Shown: piece after piece, positions 1-64,000 of the stretch
Layout: every line of letters starts with the position of its first letter
Position numbering within the stretch: the stretch's first letter is position 1
Source of the DNA: Vicugna vicugna
Lineage: Eukaryota
Direction of reading: 5' to 3'
NCBI GenBank assembly: GCA_013265495.1
Contig: MU057781.1
Span: 1,054,001-1,118,000, forward strand
DNA length: 64,000 nt
Position numbers and translations under genes: made by a program
The notes under the pieces: generated by a model
Seen by the model: the letters and a program-made list of their open reading frames with translations, nothing else
What the model was told of the DNA's origin: nothing
Databases searched by the model: none

Positions 1-80
1 TGCGGGGGGCTCTGACCAGAGGGGCCCCTGTGCGTGGGGGGCTCTGACCAGAGGGGCACCTGTGCGGGGGGCTCTGACCG
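1..80. repeat. ~31-nt tandem repeat, about 2.6 copies, truncated by the window edge
   Basis: Unit TGTGCGGGGGGCTCTGACCAGAGGGGC(A/C)CC. Confidence 0.85.
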
Positions 81-3000
81 CTCGGAGTGTTTTCAAGTAG
101 ACGGATGGGTTCCACTGAGGACAGTAAACCTTCCTCTGGTTCTGCTGGCTTTTCCTTCCTCATTTCGAGTTTGGATCAGTCAGTTATCAGGGTCCAAGGT
201 CCCGTGGGTTCTGCCCTTGGAGACCCCGGGTGCGGTGCCGTCTGGTTGAAACCTGCCCGTGTGAGATGCCGGGGGCACAGGGAGCCAGGCCCTTCACTCA
301 GCCTCCCCTTCCCAAGGCTGTGAGCCTGTGAGAACTGGTCGCGCTGGCTGGTATTGGCCCAGTGAGTCTGCTCTGCCCAACGCAGCCCCCGCTCACCCCG
401 AGGGTCCCTGAGAGGAGCCCTGGAAAGACCAGAGCTGACCGTGGTGACCGGCCAGCTGCCAGCACATTAGGAAAGGTCAGGGAAGTTTCCAAAGTGGCCT
501 TTTCTTCCTCATAGGACAGACACCATGGCAAAGGGCAGAGGCTCTGGGCTCAGGCCGGGATTGGCGGGGGTGGGTGGAGGGCAGGGTCTGGTGTCTGTTG
601 CGGGGACTGAGCTGGCGTTTGGCTCCTGGAGGTTGTGGCGCAGGCAACGGCAGTGGGGGTGGCACAGCCAGGGCTCCTGAAGAGGCACGGTTCCCTCTTC
701 CTTCCGGAGTGCGAGCGGCCGTGCGCGTGCCATGCAGGCGGTGCTCCCGGGGCTGCACACTCCCTGTTGGGTAACAGCCCAGGTCTCCCTCGAGCCCCAT
801 GGCTGTGAAACCAAACTCCGCCACCTCGGGCTGGAGGGCTGCCCGTCTGGGGAGCAGCTGTGAGTCCTCCGGGAGCTGCACGCTGCTCTGAAAGTCACCC
901 AGGACGCCGGGTGACCAGAAGCACCGGAGTTTGATGGGCTGCTCAGCTTCTGTCAGGTCTCCCCAGGTCCCTCCTCCTCTCCCTTCAGGAAGACATGGGG
1001 CCCTTTCTCTTGATCGCTTTCCCAACAAACAATGCAGATAAGGAAGCACCTGAAGTCCTGTGCTCAGTACACAGTTCTCACAAATAGCTGTTACTCCAGG
1101 GGGCCAGGACCGTGCACACCAGCCTCCCCTCCGGGGCCCTCGCCTTCCACCTGCCTCGCCGCCCTGCACCTGGGCCCAGCCTCCCCAGGCCCCGCCGGCC
1201 CCCTCCGCTGGGCCCCGAGGGGCAGGCCTGTCTCTGGCCCCACGGCCCTGGTGTCCTGCCCTGTGGGCAGCTGGTGACAGACCCAGCGCTGGCCGAGCAC
1301 ACCCGGGACGCTCTGGGGCCCGTGCACGTCCGGAGCTGGGAGGGCGGTGAGCGGCCCTCTGGTGTCCTTGTCTGCCCTGCCCTGTGTGGGCCTCTGTGTG
1401 TGACATCAGGTGCAGAGCATGAGTTTAACTGCTAGTGAAAGTCATAAATGTTACACATTTACGTGTCCCTTCCCGCGAGGAGGTCAGTTAACACACAGTG
1501 AATTACCCGTCTGTCCTAGGCTTCGTTAGTCCTAGTCGGACGCCCCGTTGACTGCCATGTGGGGCGCCCGGGCTCGGGTGCTGGGGGGCCCAGCGGGACC
1601 CACAGGCCGTTCCAGCTCCCGGGACACCGGGGCTGAGCCCAGGCGGTGGGGCAGGGAGTGGGGCCTCTGCGGGTGCAGGCGGCGCGGGAGGGTGGCCGGG
1701 ACACCCCCACCCTCAGGGCTGCAGCCTGTCCCCCACAGCCCGCCACTTGCTCTCATCAGCAGGCGCCCGGCTGGGGGCTCTTCCCGGGGCTCCCTTGCCC
1801 CGGCCTCCAGGCAGCCCCTCCCGTGAGTCGTCCGGCTGTGCGGCGTCTCTGCGGGGACCTAAGTGCCACCCTGGGACACCCCCCCCCCGGAAGAGCCCGT
1901 GCTCTGGCCCCGCCCCACAACGGCCTCATGCCGACACCGCCCGCCCCGCCGCCCCGTGACCCCGCCCCGACCTCTCAGGTCCGCACACCGCGCACGAGGG
2001 GAGCCCGGGCCCTGTTGTCTGGCACTTCCAGAGAGGGAGACAGTCGGTGGAGTTTAAGTGAATCGTGGGTCTCGGATCGCGCAGTCATTTCTGGAGGGTT
2101 TTCATGCGCACGTGGCTCTTTAAAACCTGTGGCTGGATGGCTTGTCAGTGGACAGAAACCTCGCCGTTTTGCACAGTTTGTTACACAAGTAAAGCAAACC
2201 AGTGGGAAATGACTTTTATTCCAGTTTTTTTACAGTAGAGGTTTCAGCATGGAGTTTTTTTAGGGCCATTTGGCCAAAAGAAGGCTGTAGCCCTGGCGTC
2301 AAAGACTGTTCCCTCAGCGCCAGCAGCAGTGCAACCACCAACCCTCTGTGCAAAGTCCAGGGTGTGCGGAGGCTGAGCCCCCCACCCCGCGGACACAGGG
2401 AGCCAGCGGGGAAGCTAGCTCTGGGGTCCGCCCTCACTCCTTCCAAAATGAGGCCTGTAGTTCCTAAGAGCTGTGGCCGGACCGCGCAGCGTCTGGACCG
2501 TGTGTCGCCCCCAGGTCGCCGCATTGCCTTCGCTTCAGACCCGTGCATCCCATCAGGAGAGCTGTAACTAACTTCATGCTCGTCCCGAGGGTGACGAGCA
2601 TGCGCCAGGTGGAGACACCGCGTGCGCCAGGTGGAGCCTTCCTGTGCTGTGCTCACATCTCCCTGTGTCCGTGTCCAGATGCCGCTGCGCCCAGCCACCA
2701 CGACCTGGCGGCCGGAACAGCAGACGTCGTTTCCACAGTCTGGAGGCCAAAGCCCGCGGCCGGGTGTCGGGGCCGCGCTCCCCCGAGACGCTCCGGGGAG
2801 GCTCCTTCCTGTGTCGGCAGCTCCGGTGGCCCCGGCGTCCCTGGTCTGTGGCCGCGCTCTGCAGTCTCTGCCCTGTCGCCGGGTGGCTGCTCTCTGCTTC
2901 TCTGTGTGCACTTTCTTCTTACAAGTCACCAGCCCTCGGACTCAGGGCCCCCGAATCCAGGATGTGCTCCTCTCGAGAACCCTAACTAATTACACCTGCA

Positions 3001-6000
3001 GAGACCGCCCTTCAAAGTAAGGTCACCGGCTGAGTCAGGGGGCACCCTGGGGGCACCCTCCAGCCCGCAGCAGCGCCGGGCGCCAGAGAGACGTTTCTTC
3101 CCACCACTTGTGAGGGTGAGACTAACGCATAAAGCATCTCTGTGGGAGAAGCTCGCCCCGAAGACAAACGCAGCCGGGAAAGCCCGGTGTCTCGTGCTGG
3201 CGATCCGTTTCAGCAGCTCTCGTCGAGCTGCCTGTCGAGTTCTTGAGTCGCAGAACACCCTGTAAGCACCTCCTTTGGAAAACCAGAATTTGCTAGTTGG
3301 CAGCGCACAGCTCTTTGAAATAGTATCTAACTGTAAAAGCAACTTGAGAACGTTTGTGGAAACCAGAGAAAATTTCTCCCGATCTTCCTGACAGGCCGTT
3401 AGGTGGAGTGGGCCGCGGGCAAGGCCTGGAGAGGCCGGTCGCGGCGTAGAAGGGTGGGCAGGGGCGCCCGGGCGCAGGCCTGAGGCCAGCGAGCAGGTGG
3501 GGGGACAGGGCCCCCAGAGCGGCGTCCCCGGCCTCAGGCTCCCGCTGCTTTGCCCCTGATGTGCGCGTTGAGTGGAGAGGATGCATGGTGTGGGCTGCCG
3601 CGTCCGCTACGCAGCGTGGCCCCGCTGCTGCAGCCCGCGTGGGCGGCCCTCCCGGCTGGGACGTGGCTGCTTGGGGAACCAGGCTCATGCTCCAAGCGGG
3701 ACCAGGTCATCTCAGCGCCAAGCCTCAGGTTGCCCCAGGTGTCAGATCCCGTGGGTGCACACCTGAGACGCCGTGATGCTGGCATGGCCTCCAGCGGGAC
3801 CACAATGTTTTGGGGACACTTGGTGGAACCTGTGGGTTTTGGCCTCGTTTTCCTCGCACGGAGGAGCACTGGGGAGAGAGAAGCCGTGGTCTGTGTCCAG
3901 TGTCCTCCCCGGCTCGGCCGTGTGGCCCATGTCCACAGGGGCCCCAGGGCTTGCATGCTCTGATGTTGAGTCTGATGTGCTGTGTTTCTTTGCTGTTTGT
4001 CCAGTGGGACTTCTCTGCCATCTGCTGCAGGGCCAGGGTTGGCAGCAGGACTGGGGTGGGCGCAGCGGTGGCCCTGGACGCCGGGCCGTCTGCGCTTGTC
4101 TGCTCTTCTGTCCCAGCTCCCAGGAACGTAGAGAGCAGTGTGAGAACAAGGCTGCCAAGGTATCCCGCGGCTCCCGACGCGTCCTCGGAAGCCTTTGCCT
4201 TTTACAGGAGAGCCGGCCATGACGTCGAAGGCCAGCTGGGGCCAACAGGACGCATCTGGGGGCCGGCCCTCTGGGGAGCACGGCCTGGCCTGGCACCATG
4301 GGACCTGCAGGTGGCTCAGGGGTGGTCTGGGGCATCGCTAGGCTGGCAGACGTCCCTGGGCGGGTGCTAGGATGCAGACAAGGTTTCTCTGCCCCACGCC
4401 GGCCATGGCTCAAGTGCTGGCTGTTCCCAGCTGTGCCAAGGAGGCACGGGGGGCCCTGCCCTCTCCTTCCAGACAACACAGCACAGGAAGAGCACGGGTT
4501 TGGGAGAAACACACCAAGGCTTGACCCCAGGGCCCTGGCCTGGCACCGCCCCATCCCCAGGTGGGCAGGCCACCCTCAGCCACGACCCTCTTGTGTTAGA
4601 GCCTACAGGCCGGCCCTGGGGCAGGAAAGGGCCGACTTGTATTCCTGGGGTGGCCTGTGCTCTCAGCCATGGTCTTCCCACAGATGGTGTCCAGGTGGCC
4701 CACGGTCAGTGCAGCAGGTGACCGTGAGCGTCCCAGGCGGCCCTGCAGCTGTAAAGGGCACAAAGGTCTCTCCTGGAAGCCTTGTGGTTACTTTGTCTGC
4801 AGGGGCAGCACCTGCCCCTTGAGGAGGAAAGACGGGGTCACCCTCCCTCATGGCCCAAGGAGAAGCTGGCTTGTCTGGGCTTTGGTTTTTGTGGTGGGCG
4901 CCCCTCCCCCAAGAGCGGCAGGTTCATCCCCCCACTGGGGGCCGCTGTCCTGGGGTGCAGTGGGCAGGGCTCCACGGGGGGCCTCTGGGGAAGGTGGGGC
5001 TGCTTGTCCTTTGTGGTAAGGGAGGGCTCCAGGGTCCTGGAGCCTCACCTGGCGCCAGCCCAGGGAAGTGTGCTTGTGAGAGGCTGCCCACCCCCACCCC
5101 CTCCCTGGAATCTGAATTCCATGCTCCAGATGCAAATGGATACAGATGTGCTCTTGGAGCAGAACGGAAAAGATGGTTCTGCGATCAAATGTGTCAGTGC
5201 TTAGGCCGTAATTAAAACATACGCAAATTAAACTCGATTATCATGCGCCACCTAATGGGCCATGCGTCCTGAACTAATTAATACGCAGCCTCGGCTCAGC
5301 CCTGCTGGCGGGACTGCTCGGAGGGTGTTATGCCGTGCGTGGTGGAACCGGCAGCTGGGCGCTCAGCTGGCCAGTGACAAAGAGTGACAGCAGTGCCAGG
5401 CGCTGCCGTCTCCGCGAGGCCAGGCCGCGCGCCCACCTGCCGTCCGTCACCGCTGACAGCAGCTGTGATGGATGCGTTGTTGGAGGCCGGCTGCTGTTTT
5501 TAAACTGGCTGCTGGTTACTGACAGGTACACGTTCAGGTGCTAGCTGAGCCCCTGGGAACGGACGGGTCCCGTGAGGACCCTGACTTCTCCGAGGCAGCA
5601 GTCGTCGGCCAGGACGCTCGCAATCATGGGGTGGGGGCCGCAACAGCCGGGGTCCCAGCACCGCCCACACCTGCCTTGAAAGAGGATGGTAGAACCCCCA
5701 CAGGGCGTGCCCCGCACAGCAGTGCCACGAGGGAGACCTCGGCCAGGCTGCCTGGCGGCCTCGTCCCCTGTCCCAGCACGCAGACGTTTCTGCCACCCAG
5801 CCGCTTCTCTGGCTGCACCCACATCCTGGAGAGGCCGCCCCCCCCCCCGCCAAGCCAGGATGCGCATTGCCCGTGCCGGCCCCTGGGAAGCCCATGAGAA
5901 CCTGGAAGGCCACTGGGCGGGTGCTGAGTGCAACAAAGGGCTGCTTTATGTCTGGTTCCCGCTACCTCCGGGAACCAAACCCCAGTCGTGCCTCCACACC

Positions 6001-9000
6001 CAGGCCCTGTAGCCCTGGGACACGGTGGGTGAGGCCGGCCAGAGTCAGTGGGAGCTGTCAGCGCTCGTTGGGGGCACTGTGGGTGGGTGACGGCTGCGTG
6101 GCGGGCGCCATGGGTGTGACTGTGCCTGTCCTTGGTCGGCGGTGTGCCCTTCGGCCCCAGACCCCCAGCAGCCCCCATGAGTCGGTATTGTTGCCGGGGG
6201 GGAGGGTCAGAGCCAGGGCGGGGCAAGGAGCTCGGGCAGTTTGCCGTCTGCGAGACAGGTGCCAGGTGCCGCCCGCTCGCGTGAACCCTGGAGGAAGCCT
6301 GGTCTGGGGACGCCCCTGCAGACCTCCGGTGTGACTCTGAAGTGGTGGAGATCCCGGTGTGCACGGCCCCCTCTTCTGCCAACGTCGGCAAACCTCACAG
6401 GCTTGAAGTGTGTTCTGAGTCGGAAGCCACAGTAGACGGGCCCGTCCTGGCTGCTGCTGGCCACCTCCGTAGCCACGGTGGCCTCCCTCCCTCTCCGGAC
6501 GTCCTCTTCTGACCGTCGGCTCCTGAAACTAACTGCCTGGCGGGCGAGATGGAGTTGCTGGAGGGCCGGGGGGAGGCGCGCCAGCCAAACGGTCCTTCCC
6601 GGCGTCCTCCTGGGCCTTTCACGGGAGCCTTGCTCTCGAAGGCCGCGTTGTTCACCTAAATCGCTGCATTCACTTCTCAGTGGCTGAAATGAGAAAGGAC
6701 CTTTATTTGTCTGTTTTGACACAGAGCCTCACGACGTCACAGGAAGGTGGACCGTGATGTTTGCGTGATGACGGCGACGGCTCTGGGGTTCTATTCAGGG
6801 TGTTGTCTTCCAGGAAGTTCACTCTGCAGACGTTGGCCAGTGTCTTCAAATGGTGGATTGATGGCAAAATAATCATTCCCAGGATCATAAAAGAAAAAAT
6901 AGAAACCCCAGAAGCGTCCGCAGCCTGCCCCCGCCCGTCCCTGGTGCAGCAGTAGCTTTCCGCCTGCCTGCCCTCGGGGGCCGCACAGCCCCCTGGGGAC
7001 GTCAGGACGTGGGGAGGCACCTTCTATGCCAGGCAGGTGGACGGGCGCTCCAAGGCCACGGTGGCGCCCCCTTGTACTCGCCCCTCACGGGCTCCTCCGC
7101 TCAGCTCAGAGAGTGGCCCAGACCCTGGCAGTCCCTGGAAGGAGATGATGAGGGTGAGTCCTGCTCTCCCTCCTGCCCGTCCCCTGCTGCCCAGCGGATC
7201 TGACCTTGATGTGTCCAGAGAAGGCTGGGGACGTCCTCAAGAGGCCAGACCAGGAGTGTGGCAGGTCCCCAGCCGGATCTGCCGTGGGCAGGGATCCCCA
7301 GTGGCACTGCCAGTCCTGGGGAGCCATCCAGACACCTGCTGGACACAAACCTGAGATAGAGCCTGCACCGCATCCTTCTGGAAAAATTGGTGGCGCTCTC
7401 CTGGCCCAAGAGCTGGAATCAGCATTGGGTTTGTCCCTGGGCCGCACGCGGGCGCTGTCACCCCTCCAGGCGGGGAGGGTGTTGGCAGAGCCGACCTGGA
7501 GGAAATGAAAGGGGCTTTATGGCACGTTGTTGCCCTGATGAGCAGTTGACAGTGTGGAACAAAGAGGACCCAGGTGCCTCGACACTGACACAGCCCTCAT
7601 GACAGCGCCTCTCAGTGACTGGCTGCCCGCCCTGCCGCCGCACAGCCCCCAGGAATGTCAGTGCCTTCAGGCTTCCAGGTCGTGGACTCAGCCCTCGAGA
7701 GATGTGCCCCTCCCAGCCCAGGCGTTTGCCAGGGAGATCTTAGAGAAAGAAGTCAGAGTAAACAAATTGGTGGGATTTGGGGGGCGGCTCCCACCAGAGG
7801 GACAATGACCCCGCAGTGCTTCCAGTGAAAACCCGATGTGGCCACGCCTCTGCTCGGCCCTCCGATCCTCGGGCCCCATCCAGGATGGCCCTTCTTTGAG
7901 TCAGGCAGGCCACCCTGAAAACCAAGGAAGTTGCCACCATGATGGGGCCCCCTGAAGGCGGGGTTGGCAGCCACAGCCCAGCCACCGGCCACAGACCACA
8001 GACGGCTCCCACGAACGTGGTGACCTCCTGGCCCGTCGGCCACAGGAGGGGCCGTGAGGCTGTGTGAGGGCCAGGCAGGCCAGGGCTCTGGCTTCCCAAG
8101 AGCTGTGTGTGTGTCATATGTGTGGTGCACACTGTGTGCATGTGCATGTGTGCACACGTGTGTGCACGTGTACGGAGGGAAAGGAGGCTGGCCAGAGCTC
8201 ATCCGTGACCACGTGTCCTGTGCTGGGTCAGGGGCACCTGTGTTGTCCCCACGGTAAGTGCAGACCTGCATCCCCGAGCACTGCAGGGTGGCTGAGAGAT
8301 GCGCACCTGTCTGCCCAGTGCTTACTTTTGGGGTGTGTCCACCCCGAAGGGGAAGGCGTCAGAGAGTCCCCCGAGGCTTCCCTCTGAGCACTTTCCCTTG
8401 GGTCTGTGAGTTGCCTGTGACCAAGGCAGGTTTTGAGGCCCCGTCTCCCCTTTAGGGTGTCAGCGAACTGAAAACTCCTGTCCTGCACCTGTTCTGACAC
8501 TGGGAGGACTTGAAATAACGTCTGTAGGTGCTGGCGGCCAAGGAACAGTCCGTCCCTCAGGACCGGTGACGCTTACCTGTTGTTCCTGGATGTCGGGGCG
8601 CTGGCTGGCTGCCTGCCTGTCTGTCGGGATTTGGTGTTCTAATTCCCTGTGCACACCCGGCGCTAACCCTGTGGTGCGCGCGTGCCGATCCGGACGGGGC
8701 CCCGCAGCGTTCTGAGACTCCGCGAGGCGGGTCAGGCAGTGGGGCGTGGAGACTTGGTTCTCCTTCCAGGGCGAAGGGTTTTGTGGGGTCCGACTCAGCA
8801 GGGCAGTGACCTGTGCTGACATTCAGCGTTACTGCAAGACTGTCTGTAGCTCAGAAGGTCAGGTTTATCCTCCGGGTGGGTTCTGTGTTCTAGAGTCACT
8901 TGAAAAATCTAAATGTAAAAAGTAACAGTTTTCCATTAACTTGTTTTGAAGAAAACCTGTGTAAAGAACTCGGGTGTCCGTCTCCGAACCGTGCCTCAGG

Positions 9001-12000
9001 GTTTCTTCCCTGCTCCTCTCTGCAATCTGTGCCGCGTGACAATGTTGGTGGAACTGTTATTTGTATGATTTTTAACTTTTAAATGTTTTGTGGCTAGAAT
9101 TTAACAAAAAAACAACAGGATGACCAGAATCACGGGACAGCGGTGACTTCCTCCTGACACCCTTTGGTGGGCTAGGTTTTTGGCAAAGAGCTTTCCGCGG
9201 GGTCTGCCCAGTGCGCCTCGCGGCCCTCGCTGCTGAGGACCAGGCGTCTGTGACCCAGAAGTGATTTCCGGGTGGGAGACCCCAAGAGCCCAGCCAGGTG
9301 GCGCTCCACGCCGAGCTCCTGCTGGACACACGGCGCAGAGACCCCAGAGTGTCCGTGAGAGGGAGGGAAGCGGGCGCACCAAGAGGAAGGAGGGGCTGGC
9401 TGGAGGACGACTTGCTTTCACCTAGGAGCTGCAGTGACCCCAGGGACGGCTTCTGTCCCCAGAGCACGACCCCCCTGTGCAGAGGATGTGACACTGAGCA
9501 TGCCGCTGGCCCTGCGTGCACTGGGTCTCCAGCCCTGCTCCCGGGAGGTGAGGGCACCCTGCTGCCATCAGATGGGTAGACGCAGTCAGTGGGGCGGCCA
9601 CTTGGTTACCCCTCCTGGTTCCCGGCAGCTGCACCCAAAGCCAAGTCCCGTGGAGCGGCAGGGCTGAGGGCCACCCAGGCGGGCCAGGCATGCAGAGGCT
9701 GCGACCCCCGGCGGCACAGGCGAGTCCTCGCTGCCCAGCCCGCTCTGGTGCGAGCAAAAGGGGGTGGATGAGCCCCGACCGAGCCCTGAGGTGTTTCTGG
9801 CCTCACTGCTCCGACTGGTACACGGAGAGGAGCAGCTGCCACCTCTCCTCCCTGCGGCCCCCAGGCCGGGCTTTGCGGTCCCTCAGTTGTCACTGTTTCT
9901 TGGTTGGATCTTGGGACGGAGGCACAGATATCACATGTGGGGGTCCTGAGATGTGAGCGCTGCCTGCAGAGGGCCAGCGGGGCCTCCCGACGGTGGAGCC
10001 ACACACACGTCACCTGCGTGAGACTCCAGGACGCACCCGAGGGCCCCGCGCCACAGAAGGGCCCCGCGGCCCCGCCTGGGCTCTCCTCACAGGCACGTGC
10101 GCCCCGCCCGTCTTGAGGCCCGTGAAGACGTTACTTCTTTTCCAGGCCTTTCCTTTCAGCTTCTCTGGAGTCCGTCCTCCGAGCGTGCTTGTGGCTGAGA
10201 GAGCCCAGTGGCCACGGCCAGTCGCGCCTTTGTGCCCCGGCTTTGTTTCCGATTTCACGCTATCAGAGGCCCGCATGTTCTCCCAAGGGAAGCTGTCGGG
10301 GTGAAAGCGCGAGCGCGGAGGGCGGGGTGCCCCTGGAGCCCACCCACCCGCCGACCTCAGCCCCAGCGGGGGCCCCTGCGCCCGAGGGTGGGAAGTGCTT
10401 TCTTGCAGACGGGCTGATTCTTCTCGGTGTGAGAACAGCTGGAGCGGGACCAGCTCCCGCCACCGGCAGTGGCCCCACCGCCCAGGTGTGGCTGCCTGGA
10501 GCCCTGGTGTGGCCGTGGGACGCCAGGCGAGGTGAGGGCACCCCCGGCTGCCCGGCTCAGCGCTGCTTCTGGAGCACTGGCCCTGTGGGGGGCAGAGGGA
10601 GTCCTGCCCTCGGCCCCACTCGGGGAAGAAGCCCAGCGCGCAGAGGCCGCCGAGTCCGGCGGGACACAGTGTGCAGCGCGCCTCACGGCGGTGGCGGGGA
10701 GGCCGACCTTGCCCGCAGGGGCTGCTGGCTGTGCTCACGGCTGGCCCAGGGTGTCCAAGTAGAGGACGGACGCCCGCCGGAGACTGGCGGCTTCACAGCC
10801 CGGGAAGCGGCTGCACTTGGTTTTCTTTTGATTTGACTTTAAAGAGTTAACCCCGCCCCTAAAGTCTTAACCCACAAGCTGAGTGGTCAGAGCAGTAGAC
10901 AGAGGACCCCGTATACGTGCCGGCTGGCCACCTACGCCCTTCACGGGCAGCGGCCTCGTCACGGGCAGGTGAGCACGGGCCAGGAGAACGCCAGACCTCA
11001 GTAGGGCTGGACGCCCTCGGCCCCACTCGGCCCGGTTGCTGTGGGCTCGTTCGTGATGCGCACTTCTCCGGGGGTGTCCAGGCAGAAATGGGGGCCCCCG
11101 TGTCCTGCCCTACAAGAGGTCTCAGGGCGAAAAAAAACAGAGAGCCCATTCTCCTGGCTAAGAAAATGCTGGAAGTTCCCCCAATGCCTGCCTGCAGAGC
11201 ATCTAAACCTGGGGGCCAGACTGGCTCTGTGGTTCGTTTTGATTTTGTTCAGACATCCTTGCTCCACCTGGAGGGAAGGAAGCGCAGAAGGCTCTGAGAG
11301 GCCCAGTGGGAGCGAGCGGGGGCCCTCCCTGTGCCTTGAAACAGCCTGCAGATATCTGGCCGGCTGTTTCCCTTCGCAGACCGAGCTCAGGACGAAGCCT
11401 CGCCCCACACTTTGTGCAGCCCTGATGAGTGACTGGGCCCCAGACGATGGCCTGCTCGCCCCTCCCAAGGCCCCTCCCCAGGGCACAGATCCGGGTAGGG
11501 GGAGCTGGAGCCTGAGGGGCCGAGACCAGGAGGCTCGGGGAGGGGCAGCCTCTCCCAGCACCTTGGACTCGGGTCACCTGGCCGCGCCCACCTGTCCCTC
11601 TGGAGCAGGAGCTTCCAGAAGGCCGAGACGTGCGGCCCGTCGCTGAGAACGTGCCAGGCCCGGGCTGCGGTTACGGGAAGGATGTCGATGGCTTCTCCCA
11701 CACCCAGTCTGCGCCAGAAACACCAGCCACCGCCAGGATGGCTGGGAGGTGGAGGTGTCCCTGCTGCCCAGAAAGTGTGCATCCCAGCAGGTGGCCCCCG
11801 ACGCTCCTGACTGCCCCTCCCGCAGCCCCGGGGCCCTAGCGTCCTGGGCTCACCCCCTCGCACCGACTCCCTCTGTGGGATCTGACTCCGCCGTGGGCCC
11901 GCGGACTGCGTCGGAGCTGCACGCTCACCCGTGGGCACTCCTGACTCCAGGTGGGGAGACCAAACGGGGTGCCCAGCCCACACGGGGCTCTGCGGACAGG

Positions 12001-14829
12001 AGCCAGCTGTTTGTGTTCATTCCTGATGGGTGTCTAGTACGTACATCGCTTCCTCTGTGTTCTCGGGTGGAGAAGAGGCAACGTGGACGTGTGTTCTGAT
12101 TCTCTCTGCCCCTGGGCCCCCTGGGTGGGCCTGTACCGATGGACGCCCCCATTCTGTCCTGGCTGCCCAGGACAGATGCCTCCCCCCAGCTCTTGCCACA
12201 CCCCATGGCCCACCTGCCATTCCCTTCCCTCCCGCCTGAGCAGGTGCCCCCACCGCCCCGGCTCCCCTCAGGCCCTCTCCCCACCTCCCACACTGCCACT
12301 CACCTTTGCCCGGCTGGGCCCTCCCCCTGGACCCCCGCGGGCCTGCTCCTCCTCCAAGAAGGTCCCTTATGGTCACCATCGTCTCACCAGTTACCCCCGA
12401 CACCCTGGCTCCCGGCATGCAGACACTGCCGCCCGGCACACAGGGGACGCCCTGGACGCCAGACGCAGCAGTTCTCGCCTGGCCCCAGCCTATGCTTGGT
12501 CCTTTGGAAATTTGGGGTCAGCTGGGGCTCCTGGGGACCCTTTCCTCTGAGCCCAGCATGCTGGGTGCAGACGGAGACAAGTGTCTGAAATCAGAACCAC
12601 AGCTGGGTCTGAAGCCTGTGGGCCATCGGCAAATGCGAACCAGTTGCTCTTTTTTAACACCTGTGGCCTCTTCAAGCGGATGGCCAGGCAGCAGCACCAC
12701 AGCCCTTACCGCTGTTTAGACACAAACGTCGCAAGGAAACTTCTGAGGGGCCTTTTACCACTGCAGATCAGAACTTACTACACGAAACTTGCGAACGTAC
12801 TTTTGAAAAGAAGCGTCTTGTCCCAGCTCTGACACCCACGCCTCCGCCCAGTCAGGCGTTGCTCAGCGCTTGCAGACCCAGGAGATGCAGGCTCGGGACC
12901 TTCCCGGCCTGGCTGGCCAGGGGCTGGTTTCACCTCGGGCCATGGGGCTGTGTCCGCAGGGGTCAGGGCTGGGTGGTCTGCTCCTCCCCCGAGGGCCGGA
13001 TGCAGGGCTCCTCTGTCTGGCAGGGTGCAGAGGGTTCTGGAGGGCTGCACACAGCGGGTTCCTGGTGGGACCCCAGGGGCTCTGCCTCCACTAAGATTTT
13101 GAACCTGGTGCAGTCGGGGCACAGCAGGGCTGGCAGCTCCCAGAGAGGCAGGGCCAGCTGTACAGGTGCCCCGACCACCAGTGGTTTTGTACAAGTGGAG
13201 CAGCTGTCAAACCGCCCTTCTGGGCTGACGCTGGCGCCCAGGGCCTGTGGGCGCCCGTCCGGCAGCCTTGGTACCCGCGCAGCAGGTGTCCTCCCACGGC
13301 AGCAGCCGCTCCCTTAAGTTCCAAGCAAAACACCAGGCGCCCCAGGTACCAGTGGAGACCGTGCTGGGCCGCCTTGCCCCGCGACCTTCACGTGGCTGCT
13401 AATAATGAAGTAATCCTATATGGGTCTTTAAAAACAGCAGTTTGGGAATTTTTTTTCTCCTTTCAAAAGAGAAAATGCCTCTGTAAGTGGGTGAGCCAGA
13501 AAAGCCTGGCCTGGGGCTTTCTGCATGAGTGGTCACGGCTGCAGATTGAAAGGCCAGGGGAGAGGCCTGAATGCCCGGCCTGGGAGTCTTTAAAACCCGG
13601 TAAATGAGGTGGCTCCTGGCGGGTGTGGGAGAAAGGGCCCGGAGAGCCCGAGGCACGCGGAGGCCCCTCTGTGGGGCCGGGCTGGTCAGATGTGTATCCT
13701 TTGGGAGCGCGCCTGAAGTGTCGAGATAAAGCAATTTTTTAAGAAGTTTCCAGCAGACGCCTTTGGGAGAGACAGAATTTCCTGAATCGGGTCCTGGGGA
13801 GGCTACAGGCCGTCTGCCTGCCAAGCCCTCCGCATTCACCAGCGCTTAAGCCACTTAAGCGCATTAGCATCTGGATGGCGGCAGCTTCTGGCCGAGGGCT
13901 GGGCAGGGTGGCCGCTCTGGGCTGGATTGTCCCCTGCTTGTTCTAATCCGCGCCACTTGAAGGCGGCCAGACTGATTTGTGACACATGAGTCCAAAAGCC
14001 ACTTTGAGGGTCTTGACCTGATTAGCTGTCTGTGCTCTGAATGTCAATGCCTGCTGCAGTGCGTGTTGGGGACCGCGGCCCCCTGCCCGCCCTGGGCCAC
14101 GCGGCCGGGAGGGGCCCTGGTCCCGCTGCCCGCTGACGCGGGGCCCTGAGTCTCCAGGCTCCCCATGAAGTGTGGCCTCATGAGGGCTCAGCAGAGGAAA
14201 CTTTTTTCAAAAGTCAAAATCAGCTCCGTTGCCCTGGTCTTTTGCTTTTATAAAATTCTCTAAGCCTTTCTGGGAACACAGCTCTCATGATGTGTGACTT
14301 GCACCCAAACCGGATCCAGTTGTGACCGCTGGTCCCGCCCGGCCGGGCCGGCAGCCCAGGCTCCACTTTCTGCCCCGGGCCTACCCTCTCGGGACCAGAA
14401 GCGTGTGGGCCGCTCCCCCACATCCTCGCAGCGCGTCTCGTGAACGAGGGGGTCTCTCGGCCTAGGTGGGGCTCTACTCTCTCTCCGTGGCTCGGCGTGG
14501 CCTCAGCGCAGCCCTGTGGTGCCCAGCCGGCCCGTCCTGCGGCCCCTCCCTCTGTGCTCTGTGGCCCGGCCCTCGGCCCGCTGCCCTCCCGCAACCCCCA
14601 GCGCGTGGCCTCTGTTCCCCTCAACTTGCCCTCGGGTCCCGTCCGGCAGCCTGAAACATCACCGTCCCTCCCCCCTGGGCTGCGGAGGAGTCACCAGCCT
14701 GTTCTCGGCAAAGCCCTCGCAGACCTTCCCGGGTCGCCTGGTGGGCAGGGGGGCCAGCAGCGCTGCTGGTCACGCTCCCACTTCTGTGCGGGCGGATTTG
14801 TGCTCCCAGAGCCTCCTTCTCCCTCGGTG

Positions 14830-14862
14830 TCCCTTGACATCCCTTGATGTCCCTTGAAGTCC
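14830..14862. repeat. 10-nt tandem repeat, 3 copies
   Basis: tcccttgaca / tcccttgatg / tcccttgaag. Confidence 0.7.
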
Positions 14863-15015
14863 TGAGACCCAGGTGGAGCAGTAGGGGTCTGCCTGGAAAG
14901 GGCGGGGTCGGGGAGATGGGTGGGAACATTTGCTTCACAGTGACACGGCTGTGGGCTGCCCGGCGGAGACCCCTAAGGTCTTAGTCAGACTGAGTTCCTT
15001 CCTTGTCCTTCCCAG

Positions 15016-15111
15016 ACCCTCTGCACGAAGGCCACGATGCAGACAGTCCGGGCCGCTGACACCAATGAGGTCGTGAAGCTGATATTCCGCGAGTCAGACA
15101 ATGACCGGAAG
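15016..15111 (+). CDS. INPP5A: INPP5A internal coding exon (exon 10 by human numbering), TLCTKATMQTVRAADTNEVVKLIFRESDNDRK
   Basis: cccag acceptor, 96 nt in phase 0, GTGAGC donor; translation matches type I inositol polyphosphate 5-phosphatase as I know it. Confidence 0.97.
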
Positions 15112-15199
15112 GTGAGCGCCCACGGCGGTGGTTAGGGCCGCACCGGGGTGGGGTGTCTGTGAAAAGTCTCAAAGAGATACAGATTACCTCGCCCGGCAG

Positions 15200-15274
15200 G
15201 TGACACTCCAGCTGGAGAAGAAGCTCTTCGACTACGTGAACCAGGAGGTGTTCCGGGACAACAACGGCACCGCG
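15200..15274 (+). CDS. INPP5A: INPP5A coding exon (11), VTLQLEKKLFDYVNQEVFRDNNGTA
   Basis: ggcag acceptor, 75 nt, GTGAGT donor; continues the frame of the previous exon. Confidence 0.97.
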
Positions 15275-17224
15275 GTGAGTGCGCCGTCCGGTGCCCCGTG
15301 CGGCCGGGGGGCCTGACTCTGCCTCCTGCTACTTCTGCCGGCCCAGGACTGAGGTCCTGGTGCTGTCCCAGCCCGGAGCCGGGTCTGGACCCTCACCCTC
15401 CCATCACTTCTCTGCCAGCCTGTTCCTGGGTGTGGCCTGTTCGCTGGCCGGGGCCACGGCCAGCGGCCTCCCTGCCCTGGGGTGCACATCACAGCTGTCA
15501 CACTGTCTCTGATGCATCCCCACTGGACACACCCCTCACAGGTCAGCCCCTGGTCCCCTTCCGCCTCAGCTCAGCTCTTGTGCCCTGGCAACCCTGGGTG
15601 GCCCGGTCACCTGCTGGGTCTTGAATTTCCGTCTCACTTGTGGCCACGCGCGGTGCTCCAGGCTGTGCCCAGGGAGTGGGAGGTTCCGAGGAGGGCACAC
15701 GGCCAGTCCTAGGTAGCAGGCCGCACAGGCTCTGCCCAGCCCTGTGCCCCTGAGTCCGCTGCACTGCACAGAGCCACCCCCATCCCGCTCCTTTCCTCCC
15801 CCGGGTCACCCCCAGCCCCTTGCTCCCTCATGTCCAGCAGCCTCTGAGCCTGGACTCTCTCCACACCCCCAAGTCCATCTCTCCCTCCCCCGGGCCCTCA
15901 CCTGCTGAAGGAGCCCCTCACTGCCTTCCTGCACCCCTGCCCCTCTGTCCACCCCAGCCTGGAGCCCAGCCAGCCCGGGGCTTGTCATGGCTTCTGGCCC
16001 TCAGCCACTTCCCACCTCATCGGGTAAAGCCTGGGCCCCTGACTCCTCTCCCACGGGGGCTCCGAGCTCCCCTCCCCTCCTGCCCCACCCCACCCTCCTC
16101 TCAGTGCACCCGGCTCGCTGCTGTCCCAGCGGACGCCCTGAGCCTCCTGCCCCTTCCACCCACCTGCTGCCCTGCGGACACTCACTCATCCCCTCGGCCA
16201 GATTGTCTCTCTGCTCTTTGACAGCCTTGGGTCCCGGTGAGGTGGGCTCCTCCTGTGTTCCCGCAGCACCCACACTCAAGATGCTGATGGCTCAGCCTCA
16301 GTTCTGCTGAGCAGGAGGCTCCGTGGGGCGGGGGCCGTGTCCAGCTGCTGCCTGCCCTGAAGAGGGAAGCGTCCCAGTGACATCAGCAGGGCCTGGAGCA
16401 CATGGGGCAGGTGTGGGGATGCGGGTGCCCACTGTGCCCGAGTGGAGGAGACTTGGGGAGCTGTCCCCTCCCTGGGCAGCTGTGTGGCCATCTGAGCTTG
16501 GAGAAGGCCAGGCGGGGGTGGGCCTTGAGGGCTCCCAGCACAAAGACAGCCCCTCAAAGCTGGGGGCAGAGTGGCCACCTGGGCAAGCGGAAAGCGAAGG
16601 CTCCCGGGAGAAGAGTGGACATGGGGAGTGTGGTGCGGGGCAGCCGGGCCAGAATGTCTCGGGAGGAGCCGGGGGCCTGGTGGGAAGGGAGAAGCGTGGG
16701 TCTGCGGCAGGGTGTGCGGCGGAGGCGGGGGTGCGTCCTGCTGAGGCAGAGAGCGCGTCGCCCCCATTAGAAGAAGCCTTTCTGTATGAAGTTGGGTCTC
16801 TTTTTGAGGTGGAGGAAAATTAGCCTGAATATTTGGAGGAGGTTTTGAGTCTGACCCTAAGATGAAGAGGCGCAGTGGAGGTGCGCAGAGAGGAGGTTTG
16901 GCGTGGGTTTTTGGAGAGGCCCGCGGACCCCCACCGGTGTCAGGAGTCCCCTGTCGTGACGGGGCTAGGCCAGCAGTGCCGCGCCTGTCCTGCTGCTCAG
17001 CGCGTGCGTCCCCGCGTGGGTCACAGGCAGGAGGCGGGTCGCCGCCCCGGGCGGGGGGGGCGGGGAGGGATAGGCGGCCCGAGGAGCCCCTGAGGCCGGG
17101 AGCAAACTGCCCGTCGCAGGATGGATGTGCTGCACCGGCCACGGCCCCAAATCCATCGCTTCCTTGATCAACCGCCGGTCTTGTTCCCGGCTGACAGAAA
17201 TTTAATTCGAGCTGGCTCTGAAAA

Positions 17225-17404
17225 NNNNNNNNNNNNNNNNNNNNNNNNNNNNNNNNNNNNNNNNNNNNNNNNNNNNNNNNNNNNNNNNNNNNNNNNNNNN
17301 NNNNNNNNNNNNNNNNNNNNNNNNNNNNNNNNNNNNNNNNNNNNNNNNNNNNNNNNNNNNNNNNNNNNNNNNNNNNNNNNNNNNNNNNNNNNNNNNNNNN
17401 NNNN
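17225..17404. other. Assembly gap (180 N)
   Basis: N run; the other gaps are 34448-34723, 35556-35695, 45381-45425 and 53109-53244. Confidence 1.
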
Positions 17405-19979
17405 GAGATTAAATTTTCCGCGGCTGTCCCAGGGCAGGGCTCGGGAATTTTCACAGCACTCGGCCTGTTGGATAGAGATGTTTTCTGTGTGTTTAGCAAC
17501 TGCTCCAGCTCAGGCGCATTGATTTTCCAGCCTCTTTTCCTTTATCAGCGCGGTGGCTCTGCAGTAACAGAGGAATTTGTGCGGCCGGGACAGCTGCTGA
17601 CAGATACACACGATCAGGCCGCTTTATCATTGTCCATACACGCCCTGCGCTGGTTTTCACTTTGTAATCAAGAAGAATGTTTAAGATACATGTGAGATTG
17701 GTTATCGTATTTGTGAAAAATCTCAAAGAGATACAGATTACCATTTCAACAGAAATGCAATATAATTTTTAATCAGAAACTTCTCAGGCCGGCGTTCTGT
17801 GCCGCAGCCGCGGCCACAGCTGCATTGTTTCCGTGGCCGCGAGGCGTGGAGCCCTGGGCGCTCCCACGGGGGCGGGTCCCACTGCCTGTCAGGGCCGGCT
17901 GGACAGCAGGGCAGCTCGGCTCAGGGCCTAGGGCCGGATCAGGGCTTAGGAGTCCAGGCTGCAGCGCAGTTTGTGTGGCCATGGGCTCACCTCTGCCTGC
18001 CCGGGCTGGACGGTCCTGGAAGCCAGGTCGGTCCGGTGGTGTTGTGGCCTTTGGTGGAGCATCCAGCTCAGAACCTGGCGCTCGGAGAGGCCTCCTGTCA
18101 CTTGTTGAATCAGAACGAAGGTGGGTCCCCGTTTCCGGTCTCCACTTACACGACAGGCAGGTTATCAAACCCTGGGGTGCTCTGAGGGCGGTGCCGCCCG
18201 GAGAATGTGGGGGTCGGTGTGGCTAGGGCCTGGTGTGGGCCTGGGACGGGAACAGGACAGCCGGACACCTACAGGGCTGAGTCCTCCCCAAACTGGCTCT
18301 GTAAACTGTTGTAGCAGCTGGAAGATTCCAACTCATTCCAAACCAGGTGTTTATTTGCTGTCATCTTGAGTTCAACCCCGGACAAGTGGTAGCGGGGGCC
18401 TCAAGCAGCCCACAGGGAGCGGTGAGCCCGTCTCCGGCCCGGAGCCTCTCTGCTCCGTCCTCCGCAGGTGTCTGGCTCCCCTGCCTCCTTGCTGCGAGGT
18501 GTGTGTGTGTGTGTGTATGTGGTTTGCTTTTAACTAGAAAGTTCCCACAAGCCCGTCCCAGCAGTGGTCTGGACGAGGGCCCCGTGGACCTCTGGGCAGG
18601 TGCTGACCACTTTGCAGGTCTCTTCGAGGCTGAACTAAATCGGGCGTGTTCAGTGGGTGGGGAAAGAAGGGTGCCCCCAGTGCGCTCGCACTCAGACTCG
18701 GGCACATGAGACCCGGCACCCCTGCCAGCACGGGGGCAGGCGTGCCGCCCCCTCGCCCTGCAGTCCCCGGGCGTGTCCCAAGGGGGTCGTGGGGACCAGC
18801 AGCCACAGCCGCCAGCTGTTTGCTGGCCAGATACTCGGTGCAGAAGTGAAGGTGGTGACATGCTCAGTTACTCTGGTCCATGACTCTTTGGCTCAGTTAG
18901 AAATCGAAAAACAAAACACACACATGGGCCTGTATGTGTGCATGTGTGAGTGGAGCCCTCGGTCCAGTGTCCAGCGTCCTCTCACAGCGTTTGAGGGGAG
19001 TGAGGATCTGGTCCACCCACAGCGCCCCCACAACCTGGCCAGGGGGCCGGTTTTGCAGGAGGTAGTGGGTGGCGATGTCTCAGTGCAGATGTGGGGAGAA
19101 GCAGCCACTGTCAGAGAGAGCATCGGGGCGCTGTGCCGTCCTCATCTCCTGAGGGACTTTGAGGTGGTTCTCGCACTTGTGTGGGGCCCTGGGGATTCTC
19201 ATTGCTGCCGCCTCGAGCCAGGCCCTGGTCTGGGTGAGCCCAGCCCCCAGGGCAGCGGGCTGCAGGGACAGAGGAGATGCAGGTGCCAGCAAACACGGAA
19301 GCGGCACCTCTCCAGGATGAGGGGAGACCTGCTGGGGTGTCCCTGGGGTAGGGGGACACAGGAGGCAGGCCCCATCCTGTCCGCTTCCTGCTGGGGGTCT
19401 GTCCGGGGGAGGGGAGCTGTCCAGGGCGAGGGGGTGGGGAGCGACACCTGAGCAACATCTGATGAGAGGCTGGAGCCTGGTGAGTGGGGCTGGACCTGCT
19501 GGCCGGGGCCGGGCCTGCTGTCCACACCGCGCTTTGCAGGCTGGGGCCTGGGAGACGTCCAGGGTCCCGGGTGGCTCTGGGACTTCCCTTCAAAGTGTGA
19601 GGAGGAGAAGTAAGCGTCTGTCCCCACACCTTGGAGCTGCTGGGGCTACGTTCTAAGTGCGTGGTAAGAGCCCGGGTCCTGGTCTGCTGTTCCCGACTCC
19701 AGCGGCCATCTCCTGCAGGGCAGGCCCATGTCCCCTGCCCCGTGAAGACTCTGCGAGTGAAGGTCCCTGAAGACAGGCTTGCAGTCCAGGTGCGAGAAGT
19801 GTAGGGGGTGCTCCGAGCAGCAAGCACCTGGGGACGTCAGGTAACTGAATACTTGACAAAACTGTAAGATGAGAATATTTTAAATTATTAAAAACATGAA
19901 AGAATCAGAAACATACATAAATGCCACACCTGAAAAAAGCAGGCAGACTAGAAAATGCACAGAGCTCCCGGAAGCGCAG

Positions 19980-20162
19980 CCCTGACGTGGACGCCTCCGT
20001 GGACGGCCTGAGGGCCGCACAGACCCAGCCGGGCAGCAGCCTCTGAAGTGGACGCCTCCGTGGACGGCCTGGGGGCCGCACAGACCCAGCCGGGCAGCAG
20101 CCCCTGAAGTGGAAGCCTCCGTGGACGACCTGGGGGCCGCACAGGCACAGCTGGGCAGCAGC
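19980..20162. repeat. 61-nt minisatellite, 3 copies
   Basis: Unit cctgaagtggacgcctccgtggacggcctgggggccgcacagacccagccgggcagcagc with few differences between copies. Confidence 0.93.
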
Positions 20163-22107
20163 TGGGAGTGACCCGCACAGCGCGGGCATGGGGGGGGCGT
20201 CGTGGTCCCCAGGAGCTCGATGGGCCCCGAGCCCCAAACACAAAGACAAGACTGAGGGCAGCCTGAGGACAGCGATGGGCCACCAACAGGAAGGGCCCCG
20301 GACCACAGAGCCAGAGATGCTGGAGGGGTCGCCGGAGGAGCAAGGAGGCCGGGGTGACGGGGCCGATAGGGGCCCCGGGGGGTGAGAGAAGCAGGAGTGA
20401 GAACGTGCTGTGTGCGCTCTGTGGGCACACGTGCGCCTGTCACCAGGGGGAAGGGACGGGCCGCGTGGACTCACTGTTTCCAGAACGTTTCCTTTCTTCT
20501 CTAAGAGGCTGGGGTTTGGAAAAACTTAGAAGATGTGGGAGCTCTCGGTGGGGAAGCACGGCTGCTCACCGCCCACGCTTCCCCAGACGCTGGACCGGGT
20601 CGTCGCGGAAAGGGCAGCTGCCGCCAGCATTTGGTTAAATGGCCGATTAGCGGGGGAGGTGCTTTCACCGTCCTTCAGGGGCAGCCCCTCTGACCCTACC
20701 GCCGCTCAGAACCACAGCCGCACCCCGGGGCCACACCCCTCCGCAGGCCGGCCCCTCTGCGTCAGGGCCGTCCTCCTGTCCCCTCTGGGGAGGCTGAGGA
20801 TTCACGCCCCGGAATGATGAACCGCGGGTGCGTGTGCGATGTGAGGGCAGCCCCAGGCACACACGTCCACGCAGACGCACATAAGAGCGGCCTGGCCCCG
20901 GCCCCACAAGCACACTTCACCTTGAAGAGGCAGCTCCTCCCCAGACTCCTCCCCATCCCCAGCCCCTGGGGAGCTGACTTGGAGCCTTCCAGAACCTGTC
21001 TGGCCTGGAGTGCATTTCTTCTCGACTCCCCACCCGGTCCTGCCTCCCCAGCTGCACCCCGGGCCCCCAGCAGGGCTGTCGGGTGGTGCTGAGTAGGGTG
21101 GGGTTGCCACTCGCCCTCGTTAGTGGCTGCTGGGGGCTCACAGGGGGCCCCTGTGGGGTCCGGCACCTGAGCCGGGCCAGGTGGGTCTGCGGCTCTCTGT
21201 GAGCCTGATACTGGGTGTCCAGATTCTGCAGGGACCTGTGTGGGGTTGAGGTTAGGCAACTGTTCTGAAACAGCCCGGTTTGTGCCAAAGGAGCTGGGGT
21301 TCACTGCCCCCAGAGCCATAAACACCATGAACCTGCTGGCGGAGATGCAGCCCTGCCGCCCTCTGTGCTCCCCGAGGAAAGCCACTCAGCCCACGGTGGC
21401 CACGGCTGGTGTTCCACAGCGGCCCGTTCGGGGTAATAACTGTGCACGGCGCCTAACCACGCGCTCCGGGAGCGACGGACAGGGCAGCAGCCAGGAGGGG
21501 AGGGCGCAGTGGGGCTTCCAGGGACCCAAACACAGCTGTGGGCCGTGATGGGTGGACGTGTCCCCAGGGTGTGACAACGATGGCGGCCAGATGCCGCCCG
21601 TGGTGCCCTTTTCTCTTGGGGGCCCAAGGCCCACGGGGTGTGGCTCTGAGGAGTCCCTCGGGGGCCGAGTGGCTCCGTCAATTTCCCGCCCAAGGTCTCT
21701 GCTGGAGTCTCCTGTGTGCAAACAGGGGTCCGCTTCCCGTCTTCCTCTGTGAGGCCGACAGTCTTACGCTTAGCTGGCACTACCTTAGCGTGCAGGCACT
21801 GCAGAGGTGATGCCCAAGCCCGCGTGGCTGCACCATGTGGTTTCCGCAGAGCAAGGTGGCCCTGCGTGGCCGGTCAGCATGTGCAGTGTGGAGTCCAGGA
21901 GGGAGCTGGTCCAGAGGGGCCTGCAGGGCGCCCACGGAGCTTTCTGGCCACACCGCCTGGGTGACATGCAGGGCAGGTGGAGGCGGGAGCCACGGGTTTC
22001 CCAGGAGTGACGGGGGTCCCCACTGCAGACAGACCCCTCCCCCAGGGCCTCTCATGCCCCCAGGACAGCGAAGCAGAGTAACTTTATTTTCTGTTTTTTT
22101 CCTTTAG

Positions 22108-22181
22108 CTCTTGGAATTCGACAAAGAGCTGTCTGTCTTCAAGGACAGGCTGTGTGAACTGGACATCTCGTTCCCCCCCAG
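22108..22181 (+). CDS. INPP5A: INPP5A coding exon (12), LLEFDKELSVFKDRLCELDISFPP(S)
   Basis: Long T tract plus ttag acceptor, 74 nt ending in phase 2, GTGAGG donor. Confidence 0.97.
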
Positions 22182-25100
22182 GTGAGGAGCGCCCTCACGG
22201 GCCAGCAGTTGCCCGCCCTCCTGTTCCCGCATCTGTGCACCGCCCGCTGCCTCCACAGCCTGGAGGCCTGCCACAGAGCGCAGGGCTCTGCCCCTGGTTC
22301 CACCGTGGCCTCCAGTTTGCCTGCTCTGAGTTCTGGAACTCTGGGACCGTGGTGGGGTGGGTTTTGGCTCTGTCTGTCTGTTTTTGGCTTTCTCGGGTAC
22401 CTCAGCTTTTGCTGTGTCTGACTCTGACGTTTACAGAGTTCAGACCTGCAGCAAAAACAACACGTTCCTTTCTGACCAGCCCCAGAGGTGCTGCCCCAGA
22501 CAGGCCCGGGCCACAGAGGGGCATGAGGTAAGGAGAGGGCCCAGGATGCTAGGCAGGTGCGGGGCCCGTGGGACTCAGCCTACCTTCGGCCCCCTCCGGC
22601 CTGCCGCCTGGAAGGACTTGGACACCCCGTCACGCCCGGCTTTCAGGGCCTCCTGGACTTTTCCCCTCGTCATCCACACAGCAAATACACTGCAGGCTGG
22701 CCGAGCGGTCCTGGCCCCTGTCCTGGTGGTGGCCAGCTCTCCGGCCGCCCCGTGGCAGGGGATGTGGGGCTCAGTGCAGAGCCTGGGGCGTCCAGGCCGT
22801 GGCCAGTCGTACACTCGGGATAGTCCCTGGAGATGGTCCATCAGCGGACGGGGCTCCTGACCAGCGGCTGGGGGTCCTTTCCCACAGAGCTGTCTGTTAC
22901 TGTTCTCCGCGGAGTGATGGAACCTGGCTCCTGATGGACTGCGACCTAGTGCTGTGCGCCGCTTTGCTGGACGAGGTGCTGACGTTTCAGACCTCTGCAG
23001 ACCCTTCAGTTCTTGTTCTTCGCAGCTGCCTGCGGTCACGTGTAGCACGTTCACCCCAGACAACTACCCAAGTGACCGGGTGGGGGGGTCGGAGGCAGAG
23101 TGCGCAGCCAGGCCAGGCCAGTGGGCCCAGGGGCTGCCCCACCACAGAGACCCTGCAGGCCCCACCCCTGCATCCGGGGTGATACCCGCCAATCCCGCCA
23201 GGCCACATGAAGGCCTTTAACGCCATGTGGTGTTACCAGGAACTGGTGACAAAAAGACTTCAAGTTTGTGCTTAGACTAATCTTGGTGGACAGAGACCAC
23301 AAGGCTGGCCTGGCACGAGCTGTGCCCACCTGGCTCCTCTCTGTAACCAGCCGGCGTTGAGCTGACCCAGAGCTGACCATGGGACTGGTTGTTCCTGGTT
23401 GACGGGGTGATGCGTTGTCAGCTGCCACCCCCGGTGCCCAGGGCCCTCAGAGAGACAAGCGGCGCTGACCACCCTCCGGCCTCCGGCCCAGGGTCCGCTC
23501 ACAGCTCCCACTCCAAGCCCAGCTTCGGGCTGACGGCAGGAGCCCCAGGGTGGCCCAGCGTGAACAGCTCAAAGGTGACCACTGACGCCTCTGCCCTCTG
23601 CATCCTAGCCAGCTGGGAATTTTCTAACTTACAATTCAATTCTGAGCGAAATTGTCATTGGTTTTAAAATAAGGACATCAAAGTGGGAAGACGGGGTGGT
23701 TTAGCTGCCTTTTTCGCTAATGTGGCCGTGGTGGCATCTCCATGGCCCTGGACCCAAGTCCCCCTGGGACGGTGCCCGCTCCCTTCTGGGCGGCTGCTCC
23801 ACAGTGCTCCCTCCCACTGCCCAGAACAGCCCATGTGAAGCCTCCCTTCCCTGGAACCGGACGATTCCCGAACGCAGCAGAATGCGCCCCACAGCTCCCA
23901 TCTCGTCCCACCGACTCCGAGACACTGGGTGTCCCAGACTCGGGAGTCAAGGAGTCACATACAGCTTTGCCTGCACCTTGGGGCCGCGGCCAGCTTCCTG
24001 CCGGGGCAGCGCCGACACTGTGACAACAGGCCAGTCTACCTGTGATTGTGAACATGGAGTTTACCTTCCAGACCCCTGAGAGGGCCTCAGGGACCCCAGA
24101 GGTCCTCACGTCACAGCCAAGAGCCAGCCCCAAACAGGAAGGAATCTAAATGCTGTTGATAGCGGAACGGATATTTGCGCTGAATTCCGCGGCCAGCACT
24201 GCATCACGCGAGTCTGGAGGCAAATCTGAACAGGAGTGTGCGCAAGCAGGCCGGGGTCACGACCCTTGACCTCCCAGGCCGTGGTGGAGGGCATAGGGCT
24301 GCTGGACGTGACGGGGGCTGGGCTCTGCCTGGTACCTGTGCCTGGTACAGAACGAGGTCAGCGAGAAGGTGGGAAGGTGTCCAGTCCCGGCTGCACCCAC
24401 CGTTTGGTGTGTCCGGCTTATCCAGGGAAGCCCCCACCGTCCCAGAGGCAGGTGCGCACCCCACGGTGGGACGGGGTGTTTCTACGGGGAGGTGAGCCAC
24501 AGGGAAGGGCCAAGTGGCGGTCTTTGAAAAAGACGAAGCCCCACAGAACACAGGGATAAGCGCATCCCGAGCCGGGGGGGCTGTCCTCCTAAAGTGGGCC
24601 ATTCATTTTCATATGAACCCTCAGAGGCTCTTCTCAGACTTTCCTGTGGCCAGAACTTAAAGCTGGACCGCCTGTGGGTTCCTGCCTGTAACGAATACAA
24701 AATGGTGACGTTCGAACAAGAAGGCCGGGCTCCCTGCTGCATGCCACGCCTGGTGCTCGGGGAGGGAGCCCAGGCGGCCCTTTGTCCAGCTGGTCCCCGA
24801 GCCCTGGCTGGACATGGCCCACACGGACACGTGGGGCAAGTGCTGAAGGGCAGGGGCACAGCATGGGTCCCCTGGGGCGCCGGCCGGTCACCCCACGTGC
24901 CCCGTGCCTGGAGGAGGGTCGGCCCTGCGCCTCTGACTGCGGGACCCTCCTAGGACGCCTGCTCCTCATCTCCACTCGGCAGCTGAGCGCCGCTGCCAGT
25001 CCCGGCACAGCTGTGCCCCTCCTCCCTCCGTCTTCTGGGAATCTCAGTAACTGCCAGCGTTTGGCAGCCCAGTATTTGAGCGGCTGCTGCTTGTTGGCCT

Positions 25101-27531
25101 CCGGAACTCACACATGCACACGGGGACCTGCCGCTCCGGGCGCTCTGAAGCCACTGAGTCGGCCCTCCCCACAGCAGTGCTGTGACCTGGGGACACTGAA
25201 TTTTACCAGGCAAGAATCCGAGGCGGGGCCTCTGTCCCCACCCTCCCTGGGGGCCTCAGGCAGCACCCCTGCTTCTCCACTCCCACTTTGGTACAGAACC
25301 AGACGTGATCGGGCCTGGTTCAGGGGCCCCGCGCCGTCCACCTCTTGAGCCTGGCATCTCCCGCCCATGGCGGCTGGCCCTGCAGACAGTGGGCCTTTGT
25401 GCCCTCCTGGCCCTGCTGTTGGCCTCGGGGCCCCCGGTGACACCACCTGCCTGCCCGTCCGCTCAGACCGAGGCCAGCCGCCTGGCCACGGCAAAGGGGC
25501 CGCTTGCCCACACCCTGAGGGAAGGAGCTTGTGGGGCAGGGAGGACAGGCGGACGATTGTTAACTTTATCACCGCGCCATTAATTACGGCCGTCAGTCCC
25601 CACCGTGTGGAGCTTGGGCTGGGCTGCCATGTCCCGTGTCCCCACCCTGCACAGGGTTTGCTTTCAGATAAGTCTGCGTGCACAGCACTGCATTAATCAT
25701 CACCCACGCTAGGGCTCAGCGGTCAGGTCCCAGGCAGGCAGCACTCCGGCCATCCTCACAGCGGCCGGGGCAGGGCCTCACCGTGGGGAGGACGCATGTG
25801 AGGCCGCCCAGCCCTCCCTCCCTGCCCCGGAGCCCACGCTGGCCTCCCGGGACCCACCGGCACCAGCACTGCCCTGCCTGCTCCCTGGTTCTGGGAGGTG
25901 CTGCGCCCCTTCCTGGGTGTGGCTGCGGGGAGGGTCGCTTGTCTATGAGGGGGAGGGTGCTGACCCCAACAGCCCTGCCCGCTCCAGCCAGGGCCCCTCA
26001 GGGGCCAGCTTCTCAGTCCTGTTGAATCAGATGTGGATGCGCCCGCAGCAGGGGGATCTGCCCGAGCAAGGAGGGGCCAGGGCCTCCTGGGACCCGGGGA
26101 ACCCCTGGTGGGCGCTGGGCTTGAAGGCCCAGTGGGAGATCGGCCCCAGGCCTCCCGGGCTGTTCCCTGTCACTCCCCACCATCCCTGCGACGCCCCGCC
26201 AGCTCCTGGCATGGCCGGGCTGAACAGGGCCCAGCGCTCTGTGATCATGGGCCCAGGGTGTGCGAGGAGCAGCTCTTACACACCTGCCTTTCGTGTGCTG
26301 TTTCTCACCCGGGACCACACACTAACACTGATCCCGGTCTTGAATTAAGTAAATTCCTCTGGGGGCTGGGGTGGTACGTCGTGGTTTCCAGTGAAAGCAT
26401 TTGTGTCCGACTGGAGATGGAGGAGGCTGAGAACCATTAACTTAGGTTCTCCGGACCCTGACCGAGCTCTCAAGGCCTGGCCACGCAGAGAGGGAGGAGG
26501 GCGCCAAGGCCTCGCCAGCCAGGGCCCAGGATGGAGCAGCCCAGAAAGCCAGTCTCATTTCCTCCACCAGCGGCAACAAGAAAATTTAATAGACAGTAAG
26601 GAGCCATGCACAGCAAACACCATGTGGCATTTCAGAATTGACCCCAAATGTGTTAGACAAGGAATGATTTTAGGCCGTACTGAAGGCCACACGAGATGTG
26701 CCGGACTCCTACTCAGGGTGCATGCTCAGCACGGCTGGGGGTCTCCCCAAAGCCAGTCCACTCCAAGTTACGTTCCCCTATTGTTGGTTCAGGGCAGTCC
26801 CAATCAAAACGCCCACTGCGGGGGTGGGGGTGGCAGTTTTAAATGGACCAGGCAGGGCCTACTGGGCAGTGCAGAGCCCGGAGGCAGGAGCTCCGGGGAG
26901 TTCTGGAGACAGGAGGGAGCCACCCCCAGGCCAAGGAGCTCGAGGGGCCTCAGCCAGACAGCGGCCAGACTCTGTGGACGAATGGGGCGGCCACCTGCTC
27001 TCCCATGCTGCCCGGCCAGTAGGTCAGTGGGTCAGTCGGCTCTGCTGGCTCCATCCCCGAGGGGGCCCCAGGCCTCCCCTGGTGGCCAAGCCCCGTCAGT
27101 GGGCGGGAAGTGGGAGCCTGTGTGGCCAGGGCAGCGCATCAGGGACAGGCACACGCTCCGCCACAGTGATGACCCAAGACCCTCTGCAGCGGGGGTGCCT
27201 GGGTGGGACCGGGGTGTGCCGTCTGTTTGCGCCCAGCTGTCCCGAGTGCTCGGCTGGTTTTCTTTGTGCTTCAGGCCACTTCCAAAAATAAACCCAAGGT
27301 TAGTAGAAGACTCCATCCTTGAAGGAAATGGTTAATCCGAAGTGCTGGGCCGGGACCGCCCTCTGACTGTCCTAGGAGCTGCTGTCCGCCCGCCCGTTCT
27401 TTCCCTTTTCCCTGGACACTGCTGGCCTTCCTGGGGTGCGTGGGGGAGAGTCCGCTCGGCCCTCCCCTCGGGGGTGGAGGAGGGGCTGCAGCCACTGCGC
27501 TGACCGGCGCCTTCCTGCCCCGTCTCCCCAG

Positions 27532-27643
27532 CTACCCGTACAGCGAGGACTCCAGCCAGGGCAAGCAGTACATGAACACCCGGTGCCCCGCCTGGTGCGA
27601 CCGCGTCCTCATGTCCCCGTCCGCCAAGGAGCTGATTCTGAAT
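27532..27643 (+). CDS. INPP5A: INPP5A coding exon (13), (S)YPYSEDSSQGKQYMNTRCPAWCDRVLMSPSAKELILN
   Basis: ccccag acceptor, 112 nt whose phase fits the previous exon; contains the 5-phosphatase catalytic motif PAWCDRVL; GTGAGT donor. Confidence 0.98.
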
Positions 27644-29968
27644 GTGAGTGTGAGGTGGGGGTGGGACCCCCGGCCTGCGGGGCCGTGGGCGAGCCAGGCC
27701 TCCAGCACCTTCCCAGCTCAAAATGGGCATGAGCGGCCAGCCGTGCACCAGGAGCCCCCTGATCTGCCACGTCCTCGGGGCCAGTGAGCCCTCGTCTTCG
27801 CAAGAGCTTGTTGCTGACGTCTCTGCGTCTCCCAAGCTGTGAGTCAGAGCCAGAGTCGCACTCGGACCCGAGAAGTTAAAGACGAACGGCCCACGGTCCG
27901 GGGGCAGCACCGTGTGCTGGGCCAGGTTTCCCAGGGTGTTTCAGTGCCCACATCTCAGCACGAAAGGAGTGCTGGCAGAAGTCAATATCTGCATTGGTCT
28001 TGTCCACCCCATCAGTGCAAAAATGTTACAGTGACGTGCATTGACTCACCAGGGCAGCAGTCTGGCCTCTGAGGGACGGGGGCAGCCAGTTAGGGTGGCA
28101 GGAGGCCCCCATGGCCCCAGACCGCCCCCTGCCCACCTCAACCCAGCATATTTGAGGCCAGTTGCCACCCTCCATGGCCCCCGCAGCTGCTCCGAGGAGC
28201 CCCGTCTGGGCCCCTGGGCCTCACCCAGGACATAGTCGGGAGGGCAGAATGCCCACCGGCTGCCTAGGTGTGCACCCCGTCCCCCGCTCAGCGGCCCCTG
28301 CGGCCCCCACTGGGAGGCCTGCTAACTTTTGCAGGAGGGCTGGCCCTCAACACCGCCTGGAGCCACAGCTCCCTGGGCGTTGGGGCAGGGAGCCTGCAGC
28401 CATGTGGGGTCTGCAGCAAGCTTGCTCTGGTGGGGCCTGGGGGGCTGGCCTGGGCAGCCTAGGCAGACCCCCGGCCTGTGGGCAGGACCTGCACCTCAGG
28501 GCCCATCAGGGAGGACGGCCGCTGGGGCTGCTTCCACAGGCGGCCCTCCTGAAGGAGCTGCGTGGGGCAGGGCCCTGAGCACACAGCCCAGACTTGGGCC
28601 TGCCCCTGGTGCCCTGAGGTGAGGGCGAGGGATGAGAGAATGGACAGCGGCTCTGAGCACATGGGGCACATGAGGCCTGTGGCCGGTGTGGGTGCCTCCA
28701 GGGGCCTCGGGACGCAGAGAAGAGACCAGAGTCATCTTCCAGAGAGAGAGGTGTCTTGCAGTAAACCCACTAAGACAGCGGGGGTGCCCAGGACTGCGCG
28801 TGGGGGCTGCACGAGCCTCCGCCCCAGGCTGCAGACAGTCTAGCGGAAGGTGGCATTTTAGACTGTTTTATGTCATCTCAGTCTGGGGGCCTGAGACTGG
28901 CTGCTGCAGACGCTGTGGGGACAGAGCTCGGCTGCTGGCCCGTCTGGGGAAGGCCCAGTGCCTTCCTGGTGGGGAGTCCCGGCAAGCGGGCGTTCCCGGC
29001 CCGGTGGCTGCGTGGCTAGCAGTCTCCGTGGCGTCATCCATCATGCCACGCTCGGGCAGCTCGGCCTTGTGTTAGTTCCGCTTCCCAGCCCCGGACACCG
29101 GAGGCGGCAGCCGCAGTGACGAGTGCGCAGCGAGGCGTGCGGCGCCGCGGTCATTTGTTTATCTGTCTCGAGATCATACGGTTGGAAACCCACAATCTTA
29201 TGCTGCCTTTGCAAATTGCCTCGCTCGTTGGATGGATGCACCCGACTCTGCGGAGGCGGCGCTGCGACTGCGGGGACTTGCGGAGGGTGCTGTCTGTATG
29301 TTCTGGCAGACGACCATGCTGGAGAGGAAATCTGACCTTCAGCTTCCGACTGCATTACGGATAATTCGGTTTCAACGTTGTAGTCGCAGATGCTTCAGCT
29401 GCAGATGTAAAACCCCGGCCCAGTCGGAGCCGTCCGACTGCTGGGAACACACACCCTCTGCGTCGTCTGGAGTTAAGGGTCTGCAGGCTGGTGGAGGTGG
29501 GAGGCCGACGGGCACACGGACCACGGGGTGCAGTGGTGTGGAGTTCAGGGGCGTCTGCTCTTGCATGAACAGGGGGCGCTGGGTGAACAGAAGCTGATGT
29601 CAGAAGCGAACGTCAGCAGGGAAAGTGGGAACCGGACGAGCGTCTGTGGTGCCGGGGGCTCAGCGGCACATGTGCTCACAGCGGCACCGACTGCGGGGAG
29701 CACCGGCCCGGGCCTCCACCGCGTCCGGGGCGCCGAAGGGCCGGAGGGGAGCCTGGAGCTCAGCATAGCCCCTGAGGTCACCGCCTTCCTGAGGCCAGAG
29801 CCGCCTCGCCTGCAAGAGCCAGGGTGCAGAGATGCCGCCCGGACCGCCGGGACCTCGGGCCGCCGCCAGCCGCCCCTCCGAGGGGCCTCAGAAATGGGCA
29901 GAGTGGGCGGCGGGCGACTGCTCCCCATTCCCACCTCTCACACCTCTTCCTGTGCTTGCTTTTCTCAG

Positions 29969-30037
29969 TCGGAGAGCGAGGAGAAGGTTGTCACCTACGA
30001 CCACATCGGGCCCAGCGTCTGCATGGGAGACCACAAG
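29969..30037 (+). CDS. INPP5A: INPP5A coding exon (14), SESEEKVVTYDHIGPSVCMGDHK
   Basis: ttttctcag acceptor, 69 nt, GTGACA donor; GDHK joins PV of the next exon to give the conserved (S/G)DHxPV motif. Confidence 0.97.
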
Positions 30038-30756
30038 GTGACATCACCTCGCTGGGGCCCAGGGTGGGCGGTGGCGGCTTGTCCTGCCGCCTCCTTAGCC
30101 TGGCCTCACAGAGGAGGTGAAATTGGTCTGTTTTTATTTGATTTTAATAAAATGCCAGAAGGAGTTGGGTAGACAAGCAGACAGTAAGGCAGACAAGACT
30201 AGTCACAAGAGAACACGGTGCAGTTTTACTATTTGTAAAAAATGCTGGTGGTTTCCGGAGTCCGTTTCCCAGGTGTGCATTGGAAGTATTTTAATGGCCT
30301 CTGAGGTGGGGCAGCTGCCACCATGGGGCGAGCGGGAGGCGTGCGTGCTACCAGCCCAGCGCTTCGGGAGGCAGTGATTGTTCCAGTACTAAGTTCTCCG
30401 TGTGACCATGCCTGGCCCCCGAGGGGCCCCATGGGGACAGGTCCTGGGTCACTGGCAGGCAAAGGCGATGCACTGGTCCCCCATCTTCAAGACCTCTGGG
30501 CCCCGCCCACACTGCCCCATCCCAGGAGAAGCTCTGTCTTTCCGGGGCTATTTGGCCGGAATCAGCAGTTCTTAAATGAGCTTTTACATTAGTTTTCCCT
30601 CTGGGAATAATGCCCTCTCTACAGACCACGAAGGCCCTCTGCCTCGAGCCTCTGGCTGCCCAGTCCGGGCAGCTCCACACGGGCGGGGTCCAGAATGGGT
30701 ACCCAGCCGGGAGCGTGGGGTCCGGGGTTCTGACGACTTCTCTTCTGCCCCTGCAG

Positions 30757-30837
30757 CCCGTGTTCCTGGCCTTCCGCATCGCGCCCGGGGCAGGTAAACC
30801 TCACGCACGTGTGCACAAGTGCTGTGTCGTGCAGTGA
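30757..30837 (+). CDS. INPP5A: INPP5A last coding exon (15), PVFLAFRIAPGAGKPHARVHKCCVVQ*; exon continues to 30844
   Basis: ctgcag acceptor, TGA at 30835-30837, C-terminal CAAX box CVVQ, GTAAAT donor at 30845. Confidence 0.98.
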   Translation, partial: PVFLAFRIAPGAGKPHARVHKCCVVQ

Positions 30838-30931
30838 CGTGGTGGTAAATATTCCTCCTTCCCTCGTGTTCACCTTTCCTGAGTTTCTCCTGGTGTGTGC
30901 GCGCCTTTAACCAACGGCCGACTCCACGCAG

Positions 30932-32390
30932 GGACGCGGTGTCAGCGCCACGAGAGGACCCTTGGCGAGCCCTCCCTGTAGCACAAGGCGCAGACGAAGT
31001 CGCAGCCCATGAAATACGTACTCGTGATAGCTGCACCCACAACCGCCCGAGCGCCACCCGCTAGGCAGATGGCCGGCCCTGCACTTCGCTTCAGCCTCCG
31101 GACGGCGGCTCCGGAAAAGCCTCACATACCTCACTGTCTCGTCTGTTCATGTGACATTAAGTAGAAATACTGGGTTTTTTTAAAAAGAAAAAAGTCACAG
31201 CCCTGTTGCCAAAACTCTGTAATAGACAGCAAAGAGATTCTGTATTTTAGACTTCACGGTTTTCGATTTTTACGAATTGTCAGCGTGGAAGAGCTTCTCC
31301 AGGGTGGAAACCCCACAGGTGCCGAGCCCTCTGCCAGCCGGGCGCCCGGTGGGGGGCGGGCGGGCTCTGGACCGCCGGGCTGTGCGCGGCCTCTGCTGGG
31401 GGTCGTGGCCCGGCTCCCACTCCGATGGCCCCCCTTCCGTGCTCTTCACTCTACTGCCATGTGACATGGCTTTTGAATCACACTGCAGCTGCTTTCCATT
31501 TTTATATATAAATATATATAAATATATACTTTTTAAAAATAATTTATAAACCTTACCAAAACTTACGCTAAATATACTTTCCAGTATGAATGCTTGAGTG
31601 GTATTTCAGCAGGTAGCATCGAGGTCTAGGAGGTCAGGCACGTGTCTGTCAGCACACAAGGCTCCCAAACAAGTGACAGGGCTTGGCTGTGCCCTCACGG
31701 GCCAGACCGACCCCCGCACGTCTGCACGAGCAGCCGGACTCCTAGGCCTCCTTCTGTGTAACATTAAGAACTGAATGTGAACTTCATAGCTAGCTCGGGT
31801 GTACCTTCTAAGAATTTTGTAAACTGTTTTGTCCGTCTTTTGTTACTGTTCTGCGGTGCCAAGTATTCTACATGAAACAACAATATCCTGGGAGAGATAA
31901 AAGTAGCGTAGCCTGCTTCTGATAGAAACTGCTTTTAACCTGGGCTGTACATACAAATACTCAGAGAAACAGAACTGCTCACGTCCCTGGCTGCTCAGCC
32001 TCGGACGACCTGTGTGATACGCCAGCTGCGAGCCCTGGCCCTCAGGACAGGCGATCCCAGAGCCCGTGGGCGAAACACAGACGGACGTCTTACTGATCTG
32101 CTTCAGAACACTACAGAACTCCTGGGCTGGGGCACGGCGCCGGGGGCGCCTGTTTCTAGAGAAATCACTACCGTAGCAAGTGCTATGGCGTCCACTCGCC
32201 GAATCCATGTCCTTGACAGTGTGATCGGAGCTGTGTCTGGCTGGGGTCGCTGCGCTCTGTCCACCGGCCACACGGCCGTTCCGTCCCCAGCGATCCGTGT
32301 AGCGGGGTTTCAACTGTTGGTCACTGTCGAGGCCTCTAGAAATGACCGCTCCAGTTCCTAAGCAATAAAATTGACCATGGTGAAGATACC
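30932..32390 (+). other. INPP5A: INPP5A terminal non-coding exon / 3'UTR
   Basis: cgcag acceptor at 30930-30931 closes an 87-nt intron; AT-rich blocks and AATAAA at 32364; resembles the human 3'UTR as recalled; 3' end approximate. Confidence 0.85.
32364..32369 (+). terminator. INPP5A: INPP5A polyadenylation signal AATAAA
   Basis: Canonical hexamer at the end of the 3'UTR (cctaagcAATAAAattgacc). Confidence 0.85.
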
Positions 32391-34210
32391 CTGTCTTGCT
32401 GTCTCCTCCTTCCGCGTGCCCGACCCCCTTTAAATCCCTCGCACCAGCAGCGCTGGGCTCTGCCCTGTTGGACGCTGCTCCCAGACAAAGCCGAGGGGTG
32501 AGAGCAGAGAGAGCGTCTTCAGGGCTTTTCACTGCAGAGGTGCCTGCTGGGAGTCCCCCCTCAGCGTTCGCAGTGAGATTGCATAAATGCACTGCTTTCC
32601 TCAAAACTTTAAAATTGGAAATTCCTTTGCTCTTAACGTGGGCTGAGGGAATAATTCATGCACAGAAATTAAAAAAAATCAATGCTTTCCTTAAAAAGAA
32701 AAACAGTCAGTGGACACGCCTGGTGTTAAACTGGTGCAACCATGCGGCAAAAAAACAGAAAACTTCAGCTTTTTACGTTTCTCTTGAACATTTTTAGTAA
32801 TGCCCTTCAAGAGAACTCTTAGGGCGCGATACCATTTACTTTTAGTTTTTAAAATCAACATGACTGTTACGCCCATGAAGCTGCAACCACGTCCAGCTCC
32901 AGAAAACAGAAGGGACAGGATGGTCTTCTGTGAACGGGAGCAGATCCATGGCTGTTCTTAACCAGAATCCCAGCCCTTGGATTCCATGGTGAGGAGACAG
33001 GCCAGAGAGAGGAGGGCTTCCCCACCTTCCTCTGGGGGGCTGGGGGCGGGGGGCTGGGTCTGGCCAGGGGATCCAGGGAGGTACCCTAACGGTCGCGGCT
33101 GGAGCAGCCCAGGAGAAGGACGAGGTCCAAACACTGGCCAGAAGCGCTTTTTCAAGAAAACCAGCCCTTCGAGTCTGAGGATCGAAAGCATAGAGAAAAT
33201 TCCAGGGCTGGCTGAGGGACCTGCCTGATGTCTCTGGGCAGCAGAATTGTCTCGGCTTTCCCTTTGTGGTTTCAGCTTGAATTAATTAAATAGTGCTTTC
33301 ACCGATTAAAAAAACCTCTTGTATGCTAGCGGAAGGGCCACGATGCTGATGAACTTAAAACCTGATTTATTTCACCCAGTGTGAGTTTAGTGCTACCTGC
33401 AATTGTGTCGCCTCTCGGTAAGGCTAGGCACGTTTTAATCCACAGTCAGACCAAAACGCATCAATGGGCTGGGGTTTCAGCCGGGCAGGGATGCCCCTCA
33501 CCGCCCCTGGAAAAGGGGAAAAGTACCACGCTGGGTGGGGTGGGAATGCCGCTCACCTGCCCTATTGGGGACCCCTAAATGTGTTTAAATCTGCCCCATC
33601 TCATCCATCTGAGCAAGCGAAACAGGGGCCTCCGAGACCCCTGGGGAGGGCGCCCGAGCTCAACCGCGCTGCCCAGACGCCCCGTCCCGGGCTGGGGTCG
33701 GAGGAGTTGGCGGGAGGTCGAGGCAGGGAGGGATAAAGGGGTCCTACCTGCTTCCGCTCACACCTGATGCGCCAGGCGCCCGCGCTCCGCTCCATCCCCG
33801 GCGCCATATGTTCCACTCAGCCTCTCGGAGTCCTGGCTCTTGGCGACGCTCTTGCGGCCCGCCCGGGCGGCCCCTTCCCTTGGGCGGCGGCCGGAGGTTC
33901 GCGGGGCCGGGGCGCCCTTCCTCGCGCCCGGCCTCAAGATGCCCTCCTCGGTCCTGCGCGCTGCCGCCGCCTGGGCAGCCGGGGGCTCGGGGGCTGGAGC
34001 CGCTCGCGCCCTGCCGCCGAGCCGGACCCCGTCCAGACTCAGGCGCCCTCGAGTCTCAGGCGCAGCCCCGCGGGATGGAAGGCTGGACCCGGGACCGAAC
34101 AGCGAACGCGGCAGGGGCCCCGCAGGGCGCCTCGCCCGCGGTTTTCGATAAGGAAGAAACACGCGGTGCAGCCTCGGGAGCCGCGGCTCCGACGGGGACG
34201 TGTTAAATAA

Positions 34211-34216
34211 TTTATT
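34211..34216 (-). terminator. NKX6-2: NKX6-2 proximal polyadenylation signal AATAAA
   Basis: Plus-strand TTTATT within the AT-rich patch tgttaaataatttattgattatacaaag. Confidence 0.8.
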
Positions 34217-34447
34217 GATTATACAAAGTGATTCCTCCCAGGACGCGCAGCAGCGGCGGCCCTGGGCCGACGCCCCCGCCGAACGCGCCGGGGACAGGGA
34301 CGCGGGCGCGTCCAGGGTCCCTGCACGCCGAGCCGGAGCCGGGCCGCTTTATAACTTATTCTGTAAAAATATATATACACACTCCGTCCGGCGCAGGCGG
34401 CTGGCGTGGGGCGCCGGCCCGCATCCCGTACCCTGGTTGTGCGGCCT

Positions 34448-34723
34448 NNNNNNNNNNNNNNNNNNNNNNNNNNNNNNNNNNNNNNNNNNNNNNNNNNNNN
34501 NNNNNNNNNNNNNNNNNNNNNNNNNNNNNNNNNNNNNNNNNNNNNNNNNNNNNNNNNNNNNNNNNNNNNNNNNNNNNNNNNNNNNNNNNNNNNNNNNNNN
34601 NNNNNNNNNNNNNNNNNNNNNNNNNNNNNNNNNNNNNNNNNNNNNNNNNNNNNNNNNNNNNNNNNNNNNNNNNNNNNNNNNNNNNNNNNNNNNNNNNNNN
34701 NNNNNNNNNNNNNNNNNNNNNNN
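34448..34723 (-). CDS. NKX6-2: NKX6-2 exon 3 (VWFQNRR... to stop), inferred to lie wholly inside a 276-nt N gap
   Basis: Not visible. Intron 2 ends in ctgac plus pyrimidines just before the gap, 3'UTR follows it, and the gap fits the ~255 nt expected from orthologues. Confidence 0.6.
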
Positions 34724-35555
<832 letters not shown>

Positions 35556-35695
35556 NNNNNNNNNNNNNNNNNNNNNNNNNNNNNNNNNNNNNNNNNNNNN
35601 NNNNNNNNNNNNNNNNNNNNNNNNNNNNNNNNNNNNNNNNNNNNNNNNNNNNNNNNNNNNNNNNNNNNNNNNNNNNNNNNNNNNNNNNNNNNNNN

Positions 35696-36030
35696 CCGTC
35701 GCCGCCGCCCCCGCCCGCCGGCCTGGGAAGTTTGCGCGCGGCCCACGGGCCGGACGCGCTGATAACCGCGGGGCCCCGGCGCGGCGCGCGCGCTGATTGG
35801 CTGCCGGCGCCCGCGGCCCGGCCATTGGCCAGCGCCCCGCCGTCTGCGCGCGCCCCCGCCGGCAGCGCACTCCATGAAGGGCCCATTAGCGCCGCAGGTG
35901 CCTCCCGGGCTGTAAATTTGTCCCCTGATTTATCTCCCCGGGGACGAAATAAATCCCGCTGGATGGGAGTTTAGTTAGGCAAAGGTTTTAATGGGAAATC
36001 AGGAAAAAATACGAGAACATATTTTATCGC
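35696..36030 (-). promoter_or_regulatory. NKX6-2: NKX6-2 5'UTR and proximal promoter with two CCAAT boxes
   Basis: ATTGG on plus at 35796-35800 and 35824-35828; GC-rich core followed by an AT-rich block with TAAT sites (35880-36030). Confidence 0.7.
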
Positions 36031-38624
36031 CCGAAAGAATGTAGATTTGAGGATCCACTCAGCACACTCCGTGGACCCCGTTCAGTGAAGAGCCACAGGC
36101 GGGAGGGCACGGGGAGCCCGCAGGCATTCGGGGTCACGGCCCGCGCCCCCCGCCCCCGGCTGCTTCCCTCTGCCCCGGGCTCAGGTTTGGGGGGAGGGCC
36201 AAAAACATTTCCGTAAACATTCTCCTCCGGAATACAGAAGACGGAGGAAGCCGGACCTCAGAGTCCACGGGCCGAATGCCAGACATGGCCCACGAGAAGC
36301 TTTCACCAATCAACTAGTTTGCTCGGTGGCGAGGCCTGTCCGAGGGTCACAGGCGAGGCCGCCGACCCCCGGGCACTGCCAGGACAGCCGTTAGTTCCCA
36401 GTCCCCTCCCCCCGGGCCCGCGGAGCTGAAACCTTCCGGGCCTCTGGGTTGGGTGTTTCCCGGTCGCGAAGTCGGGGCTTGTTCCCGGGAGGCAACCTGA
36501 GCCCAGAGCTTCGACCTGGGCGCCGATTTAGCCCGCAGCCTTCCCCGCGTGAAGCACAGCCCCAGCTGGCAGAACGGGCGCCGTGGCAGGCTCCGAGTCC
36601 CGATCCCAAGGCATACGGGGCCACATTCGGGGCCTTGGATGCAGCGGGCAGGAGCGCGGACTTCTGACAAGCATGCAGGGCCCACAGTGTCCTCCTCTGG
36701 GTACGAAGAGCCTCCCACACCGCAGAATTGCTGTGGAGGGTTCAAATAAGATGGTAGTGGGCTGCGCGCGCTGGCGGAGAGCAGGCGCTGAGTACAATTC
36801 CGGACCTTGCTTCCTCGTCACGTATTAATTACTGAGTGATGACTAATATTATTACTCGCTGCCTTTTGGGAACGTGCGGGAACCCATGGCCGCCGTTTTG
36901 TGGCTTGGGGGCGGCGTGTGCCAAGCCGGCCTCTGTCAGGCCTGGTGCGGTGCGCTGTCCGTTAGCAACGACTTTCCCGTTTCACTTCGGCTGCCAGGGT
37001 TTCAGTGGCGAGGTAGAAGGCCACCTTCTTGGCTCTGTGCTGGGACCGAACGCCCGCTCGCGCTGAGACCCTCGGGGGTCCGTTTTCGTTTTGTGCAGTT
37101 AGCTGTGGAGTCTTAGTACCCAGACTCCCTAAGCCAGCTCGCGGCTTGGAAAGCCACTGACCACCGGGGCTGGGCGGCCGTTCGGTGGCCTCCTCTGGCC
37201 GTGTGAGCGCGCGCCGTGTGGTCCCGGGAGGCGCGGCGTGGGGCGTGGTGCCCTGGCTCCGAGCGCGGTGCAGCCCGCGCGCAAGAGAGTTTCTCTCTTC
37301 CTGCTTCCTTGACTGGGGCCGCACTCGCAGATCTGGGTGTGACTGCCCCGCAGGCGATCGGCCCCAGCGGGGCCAGGCCCGGGATACCGAGAGCGCCCCT
37401 CCAGCGTTCCCGCGGTACGTACTGCGGCCGAGCCCCAAGACCAGCCCCGGGCCTCGCATGCGCCCCACTTTCCTGGGCACTGCGTGCGTGCGCCTCGAGA
37501 GCCCGGCCCCAGGGAGGCTCCTTCCCTGCAGGGTTTGGGACCCTCTGGGCTCCTCCGGCCTCCTCCGGGCTGCAGCGGGTGGAGAAAGCTGGCGCTCCGG
37601 TTGGAGCGGGAGCTGTGGGCCTGGGGGCGGGGCCGAGGGAGGGGAGGGGCCTAGTGAGAGGGGCGGGGCCGGCTCTCCGCTCGGGACCACTCTGTGGGCT
37701 ACCGAGCCAACTCTGGGTATCCTTGACCCGACGGTCTTCTGGGGGTGGGACAGGAGTGGCGCGCCCGGACGGGACAACAGGGCGCACTATCCTTCCGAAG
37801 GGTCCCCGCGACCCTGGCTCGGAGGCAGGAGGAACACTGCAGCTCTGGGCGCTGCTCTTTGGCTCCTCGCGCACCCGGGCGGGGGCCTCCGCAGCCCTTT
37901 TACACCGATGAGAAAAGAGACCTCGAGTCGCTGCCCTGCGTGCCGGCTCTGTCTACGCCGCCGGGTCCTGCCTGGACTAAGGCCGGAATGCTTGGTGTCG
38001 CGAGTGGGTCTGCCGTCTCCACTGACCGCAGCGGGCGCGGCTCTCCTGGGAGCCAGTGGCCGCGGGTGCGAGATAGGGGGCTGGAGTGAGGTTTGGAGGG
38101 CCTGTGGCGGATTGGGGGCGCCGGGACTGCTGGGTGAAGGCGGCCTCTTTTAAATGCTCTCTGGCTGTTGGTGTCTCGGTACGCTCCGCGCGCATCCTGT
38201 CCTGCTCGGCGTGCGGGGGCACCCAAGCCCCGTCTCTCTCCCACCCTGCAGGACGTGCGGCACGGGGCTGCCTCTCCCTAGTGCCCTGGTCCCGGGTATA
38301 AAGTCTTGTTAACTACCACGTCTTCCTTGCCCGCCATCTTTTGGCATTCCAGACTGCGCCCCCAAGCACTCCTGCTGTGCTCCTGGGCACTGCCCCCTCC
38401 GTGGGACCAAAGGAAACACCCCCCCCGTAAGGAAAATCTGGTGGCCGCCTGCCTGGAAGGAGCGCCTCTGGGCTCCCACTGCCTGAGCCGCTTTCCGCCG
38501 TACTGGAGAGGTCCGCGTACGCCACCTTCTGGTCTTGAAGGAAAAGTCCTGCGGAGGAAGACAACCGGCGCTTTTCGGCGCGTGAACTTGGACGTCGTGG
38601 GAACACACAGCGCTGTGTGGCAGA

Positions 38625-38780
38625 GATCTTTATTTACTCAACGTTTATTTACTGGGCACCTACTAGGTGCCAGGCGTGCTCTGGGAGAGTCACGTGAACT
38701 CAGCGAGCTCCACCTCCGTGCGCCCCGCCCTGCCTTGCGGGAAGGAGTGGACAATAAACAAAAAAACCTGTTCGGCAAGT
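38625..38780 (-). mobile_element. L2 LINE 3'-end fragment
   Basis: tttactcaacgtttatttactgggcacctactaggtgccaggc resembles antisense L2 (caacaaatatttattgagcacctactatgtgccaggc). Confidence 0.55.
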
Positions 38781-39739
38781 GCCTGCAGGTTGGGAACAAC
38801 ACTATTGATCCCTTTGTTGGATGGGTGGGCCTGGGAGGGGTCCCCGGGGAGTGCCAGCCAGGCCTAGTCGGTGTCCAAGCCCTGGGCGGGTCAGAGCCCA
38901 GCGCGGTGTGGGAGGGGACAAGCGGGATGGGCGGGGGATGGGGGCTTGCACCTAGTAGGAGCTTGGATCCCATCGCCGACCGCGCAGGTAGCCACGGAGT
39001 TGGCAAATACCTTGTCAAAGAAATAGAGGTTTGTCGCTGCGGGGGGCTGGCAAGTTGTCGACCTGCCATCTGCCCCCACCATGCCCACTAGGGGCTGGGG
39101 CCTCTGGGGCGGCCCCCTGCAAAGGGCCCTGGTTTTGTCCTCCCACGTGTGAGCAGTTCTCTGCTCTGAGAGCACAGAATGCAACCACACCAGGGTGGAT
39201 TCGGGATGCTGCTCATCTGGGGGCTGGTGGGTCAGGAGAACCAATGGGTGCCACCCACTGCTGGGGGATGAAGGCGCAGAGGTGAGGTCATCAGGGCCCT
39301 GGAGCTGGAGGGGCCTCCGGACTCGCGGCGGCGTGCATCTACTCCTGCAGGAACTCCCAGGGCCTGGAGATGAAAAGTTCCTTCGCTCTGGCGCAAACCC
39401 CACCCCCTCCCTAGCAAACGGGCCAAGTGGGGCCTCCAAACCCCCGCCCTCCTGGCTGTGCGCCCTCCACAGGCCGACCCCCGGAAAGGGGGCTGGCAGA
39501 CTCGCATCTCTGCTCGGCTGACCCCCCAGCACTGCCAGAGTGACAGGGACTGTCTGACAGGCAGTGAGGAGTGAGGGTTGAAGGTGGGCCTGGGCCTGAA
39601 TGGGGGCAGGGGGCACGGATGGGCACATAAAGGAGGCCCAGCTGGTCACCCTGGCCCCTCTCCCACCTGCACTATGGCCCAGTCCTGCCCACCATGCTCC
39701 ACCTGGGTCTAATCCCCATGTAATGACCAGTGCATCAAA

Positions 39740-40022
39740 CCAAGGCCACCAGTAGCCTCCTATCCCTGCTGGACTCATCCATCTGACCCCCTCCACTGGT
39801 CCGTTTGCTGCTACCCTGCCTTCCACCGCCCTCCTGGACCTCTCTGCCCTCACCTTCCCAGTCCATCTGGGTCTGGGCTGGACCCTCACCCTCAGCCCCT
39901 GCTGGGCTGACGTGCCTTCTGCAAAGTGGCACCTCCCAGGGTGTCAGCATCTGGGTGCAGGGACCACCAGGCTTGGGGCGCCTCGGGGACTGAATAAATG
40001 CTGCTAAGGGAAGGAATGAGCA
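39740..40022 (+). mobile_element. Possible L2 3'-end fragment
   Basis: Ends in ctgaataaatgctgctaagggaaggaatgag, similar to the L2 terminus; heavily diverged. Confidence 0.35.
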
Positions 40023-43000
40023 TGCGTCCCAGTCCCGGGCTGCACACAAGGGTTGGGGAGGGGGGCTTTGTGCCCCCCTGGGGAGCAGGCACTGCTAAGG
40101 GGCCTCCAGGCACCCTGAGCCAAAGGGTACCATGGACGTGTGGGGCCCCGGAAGGGACTTTCTGAGCCAAGCCACTTCCCTGGGAAGATGCTGGAAAGAC
40201 CCTGAGAGGCTGAGACCATTGGCAGGTGGAAGGAGGCCCAGAAGGTATGTAAAGGAAGAGGCAGAGGCCTGGGGCCCCAGGAGAAGGCCACAGCTGCCCA
40301 GCCCTTCCTGGCAGGAGGCAGGCTGGACCGGACTCCTGGCCTGGCCCCTCCTCTGTGATGCTCTGGCTTCTCTGGACTTGGAGCCCCTCCCCAAGCCTGG
40401 GACAGGCGGGTCTCCCACCCTGCAGGCCCTCCCTGCACTCCCAGCTCCTTTATTTCTTTAAAAGTTATTTATTTTGATAAACGTCACAGCCAGAGAGAAG
40501 CATACAGAAGCACACCACGTGTCCTTGTGCCGACCTGTCTCTCTTGCCGTTTCGCCCTGCTGGCCTCGCCTCTCCTCTGAAGGAAGCGCCTGACACAGGG
40601 GGAGTGCTTCAAGGAAGCCCTGCGGCGGGGCGTCTGTGCACACGCTGCTCCCCCAGGCCTCGAGGCCGCGCGGGGCCACACAGTGCTGGGCGGCCTCACG
40701 GTTCTCTCCTCGGGGACGCGGGGCCACAGGCCTCTCGTGGCTGCTGGAAGGGATGTTTGCCCAGTTGTTTTTCATTCACTCCTCAGGCAAGCTCCGTGAG
40801 GCAGTGACACCGCCGCCCTCCTTGGCCAGTGCGTCTGGGCTTAGCGGGCAGCCCTGTCGGACGGGCAGCCTGGGTCTCAGCCACTTGGCCTCTGCAGTTG
40901 GGGTGGCATCGGCCACACTCCATGCCCTCCAGGTGTCCTGAGCGTCGGGTTTTTCTCCCTCTCCAGCCCCTCCTTCTTCCTCTCCTTCCAGGGCCCCTCC
41001 CTGAGGCCCCAGCCCCCGCCCAGGTCTGCTACCCCTGACCTTGCGTTCTACACCCACAGGCACCAAGGCTGCATCGCCTCCTTCTTTCCCAGGGTCCTGT
41101 AGGGTCCCTGGTCCAGGACACATTCCAACACACCAGCGGCCCAGGCTGTGAAGAGCTTGCAGGAATGAATGTCTGGATGAACAGCTTACCCACCGAGAGG
41201 CTTTGGGGCTGGAGAGGGAAATGTCCACATGTCTGGCCCAGCGCCCACCTCCAGGCCCGCTCGCTCCAGCTTTGGGGAGCCTTTTCTTGGGCTGCCACTT
41301 CACTCTGCCTTCCTGCTTCCAGGAAGCCCCTGGCTCTTGGTTGGAGACATATGGCCACCTGTCCCCTGCAGCCACAGCCAAGATGGGCTCTGGCACCCTC
41401 TCCACGCTCACGGAGTGAGGCTACCACTCCCTCTGGATGACGAGGGCCCTGTGAAACGGGAGCTGGGCAAGGGGGGCTCCCTGGAAGAGGCGGCCCACTG
41501 GCCTGACTGTGGGCAGTGGGCACACAGTGCCACAGAAGCGCTCTTCTGGATCCCAGAGTCTTGTCTCCTTCAGGAAAGGACAAAGAGAGGCGGCTGTAAA
41601 TCACCTTCCGAGCTGATTCCCGGGGGCTCCGCGGCACCAGCTGCGCAGTCAGAGCGATGAGCTCGCTTCCGAGGGCGGGGGAGGGGTCTGACCGCGTGCC
41701 AAACGCGCTAATTGAGCGCCAAGGAAAAGATTTGTGTTGGGGCGTCTGCTCTGGCCGCCTGTGCTGTGCTCCCAGGATAGGCTTGGACGGCCCTGGCCAG
41801 GGGAGGCCTCCGGTAGGGCCCTTGGCTACACTCTGGGCTGAGTCCCAGCCTCGGGGGACTGGGGGCTTCCTGGCGGGTGTGCCCTGCTGGGCCATGGCCA
41901 GGGCCTCCCCGGGGACAAGTGGCCTCCGTGGGCCTCCCAGAGGATGCCCCTTCCCGAGTGTCTGGTCAGGAGCCCGGGCCCTGGGTGCCTGGCAGCCTCT
42001 CCCGTCCATGGCTGAGCCGGAGGGGCTGCCCACCCAGGCCCTGGCCCTGCCCACTCTACATGCAGAGCCTCTTTGTCCACGGAGCATCCCCAGGTCTTCA
42101 TTAAACGCCTCTTGTGGAGGGAGGGAGACAGCACAGAATGAATCACTGGGCCTGACACGTGGCGTTATCCGCACAGTGACCCGCGCTCCTGCTCAGGGTG
42201 CCTCGCGGCTGGTGGGGGAGGGCTGCTTCCCAGAAGAGCCAAAGGCGGGGACAGTGGAGCCGCGGCCGCCCTGAGGAGCAGGTGGGGCACACAGTGCCGT
42301 CGGTCTCCGGGGAGGAGCCGTCTATGATGGGGGCCAGTTTGTGTATGTAGAGGGTCACTGGGCTTGGGGCAGAGGGCTGGACCCAGCCAGGAGGCGGTTT
42401 CAGGGAAGAGTGACGTGTCCCCACCCTGCTCCTGGGAGGCCAGGCATGCAGGGGGCCGCTGCCTAGCAGAGCCTTGACAGCTGGTGCCCCACGGAGCGGA
42501 GAGTGTTTGCGGAAGACGGTCCTATGAGTGGGGAAAGCCAGGCTGTGCGTAGCCCCTCTGACGCTGAGGAGCATGTCTGCTGTGTGAGGCGAAGGACACA
42601 CGCCCTCCGTGCACAGCCTGAGGGGCTTCCGGCCCCTGGCCCGGGCTGCCCGCTGCCTGGCCAGTCGCCTGCCTGGGCAGTGGGTCCGGCAGGGCTGGGA
42701 GGGGAGTCAGCTGGGCCGGGGGTCTGGTCTGGCACGTGACTCCCAGAGGCTCAGAGGCCCACGACCCGCTCTGGCCCAGGGGTGGGGTGGGGCTCCCCCA
42801 GGAGGCCCGTGGCATCACCTAATCTAACTCACCCGAGGCATCCGGGCACCCTACCAGTCAGGGTTCCTCCCGCCTGACCCGCAGGACTTGCTTTGCTTCT
42901 GGGGGCGGGGGATGGTGCCTTCCCCCCAGATCACAGGCTGTGGCCAAGGAAGGGTGAGCAGGAGGGACAGCTGGAGGAGCCTTTAGGGGAACGGTGTGTC

Positions 43001-45054
43001 CCAGACCTGTCCCAGGGGAGGCGCCCGGACCTGGTGGTGGGGTATTTCCCACTCCGCGTTCCTGAGCAAAAGCTGGCTGGCACGTGGCAGATGGGGGACA
43101 GAGGGCTCTTTCCAAACCCCAAGGGAGGAGGGCGGTGTACGATTGGAGGTCTCCCGCTGGGACAGGCATTCCGGAGATGCTGGAGGGCTCCTCAGGGCTT
43201 CACTTGGCTTGAGCTGGCTTACGGAGCACACAGCGAGTGCGTCCCCACGTCTGGCCCCAGGCTGTGCACGGGGGCTTGAGGGACTTAGACCAGAGGCAAG
43301 TCCCTGTCCTCCAGCAGAGGGGACCCCAGCGGGCAAAGCCCCCGGGGCTCTTCCTCTGGGTCCAGGGACAAAGCGGCCGGACTCCTGGAGGCTCCCTGAA
43401 GAGGTGATATAGATCTGGCCTCCGGGAAGGAGTTTGGGAATTTCTCTCCTGCTTTCAGAGGAAGACTTGCAAACCCGGGAGAGAGGCCTGCACAGCCAGG
43501 CAGGGCGTCCTGGACACGCAGGACTCGACTGGGCGCCCCGTGGGCTCCAGCCACGGTGAAGGCTGACCGACCGCGGAGCCTGGGATGTGGTTCTGCCGTT
43601 GGGGCTCCCTGCTGGCCCCAGGCCAGGACAGTGCTCCTGACGTCTTTGGGAAGATGGCAGTTGTCAGAGATCTGGGTGGAAAAGAGTTATCGTTTCCAAA
43701 CACTGTGTTTTGGTGACGAGGATGACAGATAACCATTGTGAAACAATGAACAAAGTGAAGTAAATGTCTTCCGCATCTCAGCCCCCGGTGTGGTGTGGCT
43801 GGCACCTGCCCACTGCTGTCCACTCCCTCGTTCCCTCATTCATGCAACTGCTTACTGCCCCTGCCGTGTGCGGACGCTGCCCCAGGCTGTGGGGACAGTG
43901 ACCCCAAGGACAGAGCACACGGAAGACCTTGCATGTGCAGAGCTCACTCTGTGTAAGACCCTCACAGAGAGAACCCACACACCCACACACACTCACACAC
44001 ACGCCGCACACACGCTCCTGTCTGTGCACCCCTCACCTGGCCCGTGTCCCGGCATCTTCGTGGAACCACCTGCAGGGCCCAGAGCCGCTCAGGCCGTGGT
44101 CTCTGCGCCCAGCACTTTGGATGTTCCCGAGTTTTCAGCTTTAACATTGTACTGAGAGGACCAAATGCAGAACCTCTGACTCCTTGTTAAGATAAATTTT
44201 AAATTTCTACGAGTCCCTGAACTGACGTGCAGTTTTCTGTATTAATCCTCTTGACAGTGCGGTTACAGCAGGTGTTTTTGATCTGTTAGCTTGTGTTCTT
44301 ACCCAGGGCTCCGCCGGCTCTGATCACCTGTCTTGGGTCTGCTTTTTCATCTTCCTTTATCCTGGGCTCACGGGGGGACCCAGGAGCTGGCCTGGGAGTC
44401 CTGGCAGGTCCAGGTGAGGAAGGTGGTGCCCCTTCCAAACAGACGTGGTGTGTGGGTGTCACACAGACACGTGTGAGAAGCAGCCGTGGGCCAGACGGTG
44501 AAGCCTCCAAGGTCCAGCTCAACACGAACCCGCACCTGCTGACGGCGGAAGCTACAAGCTGTTGTGAAGACGGACCTGGCACCAAAATACTTGAGCTAAG
44601 AATGACAGAAACACACAAAGACGAAAAATAAAACCCAGTCGTGGTCATGAACTTTAACTTACCCCTCCCCGTCCATGACATCCCCAGTCAGATGCAGGAC
44701 CAGGATGTGTGATCAATGTTGGGTCTAATAAATATATTGAATTCTCTGTCCTGAAAACAGACACGGCAGAGTCACGAGAGTTGACCACACATTATTCACA
44801 AAGAAAACACCACTCATCGCACCGAAGCAGACAGATGCTGGTGTTCTGGGAGCAACCCTGTGCAGGACCTCGTACGAAACGTGAGATGCTGTGAAAACAT
44901 GCAGAGTGGGCTACTGGCTATGACAGCATTTCTAATAAGACAGTATTTTGAAAAGTGTGCATGTCGTTTCATTAGATTATCATTTCATCATTAAATATAT
45001 GGACACTTACCTGGAGGAAAACTCTCGAAGTATCCATGGCACCAAATCCTGCCC

Positions 45055-45446
45055 TGGGGAGGAGCCTGAGGAAGAGGGGGAGACTAGGGAGGAGGGGGAG
45101 CCTGAGGAGGAGGGAAAGACTGGGGAGGAGGGAGAATCTTAGGGAGGAGGGAGAGACTGGGGAGGAGGGAGGAGCTTAGGGAGGAGGGGGAGCCTGAGGA
45201 GGAGGGAGAGACTGGGGAGGAGGGAGGAGCTGAGGGAGGAAGGGGAGCCTGGGGAGGAAGAAGGGGAGACTGGGGAGGAGGGAGAATCTTAGGGAGGAGG
45301 GAGAGACTGGGGAGGAGGGAGGAGCTTAGGGAGGAGGGGGAGCCTGAGGAGGAGGGAGAGACTGGGGAGGAGGGAGGAGCNNNNNNNNNNNNNNNNNNNN
45401 NNNNNNNNNNNNNNNNNNNNNNNNNGGAGCCTGGGGAGGAGGGGGC
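45055..45446. repeat. Polypurine minisatellite (~18-19-nt monomers, 150-nt higher-order unit) containing an N gap
   Basis: GGGGAGGAGGGAGA(G/A)-type monomers; the block at 45121 recurs at 45271. Confidence 0.9.
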
Positions 45447-47493
45447 AGGGCAGATCCCCCTCCCTTCTCGTTTGCTCTGCTGTGCTTTAGGGCGTTCTCC
45501 TATGAGCATGAACTACTTTTATTAACAGAACAATGAAAGCCCACCTGGGGACTGAGTGTCAGACAAGTGGCCTTTGTCATGGCTGGTGAGGCTGGGCTGG
45601 GGTCCTGGAAGGCCTGCATTTACTTCAGCTCAAGGACCATTTTCTCCGGGGGATGTGAGTTCAGAACAGCCTGCCCCGTGAACTCTGGGTCTGTCAGGCC
45701 CAGTCCCTTGCTGGGAGCGGCCTGAGCAGCAGCGGCATCTGCGAGTGGAGAGCTGTGGCTGGTCAGGCGCTGCCCGAAGCTGGAGGTGGGCAAGGCGGTC
45801 CTGGACCACGGGGCGTCCGTCACAGCCCTGCCCTCAGAGCGAGTTCTCCCTGGCCGGCTCCTAACTGGCTGCAGAGCCGCGGGCTTCTCCAGGCGCTGGG
45901 CTAGCGGCGTCATGAGCCTCCTGGTTTGCTGGGTCCTCACCGCAGGCCCTCCCTGCCCCGCTGGCCACTGTGTGGAGTGCAGCCTGGCCCTCTGTCCCCA
46001 CTTGTCCTGGTTCCTGAAACTTGTGCCTGTCACCTGTCCCTGTCAGTGTCCCATCACTCCTCAGGGATCTGAGGTCAGGTAAGACAGGTGCCACCACAAC
46101 CAAAGACACTGCCCAGGTCAGCTGTGTCTGCTCAGGGGCCCTTCCGACGTGGCCCCCGGGGGCGGCGGAGGCTGCCACTGTCCTGCTCCCAGGACAGCTG
46201 GGCACTTTAGCCCCAGTGTAAAAAACAAAACAAAACAGCAAAAAACACTGGACCCAAGAGCAGAAGTGTGACCCCAACAGTTGCTGGACTCCAAGATGTG
46301 AAACCCAGATGTCCTAACCCTGCATCCTAGTGGACATGCTCCCTATGGACCTTAGCCCCAGTTGCAGGTGACTTGGAAGGGGCTGGTCATCCTGCTGGGA
46401 ACAGACAGGCCGGCCAGTCACAGGCGGGCAGCTCGTGTCTCCCTGTCGGACAGCAGCCCTTCTCAGTCCCGTGTCCGCCCAGCACGCCATTCCAGGGGCT
46501 CTGTGTGTCCCCACCTGGTCCCACCGGCCCAGGCCTGGGTCCCGGTGCCTCGTCCCACCTGTCCAGGTTCCAGTGCAGGTTCTGGCCGCGGGGCCCGCCT
46601 GTCCAGGCCAGGCAGTGATGCGGGAGCTTGGGGTTTCATTGTGTGGCTTGGGCTCACAGGAGGGCTGCAGGTGGCAGAGGACAGAAATGGGGCTCCTGGC
46701 GAGTGTGGCCCACAGGGGTGCAGGCCAGTCTCCCCGTTTGTGCGGCTCAGGCATTGCCCATGCACAGCAGCCAGGGCCCAGGGGCGGTGGTCACCACCTG
46801 GCTCCTGACGGCGGAATCTCCCCAGCCTGTGCCTCCTCAGGAATTTTAGAGGGAGACTGCAAAGGGAGATTGCCATCGATACTGTAAGAGGCTGGGGACA
46901 GCGAGGACCAGAAGCCCATCCTGAGTTCAGAGGGAAACCACAGAATTGCTCAGGCTTTTAAAAGTGATTCTTCCAGGAAGGACTCAAGGAGCCGTAACTG
47001 TGTCTTGGTTCCTGTAACGCCTGGATGCGTCCTGCTGCCGGGGCCCGGGCCCTCGCCGCCGCTCTCTTCGTCTCTTCCTGCAGTTTCTATGGGCCCTGGT
47101 GACGTGCTCCGTCCTAAAATATTTCAAGAGCAAGCTAATTGGTACACCTTGTCTGCCTCCAGGGGAAATTAAGCAGATTATACGGCCTATTAAATATTTT
47201 GTGTGTGAGCTTTATTTCCAGTTGGCTTCTAAAAATAGTATCAATATTAATTAATATGCATTAGGCGCTTATACACCTGTAGAAGTGAGAGCGTTTTAAA
47301 AAGTAAATAAAACGACTCCTTGTACTGTTAACAGCTGGCTCTTTGAATTCTTTTTCCTTGCTAAATCTACACCTCAGAAGACAGTGTCACCTTGACTCGG
47401 TTACTGGTTTACAAGCAAATGAGCAGCATGTACTTTTAAAGTGGTTAGAGGTTTCACACCCGACTGCACTTGCGAGGGAAAGTTCATGTACCA

Positions 47494-47602
47494 GTCCTTT
47501 TGGGGGGGTGATTTATTTTATTTATTTATTTATTTTTAGTGGCGGTACTGGGGCTTGAACCCAGGACCTCATGCAGGCTACCCCTGAGCTACACCCTCCC
47601 CC
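47494..47602 (-). mobile_element. tRNA-derived SINE, camelid Vic-1-like, with internal deletion and target-site duplication
   Basis: Minus strand GGGGAGGGTGTAGCTCAGGGGTAG...GGTTCAAGCCCCAGTACCGCC + (AAAT)n tail; Pol III A and B boxes; flanking TCATGTACCA at 47484-47493 and 47603-47612. Confidence 0.85.
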
Positions 47603-50600
47603 TCATGTACCATTCTTAATCACAGCAACTCTTCGGACAGGTTACACTAATTTAAGTAATTTTGCTTTAAAAATTCTCCGCTGTCTCTCACATCTACCAC
47701 TGTGCGGAAATAGATTAGCCCACTGTTCTGGCCTGTGCCTGCCTTGGGTTCTTTTCCTTTCTATCACCCTGTTATGTGACCTCCAAACTGTCCTGTACGA
47801 GAATGATGGATCAGTGGTCCTGTCAGGAGGCCTGGGCCCTGATGGGCTGGCACATGGGCGGAGGTGGCTGTGCAGGGCAGAGGGGTTGCCTGTCTCCCCC
47901 AGGAATTCAGGCAGGGTGGCGGCCCGAGGCACCTGCGTGGGGATTCCAGGCTGGCACGTTTAGGAAGAGTCCGGGGTCCCAGTGGTTCACAAGCAGCACA
48001 TGAAGGAACAATGTGGGTCAGTGTGGCGGGGCACAGAAGGGTCTGGAAGGTGGTGTCTGCAGGAGAGTGAAGGGGCAGGGTGCCATCCTCCACTCTGGAG
48101 GAGGAGCTGGGCTGCTCGGGGAGCCGAGGCCAGCTGGTCGGCTCCCAGCTCCTGCCACGTGTGCAGAGCTCCAGCCCCTGGGCAGAGGCTTAGAGATGGG
48201 CCCCTTCCCGCTCAGAACCATCTGTGCCACCTGGAGCCAGGAGCACAGAGAGGGCCAGGCGGGTCAGAGGGGCTTCCTGGGAGAGGCAGGCCTGAGGCAG
48301 GGAGGAGACCTGGGGGGTGGGGACGTGGTCCCAGAGCCTCAGGGTGGCACGGCACCTTCAACTCACTGACTCACGGCACAGACAGACAGGTGGTGCCCAG
48401 AGCCGTCAGGTCCCCCGGGCCGAGGGCAGGGCGGGATGCAAGCCCTGGGATGGGAGAGGAGAGGTCTGGGTGTGCAGGACCAGCTGGGGGCCAGAGGACC
48501 GTCCGAGAGAGGATGCCCTGGTGCCAGGCCTGAGCATGACACTCGGTCTGTGCTTGGGATGCCTCACCTGAGAGTGGGACACAGCTGTGGGCAAGCACTT
48601 CACTGCCCTTGCCTGGACAGAACTGGACCCAGTGTCCGGCTGTGAGGCCAGATCGATTCTGTAAGCTCGATTCTGGTGGGGACTCCTGCAACTCCCCAAG
48701 GGACCATTTGGAGGGCTTTGGGGGAGGGGCGAAGAGAACTGGGGCCTCTGCTCCTGCCCCTGCCCAGCCCTGGCCCAGCCCTGGGGGCAGCGCGTGCGGC
48801 GGCCCCTCCTGGGGGCGCCCCACCCTCCGGCATGGCTGGGCCTGCAGGATGGGACTCCACAGGCTTCCTTCCAGAGGCCGCCCAGCCTGGACGTTCAGGG
48901 CGAGAGACTCAGGGGCCGGGCTAGTGTGGGGCCCCCCGGTGCCCCCAGTCTGGTTCACCCTCTGTCATCTGAGACCTTGATGCGGGGGTGGGGGGACACT
49001 GTGCGGCCTGCCCCTGGGGTGGGGCCGAGGCAGGCGGGGGCTCTGGTCCCTGCAGTGTCCCTGGGAAGTGTGAGCAGGGGTGTGGGGTCTGGGTGGGAGC
49101 TGAGGAGCTCTCCAGGCGCCCCACAGCCGGAGACAGGCGTGGCTGGCAGCACCACGAGAAGCAAACGTCCCCCTCCCTCCCCGCCTCAGCGCCTCTTTCT
49201 GTGGGCGGTGTCACACCTGAGCTTCGGGGAGGGGGTGGTGAGGGAGGGCAGATGCCCCGCTGCCTGGAGTCCTGGGCCAGGACTGGGAGGGCCCACACGC
49301 AGCGGTCGGGGTCCTGCAGAAGGCGCAAGGCTTCCAGCACCTAGACCTGACCCTCATCAGCAGACCGCCCTTGGACCCCTGCTCCTGGATCGGGGAGGGG
49401 CCGCTCCCAGGGACCAGGGACCCCACACTGTCCCACCTAATACTCCGAAGGCATGGTTTGAGGCACGAGGAGACACTCGGTCAGGGGGCAAGTCCAGGGC
49501 GGCACAAGTCTCCCTGCCCAGCCTGAGGGCAGCTGGGTGTGCCGGGCCAGGCCCCTCGGAGTGGAATCCAGTGTCCTCCACCCCCTCACTGGGCCCGAGA
49601 CCCCAGACACGGGGCGGAGGGGGCAGGAGGTCTGTGACTCCCCTGGGTTATTTCTTCCTCACTGTGGGCTCCAGCCACCCTTGTTTTGGGAAGTCGAGAC
49701 GGCCTGTCGCTGAGGGTCCCGGGTACACGTCCTCCCCTGGCCTCCTGCTCTGCCTTCTCATCCAAGGAATTCAGGACGTTTCCCTGGGAAACGTGACCCT
49801 GACCGCTGCCCGTGGGCCCGGCACCATTTGCCTTGTGCCCTGAGGCCTCCAGCTGCAGCTTTGGGGGATGGTTCTAAGCCCCGAGGGGCAACGTTTCCGA
49901 GGACATCCGGTCCTGGGCTCAGTCAGGATGGGCTGGTCTCCGCCTGGGCCGTTTGTCCCCCAGGGCACCCACTGCAGAGCCTGGTGCCCTGGAAAACGGG
50001 AGGCGGTGGGGGCCCCAGACCCAGGGCGCTGGGGCAGAGGAGGCCTCCGCATCGTTTCGTCGACACCACCTCTCCCCTCTTGTCACAAAGAGTTCAAATC
50101 TCTAATAAGAAAATTTAAGAGCCCTCATCAGCTCCGTCCCAGCCATTAGCCAACTGCACAGGGGTATTAATCTAATCACCCCCTCTGGTCTCAATGAATC
50201 GTGATAAAAATGTCAAACACTTAGATCACATTGGCCGGCAGCACCGTGACTGAGCGGTGAGGCAGGGCGCGGCCCTCGAGCCACCCGACAAGGGAGCGGG
50301 CTGCAGGCTGCTGCTCCCCCAGGAGCCCTTCCGAGTTTACGTGGACTCCAGGTCTGTCCGAGGTCAGTGTTGGCCCCACAAGCTGAGCTGTCCCTGGGGA
50401 GCCCTGGGCTGGGCGTGGGGGGACCAGAGAGATGCAGGGGTGGGGAGGCACTGGCAGCCCCCACAGGACGAGACCCCGAGAGGCAGGGTCGCAGGCCCCT
50501 CCAAGAGTCGGCTGCCCCACGGAGAAGCCGCCCCTGGCCCCGGGCACCCCAGCCACAGGGAGCTCCCAGCATCTGCTTCCTGGGAACCAGGCTGGCTGCT

Positions 50601-53037
50601 CTTTGTGAGGGTGGAGACGCAGTGAAAATTGATTTCTCTGTTGGAAACGGGACAATTAAACTGGTTGTTTCATCTCCATCATCGTCATAGTAAAATGAGG
50701 ACAGCAGGCTGCGTGCGGCGGTAAGTAATGCCGTATGTCTTAATGCGAGGGAGCGTTAATTGAATACAAATGGCCTTCCCTGAAGCTGCTTGGTTATATT
50801 TCAGAGATATGGGATAATGATGCCAGTTAATCATTTTTACAAGATAGAAAATTACTGGCTCCTCCAGGAAGATCATTAAGGAAAACAATTGTTCATAGCA
50901 ACTGAAAATAGAGTTTTAATTATTTAATGCAGGAATTAAACTATTAGAGACCAGTGCTGAATGAAGGAACTCACTAGAAATTTATACACAAGCGCCTATG
51001 AACATTTTAGTTTTATTAACCCACCTAACTTCTTAATCCAAATCAATCTGCAAGGCCTGTTTTAGCTATGATTGTCAGTTAACTGCTTGGAGAGGAGGGT
51101 AGGCCCAAGCGAGGCCCAGAGGGACAGGGAGTGTGGAACCACAGACCTGTCCTGGGGCGGAGACCGGGTGAGGGCGGCCCTGCCCTCGGGTGGGCACCAG
51201 GCATCCCCCTGAGGGTCCCAGGAGGGATCCAGGGGCTCAGAGTGCCGGTGCCAGGAGGTGTGAGCCCCCAGACCAGGGCAGACCGAGGCCGGGGTCTCCC
51301 CAGCAGTGGAAGACAGGGCGTGGAATGGCCACGTGGAGCACGGCCGTGGTCTGGGCCTGGGTGGTGCTGTGCTACCGGCTTTGATGAAGGAGGACTTGTC
51401 CACACGGAGCCAGGAGCTGCCCACCTGGCAGGTCATGTGACATGACCCCCAACCCTGGCTGGCCAGGCTCCACAGCCTACAGGACCTTGGCCCCCAGTCC
51501 ACTCTGCTGCAGCCCCCACTCAGCCCCCACCTCCCCGGGAACGATGGGGACCCTCGACGGCTCACCCCATCCTGGGAGCACCCTTGGCCCTGACGCACTG
51601 GACCTTCCGTGCGTGCAGCCAGCCTGCTGGAGGGTAGGGACACTTTCAACAAGGATTCAGGTTAAAGTTGCGAAATGGGAAATCCTTCACCGTGTGGAGT
51701 GAAACCAGAGACCTGCTGGTGACAGGACAGGAGCTCGCTGGGTGAAAACGCAGACGGGAAACCAGAGACCCATCAAAACGCTGACCTCGGGTGTGGGCTG
51801 TGTCTTCCCTGTAATTCCCTCCAATTTCCTACAATAAAACATATTGTTAAAAGAAGCTCTCTATTTTAAAAATATGGAAATCAATATTTTCAAGACATAA
51901 ATTCAGAAAACAAATGGAACTTGTAAGCCAGTGGTTGACTCCTCAGTCTGCGGGCTGTTGCGGCGGTCGAGGGGGGGGCACCTGGGCTCGGGGGCGGGCG
52001 CAGAGGGGCAGGTGCAGGGACCACGCCTCCCTGATGGGCGGGGTCGGGCCCTCCTGGTCCCCGTCAGGGGTGGACCGAGGCCGGGGGTCACATTTTCCAG
52101 GGGAGAGGATGGGCCTCTGGGTGAACGGCTCAAGGTCTCAGAGCATGGGCAGTGCTCAGCTCGGACCAGAGCCGGCTGCGGGTGGGAGCGGAGGCTGGGC
52201 GTGGGCGGTGGCGGCCTCCCGGAGCCCCCGGCCCTCCCCTCGCGCCAGGGCGCCCACCGCCCACCTGCTCCTTTCTGGAGCACATTCAGAACCCGCAGGT
52301 CTGGTCACCCTTTCTGCAAGGGCTGCCCACCATTCCAATTACACTGTCTCCTATTATTACCAATAAATTCCAAGTGATCTTTTTTCTCCTTAACAGTTTT
52401 TAGGGTTACATAAATTTCACCTGCGCAGTTTCTTCATGCCTGAATATATTACAGAACGCCACTTCTGCTGGAGAAGCTAATTGATACTGTGATTTGTCAT
52501 GTTGCCGGGACATAATTCAGGAAGGTGTTTTAGATCCTTTGATACACGGCCCAGCACTCACGGTTAACATTTCTCACATGAGCAGACACGGCATCAGGTG
52601 AAAATGTGACGCTGCGCGGATGAAATATTTCCAGAAGCTTTTATTCTTGTTGTTTGGGTGGGTGCCAACATCTTTCTAGAAGAAAGCGCATATTTCCAAC
52701 GCTGCTTGATGTGAATTTATTCCCCGGTCATCAGTTAGCTTTAAAAAAAAACTAGAACGAGTATGTGTATATATTTTAAAAAAGGAAAAAATCAAACACA
52801 AAAGAGGGGAATCGCCACCTCAATGTAATCAAAGATGAGCTTTGAAAAAACTCTTCCTGGTGAGTTAATTGCAGAGTCACAGGGAGCCGCAGGGACGTCT
52901 CAGGCAGCGCAGCACGCCCTGCGCACACACGCGGCCCCGGAGCACCGGACACGCGCAAACCAGGAGGTCGAGGTCGGTGCCACGGCGCCATCCAGGCTGT
53001 GGACCTGACTCTGTTTCCACCACTTTGACAGGCGCTC

Positions 53038-53040
<3 letters not shown>

Positions 53041-53071
<31 letters not shown>

Positions 53072-53337
53072 ATCCGCGTCTTGTCGTGTGTGTCCATCTG
53101 TGTGTCTGNNNNNNNNNNNNNNNNNNNNNNNNNNNNNNNNNNNNNNNNNNNNNNNNNNNNNNNNNNNNNNNNNNNNNNNNNNNNNNNNNNNNNNNNNNNN
53201 NNNNNNNNNNNNNNNNNNNNNNNNNNNNNNNNNNNNNNNNNNNNTCTCTCTGTGTCTGTGTGTCTGTCTGTGTCTGTGTGTCTGTCTCTCAGTGTCTGTC
53301 TGTCTCTCTGTGTCTGTGTGTCTGTCTCTTGTGGTCT
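53041..53337. repeat. (TG)n followed by a compound (TGTC/TGTGTC/TC)n microsatellite containing an N gap
   Basis: Directly visible. Confidence 0.92.
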
Positions 53338-55103
53338 GTGAGGCTGTCTCTCTGCGCCTGCACCAGCATTTGGTGTTTGTCACTGTTGTTCCTTTTAGCT
53401 GTTTCAGTAGACACGGTAGTGGTATCTTGTCACGGTCTTAATTTGTGCTCTTTTTGGCTACTTGGACTGTCATGTGTCTCAGCCCAGGAAGTCTCGGGAC
53501 TGGTCTCCTTGCACCTAAGAGCTGCAGGGACACAGCCTCGCCAGCCAGGGTCCAGTGCGAGGTCAGGACGGAGCACGGAGCCTGCTCCTGTAGCCTGGGG
53601 AGCCCTCTGAGGCTGCTCCCCTTCCCGTGTGCTCAGCTCTGGGCCTCCCAGCCCAGGCGGTGACCAGGATCAATTCGCCTGGGGCCTGGCGCCCTCTGGC
53701 CTTTGGGTGGCTGCCTCCGGCTGCCAGTTGGCCCCAGAGTGGGTGCTCAGAGGCCAGAGAGGTCTCCCGGTGAGACAGGCAGGAGACAGGGCTTGCATGG
53801 GGGCGGGACTTCCGTACAGACCCCACACCTGTGCTCGGAGGCTGGCAGAACAGCGCTGACAGGACCAGGAGCCCCAGGGACTCCTGGACAGAGCAGCCCG
53901 AGCAGCCCCCGGCTGGGGTCCCCTGAGGGCCCAGTGCCAGGGGGACCGTGACCTCTCCTGTGCCCCCACCTGCGTGTCCTCTAACGGGGTGGGCTTCACT
54001 CCAGAGAGACCGGGGCTGGTCTCCCTCAGCCTGGGAGGCTCTGTGCCCCCGTGGGCCAGGTTGGCCTGGGTGTGGTGTGAGGCCCTTCCCTGGTGACTGT
54101 GGCATCTGTCCTTCCTACAACCGCCCTCAATTCCGGCTGAGTGTCCAGCTCTAGGGACAGTGGCCTCTCCCAGGTTCACTCCATCCACGGCAGAGACCAC
54201 GGGCGGTGGCTGGATGTCGAGCTCTGTGGGGGGACTCTGCAATCCAGGATGGGGCCCCTCACCCACCTCCCGTCCCTTGGAATCTGCCATCACCCTGCGT
54301 CCCACATCAACCTCCCACTGCCCCCCGACGTGCCCTGCCCCCCGAGGCTCAGCCCCAGGACCCATGGCGCCTTCCACAGGCTCTCGCCTCCCTCATTCAC
54401 CCGTCCAGTCACTCACTCAGCAGACGTCACTGAGCCCCACCGTGTCCTGGCATTGGACAAAGGCTGCTCCCTCGAGGGGTCCCCAGCCCGGCCATCAGAG
54501 GTGACCACAGACGGTGAAACACCCAGGAGTGGTCGGTGAGGGCAGGACAAACGTGGGTGGTGCAGCAGGGCCGCCCAGAGGACTCCCCGCGTGGGCACTT
54601 TGCCACTTCTGGTCCCTCAGCATGGGCGGAACCGAGGTCACTGCTGGGCCCAGCCTGACGGCTCCCGGCCCCCATGCCCGCGGGAGGCGGCTGGCTCTGC
54701 AGCACAGGCGGAGCTGGAACCTGCCGTGGGCCGGGACATCAGGTCCGCAAGCCCAGTGCCGGCCACTCCACCAAGAGCTGTCTGGAGCGTGGCACCTAGA
54801 CCTGGTCGGCCGTCCCTCCTGGTCACAGTTCGATGGCCACAGCCCCATGGGCCGAGTGACACGTGTGACTGAGTCCTTCCCTCGGAGCCCTGCCCAGGAT
54901 GTGAGCCCCCGCCGCTGTGCAGGAAGCTGGGCCGCAGGCTTGGGGGCGCGTGCCGCGTGGCCAGTTCCTTCCCTTTGAGGTTTGAGGGTGGGAAGGCGCC
55001 GGCGTTGGCAGTGGGGTGGGGTGCATGGGGCGAGGGGCACAGAGCCACGGCTGGCCACTGCTTCCGGGGTCACAGAAACACAGCTCAAAAGCTGACTTAG
55101 CTG

Positions 55104-55109
55104 TTTACT
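55104..55109 (-). terminator. CFAP46: Candidate CFAP46 polyadenylation signal (AGTAAA variant)
   Basis: Plus-strand TTTACT in the first AT-richer patch ~430 nt after the stop; no canonical AATAAA seen nearer. Confidence 0.4.
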
Positions 55110-55534
55110 GAAGCGCTTCAACAACTCAGAGCCAGGGTGTGCAAGGCTTGGGGGGGGGTGCCCAACCGCCAGCCTCCTCCTGCTGCGGCCTGCGGGAGGC
55201 GGGTCCTCCACCCAGTGCCCGCACAGGGAGAGCCTGGAGCAGCCGAAGGCCTGAAGGTCCAGGCAGCTCTAGGGTCAGCGGGACACACCCCTCCCCCTCG
55301 CCCACACTGCCCAGCCCCCTCCCGGGGCCCCTGGCTTCAGGGTGGAGACTTGCAGGTGCCGTGCTGTGCAGAAGGGGGGGGTGGAGTCCCTGCCTGACAG
55401 CCTGGCGGGAGGTCACTGAAGGAGGGGCTCCACTGGGGAGACCCCAGAAAGGGGAGGAACTGGTCCAGGAAGGAAATGCTGAGCCGGCTGCGGAGAGGGC
55501 CTGCGGGGAGGGGCTGGGGGAGAAGGCGGCCCCG

Positions 55535-55659
55535 TCACACGATGGCCTGGTGCGGCAGCCCGTAGAGGACCATGTTGAGGGCGATGGGGAGCCGCTCTGC
55601 GCCCTGCAGCTGTGGCCGGAGCAGCGCCAGCTTGTCCTTCCAGGTCTGCAGAGGCTCGT
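55535..55659 (-). CDS. CFAP46: CFAP46 terminal coding exon, (D)EPLQTWKDKLALLRPQLQGAERLPIALNMVLYGLPHQAIV*
   Basis: ctcctcacag acceptor; TGA at 55537-55535; the nine exons total 809 nt in one continuous frame. Confidence 0.85.
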
Positions 55660-56439
55660 CTGTGAGGAGCATGGACGGGGCTTGTGAGACGCGGGATCCC
55701 CGGGCTCAGGGCGCATGGGGGGAGTGGGAGGGAGGGGAGGGCGCTGCTGGCTCTGCCTCCCTCCAGAGGCGAGGACCCGCTGCCCGTCCTTACAGGCGAG
55801 GGCCCCAGGGCCACCCGCCCACTCTCTCACTCCATTGCTTGCTCAGCCACTCAACAAGCATTTCTCTCTGGCCCCTGCAGCCCGCCCCCGCCACCGTGGA
55901 CCTTGCGACTCTGAGTCTGAAGCGCCCTTTGCGCCCTGTGTCCCGAAGACGCCATGCTGTGGACCTGACTCTGTTTCCACCACTTTGACAGGCGCTCATG
56001 ACTCTGGATCATGCTGGGACACACCTCCCTCAGACCGGCCCTTCAACCTGCGTCTGGAGCTCCTGCTCGGGCAGCATGCAAGGTTTTACAGCAGGACCCG
56101 TGCGTGACGCTGCTGCCCCCTGTGGGATCGGGGCTGCCTTTGCCCTGGAGGAGCGGTGGGTGGTTCCCTCACATCCAGAAAGCACACCAGGGCTTAGAAT
56201 TTGTGGGGCCTGAACCGTTCTGAGATGAATTAGCAGCTCCCCTGACCCGAGTGCTGTGTGCTTCCCCCTAACGACCTTTGATGCCAGACCTCGCTACGGC
56301 CAGGACCCGTGGGAGGCTGACGTTGTCAGCACGTGCTGGCCTTCGGAGGCTCCCTGCCCTGCAGGGCTGCAGGGGCAGCGGCTGGGAGGTGGCAGCCACA
56401 AAGCCTGATGAACCAGTGAGGAGGGTGGCCTCTGGTTAC

Positions 56440-56520
56440 CACGGTCCGCCGCTTCACCGGCTCCCATCTTCTGAAGGAGGTGGGTCGTTCTCCCGATGGA
56501 CTTGCCAACTGCCAGCAGAT
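56440..56520 (-). CDS. CFAP46: CFAP46 penultimate coding exon, (N)LLAVGKSIGRTTHLLQKMGAGEAADR(D)
   Basis: ttccccag acceptor after an 81-nt intron, 81 nt, GTAACC donor. Confidence 0.85.
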
Positions 56521-56601
56521 CTGGGGAAGAGACGTCCCTCAGACGGGCCTCTGGGAGGCCCAGAGGGAACCAGGCTGGACCGGGGTCCCCTCACGACTCA
56601 C

Positions 56602-56738
56602 TCTCCCACAGGACGCTGGCCCGCATCGCATTGTCCTGCAGGACCGTCGGCCACTGGTTCGCCACGATGCTGCGGACCCCCACCAGACTCAGAAGGATGG
56701 CAGTCCGGACGGGCTCCTCCAGGGACAACCGGAGTGCA
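56602..56738 (-). CDS. CFAP46: CFAP46 137-nt coding exon, (S)ALRLSLEEPVRTAILLSLVGVRSIVANQWPTVLQDNAMRASVLWE(N)
   Basis: cctgcag acceptor, GTGAGT donor; bridges phase 2 to phase 1 and keeps an open frame to the terminal YGLP motif. Confidence 0.88.
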
Positions 56739-57370
56739 CTGCAGGGGACCGGGCTCCCGTGGGTGGCGCCCAGGGGCTCAGCCCGAGCCCTCCCCCACCC
56801 GCAGCCCAAGCACCCCACGTGGGGACGTGTATCTGGGCTGACAGCTCTTAAGGTTCTTGACAGCATCAAGAATCCTGCCCATCCTCCCCACACACCATTA
56901 AGCAACATTTAACAAGAAAGGTCATTTCTGAGTCCAGCCAAGTCCCTCCGGACGGCCCCCAGCCACAGGGTGGAGCCAGGAGGGAAGCGCCCCCAGGCAC
57001 GGGTGGTCCCCGCTCAGCCCGCAGCCCACAGAGGCCCTGGGGTGGCATGTGACATGTGAGCTGTGAAGCCAGGGTGTCCTCCGAGCTGCCAGCCCTCTGT
57101 CTCCCAGCTCAGTCCCAGCCGGCCTGTGGTCTGCTGGTGGAGCCGCCCTTTCCCCACCCCCACCCCCACCCCCAGGGGACTTTGCCATGGAAGGGTCTGG
57201 GGCAGAGCATGGAGCCCCCACACAGTCACGGTGCAGAGACAGTTGTGTCCCCCGCACTCCCCAGCGGCACACCCATGGCTCGGATTCCCCACCCCATGCC
57301 CTGTTGCCTGCCCCAGCTACCCGGGGGCCGGGCTGCGAGCTGCAGCCTGTGCAGAGGGGACGCCGGGCAC

Positions 57371-57452
57371 CTCTTGTTCTCCGAGGACTCCAGGCGCCGC
57401 CGCATGCTGGTGTAGGACCGCGTCAGGTCCAGCAGGACCATCACCTGGCAGT
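57371..57452 (-). CDS. CFAP46: CFAP46 coding exon, (D)CQVMVLLDLTRSYTSMRRRLESSENK(S)
   Basis: cacag acceptor, 82 nt, weak GTGCCC donor; phases consistent. Confidence 0.9.
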
Positions 57453-58370
57453 CTGTGGGTCACAGGAGGGCGGCTCAGCGCCCTGGGGGTCCTTGCAGGC
57501 GGGTGTCGCCCGCGGTGCAGGTGGACCACAGAAACCCACCCCACCTGCCTGGGACTCGGACTTGACGTCCCTTTTCTGGGCTGCACTGGCCGCACGGGCA
57601 TTATTTGCCTCAGGGCCCTACCCCCTCCACACTCCCCTAGGCGACCAGGCCAGGCAATGGGAGGGGCGGGCAGCCCTCCCTGCCCCGCACAGGGGCCTCG
57701 GCTCCCAGCCTCCGCCCAGGAGGGCCAGCGTCGGGATGCAGCGCTGGGCTGTGCTGTGCAGGTCCGGCCCCTGGAGGACAGGCTCTGGTTGGTGACGCTG
57801 TCAGCCCTGCAGGGCTGTGAGCCTGTGAGAGCTTCTATTTCATTCGCCATCTCATTCGAGAAGGTGGGAATTAAAGTTTCAAAGAGGTCTGTTTCCACCT
57901 CCCCTGGAGTATATGGGTCCCCCCAGCGGACAGCTTGTGGGGAGCCAGGTGACAGGGGCAGTTCAGGCGTCCTGACCACAGGACAAGTGTCCACGTGCCT
58001 GTGGTGCCAGCCTTAGTGGAGCCACGCTCAAGGGTAGGGGCCACCTGTGAGGGTCCCTGAAAAGGCTCCTCCAACTATGCACAGTGGCCACCTGCCCAGC
58101 AACCGCCCCAGGAGAAGGTCAGGCGCGGGCAGGCCCCATGGGGTGGGGGTGGGGGGCGCTGGGGGCACCGCCACCAGCAGACGGGACGACGGCACTGGGG
58201 GCCCGTATTCCACCTAGAAGGACAGGCAACGGGGGGCTGGGCCAGCTTTCCCAACCCCTGGAGGGCTGACCCCCAGCTCCGGACCCTGGCCCTGTCTCTC
58301 AGAGAAATGGAGGAGGGGTCCTGAGCAGAGGCCCCCTGTGCCTTCCTAAAGTGCCCCCCAGCCTTTGTCA

Positions 58371-58928
<558 letters not shown>

Positions 58929-59167
58929 TCACCACCCTGACCCCTGCAGGCTCGGCCCCACTCCTCCCGGAGCTCAGCCCCCGGAGCCCCACCCCCTCCG
59001 GGAGGGCCCCCCTGGGAGTCAGGACACACACACACACACACACTGTGCTGTACTGGCCGCGGGCCCTCGTGCAGGGTCACACACACCCCTGGGGGCCCAG
59101 GTCCTCAGCTAGGCCCTGCGAGGACCGAGGCACTGGAGGGCGTTGACAGGACAGAATGAGGGGATCA

Positions 59168-59467
<300 letters not shown>

Positions 59468-59784
59468 TCACAGGCAGGGCCCCTCCCCTCCTTGTGGAGG
59501 GCTTTACAGCCCAACTCCCAAGAGAAGAGCCAAAGGACGCTGTTCTCGAGCCGCAGTGGCGCCCCCGGTGCCCGTCCTCAGGGGTTCATCTCACTCATGT
59601 CCTGTCCCGGCTGCAGACGGCGAGGGCCGGGTGTCGGGCACACGAGGGTCCGCCCCCCACGGTCAGCGTAGCAGGAGGTGACCTCCGTGGGACAGAGGCC
59701 CAGGCACCCGGTCCATGCTGCCCAGGCCCGGGCCAGGCCAGTCCAGGCCGTGGGTGGCGTGTGGCATGTTGCGGGAGCTCTCAC

Positions 59785-59820
59785 CTGTGCCCTGGGCCTC
59801 CTCGTAGGGGTCCACCATGA
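59785..59820 (-). CDS. CFAP46: CFAP46 36-nt micro-exon, (F)MVDPYEEAQGT(E)
   Basis: ccag acceptor, GTGAGA donor, phase 1 to phase 1, preserves the frame. Confidence 0.9.
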
Positions 59821-59890
59821 CTGGGCCTTGGTTAAGGAGACACAGGGCCACGGGCTCAGGGGTTTGGGCGGCCAAGCCGTCAAAGGATAC
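59821..59890 (-). other. CFAP46: U12-type (minor spliceosome) GT-AG intron, 70 nt, in CFAP46
   Basis: 5' site GTATCCTTT; branch site TCCTTAAC at 59838-59831, about 11 nt before the CAG; no polypyrimidine tract. Confidence 0.92.
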
Positions 59891-59951
59891 ATCTGAAGTT
59901 GTCCGAGTCGATGGTGATGCAGTCTGCGGGGATGATCCGGGGCACGCTGCC
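59891..59951 (-). CDS. CFAP46: CFAP46 coding exon, GSVPRIIPADCITIDSDNFR(F)
   Basis: ctcgcag acceptor, 61 nt, followed by the U12-type donor GTATCCTTT. Confidence 0.9.
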
Positions 59952-60053
59952 CTGCGAGGACAGATGGGGTCCTCAGGGACGCGTCCCAGGACAGCCTCGG
60001 GCCCAGAGCTGGCAGCGGGGCCCCAGGATCCCCGCGGGGCCGCCACCACCTAC

Positions 60054-60124
60054 CTTCGGGCCCTTCTTTGCCGGGCCTCTCTTCTTGTGGTCTTTGCCTC
60101 TGGCCTCTTTCTTCGTGTTCCCCT
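60054..60124 (-). CDS. CFAP46: CFAP46 coding exon, (E)GNTKKEARGKDHKKRGPAKKGPK
   Basis: taacag acceptor, 71 nt (2+69), GTAGGT donor; Lys-rich linker in frame with the downstream exons. Confidence 0.85.
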
Positions 60125-60134
60125 CTGTTAAGAC

Positions 60135-60275
60135 AGTAATGAGAAGTGGTGATGTCTTGGAACCAGACAGAGGTGGTGGTACACATGTGAATGCTCCAAA
60201 TGCCACTGAATTCTTCACTTTAGGATGGTCAATTTTACATTATGTGAATTTCATCTCCATTAAAAAAAACAAGAA
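60135..60275 (+). mobile_element. L1MB/MC-type 3' end with A tail
   Basis: ggaaccagacagaggtggtggtacacatgtgaatgctccaaatgccactgaattcttcactttaggatggtcaattttacattatgtgaatttcatctccattaaaaaaaac follows the typical old-L1 terminus. Confidence 0.7.
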
Positions 60276-60709
60276 GTATTGTGAACAGTTGATTTTAATT
60301 TTTGTAAAGTTGAAATGGCAATAATCTCTCAAATATAAAGGCTTACAGGGCTGGGAAGGCCCAGGCCAGGAGACCTCAAGAAAGGAGCGGTTGCCAGAGG
60401 TTCCCAGGCCCACTCAACTGACCATTCACACACCATGCTGGGCACTCCGCAGTGTGTCTGCTGCAGCAGCCCAGGCACAGGGGGCTGGGCTGCTGGCTCC
60501 TTTGCCTCCTGCACATACAAGCTGCCCCCTTGCTACACCTCACTGTTCCGGTGGAGGTAAGTGAAAATAATGAGTTCCCTTCATTTCTGTTGGGGCCTTC
60601 AGCAGGAAATGGAATGGGAGCTGAGTGGGGCTCTTGCTGAGCCCCACCTTTACAGAGATGCTTCCGGGGGCCCTGGGAGGAGGCAGCCTGACTGAGATTT
60701 GGGTGGTTC

Positions 60710-61780
60710 CTCCGTCAGGATGAGGTACCTTCTTGTGTTCCTAGTTTGCTAAGCATTTCCATTACGAATCCGTGCATTTTAGCAAATGCTTCTCCCCCAC
60801 ACCATCTGAGGTGCGCGTAAGCTTGTCTTTCCTTCGATCTGTTCACCTGTGACATCTGTAGGGTTTCGGTCGGACGGGCCGAGGAAATGTTCCGTTTCTC
60901 TTTCTTCTTTCTCTTCTCACCTGCCGTTCCTGAGCGGTCAGGGGGCGGGGCCTGGACCGGCCAGTGGGAGGACCGGGGAGGCGGCTTTTTCTTTCATTTT
61001 TTCTACTTGGGGAGATTTGTACAGACCGATGCAAACGGTTTCTTAAAAAGTGCAACAAAAGACACAGTGAAACTGAAACGCTGTCTGTGGGGACGCGGAC
61101 CCCCCGCTCTTCCTGGCGGAGCGGCTGCTGCTTCGCTTTCCTTCGTGGGTCCCTGAGCTCTGCTCCCGGGACTTCATCCTCTCCGCCTGAACTTCTGAGT
61201 ATATGGCCACGAGGTTGTTCATAATATTCTCCTATTGCCTGAAAGTCGCTGATGCGCCTCCAGTCTGTGTCTGTTTTCTCTCTCATCCTGCTCATCTGTG
61301 CCTTCTCTGCTTCTTTCTCGATCCTCCTCACAGGGATGTGTGAGGCTTTTTGAGGTTTTTTCTCCCGAACAACCAATTTTGTTTTTGTTTTTGGTGGGAG
61401 GGGGAGGGGGTACTTAGGTTTATTTATTTCTACTTGTCTTTTAAGGGAGGTGCCGGGCTGAACCCAGGGCCCCGTGCACGCTCTGCGCGCGCTCTGCCCG
61501 CGCCACGTCCTCCCTGCGGAGCGCCCAGGGCTGTCTGCATCGTGCTGCCTGCTCGTGTGTGTTTGGGAGCCTTTTCTCTGCCTTCCTTGAGGTATTTTCC
61601 CTGCTCTTGCTCTGACTTCTTGAATTAGGCCTTAGCATAAAGCCTCTGACCTTTCTCCCCATGTGAACATTTAAAGCTAAAAGGTCCTTCTCGATGCTGC
61701 TGTAGTGACGGTCAGCCTTCGGCCCTCCTGAGGTCATTTCTTCTGTGTCCCATGGGAGATTCAGAAGTGTGTTCTAAAAC
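60710..61780 (-). mobile_element. Degenerate LINE-1 ORF2 fragment (region after the endonuclease domain)
   Basis: Minus frames give EKAQMSRMREK...IGEYYEQ and LLALNVHMGRK, resembling L1 ORF2 EKTQINKIRNEK...IREYYEQ and FIALNAYIRK; many frameshifts. Confidence 0.7.
61375..61514 (-). mobile_element. Diverged Vic-1-like tRNA SINE inserted into an old L1
   Basis: Plus-strand ggaggtgccgggctgaacccagggccccgtgcacg...gtcctccc resembles the reverse complement of the 47.5-kb SINE; T-rich tail upstream. Confidence 0.65.
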
Positions 61781-62149
61781 TGGAGGCGTGGGCGGCGCCG
61801 GTCGCTCCCAGAGGCTGGAGGACAGCCCGCCCCCCGTCAGCACCTTCAGTCTCTCGAGGGTCCTCTTCCTCCCCTCCCAGGACCTTGAGAGGACACTGGG
61901 TCACCCAGACAGTCCAGGACCAGCTCCCCATCCAGGACCCCTCACCGAGCTGCCCCTTTTGTCCCGTCAGGTCACACACTCTCAGGGTCTGGGGACCAGG
62001 CCGCGGGCGTCTTTGGGGCCGTTACTCTGCTGACCGCATGGGATGATGCTGCGCCCTTCCAGACAATGCTGGCGACACAGAGCAGCAGAGCAAGGAAGGC
62101 CCTCCTGGTCACGGTGTGTGGACGGCTGCGCGCTCAGCGGGAAAAAGGG

Positions 62150-62290
62150 ACTTAGACCTCACCTCAGGCTGTTCGCAAAAATCAATTTCAGAGGGAAGGT
62201 AGATAAAAACATGAAAGGCAAAAAAAGATGTTTAGAAGATATCACAGAATATCTTCATCATCTTCAGATAAGACAAAGAAGTTTTTAAGG
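62150..62290 (+). mobile_element. Old L1M ORF2 3' fragment, sense orientation
   Basis: aaaatcaatttcagagggaaggtagataaaaacatgaaaggc...ttagaagatatcacagaatatcttcatcatcttcagataagacaaaga resembles the L1M consensus as recalled. Confidence 0.55.
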
Positions 62291-63149
62291 CCCCCAAAGC
62301 GCCAGGAGGAGGAGGACACACAGGACTGTGTCAGGATACTCGGCTCATCCAGAGGCAGCGCTTAGGAGGCTGGAAAGACAAGCTGCCGCGTGGAGGGCAC
62401 GGCCGCAGCTCGTGCTAACGATCGGAAGTTATTCCGAAGTACGTATGGAGACCCTGCGAACCTGAAGGACAAAGCCCAGAGAACCCGACAGAAAAACTGG
62501 CAGAAGACTGGAGCAGACGAGGACATCAGAGGGGCCGCAAAACGCGGAAGGGGCTCTGCCTCACGGGGCAGGGTGCCCGCGGCCCCCGCCCGCCCGGCCG
62601 AACCGGGGTGGGCCCGGCCCCTTCCTGCCCCTTCCTGCCCGTCCCCGACGGCTCCTTCCACCGCAGCGGGGTTTCCTGGGGAAGCGCGTCTCGGAGCCTG
62701 CGCTTGCGCGCACGAAGGTGCCTTCTGCCTTCTAACCGGGCCTTCTGACCCCTGGCAGAGATGTGGCTGTCGGTGGGGTGGGTGAGACAGCCCTCCCGGC
62801 TGCTCGTCTCTGCTTGTCCCACCGTTCTCTGTTCCGCGGCCCCTCCTCTCCTGCCTTTTGTGATCAGCCGAGTGCTGCTCTCGAGTCCACTTCACAGTCT
62901 CCGTGGGGGCATCGGCGGCCGCGCCCGTCTCGCTTTCCAGGGGCTGCGCCGGCCACATCGCTAGTCCATCAGGCCTGCGCTCTGGCACCAGGCCGCCCTG
63001 CGCGTGGGGCTGGCGGCTCCCTCGTCCCTCGGCCTTCGCTGCCCTGTGGCTTCCGTTCACGCCTTGTGAGGCCCCGCAGCACCCCGCTGGCCTGGTTCAG
63101 CTCCGAGCTGTCAGAAGCTCCTGAAGAGGTCTCAGATTAAGAAGAAAGC

Positions 63150-64000
63150 GTCGTATTGACCCAGACTTCCAGTTTCTGGTGGTGCTTCTCTCTTCTCCTC
63201 TGCTTTCTGCCTGGAGAACGTCCCGCAGCATTTCTGGGCGCGAATGCTTCAGCTTTTCTGCTTCTGAAAAAGTATTTCAGTGCTGCTTTTGAAAGTCACT
63301 TTCAGAATTTCCACATCGGCAGACATTTTCTCCGATGCTTCGAAGGTGGTGCTCGCCGTCTGCCCGCGCCGCGTCGGCCGAGAGGTCTGCGGCCAGCCTC
63401 GTGCTTGTTTCTGGGCACAAACTGCGCCTTTTCTCTCCGGCTGCTTTAAAAATAATCCCTCGTTTTAATCCATCCGACTGCAGTGGTCCCTGGAGTAGTT
63501 CTGTTTCTTGCGTTTGGGGTTCACCGAACTCGATCTGTAGGGTTAGCGTGTCCATCAAAGCTGGGGAGAAACCTGGCCAGTGTGAACTCAGGCACACGCC
63601 CCGCCGGCGAAGACGCCAGTCTCAGGCGTGTTACGCTGCTTTGCCGAGTCAGCGCTCCCTGGGGCTCCGTCCTTGCCTCCAGTTTCTCCTGCTGTTACTT
63701 CTCCAAGCCCCCCGGCGCCCTCTCCTGCGGTGCTGAGCTGCGGTTAACGCTGCCAGGGCACATCTCTCACGAGCAGAGGTCCAGCTGGGCCCGTTTTGTG
63801 CCTCCTACATCTCTGTCCCCTCTCCCCTCCACCTCCTGGAGCCGTGGGACACAGTCACGGGGGCGGTCTCAGTGCCGTTGACTGTCCCCTGTGTCGCCCC
63901 TGGGCCCTCGCACGCCAGTGATTTTCGATTGGATGTCAGACGTTTTGAGTTCACCGTGTTGGGTCCTGGACGTTGTGTTACTTCTGTACCCCGAGCTTTG
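63150..64000 (-). mobile_element. Degenerate old LINE-1 (L1M-type) ORF1-region fragment
   Basis: Motifs such as gtttggggttcaccgaactcgatctgtagggttagcgtgtccatcaaagctggggagaaa resemble antisense L1M ORF1; collinear with the ORF2 fragment at 60.7-61.8 kb. Confidence 0.55.

What the first reader, a model, noticed from the sequence alone, without database searches (positions are those of the whole stretch)
59821..59890. Very short U12-type intron next to a 36-nt micro-exon in CFAP46
Seen: GTATCCTTT donor, TCCTTAAC branch box with the branch A about 11 nt from the CAG, and no pyrimidine tract. Known: these are the U11 and U12 recognition consensus sequences; minor introns are rare, slowly spliced and reported as enriched among cilia genes, and RNU4ATAC defects impair cilia. 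Inference: CFAP46 is a minor-intron gene, and splicing of this unusually small (70-nt) intron at the start of the separase-like domain could gate full-length protein. Retention shifts the frame.
Basis: partly seen in the sequence, partly recalled or inferred. Interest (0 to 1): 0.7.

Follow-up and report, generated by a model that had tools for sequence, protein, structure and literature searches.

The report
Known very short CFAP46 minor intron
This is a real, transcript-confirmed 70-base minor-spliceosome (U12-type) intron in the cilia gene CFAP46, but its human and mouse counterparts are already listed in the minor-intron database, so it is a correct observation of a known feature.

Summary
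On the minus strand, 59890..59821 is a 70-nt GT-AG intron. It has a perfect U12-type donor (GTATCCTTT) and branch box (TCCTTAAC), with the branch A 11 nt from the 3' end. The combined pattern is unique in the window (0.01 expected by chance).

RNA contigs from four runs in four studies splice exactly at these boundaries. They also define the flanking 61-nt exon and the 36-nt exon. The spliced product aligns without a gap to solved CFAP46 (PDB 9ijj_A, residues 2394-2464). Retention gives a stop after three codons and shifts the frame.

It is not new. The MIDB paper (PMC6717393) already lists the orthologous minor intron: 73 nt in human and 75 nt in mouse, with the same donor.

What I add:
- At 73 nt it is the shortest minor intron in that paper's human list; the next is 82 nt.
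- The donor and the 61/36-nt exon layout are conserved in bird (92-nt intron), toad (133 nt) and paddlefish (1,068 nt). The intron is therefore ancient and its shortness is derived.
- It lies inside the separase-like (Peptidase_C50) domain, not at its start.

The idea that it gates full-length protein is untested. Two notes cover other U12 introns in this genome.

The parts
60054..60128 (-). CFAP46 coding exon upstream of the 102-nt intron, encoding the K-rich linker TEGNTKKEARGKDHKKRGPAKKGPK. Its 5' boundary lies within 60124-60128.
   Evidence: RNA contigs cover 60053-60128 and join to 59951. The reading frame is open. It aligns to 9ijj_A from residue 2394.
59952..60053 (-). 102-nt U2-type intron (GTAGGT...CAG).
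   Evidence: Joint 59951>60054 in X1, X3 and X7. One X8 contig (59939-60082) runs through it.
59891..59951 (-). 61-nt coding exon (GSVPRIIPADCITIDSDNFR plus 1 nt, ending in phase 1).
   Evidence: The same 61-nt length is found in bird, toad and paddlefish.
59821..59890 (-). 70-nt U12-type GT-AG intron, phase 1.
   Evidence: Sequence. The pattern is unique, with 0.01 expected by chance. The exact joint appears in 4 RNA runs with no ambiguity. It is orthologous to the MIDB minor introns of human (73 nt) and mouse (75 nt).
59882..59890 (-). U12-type 5' splice site GTATCCTTT (U11/U6atac recognition sequence).
   Evidence: The nine bases are identical in human and mouse, bird, toad and paddlefish.
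59831..59838 (-). U12-type branch point sequence TCCTTAAC. The presumed branch A is at 59832, 11 nt from the intron's last base.
   Evidence: The 11-13 nt optimum distance is quoted in PMC6717393.
59785..59820 (-). 36-nt small exon ((F)MVDPYEEAQGT), followed by a U2-type donor GTGAGA.
   Evidence: Joints 59382>59785 and 59820>59891 in all 4 runs. It aligns to VVDPYEEARGT of 9ijj_A. It is 36 nt in bird, toad and paddlefish too.
59383..59784 (-). 402-nt U2-type intron.
   Evidence: Joint in 4 runs.
59280..59382 (-). 103-nt coding exon.
   Evidence: It matches 9ijj_A residues 2433-2464.
58484..58596 (-). 113-nt coding exon carrying FFFYGME, the position expected for the separase His-Gly site.
   Evidence: It matches 9ijj_A residues 2466-2502 at E = 1.4e-14.
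57371..57452 (-). 82-nt coding exon carrying VLLDLTRS, the position expected for the separase Cys site.
56602..56738 (-). 137-nt coding exon. Its 5' end is supported by RNA; its 3' end is read from the sequence.
   Evidence: The contig loose end maps to 56709-56738. Sequence. It aligns in paddlefish and toad.
55534..55659 (-). Last coding exon, ending ...ALNMVLYGLPHQAIV-stop. Its boundaries are read from the sequence only.
   Evidence: The VLYGLP motif is conserved in alignment A1 and in 9ijj_A.

Best explanation
The stretch 59890..59821 (minus strand) is the orthologue, in a placental mammal, of the known minor (U12-type, GT-AG) intron of CFAP46.

Inferred mechanism: the preformed U11/U12 di-snRNP recognises the donor GTATCCTTT (through U11, later U6atac) and the branch box TCCTTAAC (through U12, bulging the second A) together across the very short intron, i.e. 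by intron definition. It cuts 11 nt downstream of the branch A at CAG. This joins a 61-nt exon to a 36-nt exon in phase 1, inside the C-terminal separase-like domain at about residue 2419 of roughly 2,640.

Shown: the exact boundaries in RNA, the gene identity, orthology to the catalogued human and mouse minor introns, conservation of the donor and exon layout to a ray-finned fish, and the effect of retention on the reading frame.

Inferred: dependence on the minor spliceosome, from sequence and catalogue classification only. Also inferred is that a retained transcript would be degraded by nonsense-mediated decay or would encode a protein lacking the last ~220 residues. The stop lies upstream of six more exon junctions.
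For: - Perfect U12 donor and branch box at the right spacing. The combined pattern is unique, 0.01 expected by chance.
- The exact 70-nt joint appears in RNA contigs of 4 runs from 4 studies with zero positional ambiguity, together with both neighbouring joints.
- The reading frame is open across 6 spliced exons, and retention gives C-I-L-stop.
- Exons match PDB 9ijj_A 'Cilia and flagella associated protein 46'. The alignment is ungapped over 71 residues across both junctions, E = 1.4e-24.
- The MIDB paper PMC6717393 lists human chr10:132814613-132814685 CFAP46 (73 nt) and mouse chr7:139607115-139607189 Cfap46 (75 nt) as minor introns. It classes them as conserved in 'Both', with 5'SS AGTGTATCCTTT and BPS TCCTTGAC, scoring about 95-96 and about 89-90.
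- GTATCCTTT plus the 61-nt/36-nt exon architecture is conserved in bird (92-nt intron), toad (133 nt) and paddlefish (1,068 nt, with CCCTTAAT 13 nt from the AG).
- Mouse Cfap46 is named among the few MIGs/GOIs (genes whose top-ranked intron is minor, or minor-like/hybrid) differentially expressed in U11-null testis (PMC12956336).
Against: - No experiment seen here shows that this particular intron needs the minor spliceosome.
- The U11-null expression change in mouse Cfap46 could be secondary to loss of spermatids.
- The RNA contigs are 95-99% identical to the window, so they probably come from a close relative or another breed, not the same animal.
- The bird (TGATTAAC) and toad (TTCTTTAC) branch boxes are degenerate. 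In some lineages the intron might be classed as minor-like or hybrid.
Confidence: 0.93

Rival explanations
1. Regulatory gate. Because the intron is so short and of the minor class, it is spliced inefficiently. Its retention is used to set the amount of full-length CFAP46 in ciliated and spermatogenic cells.
For: - PMC6717393 reports that shorter minor introns are retained more, and that testis-upregulated minor-intron genes, Cfap46 among them, are enriched for cilium assembly.
- Retention would give an immediate stop.
- Cfap46 expression changes in U11-null testis.
- The intron has shrunk from 1,068 nt in paddlefish to 70-75 nt in mammals.
Against: - No contig retaining the 70-nt intron was seen in 4 RNA runs, whereas one contig retains the neighbouring 102-nt U2 intron. 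Contigs are not quantitative.
- Intron shrinkage fits the general compaction of this GC-rich locus, where neighbouring introns are also 102-402 nt.
- A short distance may help rather than hinder the U11/U12 di-snRNP, which binds both sites at once.
Confidence: 0.15
2. A U12 look-alike that the major (U2-type) spliceosome actually removes.
For: - It has GT-AG ends.
- Intron class conversion is known to occur.
- The branch boxes in bird and toad are weak.
Against: - The donor AT|GTATCC matches the U1 consensus poorly.
- All nine donor bases are invariant from fish to mammals, which is the signature of U11/U6atac pairing.
- The branch box pairs perfectly with U12 and sits 11 nt from the AG.
- MIDB classes the human and mouse orthologues as minor, not as minor-like or hybrid.
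Confidence: 0.04
3. A chance motif pair, with no intron at these coordinates.
For: A second GTATCCTTT occurs by chance at 13694 (+).
Against: - The exact spliced joint appears in 4 RNA runs.
- The protein alignment runs ungapped across the junction.
- The combined pattern is expected only 0.01 times by chance.
Confidence: 0.01

Closest known systems
Human CFAP46 and mouse Cfap46 minor intron as listed in MIDB (Olthof et al. 2019, PMC6717393, supplementary tables)
   Same: - Same gene and same position: phase 1, between the 61-nt exon and the 36-nt exon.
- Identical donor GTATCCTTT.
- Same GT-AG subtype and the same strand relation.
- Nearly the same length (73 and 75 nt, against 70 nt here).
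   Different: The branch box here is TCCTTAAC, the full consensus, whereas human and mouse have TCCTTGAC. The intron is 3-5 nt shorter here. The species differs.
Other short human minor introns in MIDB 2019 (MATN4 82 nt, SBNO1 91, C19orf54 91, EML2 92, DRAP1 95)
   Same: Minor introns at the extreme short end of the length distribution.
   Different: The CFAP46 intron is shorter than all of them.
Minor introns of other axonemal and central-apparatus genes (CFAP74 109 nt, CFAP44, CFAP69, SPAG16, SPAG17, DRC3)
   Same: Motile-cilium genes that carry a U12-type intron. CFAP74 belongs to the same C1d projection as CFAP46, according to the title of reference 74 in PMC12956336.
   Different: These are different genes with unrelated intron positions. 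Most of these introns are kilobases long.

Membership tests
U12-type (minor-spliceosome) GT-AG intron | 5' splice site matching /RTATCCTTT | tested here: met
   GTATCCTTT at 59890-59882 on the minus strand.
U12-type (minor-spliceosome) GT-AG intron | Branch point sequence TCCTTRAC close to the 3' splice site (optimum 11-13 nt) | tested here: met
   TCCTTAAC at 59838-59831, with the branch A 11 nt from the last intron base. The optimum distance is quoted in PMC6717393.
U12-type (minor-spliceosome) GT-AG intron | No polypyrimidine tract between the branch site and the AG | tested here: met
   The sequence is CCAAGGCCCAG. This feature does not discriminate here, because neighbouring U2 introns also score 12/20 pyrimidines.
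U12-type (minor-spliceosome) GT-AG intron | Actually excised from RNA at the predicted boundaries | tested here: met
   Joint 59820>59891 in 4 RNA runs with no ambiguity.
U12-type (minor-spliceosome) GT-AG intron | Orthologous to an intron classified as minor by a curated catalogue | tested here: met
   MIDB human and mouse entries. Orthology is shown by the protein alignment.
U12-type (minor-spliceosome) GT-AG intron | Extended donor motif conserved across distant species | tested here: met
   GTATCCTTT is invariant in bird, toad and paddlefish and in human and mouse.
U12-type (minor-spliceosome) GT-AG intron | Splicing depends on U11/U12/U4atac/U6atac | not testable with these tools
   The only indirect evidence is that mouse Cfap46 is differentially expressed in U11-null testis (PMC12956336).
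Peptidase C50 (separase)-like domain at the CFAP46 C-terminus | Significant match to Pfam PF03568 | tested here: met
   Scores against a cutoff of 27.8 bits: Varanus 47.8, bird 36.8, Tamandua 25.5 (below cutoff). Precomputed PF03568 hits are listed for many orthologues.
Peptidase C50 (separase)-like domain at the CFAP46 C-terminus | Catalytic His and Cys present | tested here: inconclusive
   Alignment A1 shows YG[M/T]E and LLDL/LSEL at the positions I expect for the separase GHG and GCS sites. No direct alignment to a solved separase was obtained.
Microexon | Exon of about 30 nt or less (common definitions use 3-27 or 3-30 nt) | tested here: not met
   The exon is 36 nt. It is a small exon, and counts as a microexon only under looser definitions (up to 51 nt). 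The definitions come from my own knowledge.

The most novel reading that the evidence does not exclude
In mammals the CFAP46 minor intron has been compacted to about the smallest size the U11/U12 di-snRNP can handle; it is the shortest in the human catalogue. This would make CFAP46 an unusually sensitive reporter, or bottleneck, of minor-spliceosome activity in spermatids and multiciliated cells. Through loss of the C1d projection, it could contribute to the motile-cilia and sperm-tail defects seen when minor splicing is impaired.
Probability: 0.1. Interest if true: 0.5.

Novelty: already known. Interest (0 to 1): 0.2.

Why it matters
[quoted passage not shown] Minor-spliceosome disorders show ciliary defects (PMC9992838). 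CFAP46's dependence on minor splicing is therefore medically relevant, but it is already in the catalogues.

The modest additions here:
- This is the shortest minor intron in the human MIDB 2019 list.
- Its donor and the 61/36-nt exon layout have been fixed since the common ancestor of ray-finned fish and tetrapods, while its length fell from about 1 kb to about 70 nt.
- That makes it a convenient natural test case for the lower size limit of minor-intron recognition and for intron-definition recognition by the U11/U12 di-snRNP.

Tried and rejected
I then laid 57000-60200 only and did not send those places again.
- Full-length CFAP46 loci of Varanus (gene range too long) and of the bird, gar and Xenopus isoforms (not on record) could not be fetched. 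I used a partial bird model, paddlefish and spadefoot toad instead.
- A single sequence and a 12-sequence profile of the CFAP46 C-terminus did not reach solved separases in the PDB at E<1. They found only CFAP46 itself and Chlamydomonas FAP46. The catalytic-residue question is therefore left inconclusive.
- The second GTATCCTTT at 13694 (+) shares only 11 nt with the CFAP46 site, has stop codons in all upstream frames and shows no paralogy. I rejected it as chance.
- No supplementary tables were held for PMC12956336 or PMC9992838. [quoted passage not shown]
- Invertebrate, teleost and Chlamydomonas gene structures were not examined.
- The mouse sheet of the MIDB list was not read in full, so 'shortest' is established for the human list only.

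Full report
**Observation.** Read on the minus strand, the window shows ...AACTTCAGAT | GTATCCTTTGACGG...GTGTCTCCTTAACCAAGGCCCAG | TCATGGTGGACCCCTACGAGGAGGCCCAGGGCACAG | GTGAGAGC. The intron is 59890..59821, 70 nt. The donor GTATCCTTT (59890-59882) and the branch box TCCTTAAC (59838-59831) are exact matches to the U12-type consensus. The second A of the box (59832) lies 11 nt from the last base of the intron. GTATCCTTT alone is expected 0.07 times in the window. The combined donor-gap-branch box-gap-AG pattern occurs once, with 0.01 expected. There is no pyrimidine tract between the branch box and the AG. That is not diagnostic here, because the neighbouring U2-type introns of this GC-rich gene have equally weak tracts.

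**Transcript evidence.** Fourteen RNA runs hold about a fifth to a quarter of the sampled words of the region, as expected if only exons are present. I laid contigs from four runs belonging to four studies on 57000-60200. All four show the joint 59820>59891, which skips exactly 70 nt with GT..AG on the minus strand and no positional ambiguity. The neighbouring joints are 59382>59785, 59951>60054, 58596>59280 and 57452>58484. This fixes a 61-nt exon (59951-59891), the 70-nt intron, a 36-nt exon (59820-59785) and a 402-nt intron. The contigs are 95-99% identical to the window, so they probably come from a close relative or a different breed. No contig retains the 70-nt intron. One X8 contig runs through the 102-nt upstream intron.

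**Gene and frame.** Joining the RNA-supported exons gives one open frame. Single exons match PDB chain 9ijj_A, 'Cilia and flagella associated protein 46', at residues 2433-2464 and 2466-2502. A 71-residue peptide spanning both junctions of the small exon aligns without a gap to residues 2394-2464 at E = 1.4e-24. The intron therefore interrupts codon ~2419 of a ~2,640-residue protein, in phase 1. Retaining it adds C-I-L and then a TGA stop, and shifts the frame. Six further exon junctions lie downstream, so I infer that a retained transcript would be a target of nonsense-mediated decay.

**Is it known? Yes.** The supplementary tables of the MIDB paper (Olthof et al. 2019, PMC6717393) list a minor intron in human CFAP46 (chr10:132814613-132814685, 73 nt, minus strand). 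They also list one in mouse Cfap46 (chr7:139607115-139607189, 75 nt, minus strand). Both are classed as conserved in 'Both' species, with 5'SS AGTGTATCCTTT in each. The branch sequences are TTCTCCTTGACC in human and TTGTCCTTGACT in mouse. Scores are about 95-96 for the donor and about 89-90 for the branch site. The same paper lists Cfap46 among testis-upregulated minor-intron genes enriched for cilium assembly, and reports that shorter minor introns are retained more. A 2026 paper on U11 ablation in mouse testis names Cfap46 among the few MIGs/GOIs (genes whose top-ranked intron is minor, or minor-like/hybrid) that were differentially expressed (PMC12956336). PMC9992838 reports 86 cilium-related U12 genes, and ciliary defects in U4atac deficiency.

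**How short is it?** I read the whole 'Human' sheet of the MIDB intron table. At 73 nt, the CFAP46 intron is the shortest human minor intron listed. The next are MATN4 (82), SBNO1 and C19orf54 (91), EML2 (92) and DRAP1 (95). 'Unusually small' is therefore justified. I did not read the whole mouse sheet.

**Conservation.** A deep protein search with the 37-residue exon found CFAP46 in mammals, birds, reptiles and amphibians. A word-indexed search added sturgeon, paddlefish, gar and a shark. Three loci could be fetched.

| Species | Locus | Upstream exon | Donor | Intron | Branch region | Small exon |
|---|---|---|---|---|---|---|
| Bird (Polioptila caerulea) | L001 | 61 nt | GTATCCTTT | 92 nt | TGATTAAC, about 12 nt from the AG | 36 nt |
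| Toad (Spea bombifrons) | L003 | 61 nt | GTATCCTTT | 133 nt | TTCTTTAC, about 13 nt from the AG | 36 nt |
| Paddlefish (Polyodon spathula) | L002 | 61 nt | GTATCCTTT | 1,068 nt | CCCTTAAT, 13 nt from the AG | 36 nt |

The nine-base donor and the 61/36-nt exon layout have thus been fixed since the common ancestor of ray-finned fish and tetrapods. The intron length fell from about 1 kb to 70-75 nt in mammals. Invariance of all nine donor bases is what pairing to U11/U6atac predicts; recognition by U1 would not require it. The weaker branch boxes in bird and toad mean some catalogues might call those orthologues minor-like.

**Domain context.** Pfam Peptidase_C50 (separase) matches the C-terminal ~400 residues of CFAP46. 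It scores above the 27.8-bit cutoff in Varanus (47.8 bits) and a bird (36.8 bits), and just below it in a mammal (25.5 bits). Many orthologues carry precomputed PF03568 hits. In a 12-species alignment (A1), the conserved block ILLADKLLMELPLEAL...VSRDFSLQ lies about 70-100 residues before the intron position. This block resembles the separase 'LDK..L..PWE.L...R.PS' motif. A lysine-rich linker follows it. A profile of A1 also finds Chlamydomonas FAP46, which has ...LLLDPALQSLPWEA...VSRSPSLQ. The intron therefore sits inside the separase-like domain, between its first conserved block and the FFYG[M/T]E and LLDL strands, and not at its start. These two strands stand where I would expect the catalytic His-Gly and Cys. 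That suggests an inactive fold, but I obtained no direct alignment to a solved separase, so the point is left open.

**Mechanism.** The most likely reading (0.93) is an ordinary, constitutive minor-spliceosome intron. The U11/U12 di-snRNP would recognise it across the intron itself, since the 36-nt downstream exon is too small for comfortable exon definition. The exon-definition argument is inference from general knowledge. It would need read-level retention measurements and data from minor-spliceosome-deficient cells. Removal by the major spliceosome (0.04) and a chance motif (0.01 or less, refuted by RNA) are unlikely.

**Verdict.** What is added here is modest:
- it is the shortest minor intron in the human list;
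- it shows deep conservation of the donor and exon layout with progressive shortening;
- its position is inside the separase-like domain rather than at its start.

Earlier scan notes hold nothing on this intron. Two notes on other U12 introns of the same genome exist, and one of them calls the genome alpaca, which I did not test.

Noticed in passing
window 13694-13702 (+): A second exact GTATCCTTT, inside TCAGATGTGTATCCTTTG, superficially like the CFAP46 donor context. The shared match is only 11 nt. There are stops in all three upstream frames and no paralogy to the CFAP46 exon. It is probably chance.
   Followed up: partly
window 59939-60082 and 57371-58057 (RNA run X8): One X8 contig runs through the 102-nt U2-type intron and another through about 600 nt of the 1,031-nt intron. 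This could be unspliced pre-mRNA or contaminating DNA. No such contig covers the 70-nt intron.
   Followed up: no
Rhinatrema bivittatum 'CFAP46-like' protein P0031 (no DNA obtained): A 407-residue model occupies a gene range of only 1,224 nt, so it is intronless. It has a weak Separin_C hit. It may be a retrocopy of the CFAP46 C-terminal domain in a caecilian, alongside the full-length gene (P0153).
   Followed up: no
MIDB 2019 human list (PMC6717393, supplementary file 2): Several axonemal and central-apparatus genes carry minor introns: CFAP74 (109 nt, the same C1d projection as CFAP46), CFAP44, CFAP69, SPAG16, SPAG17 and DRC3.
   Followed up: no
alignment A1, columns ~228-236: At the position expected for the separase catalytic His, the amniotes in the alignment have YGME (two lizards SGME). 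The fish, the shark and two of the three amphibians have YGTE (FGTE in the newt); the caecilian has YGME. This is a largely lineage-specific substitution in a probably inactive site.
   Followed up: no
alignment A1, last ~90 columns (Tamandua P0016 isoform X2): The Tamandua model loses the conserved ...VLYGLPN C-terminal motif and ends in an unrelated Pro/Arg-rich tail. This suggests an alternative or mis-annotated 3' end. The window itself encodes the conserved ending (ALNMVLYGLPHQAIV-stop at 55534-55659).
   Followed up: no
window 17225-17404, 34448-34723, 35556-35695, 45381-45425, 53109-53244: Five runs of N (777 bases in all).
   Followed up: no
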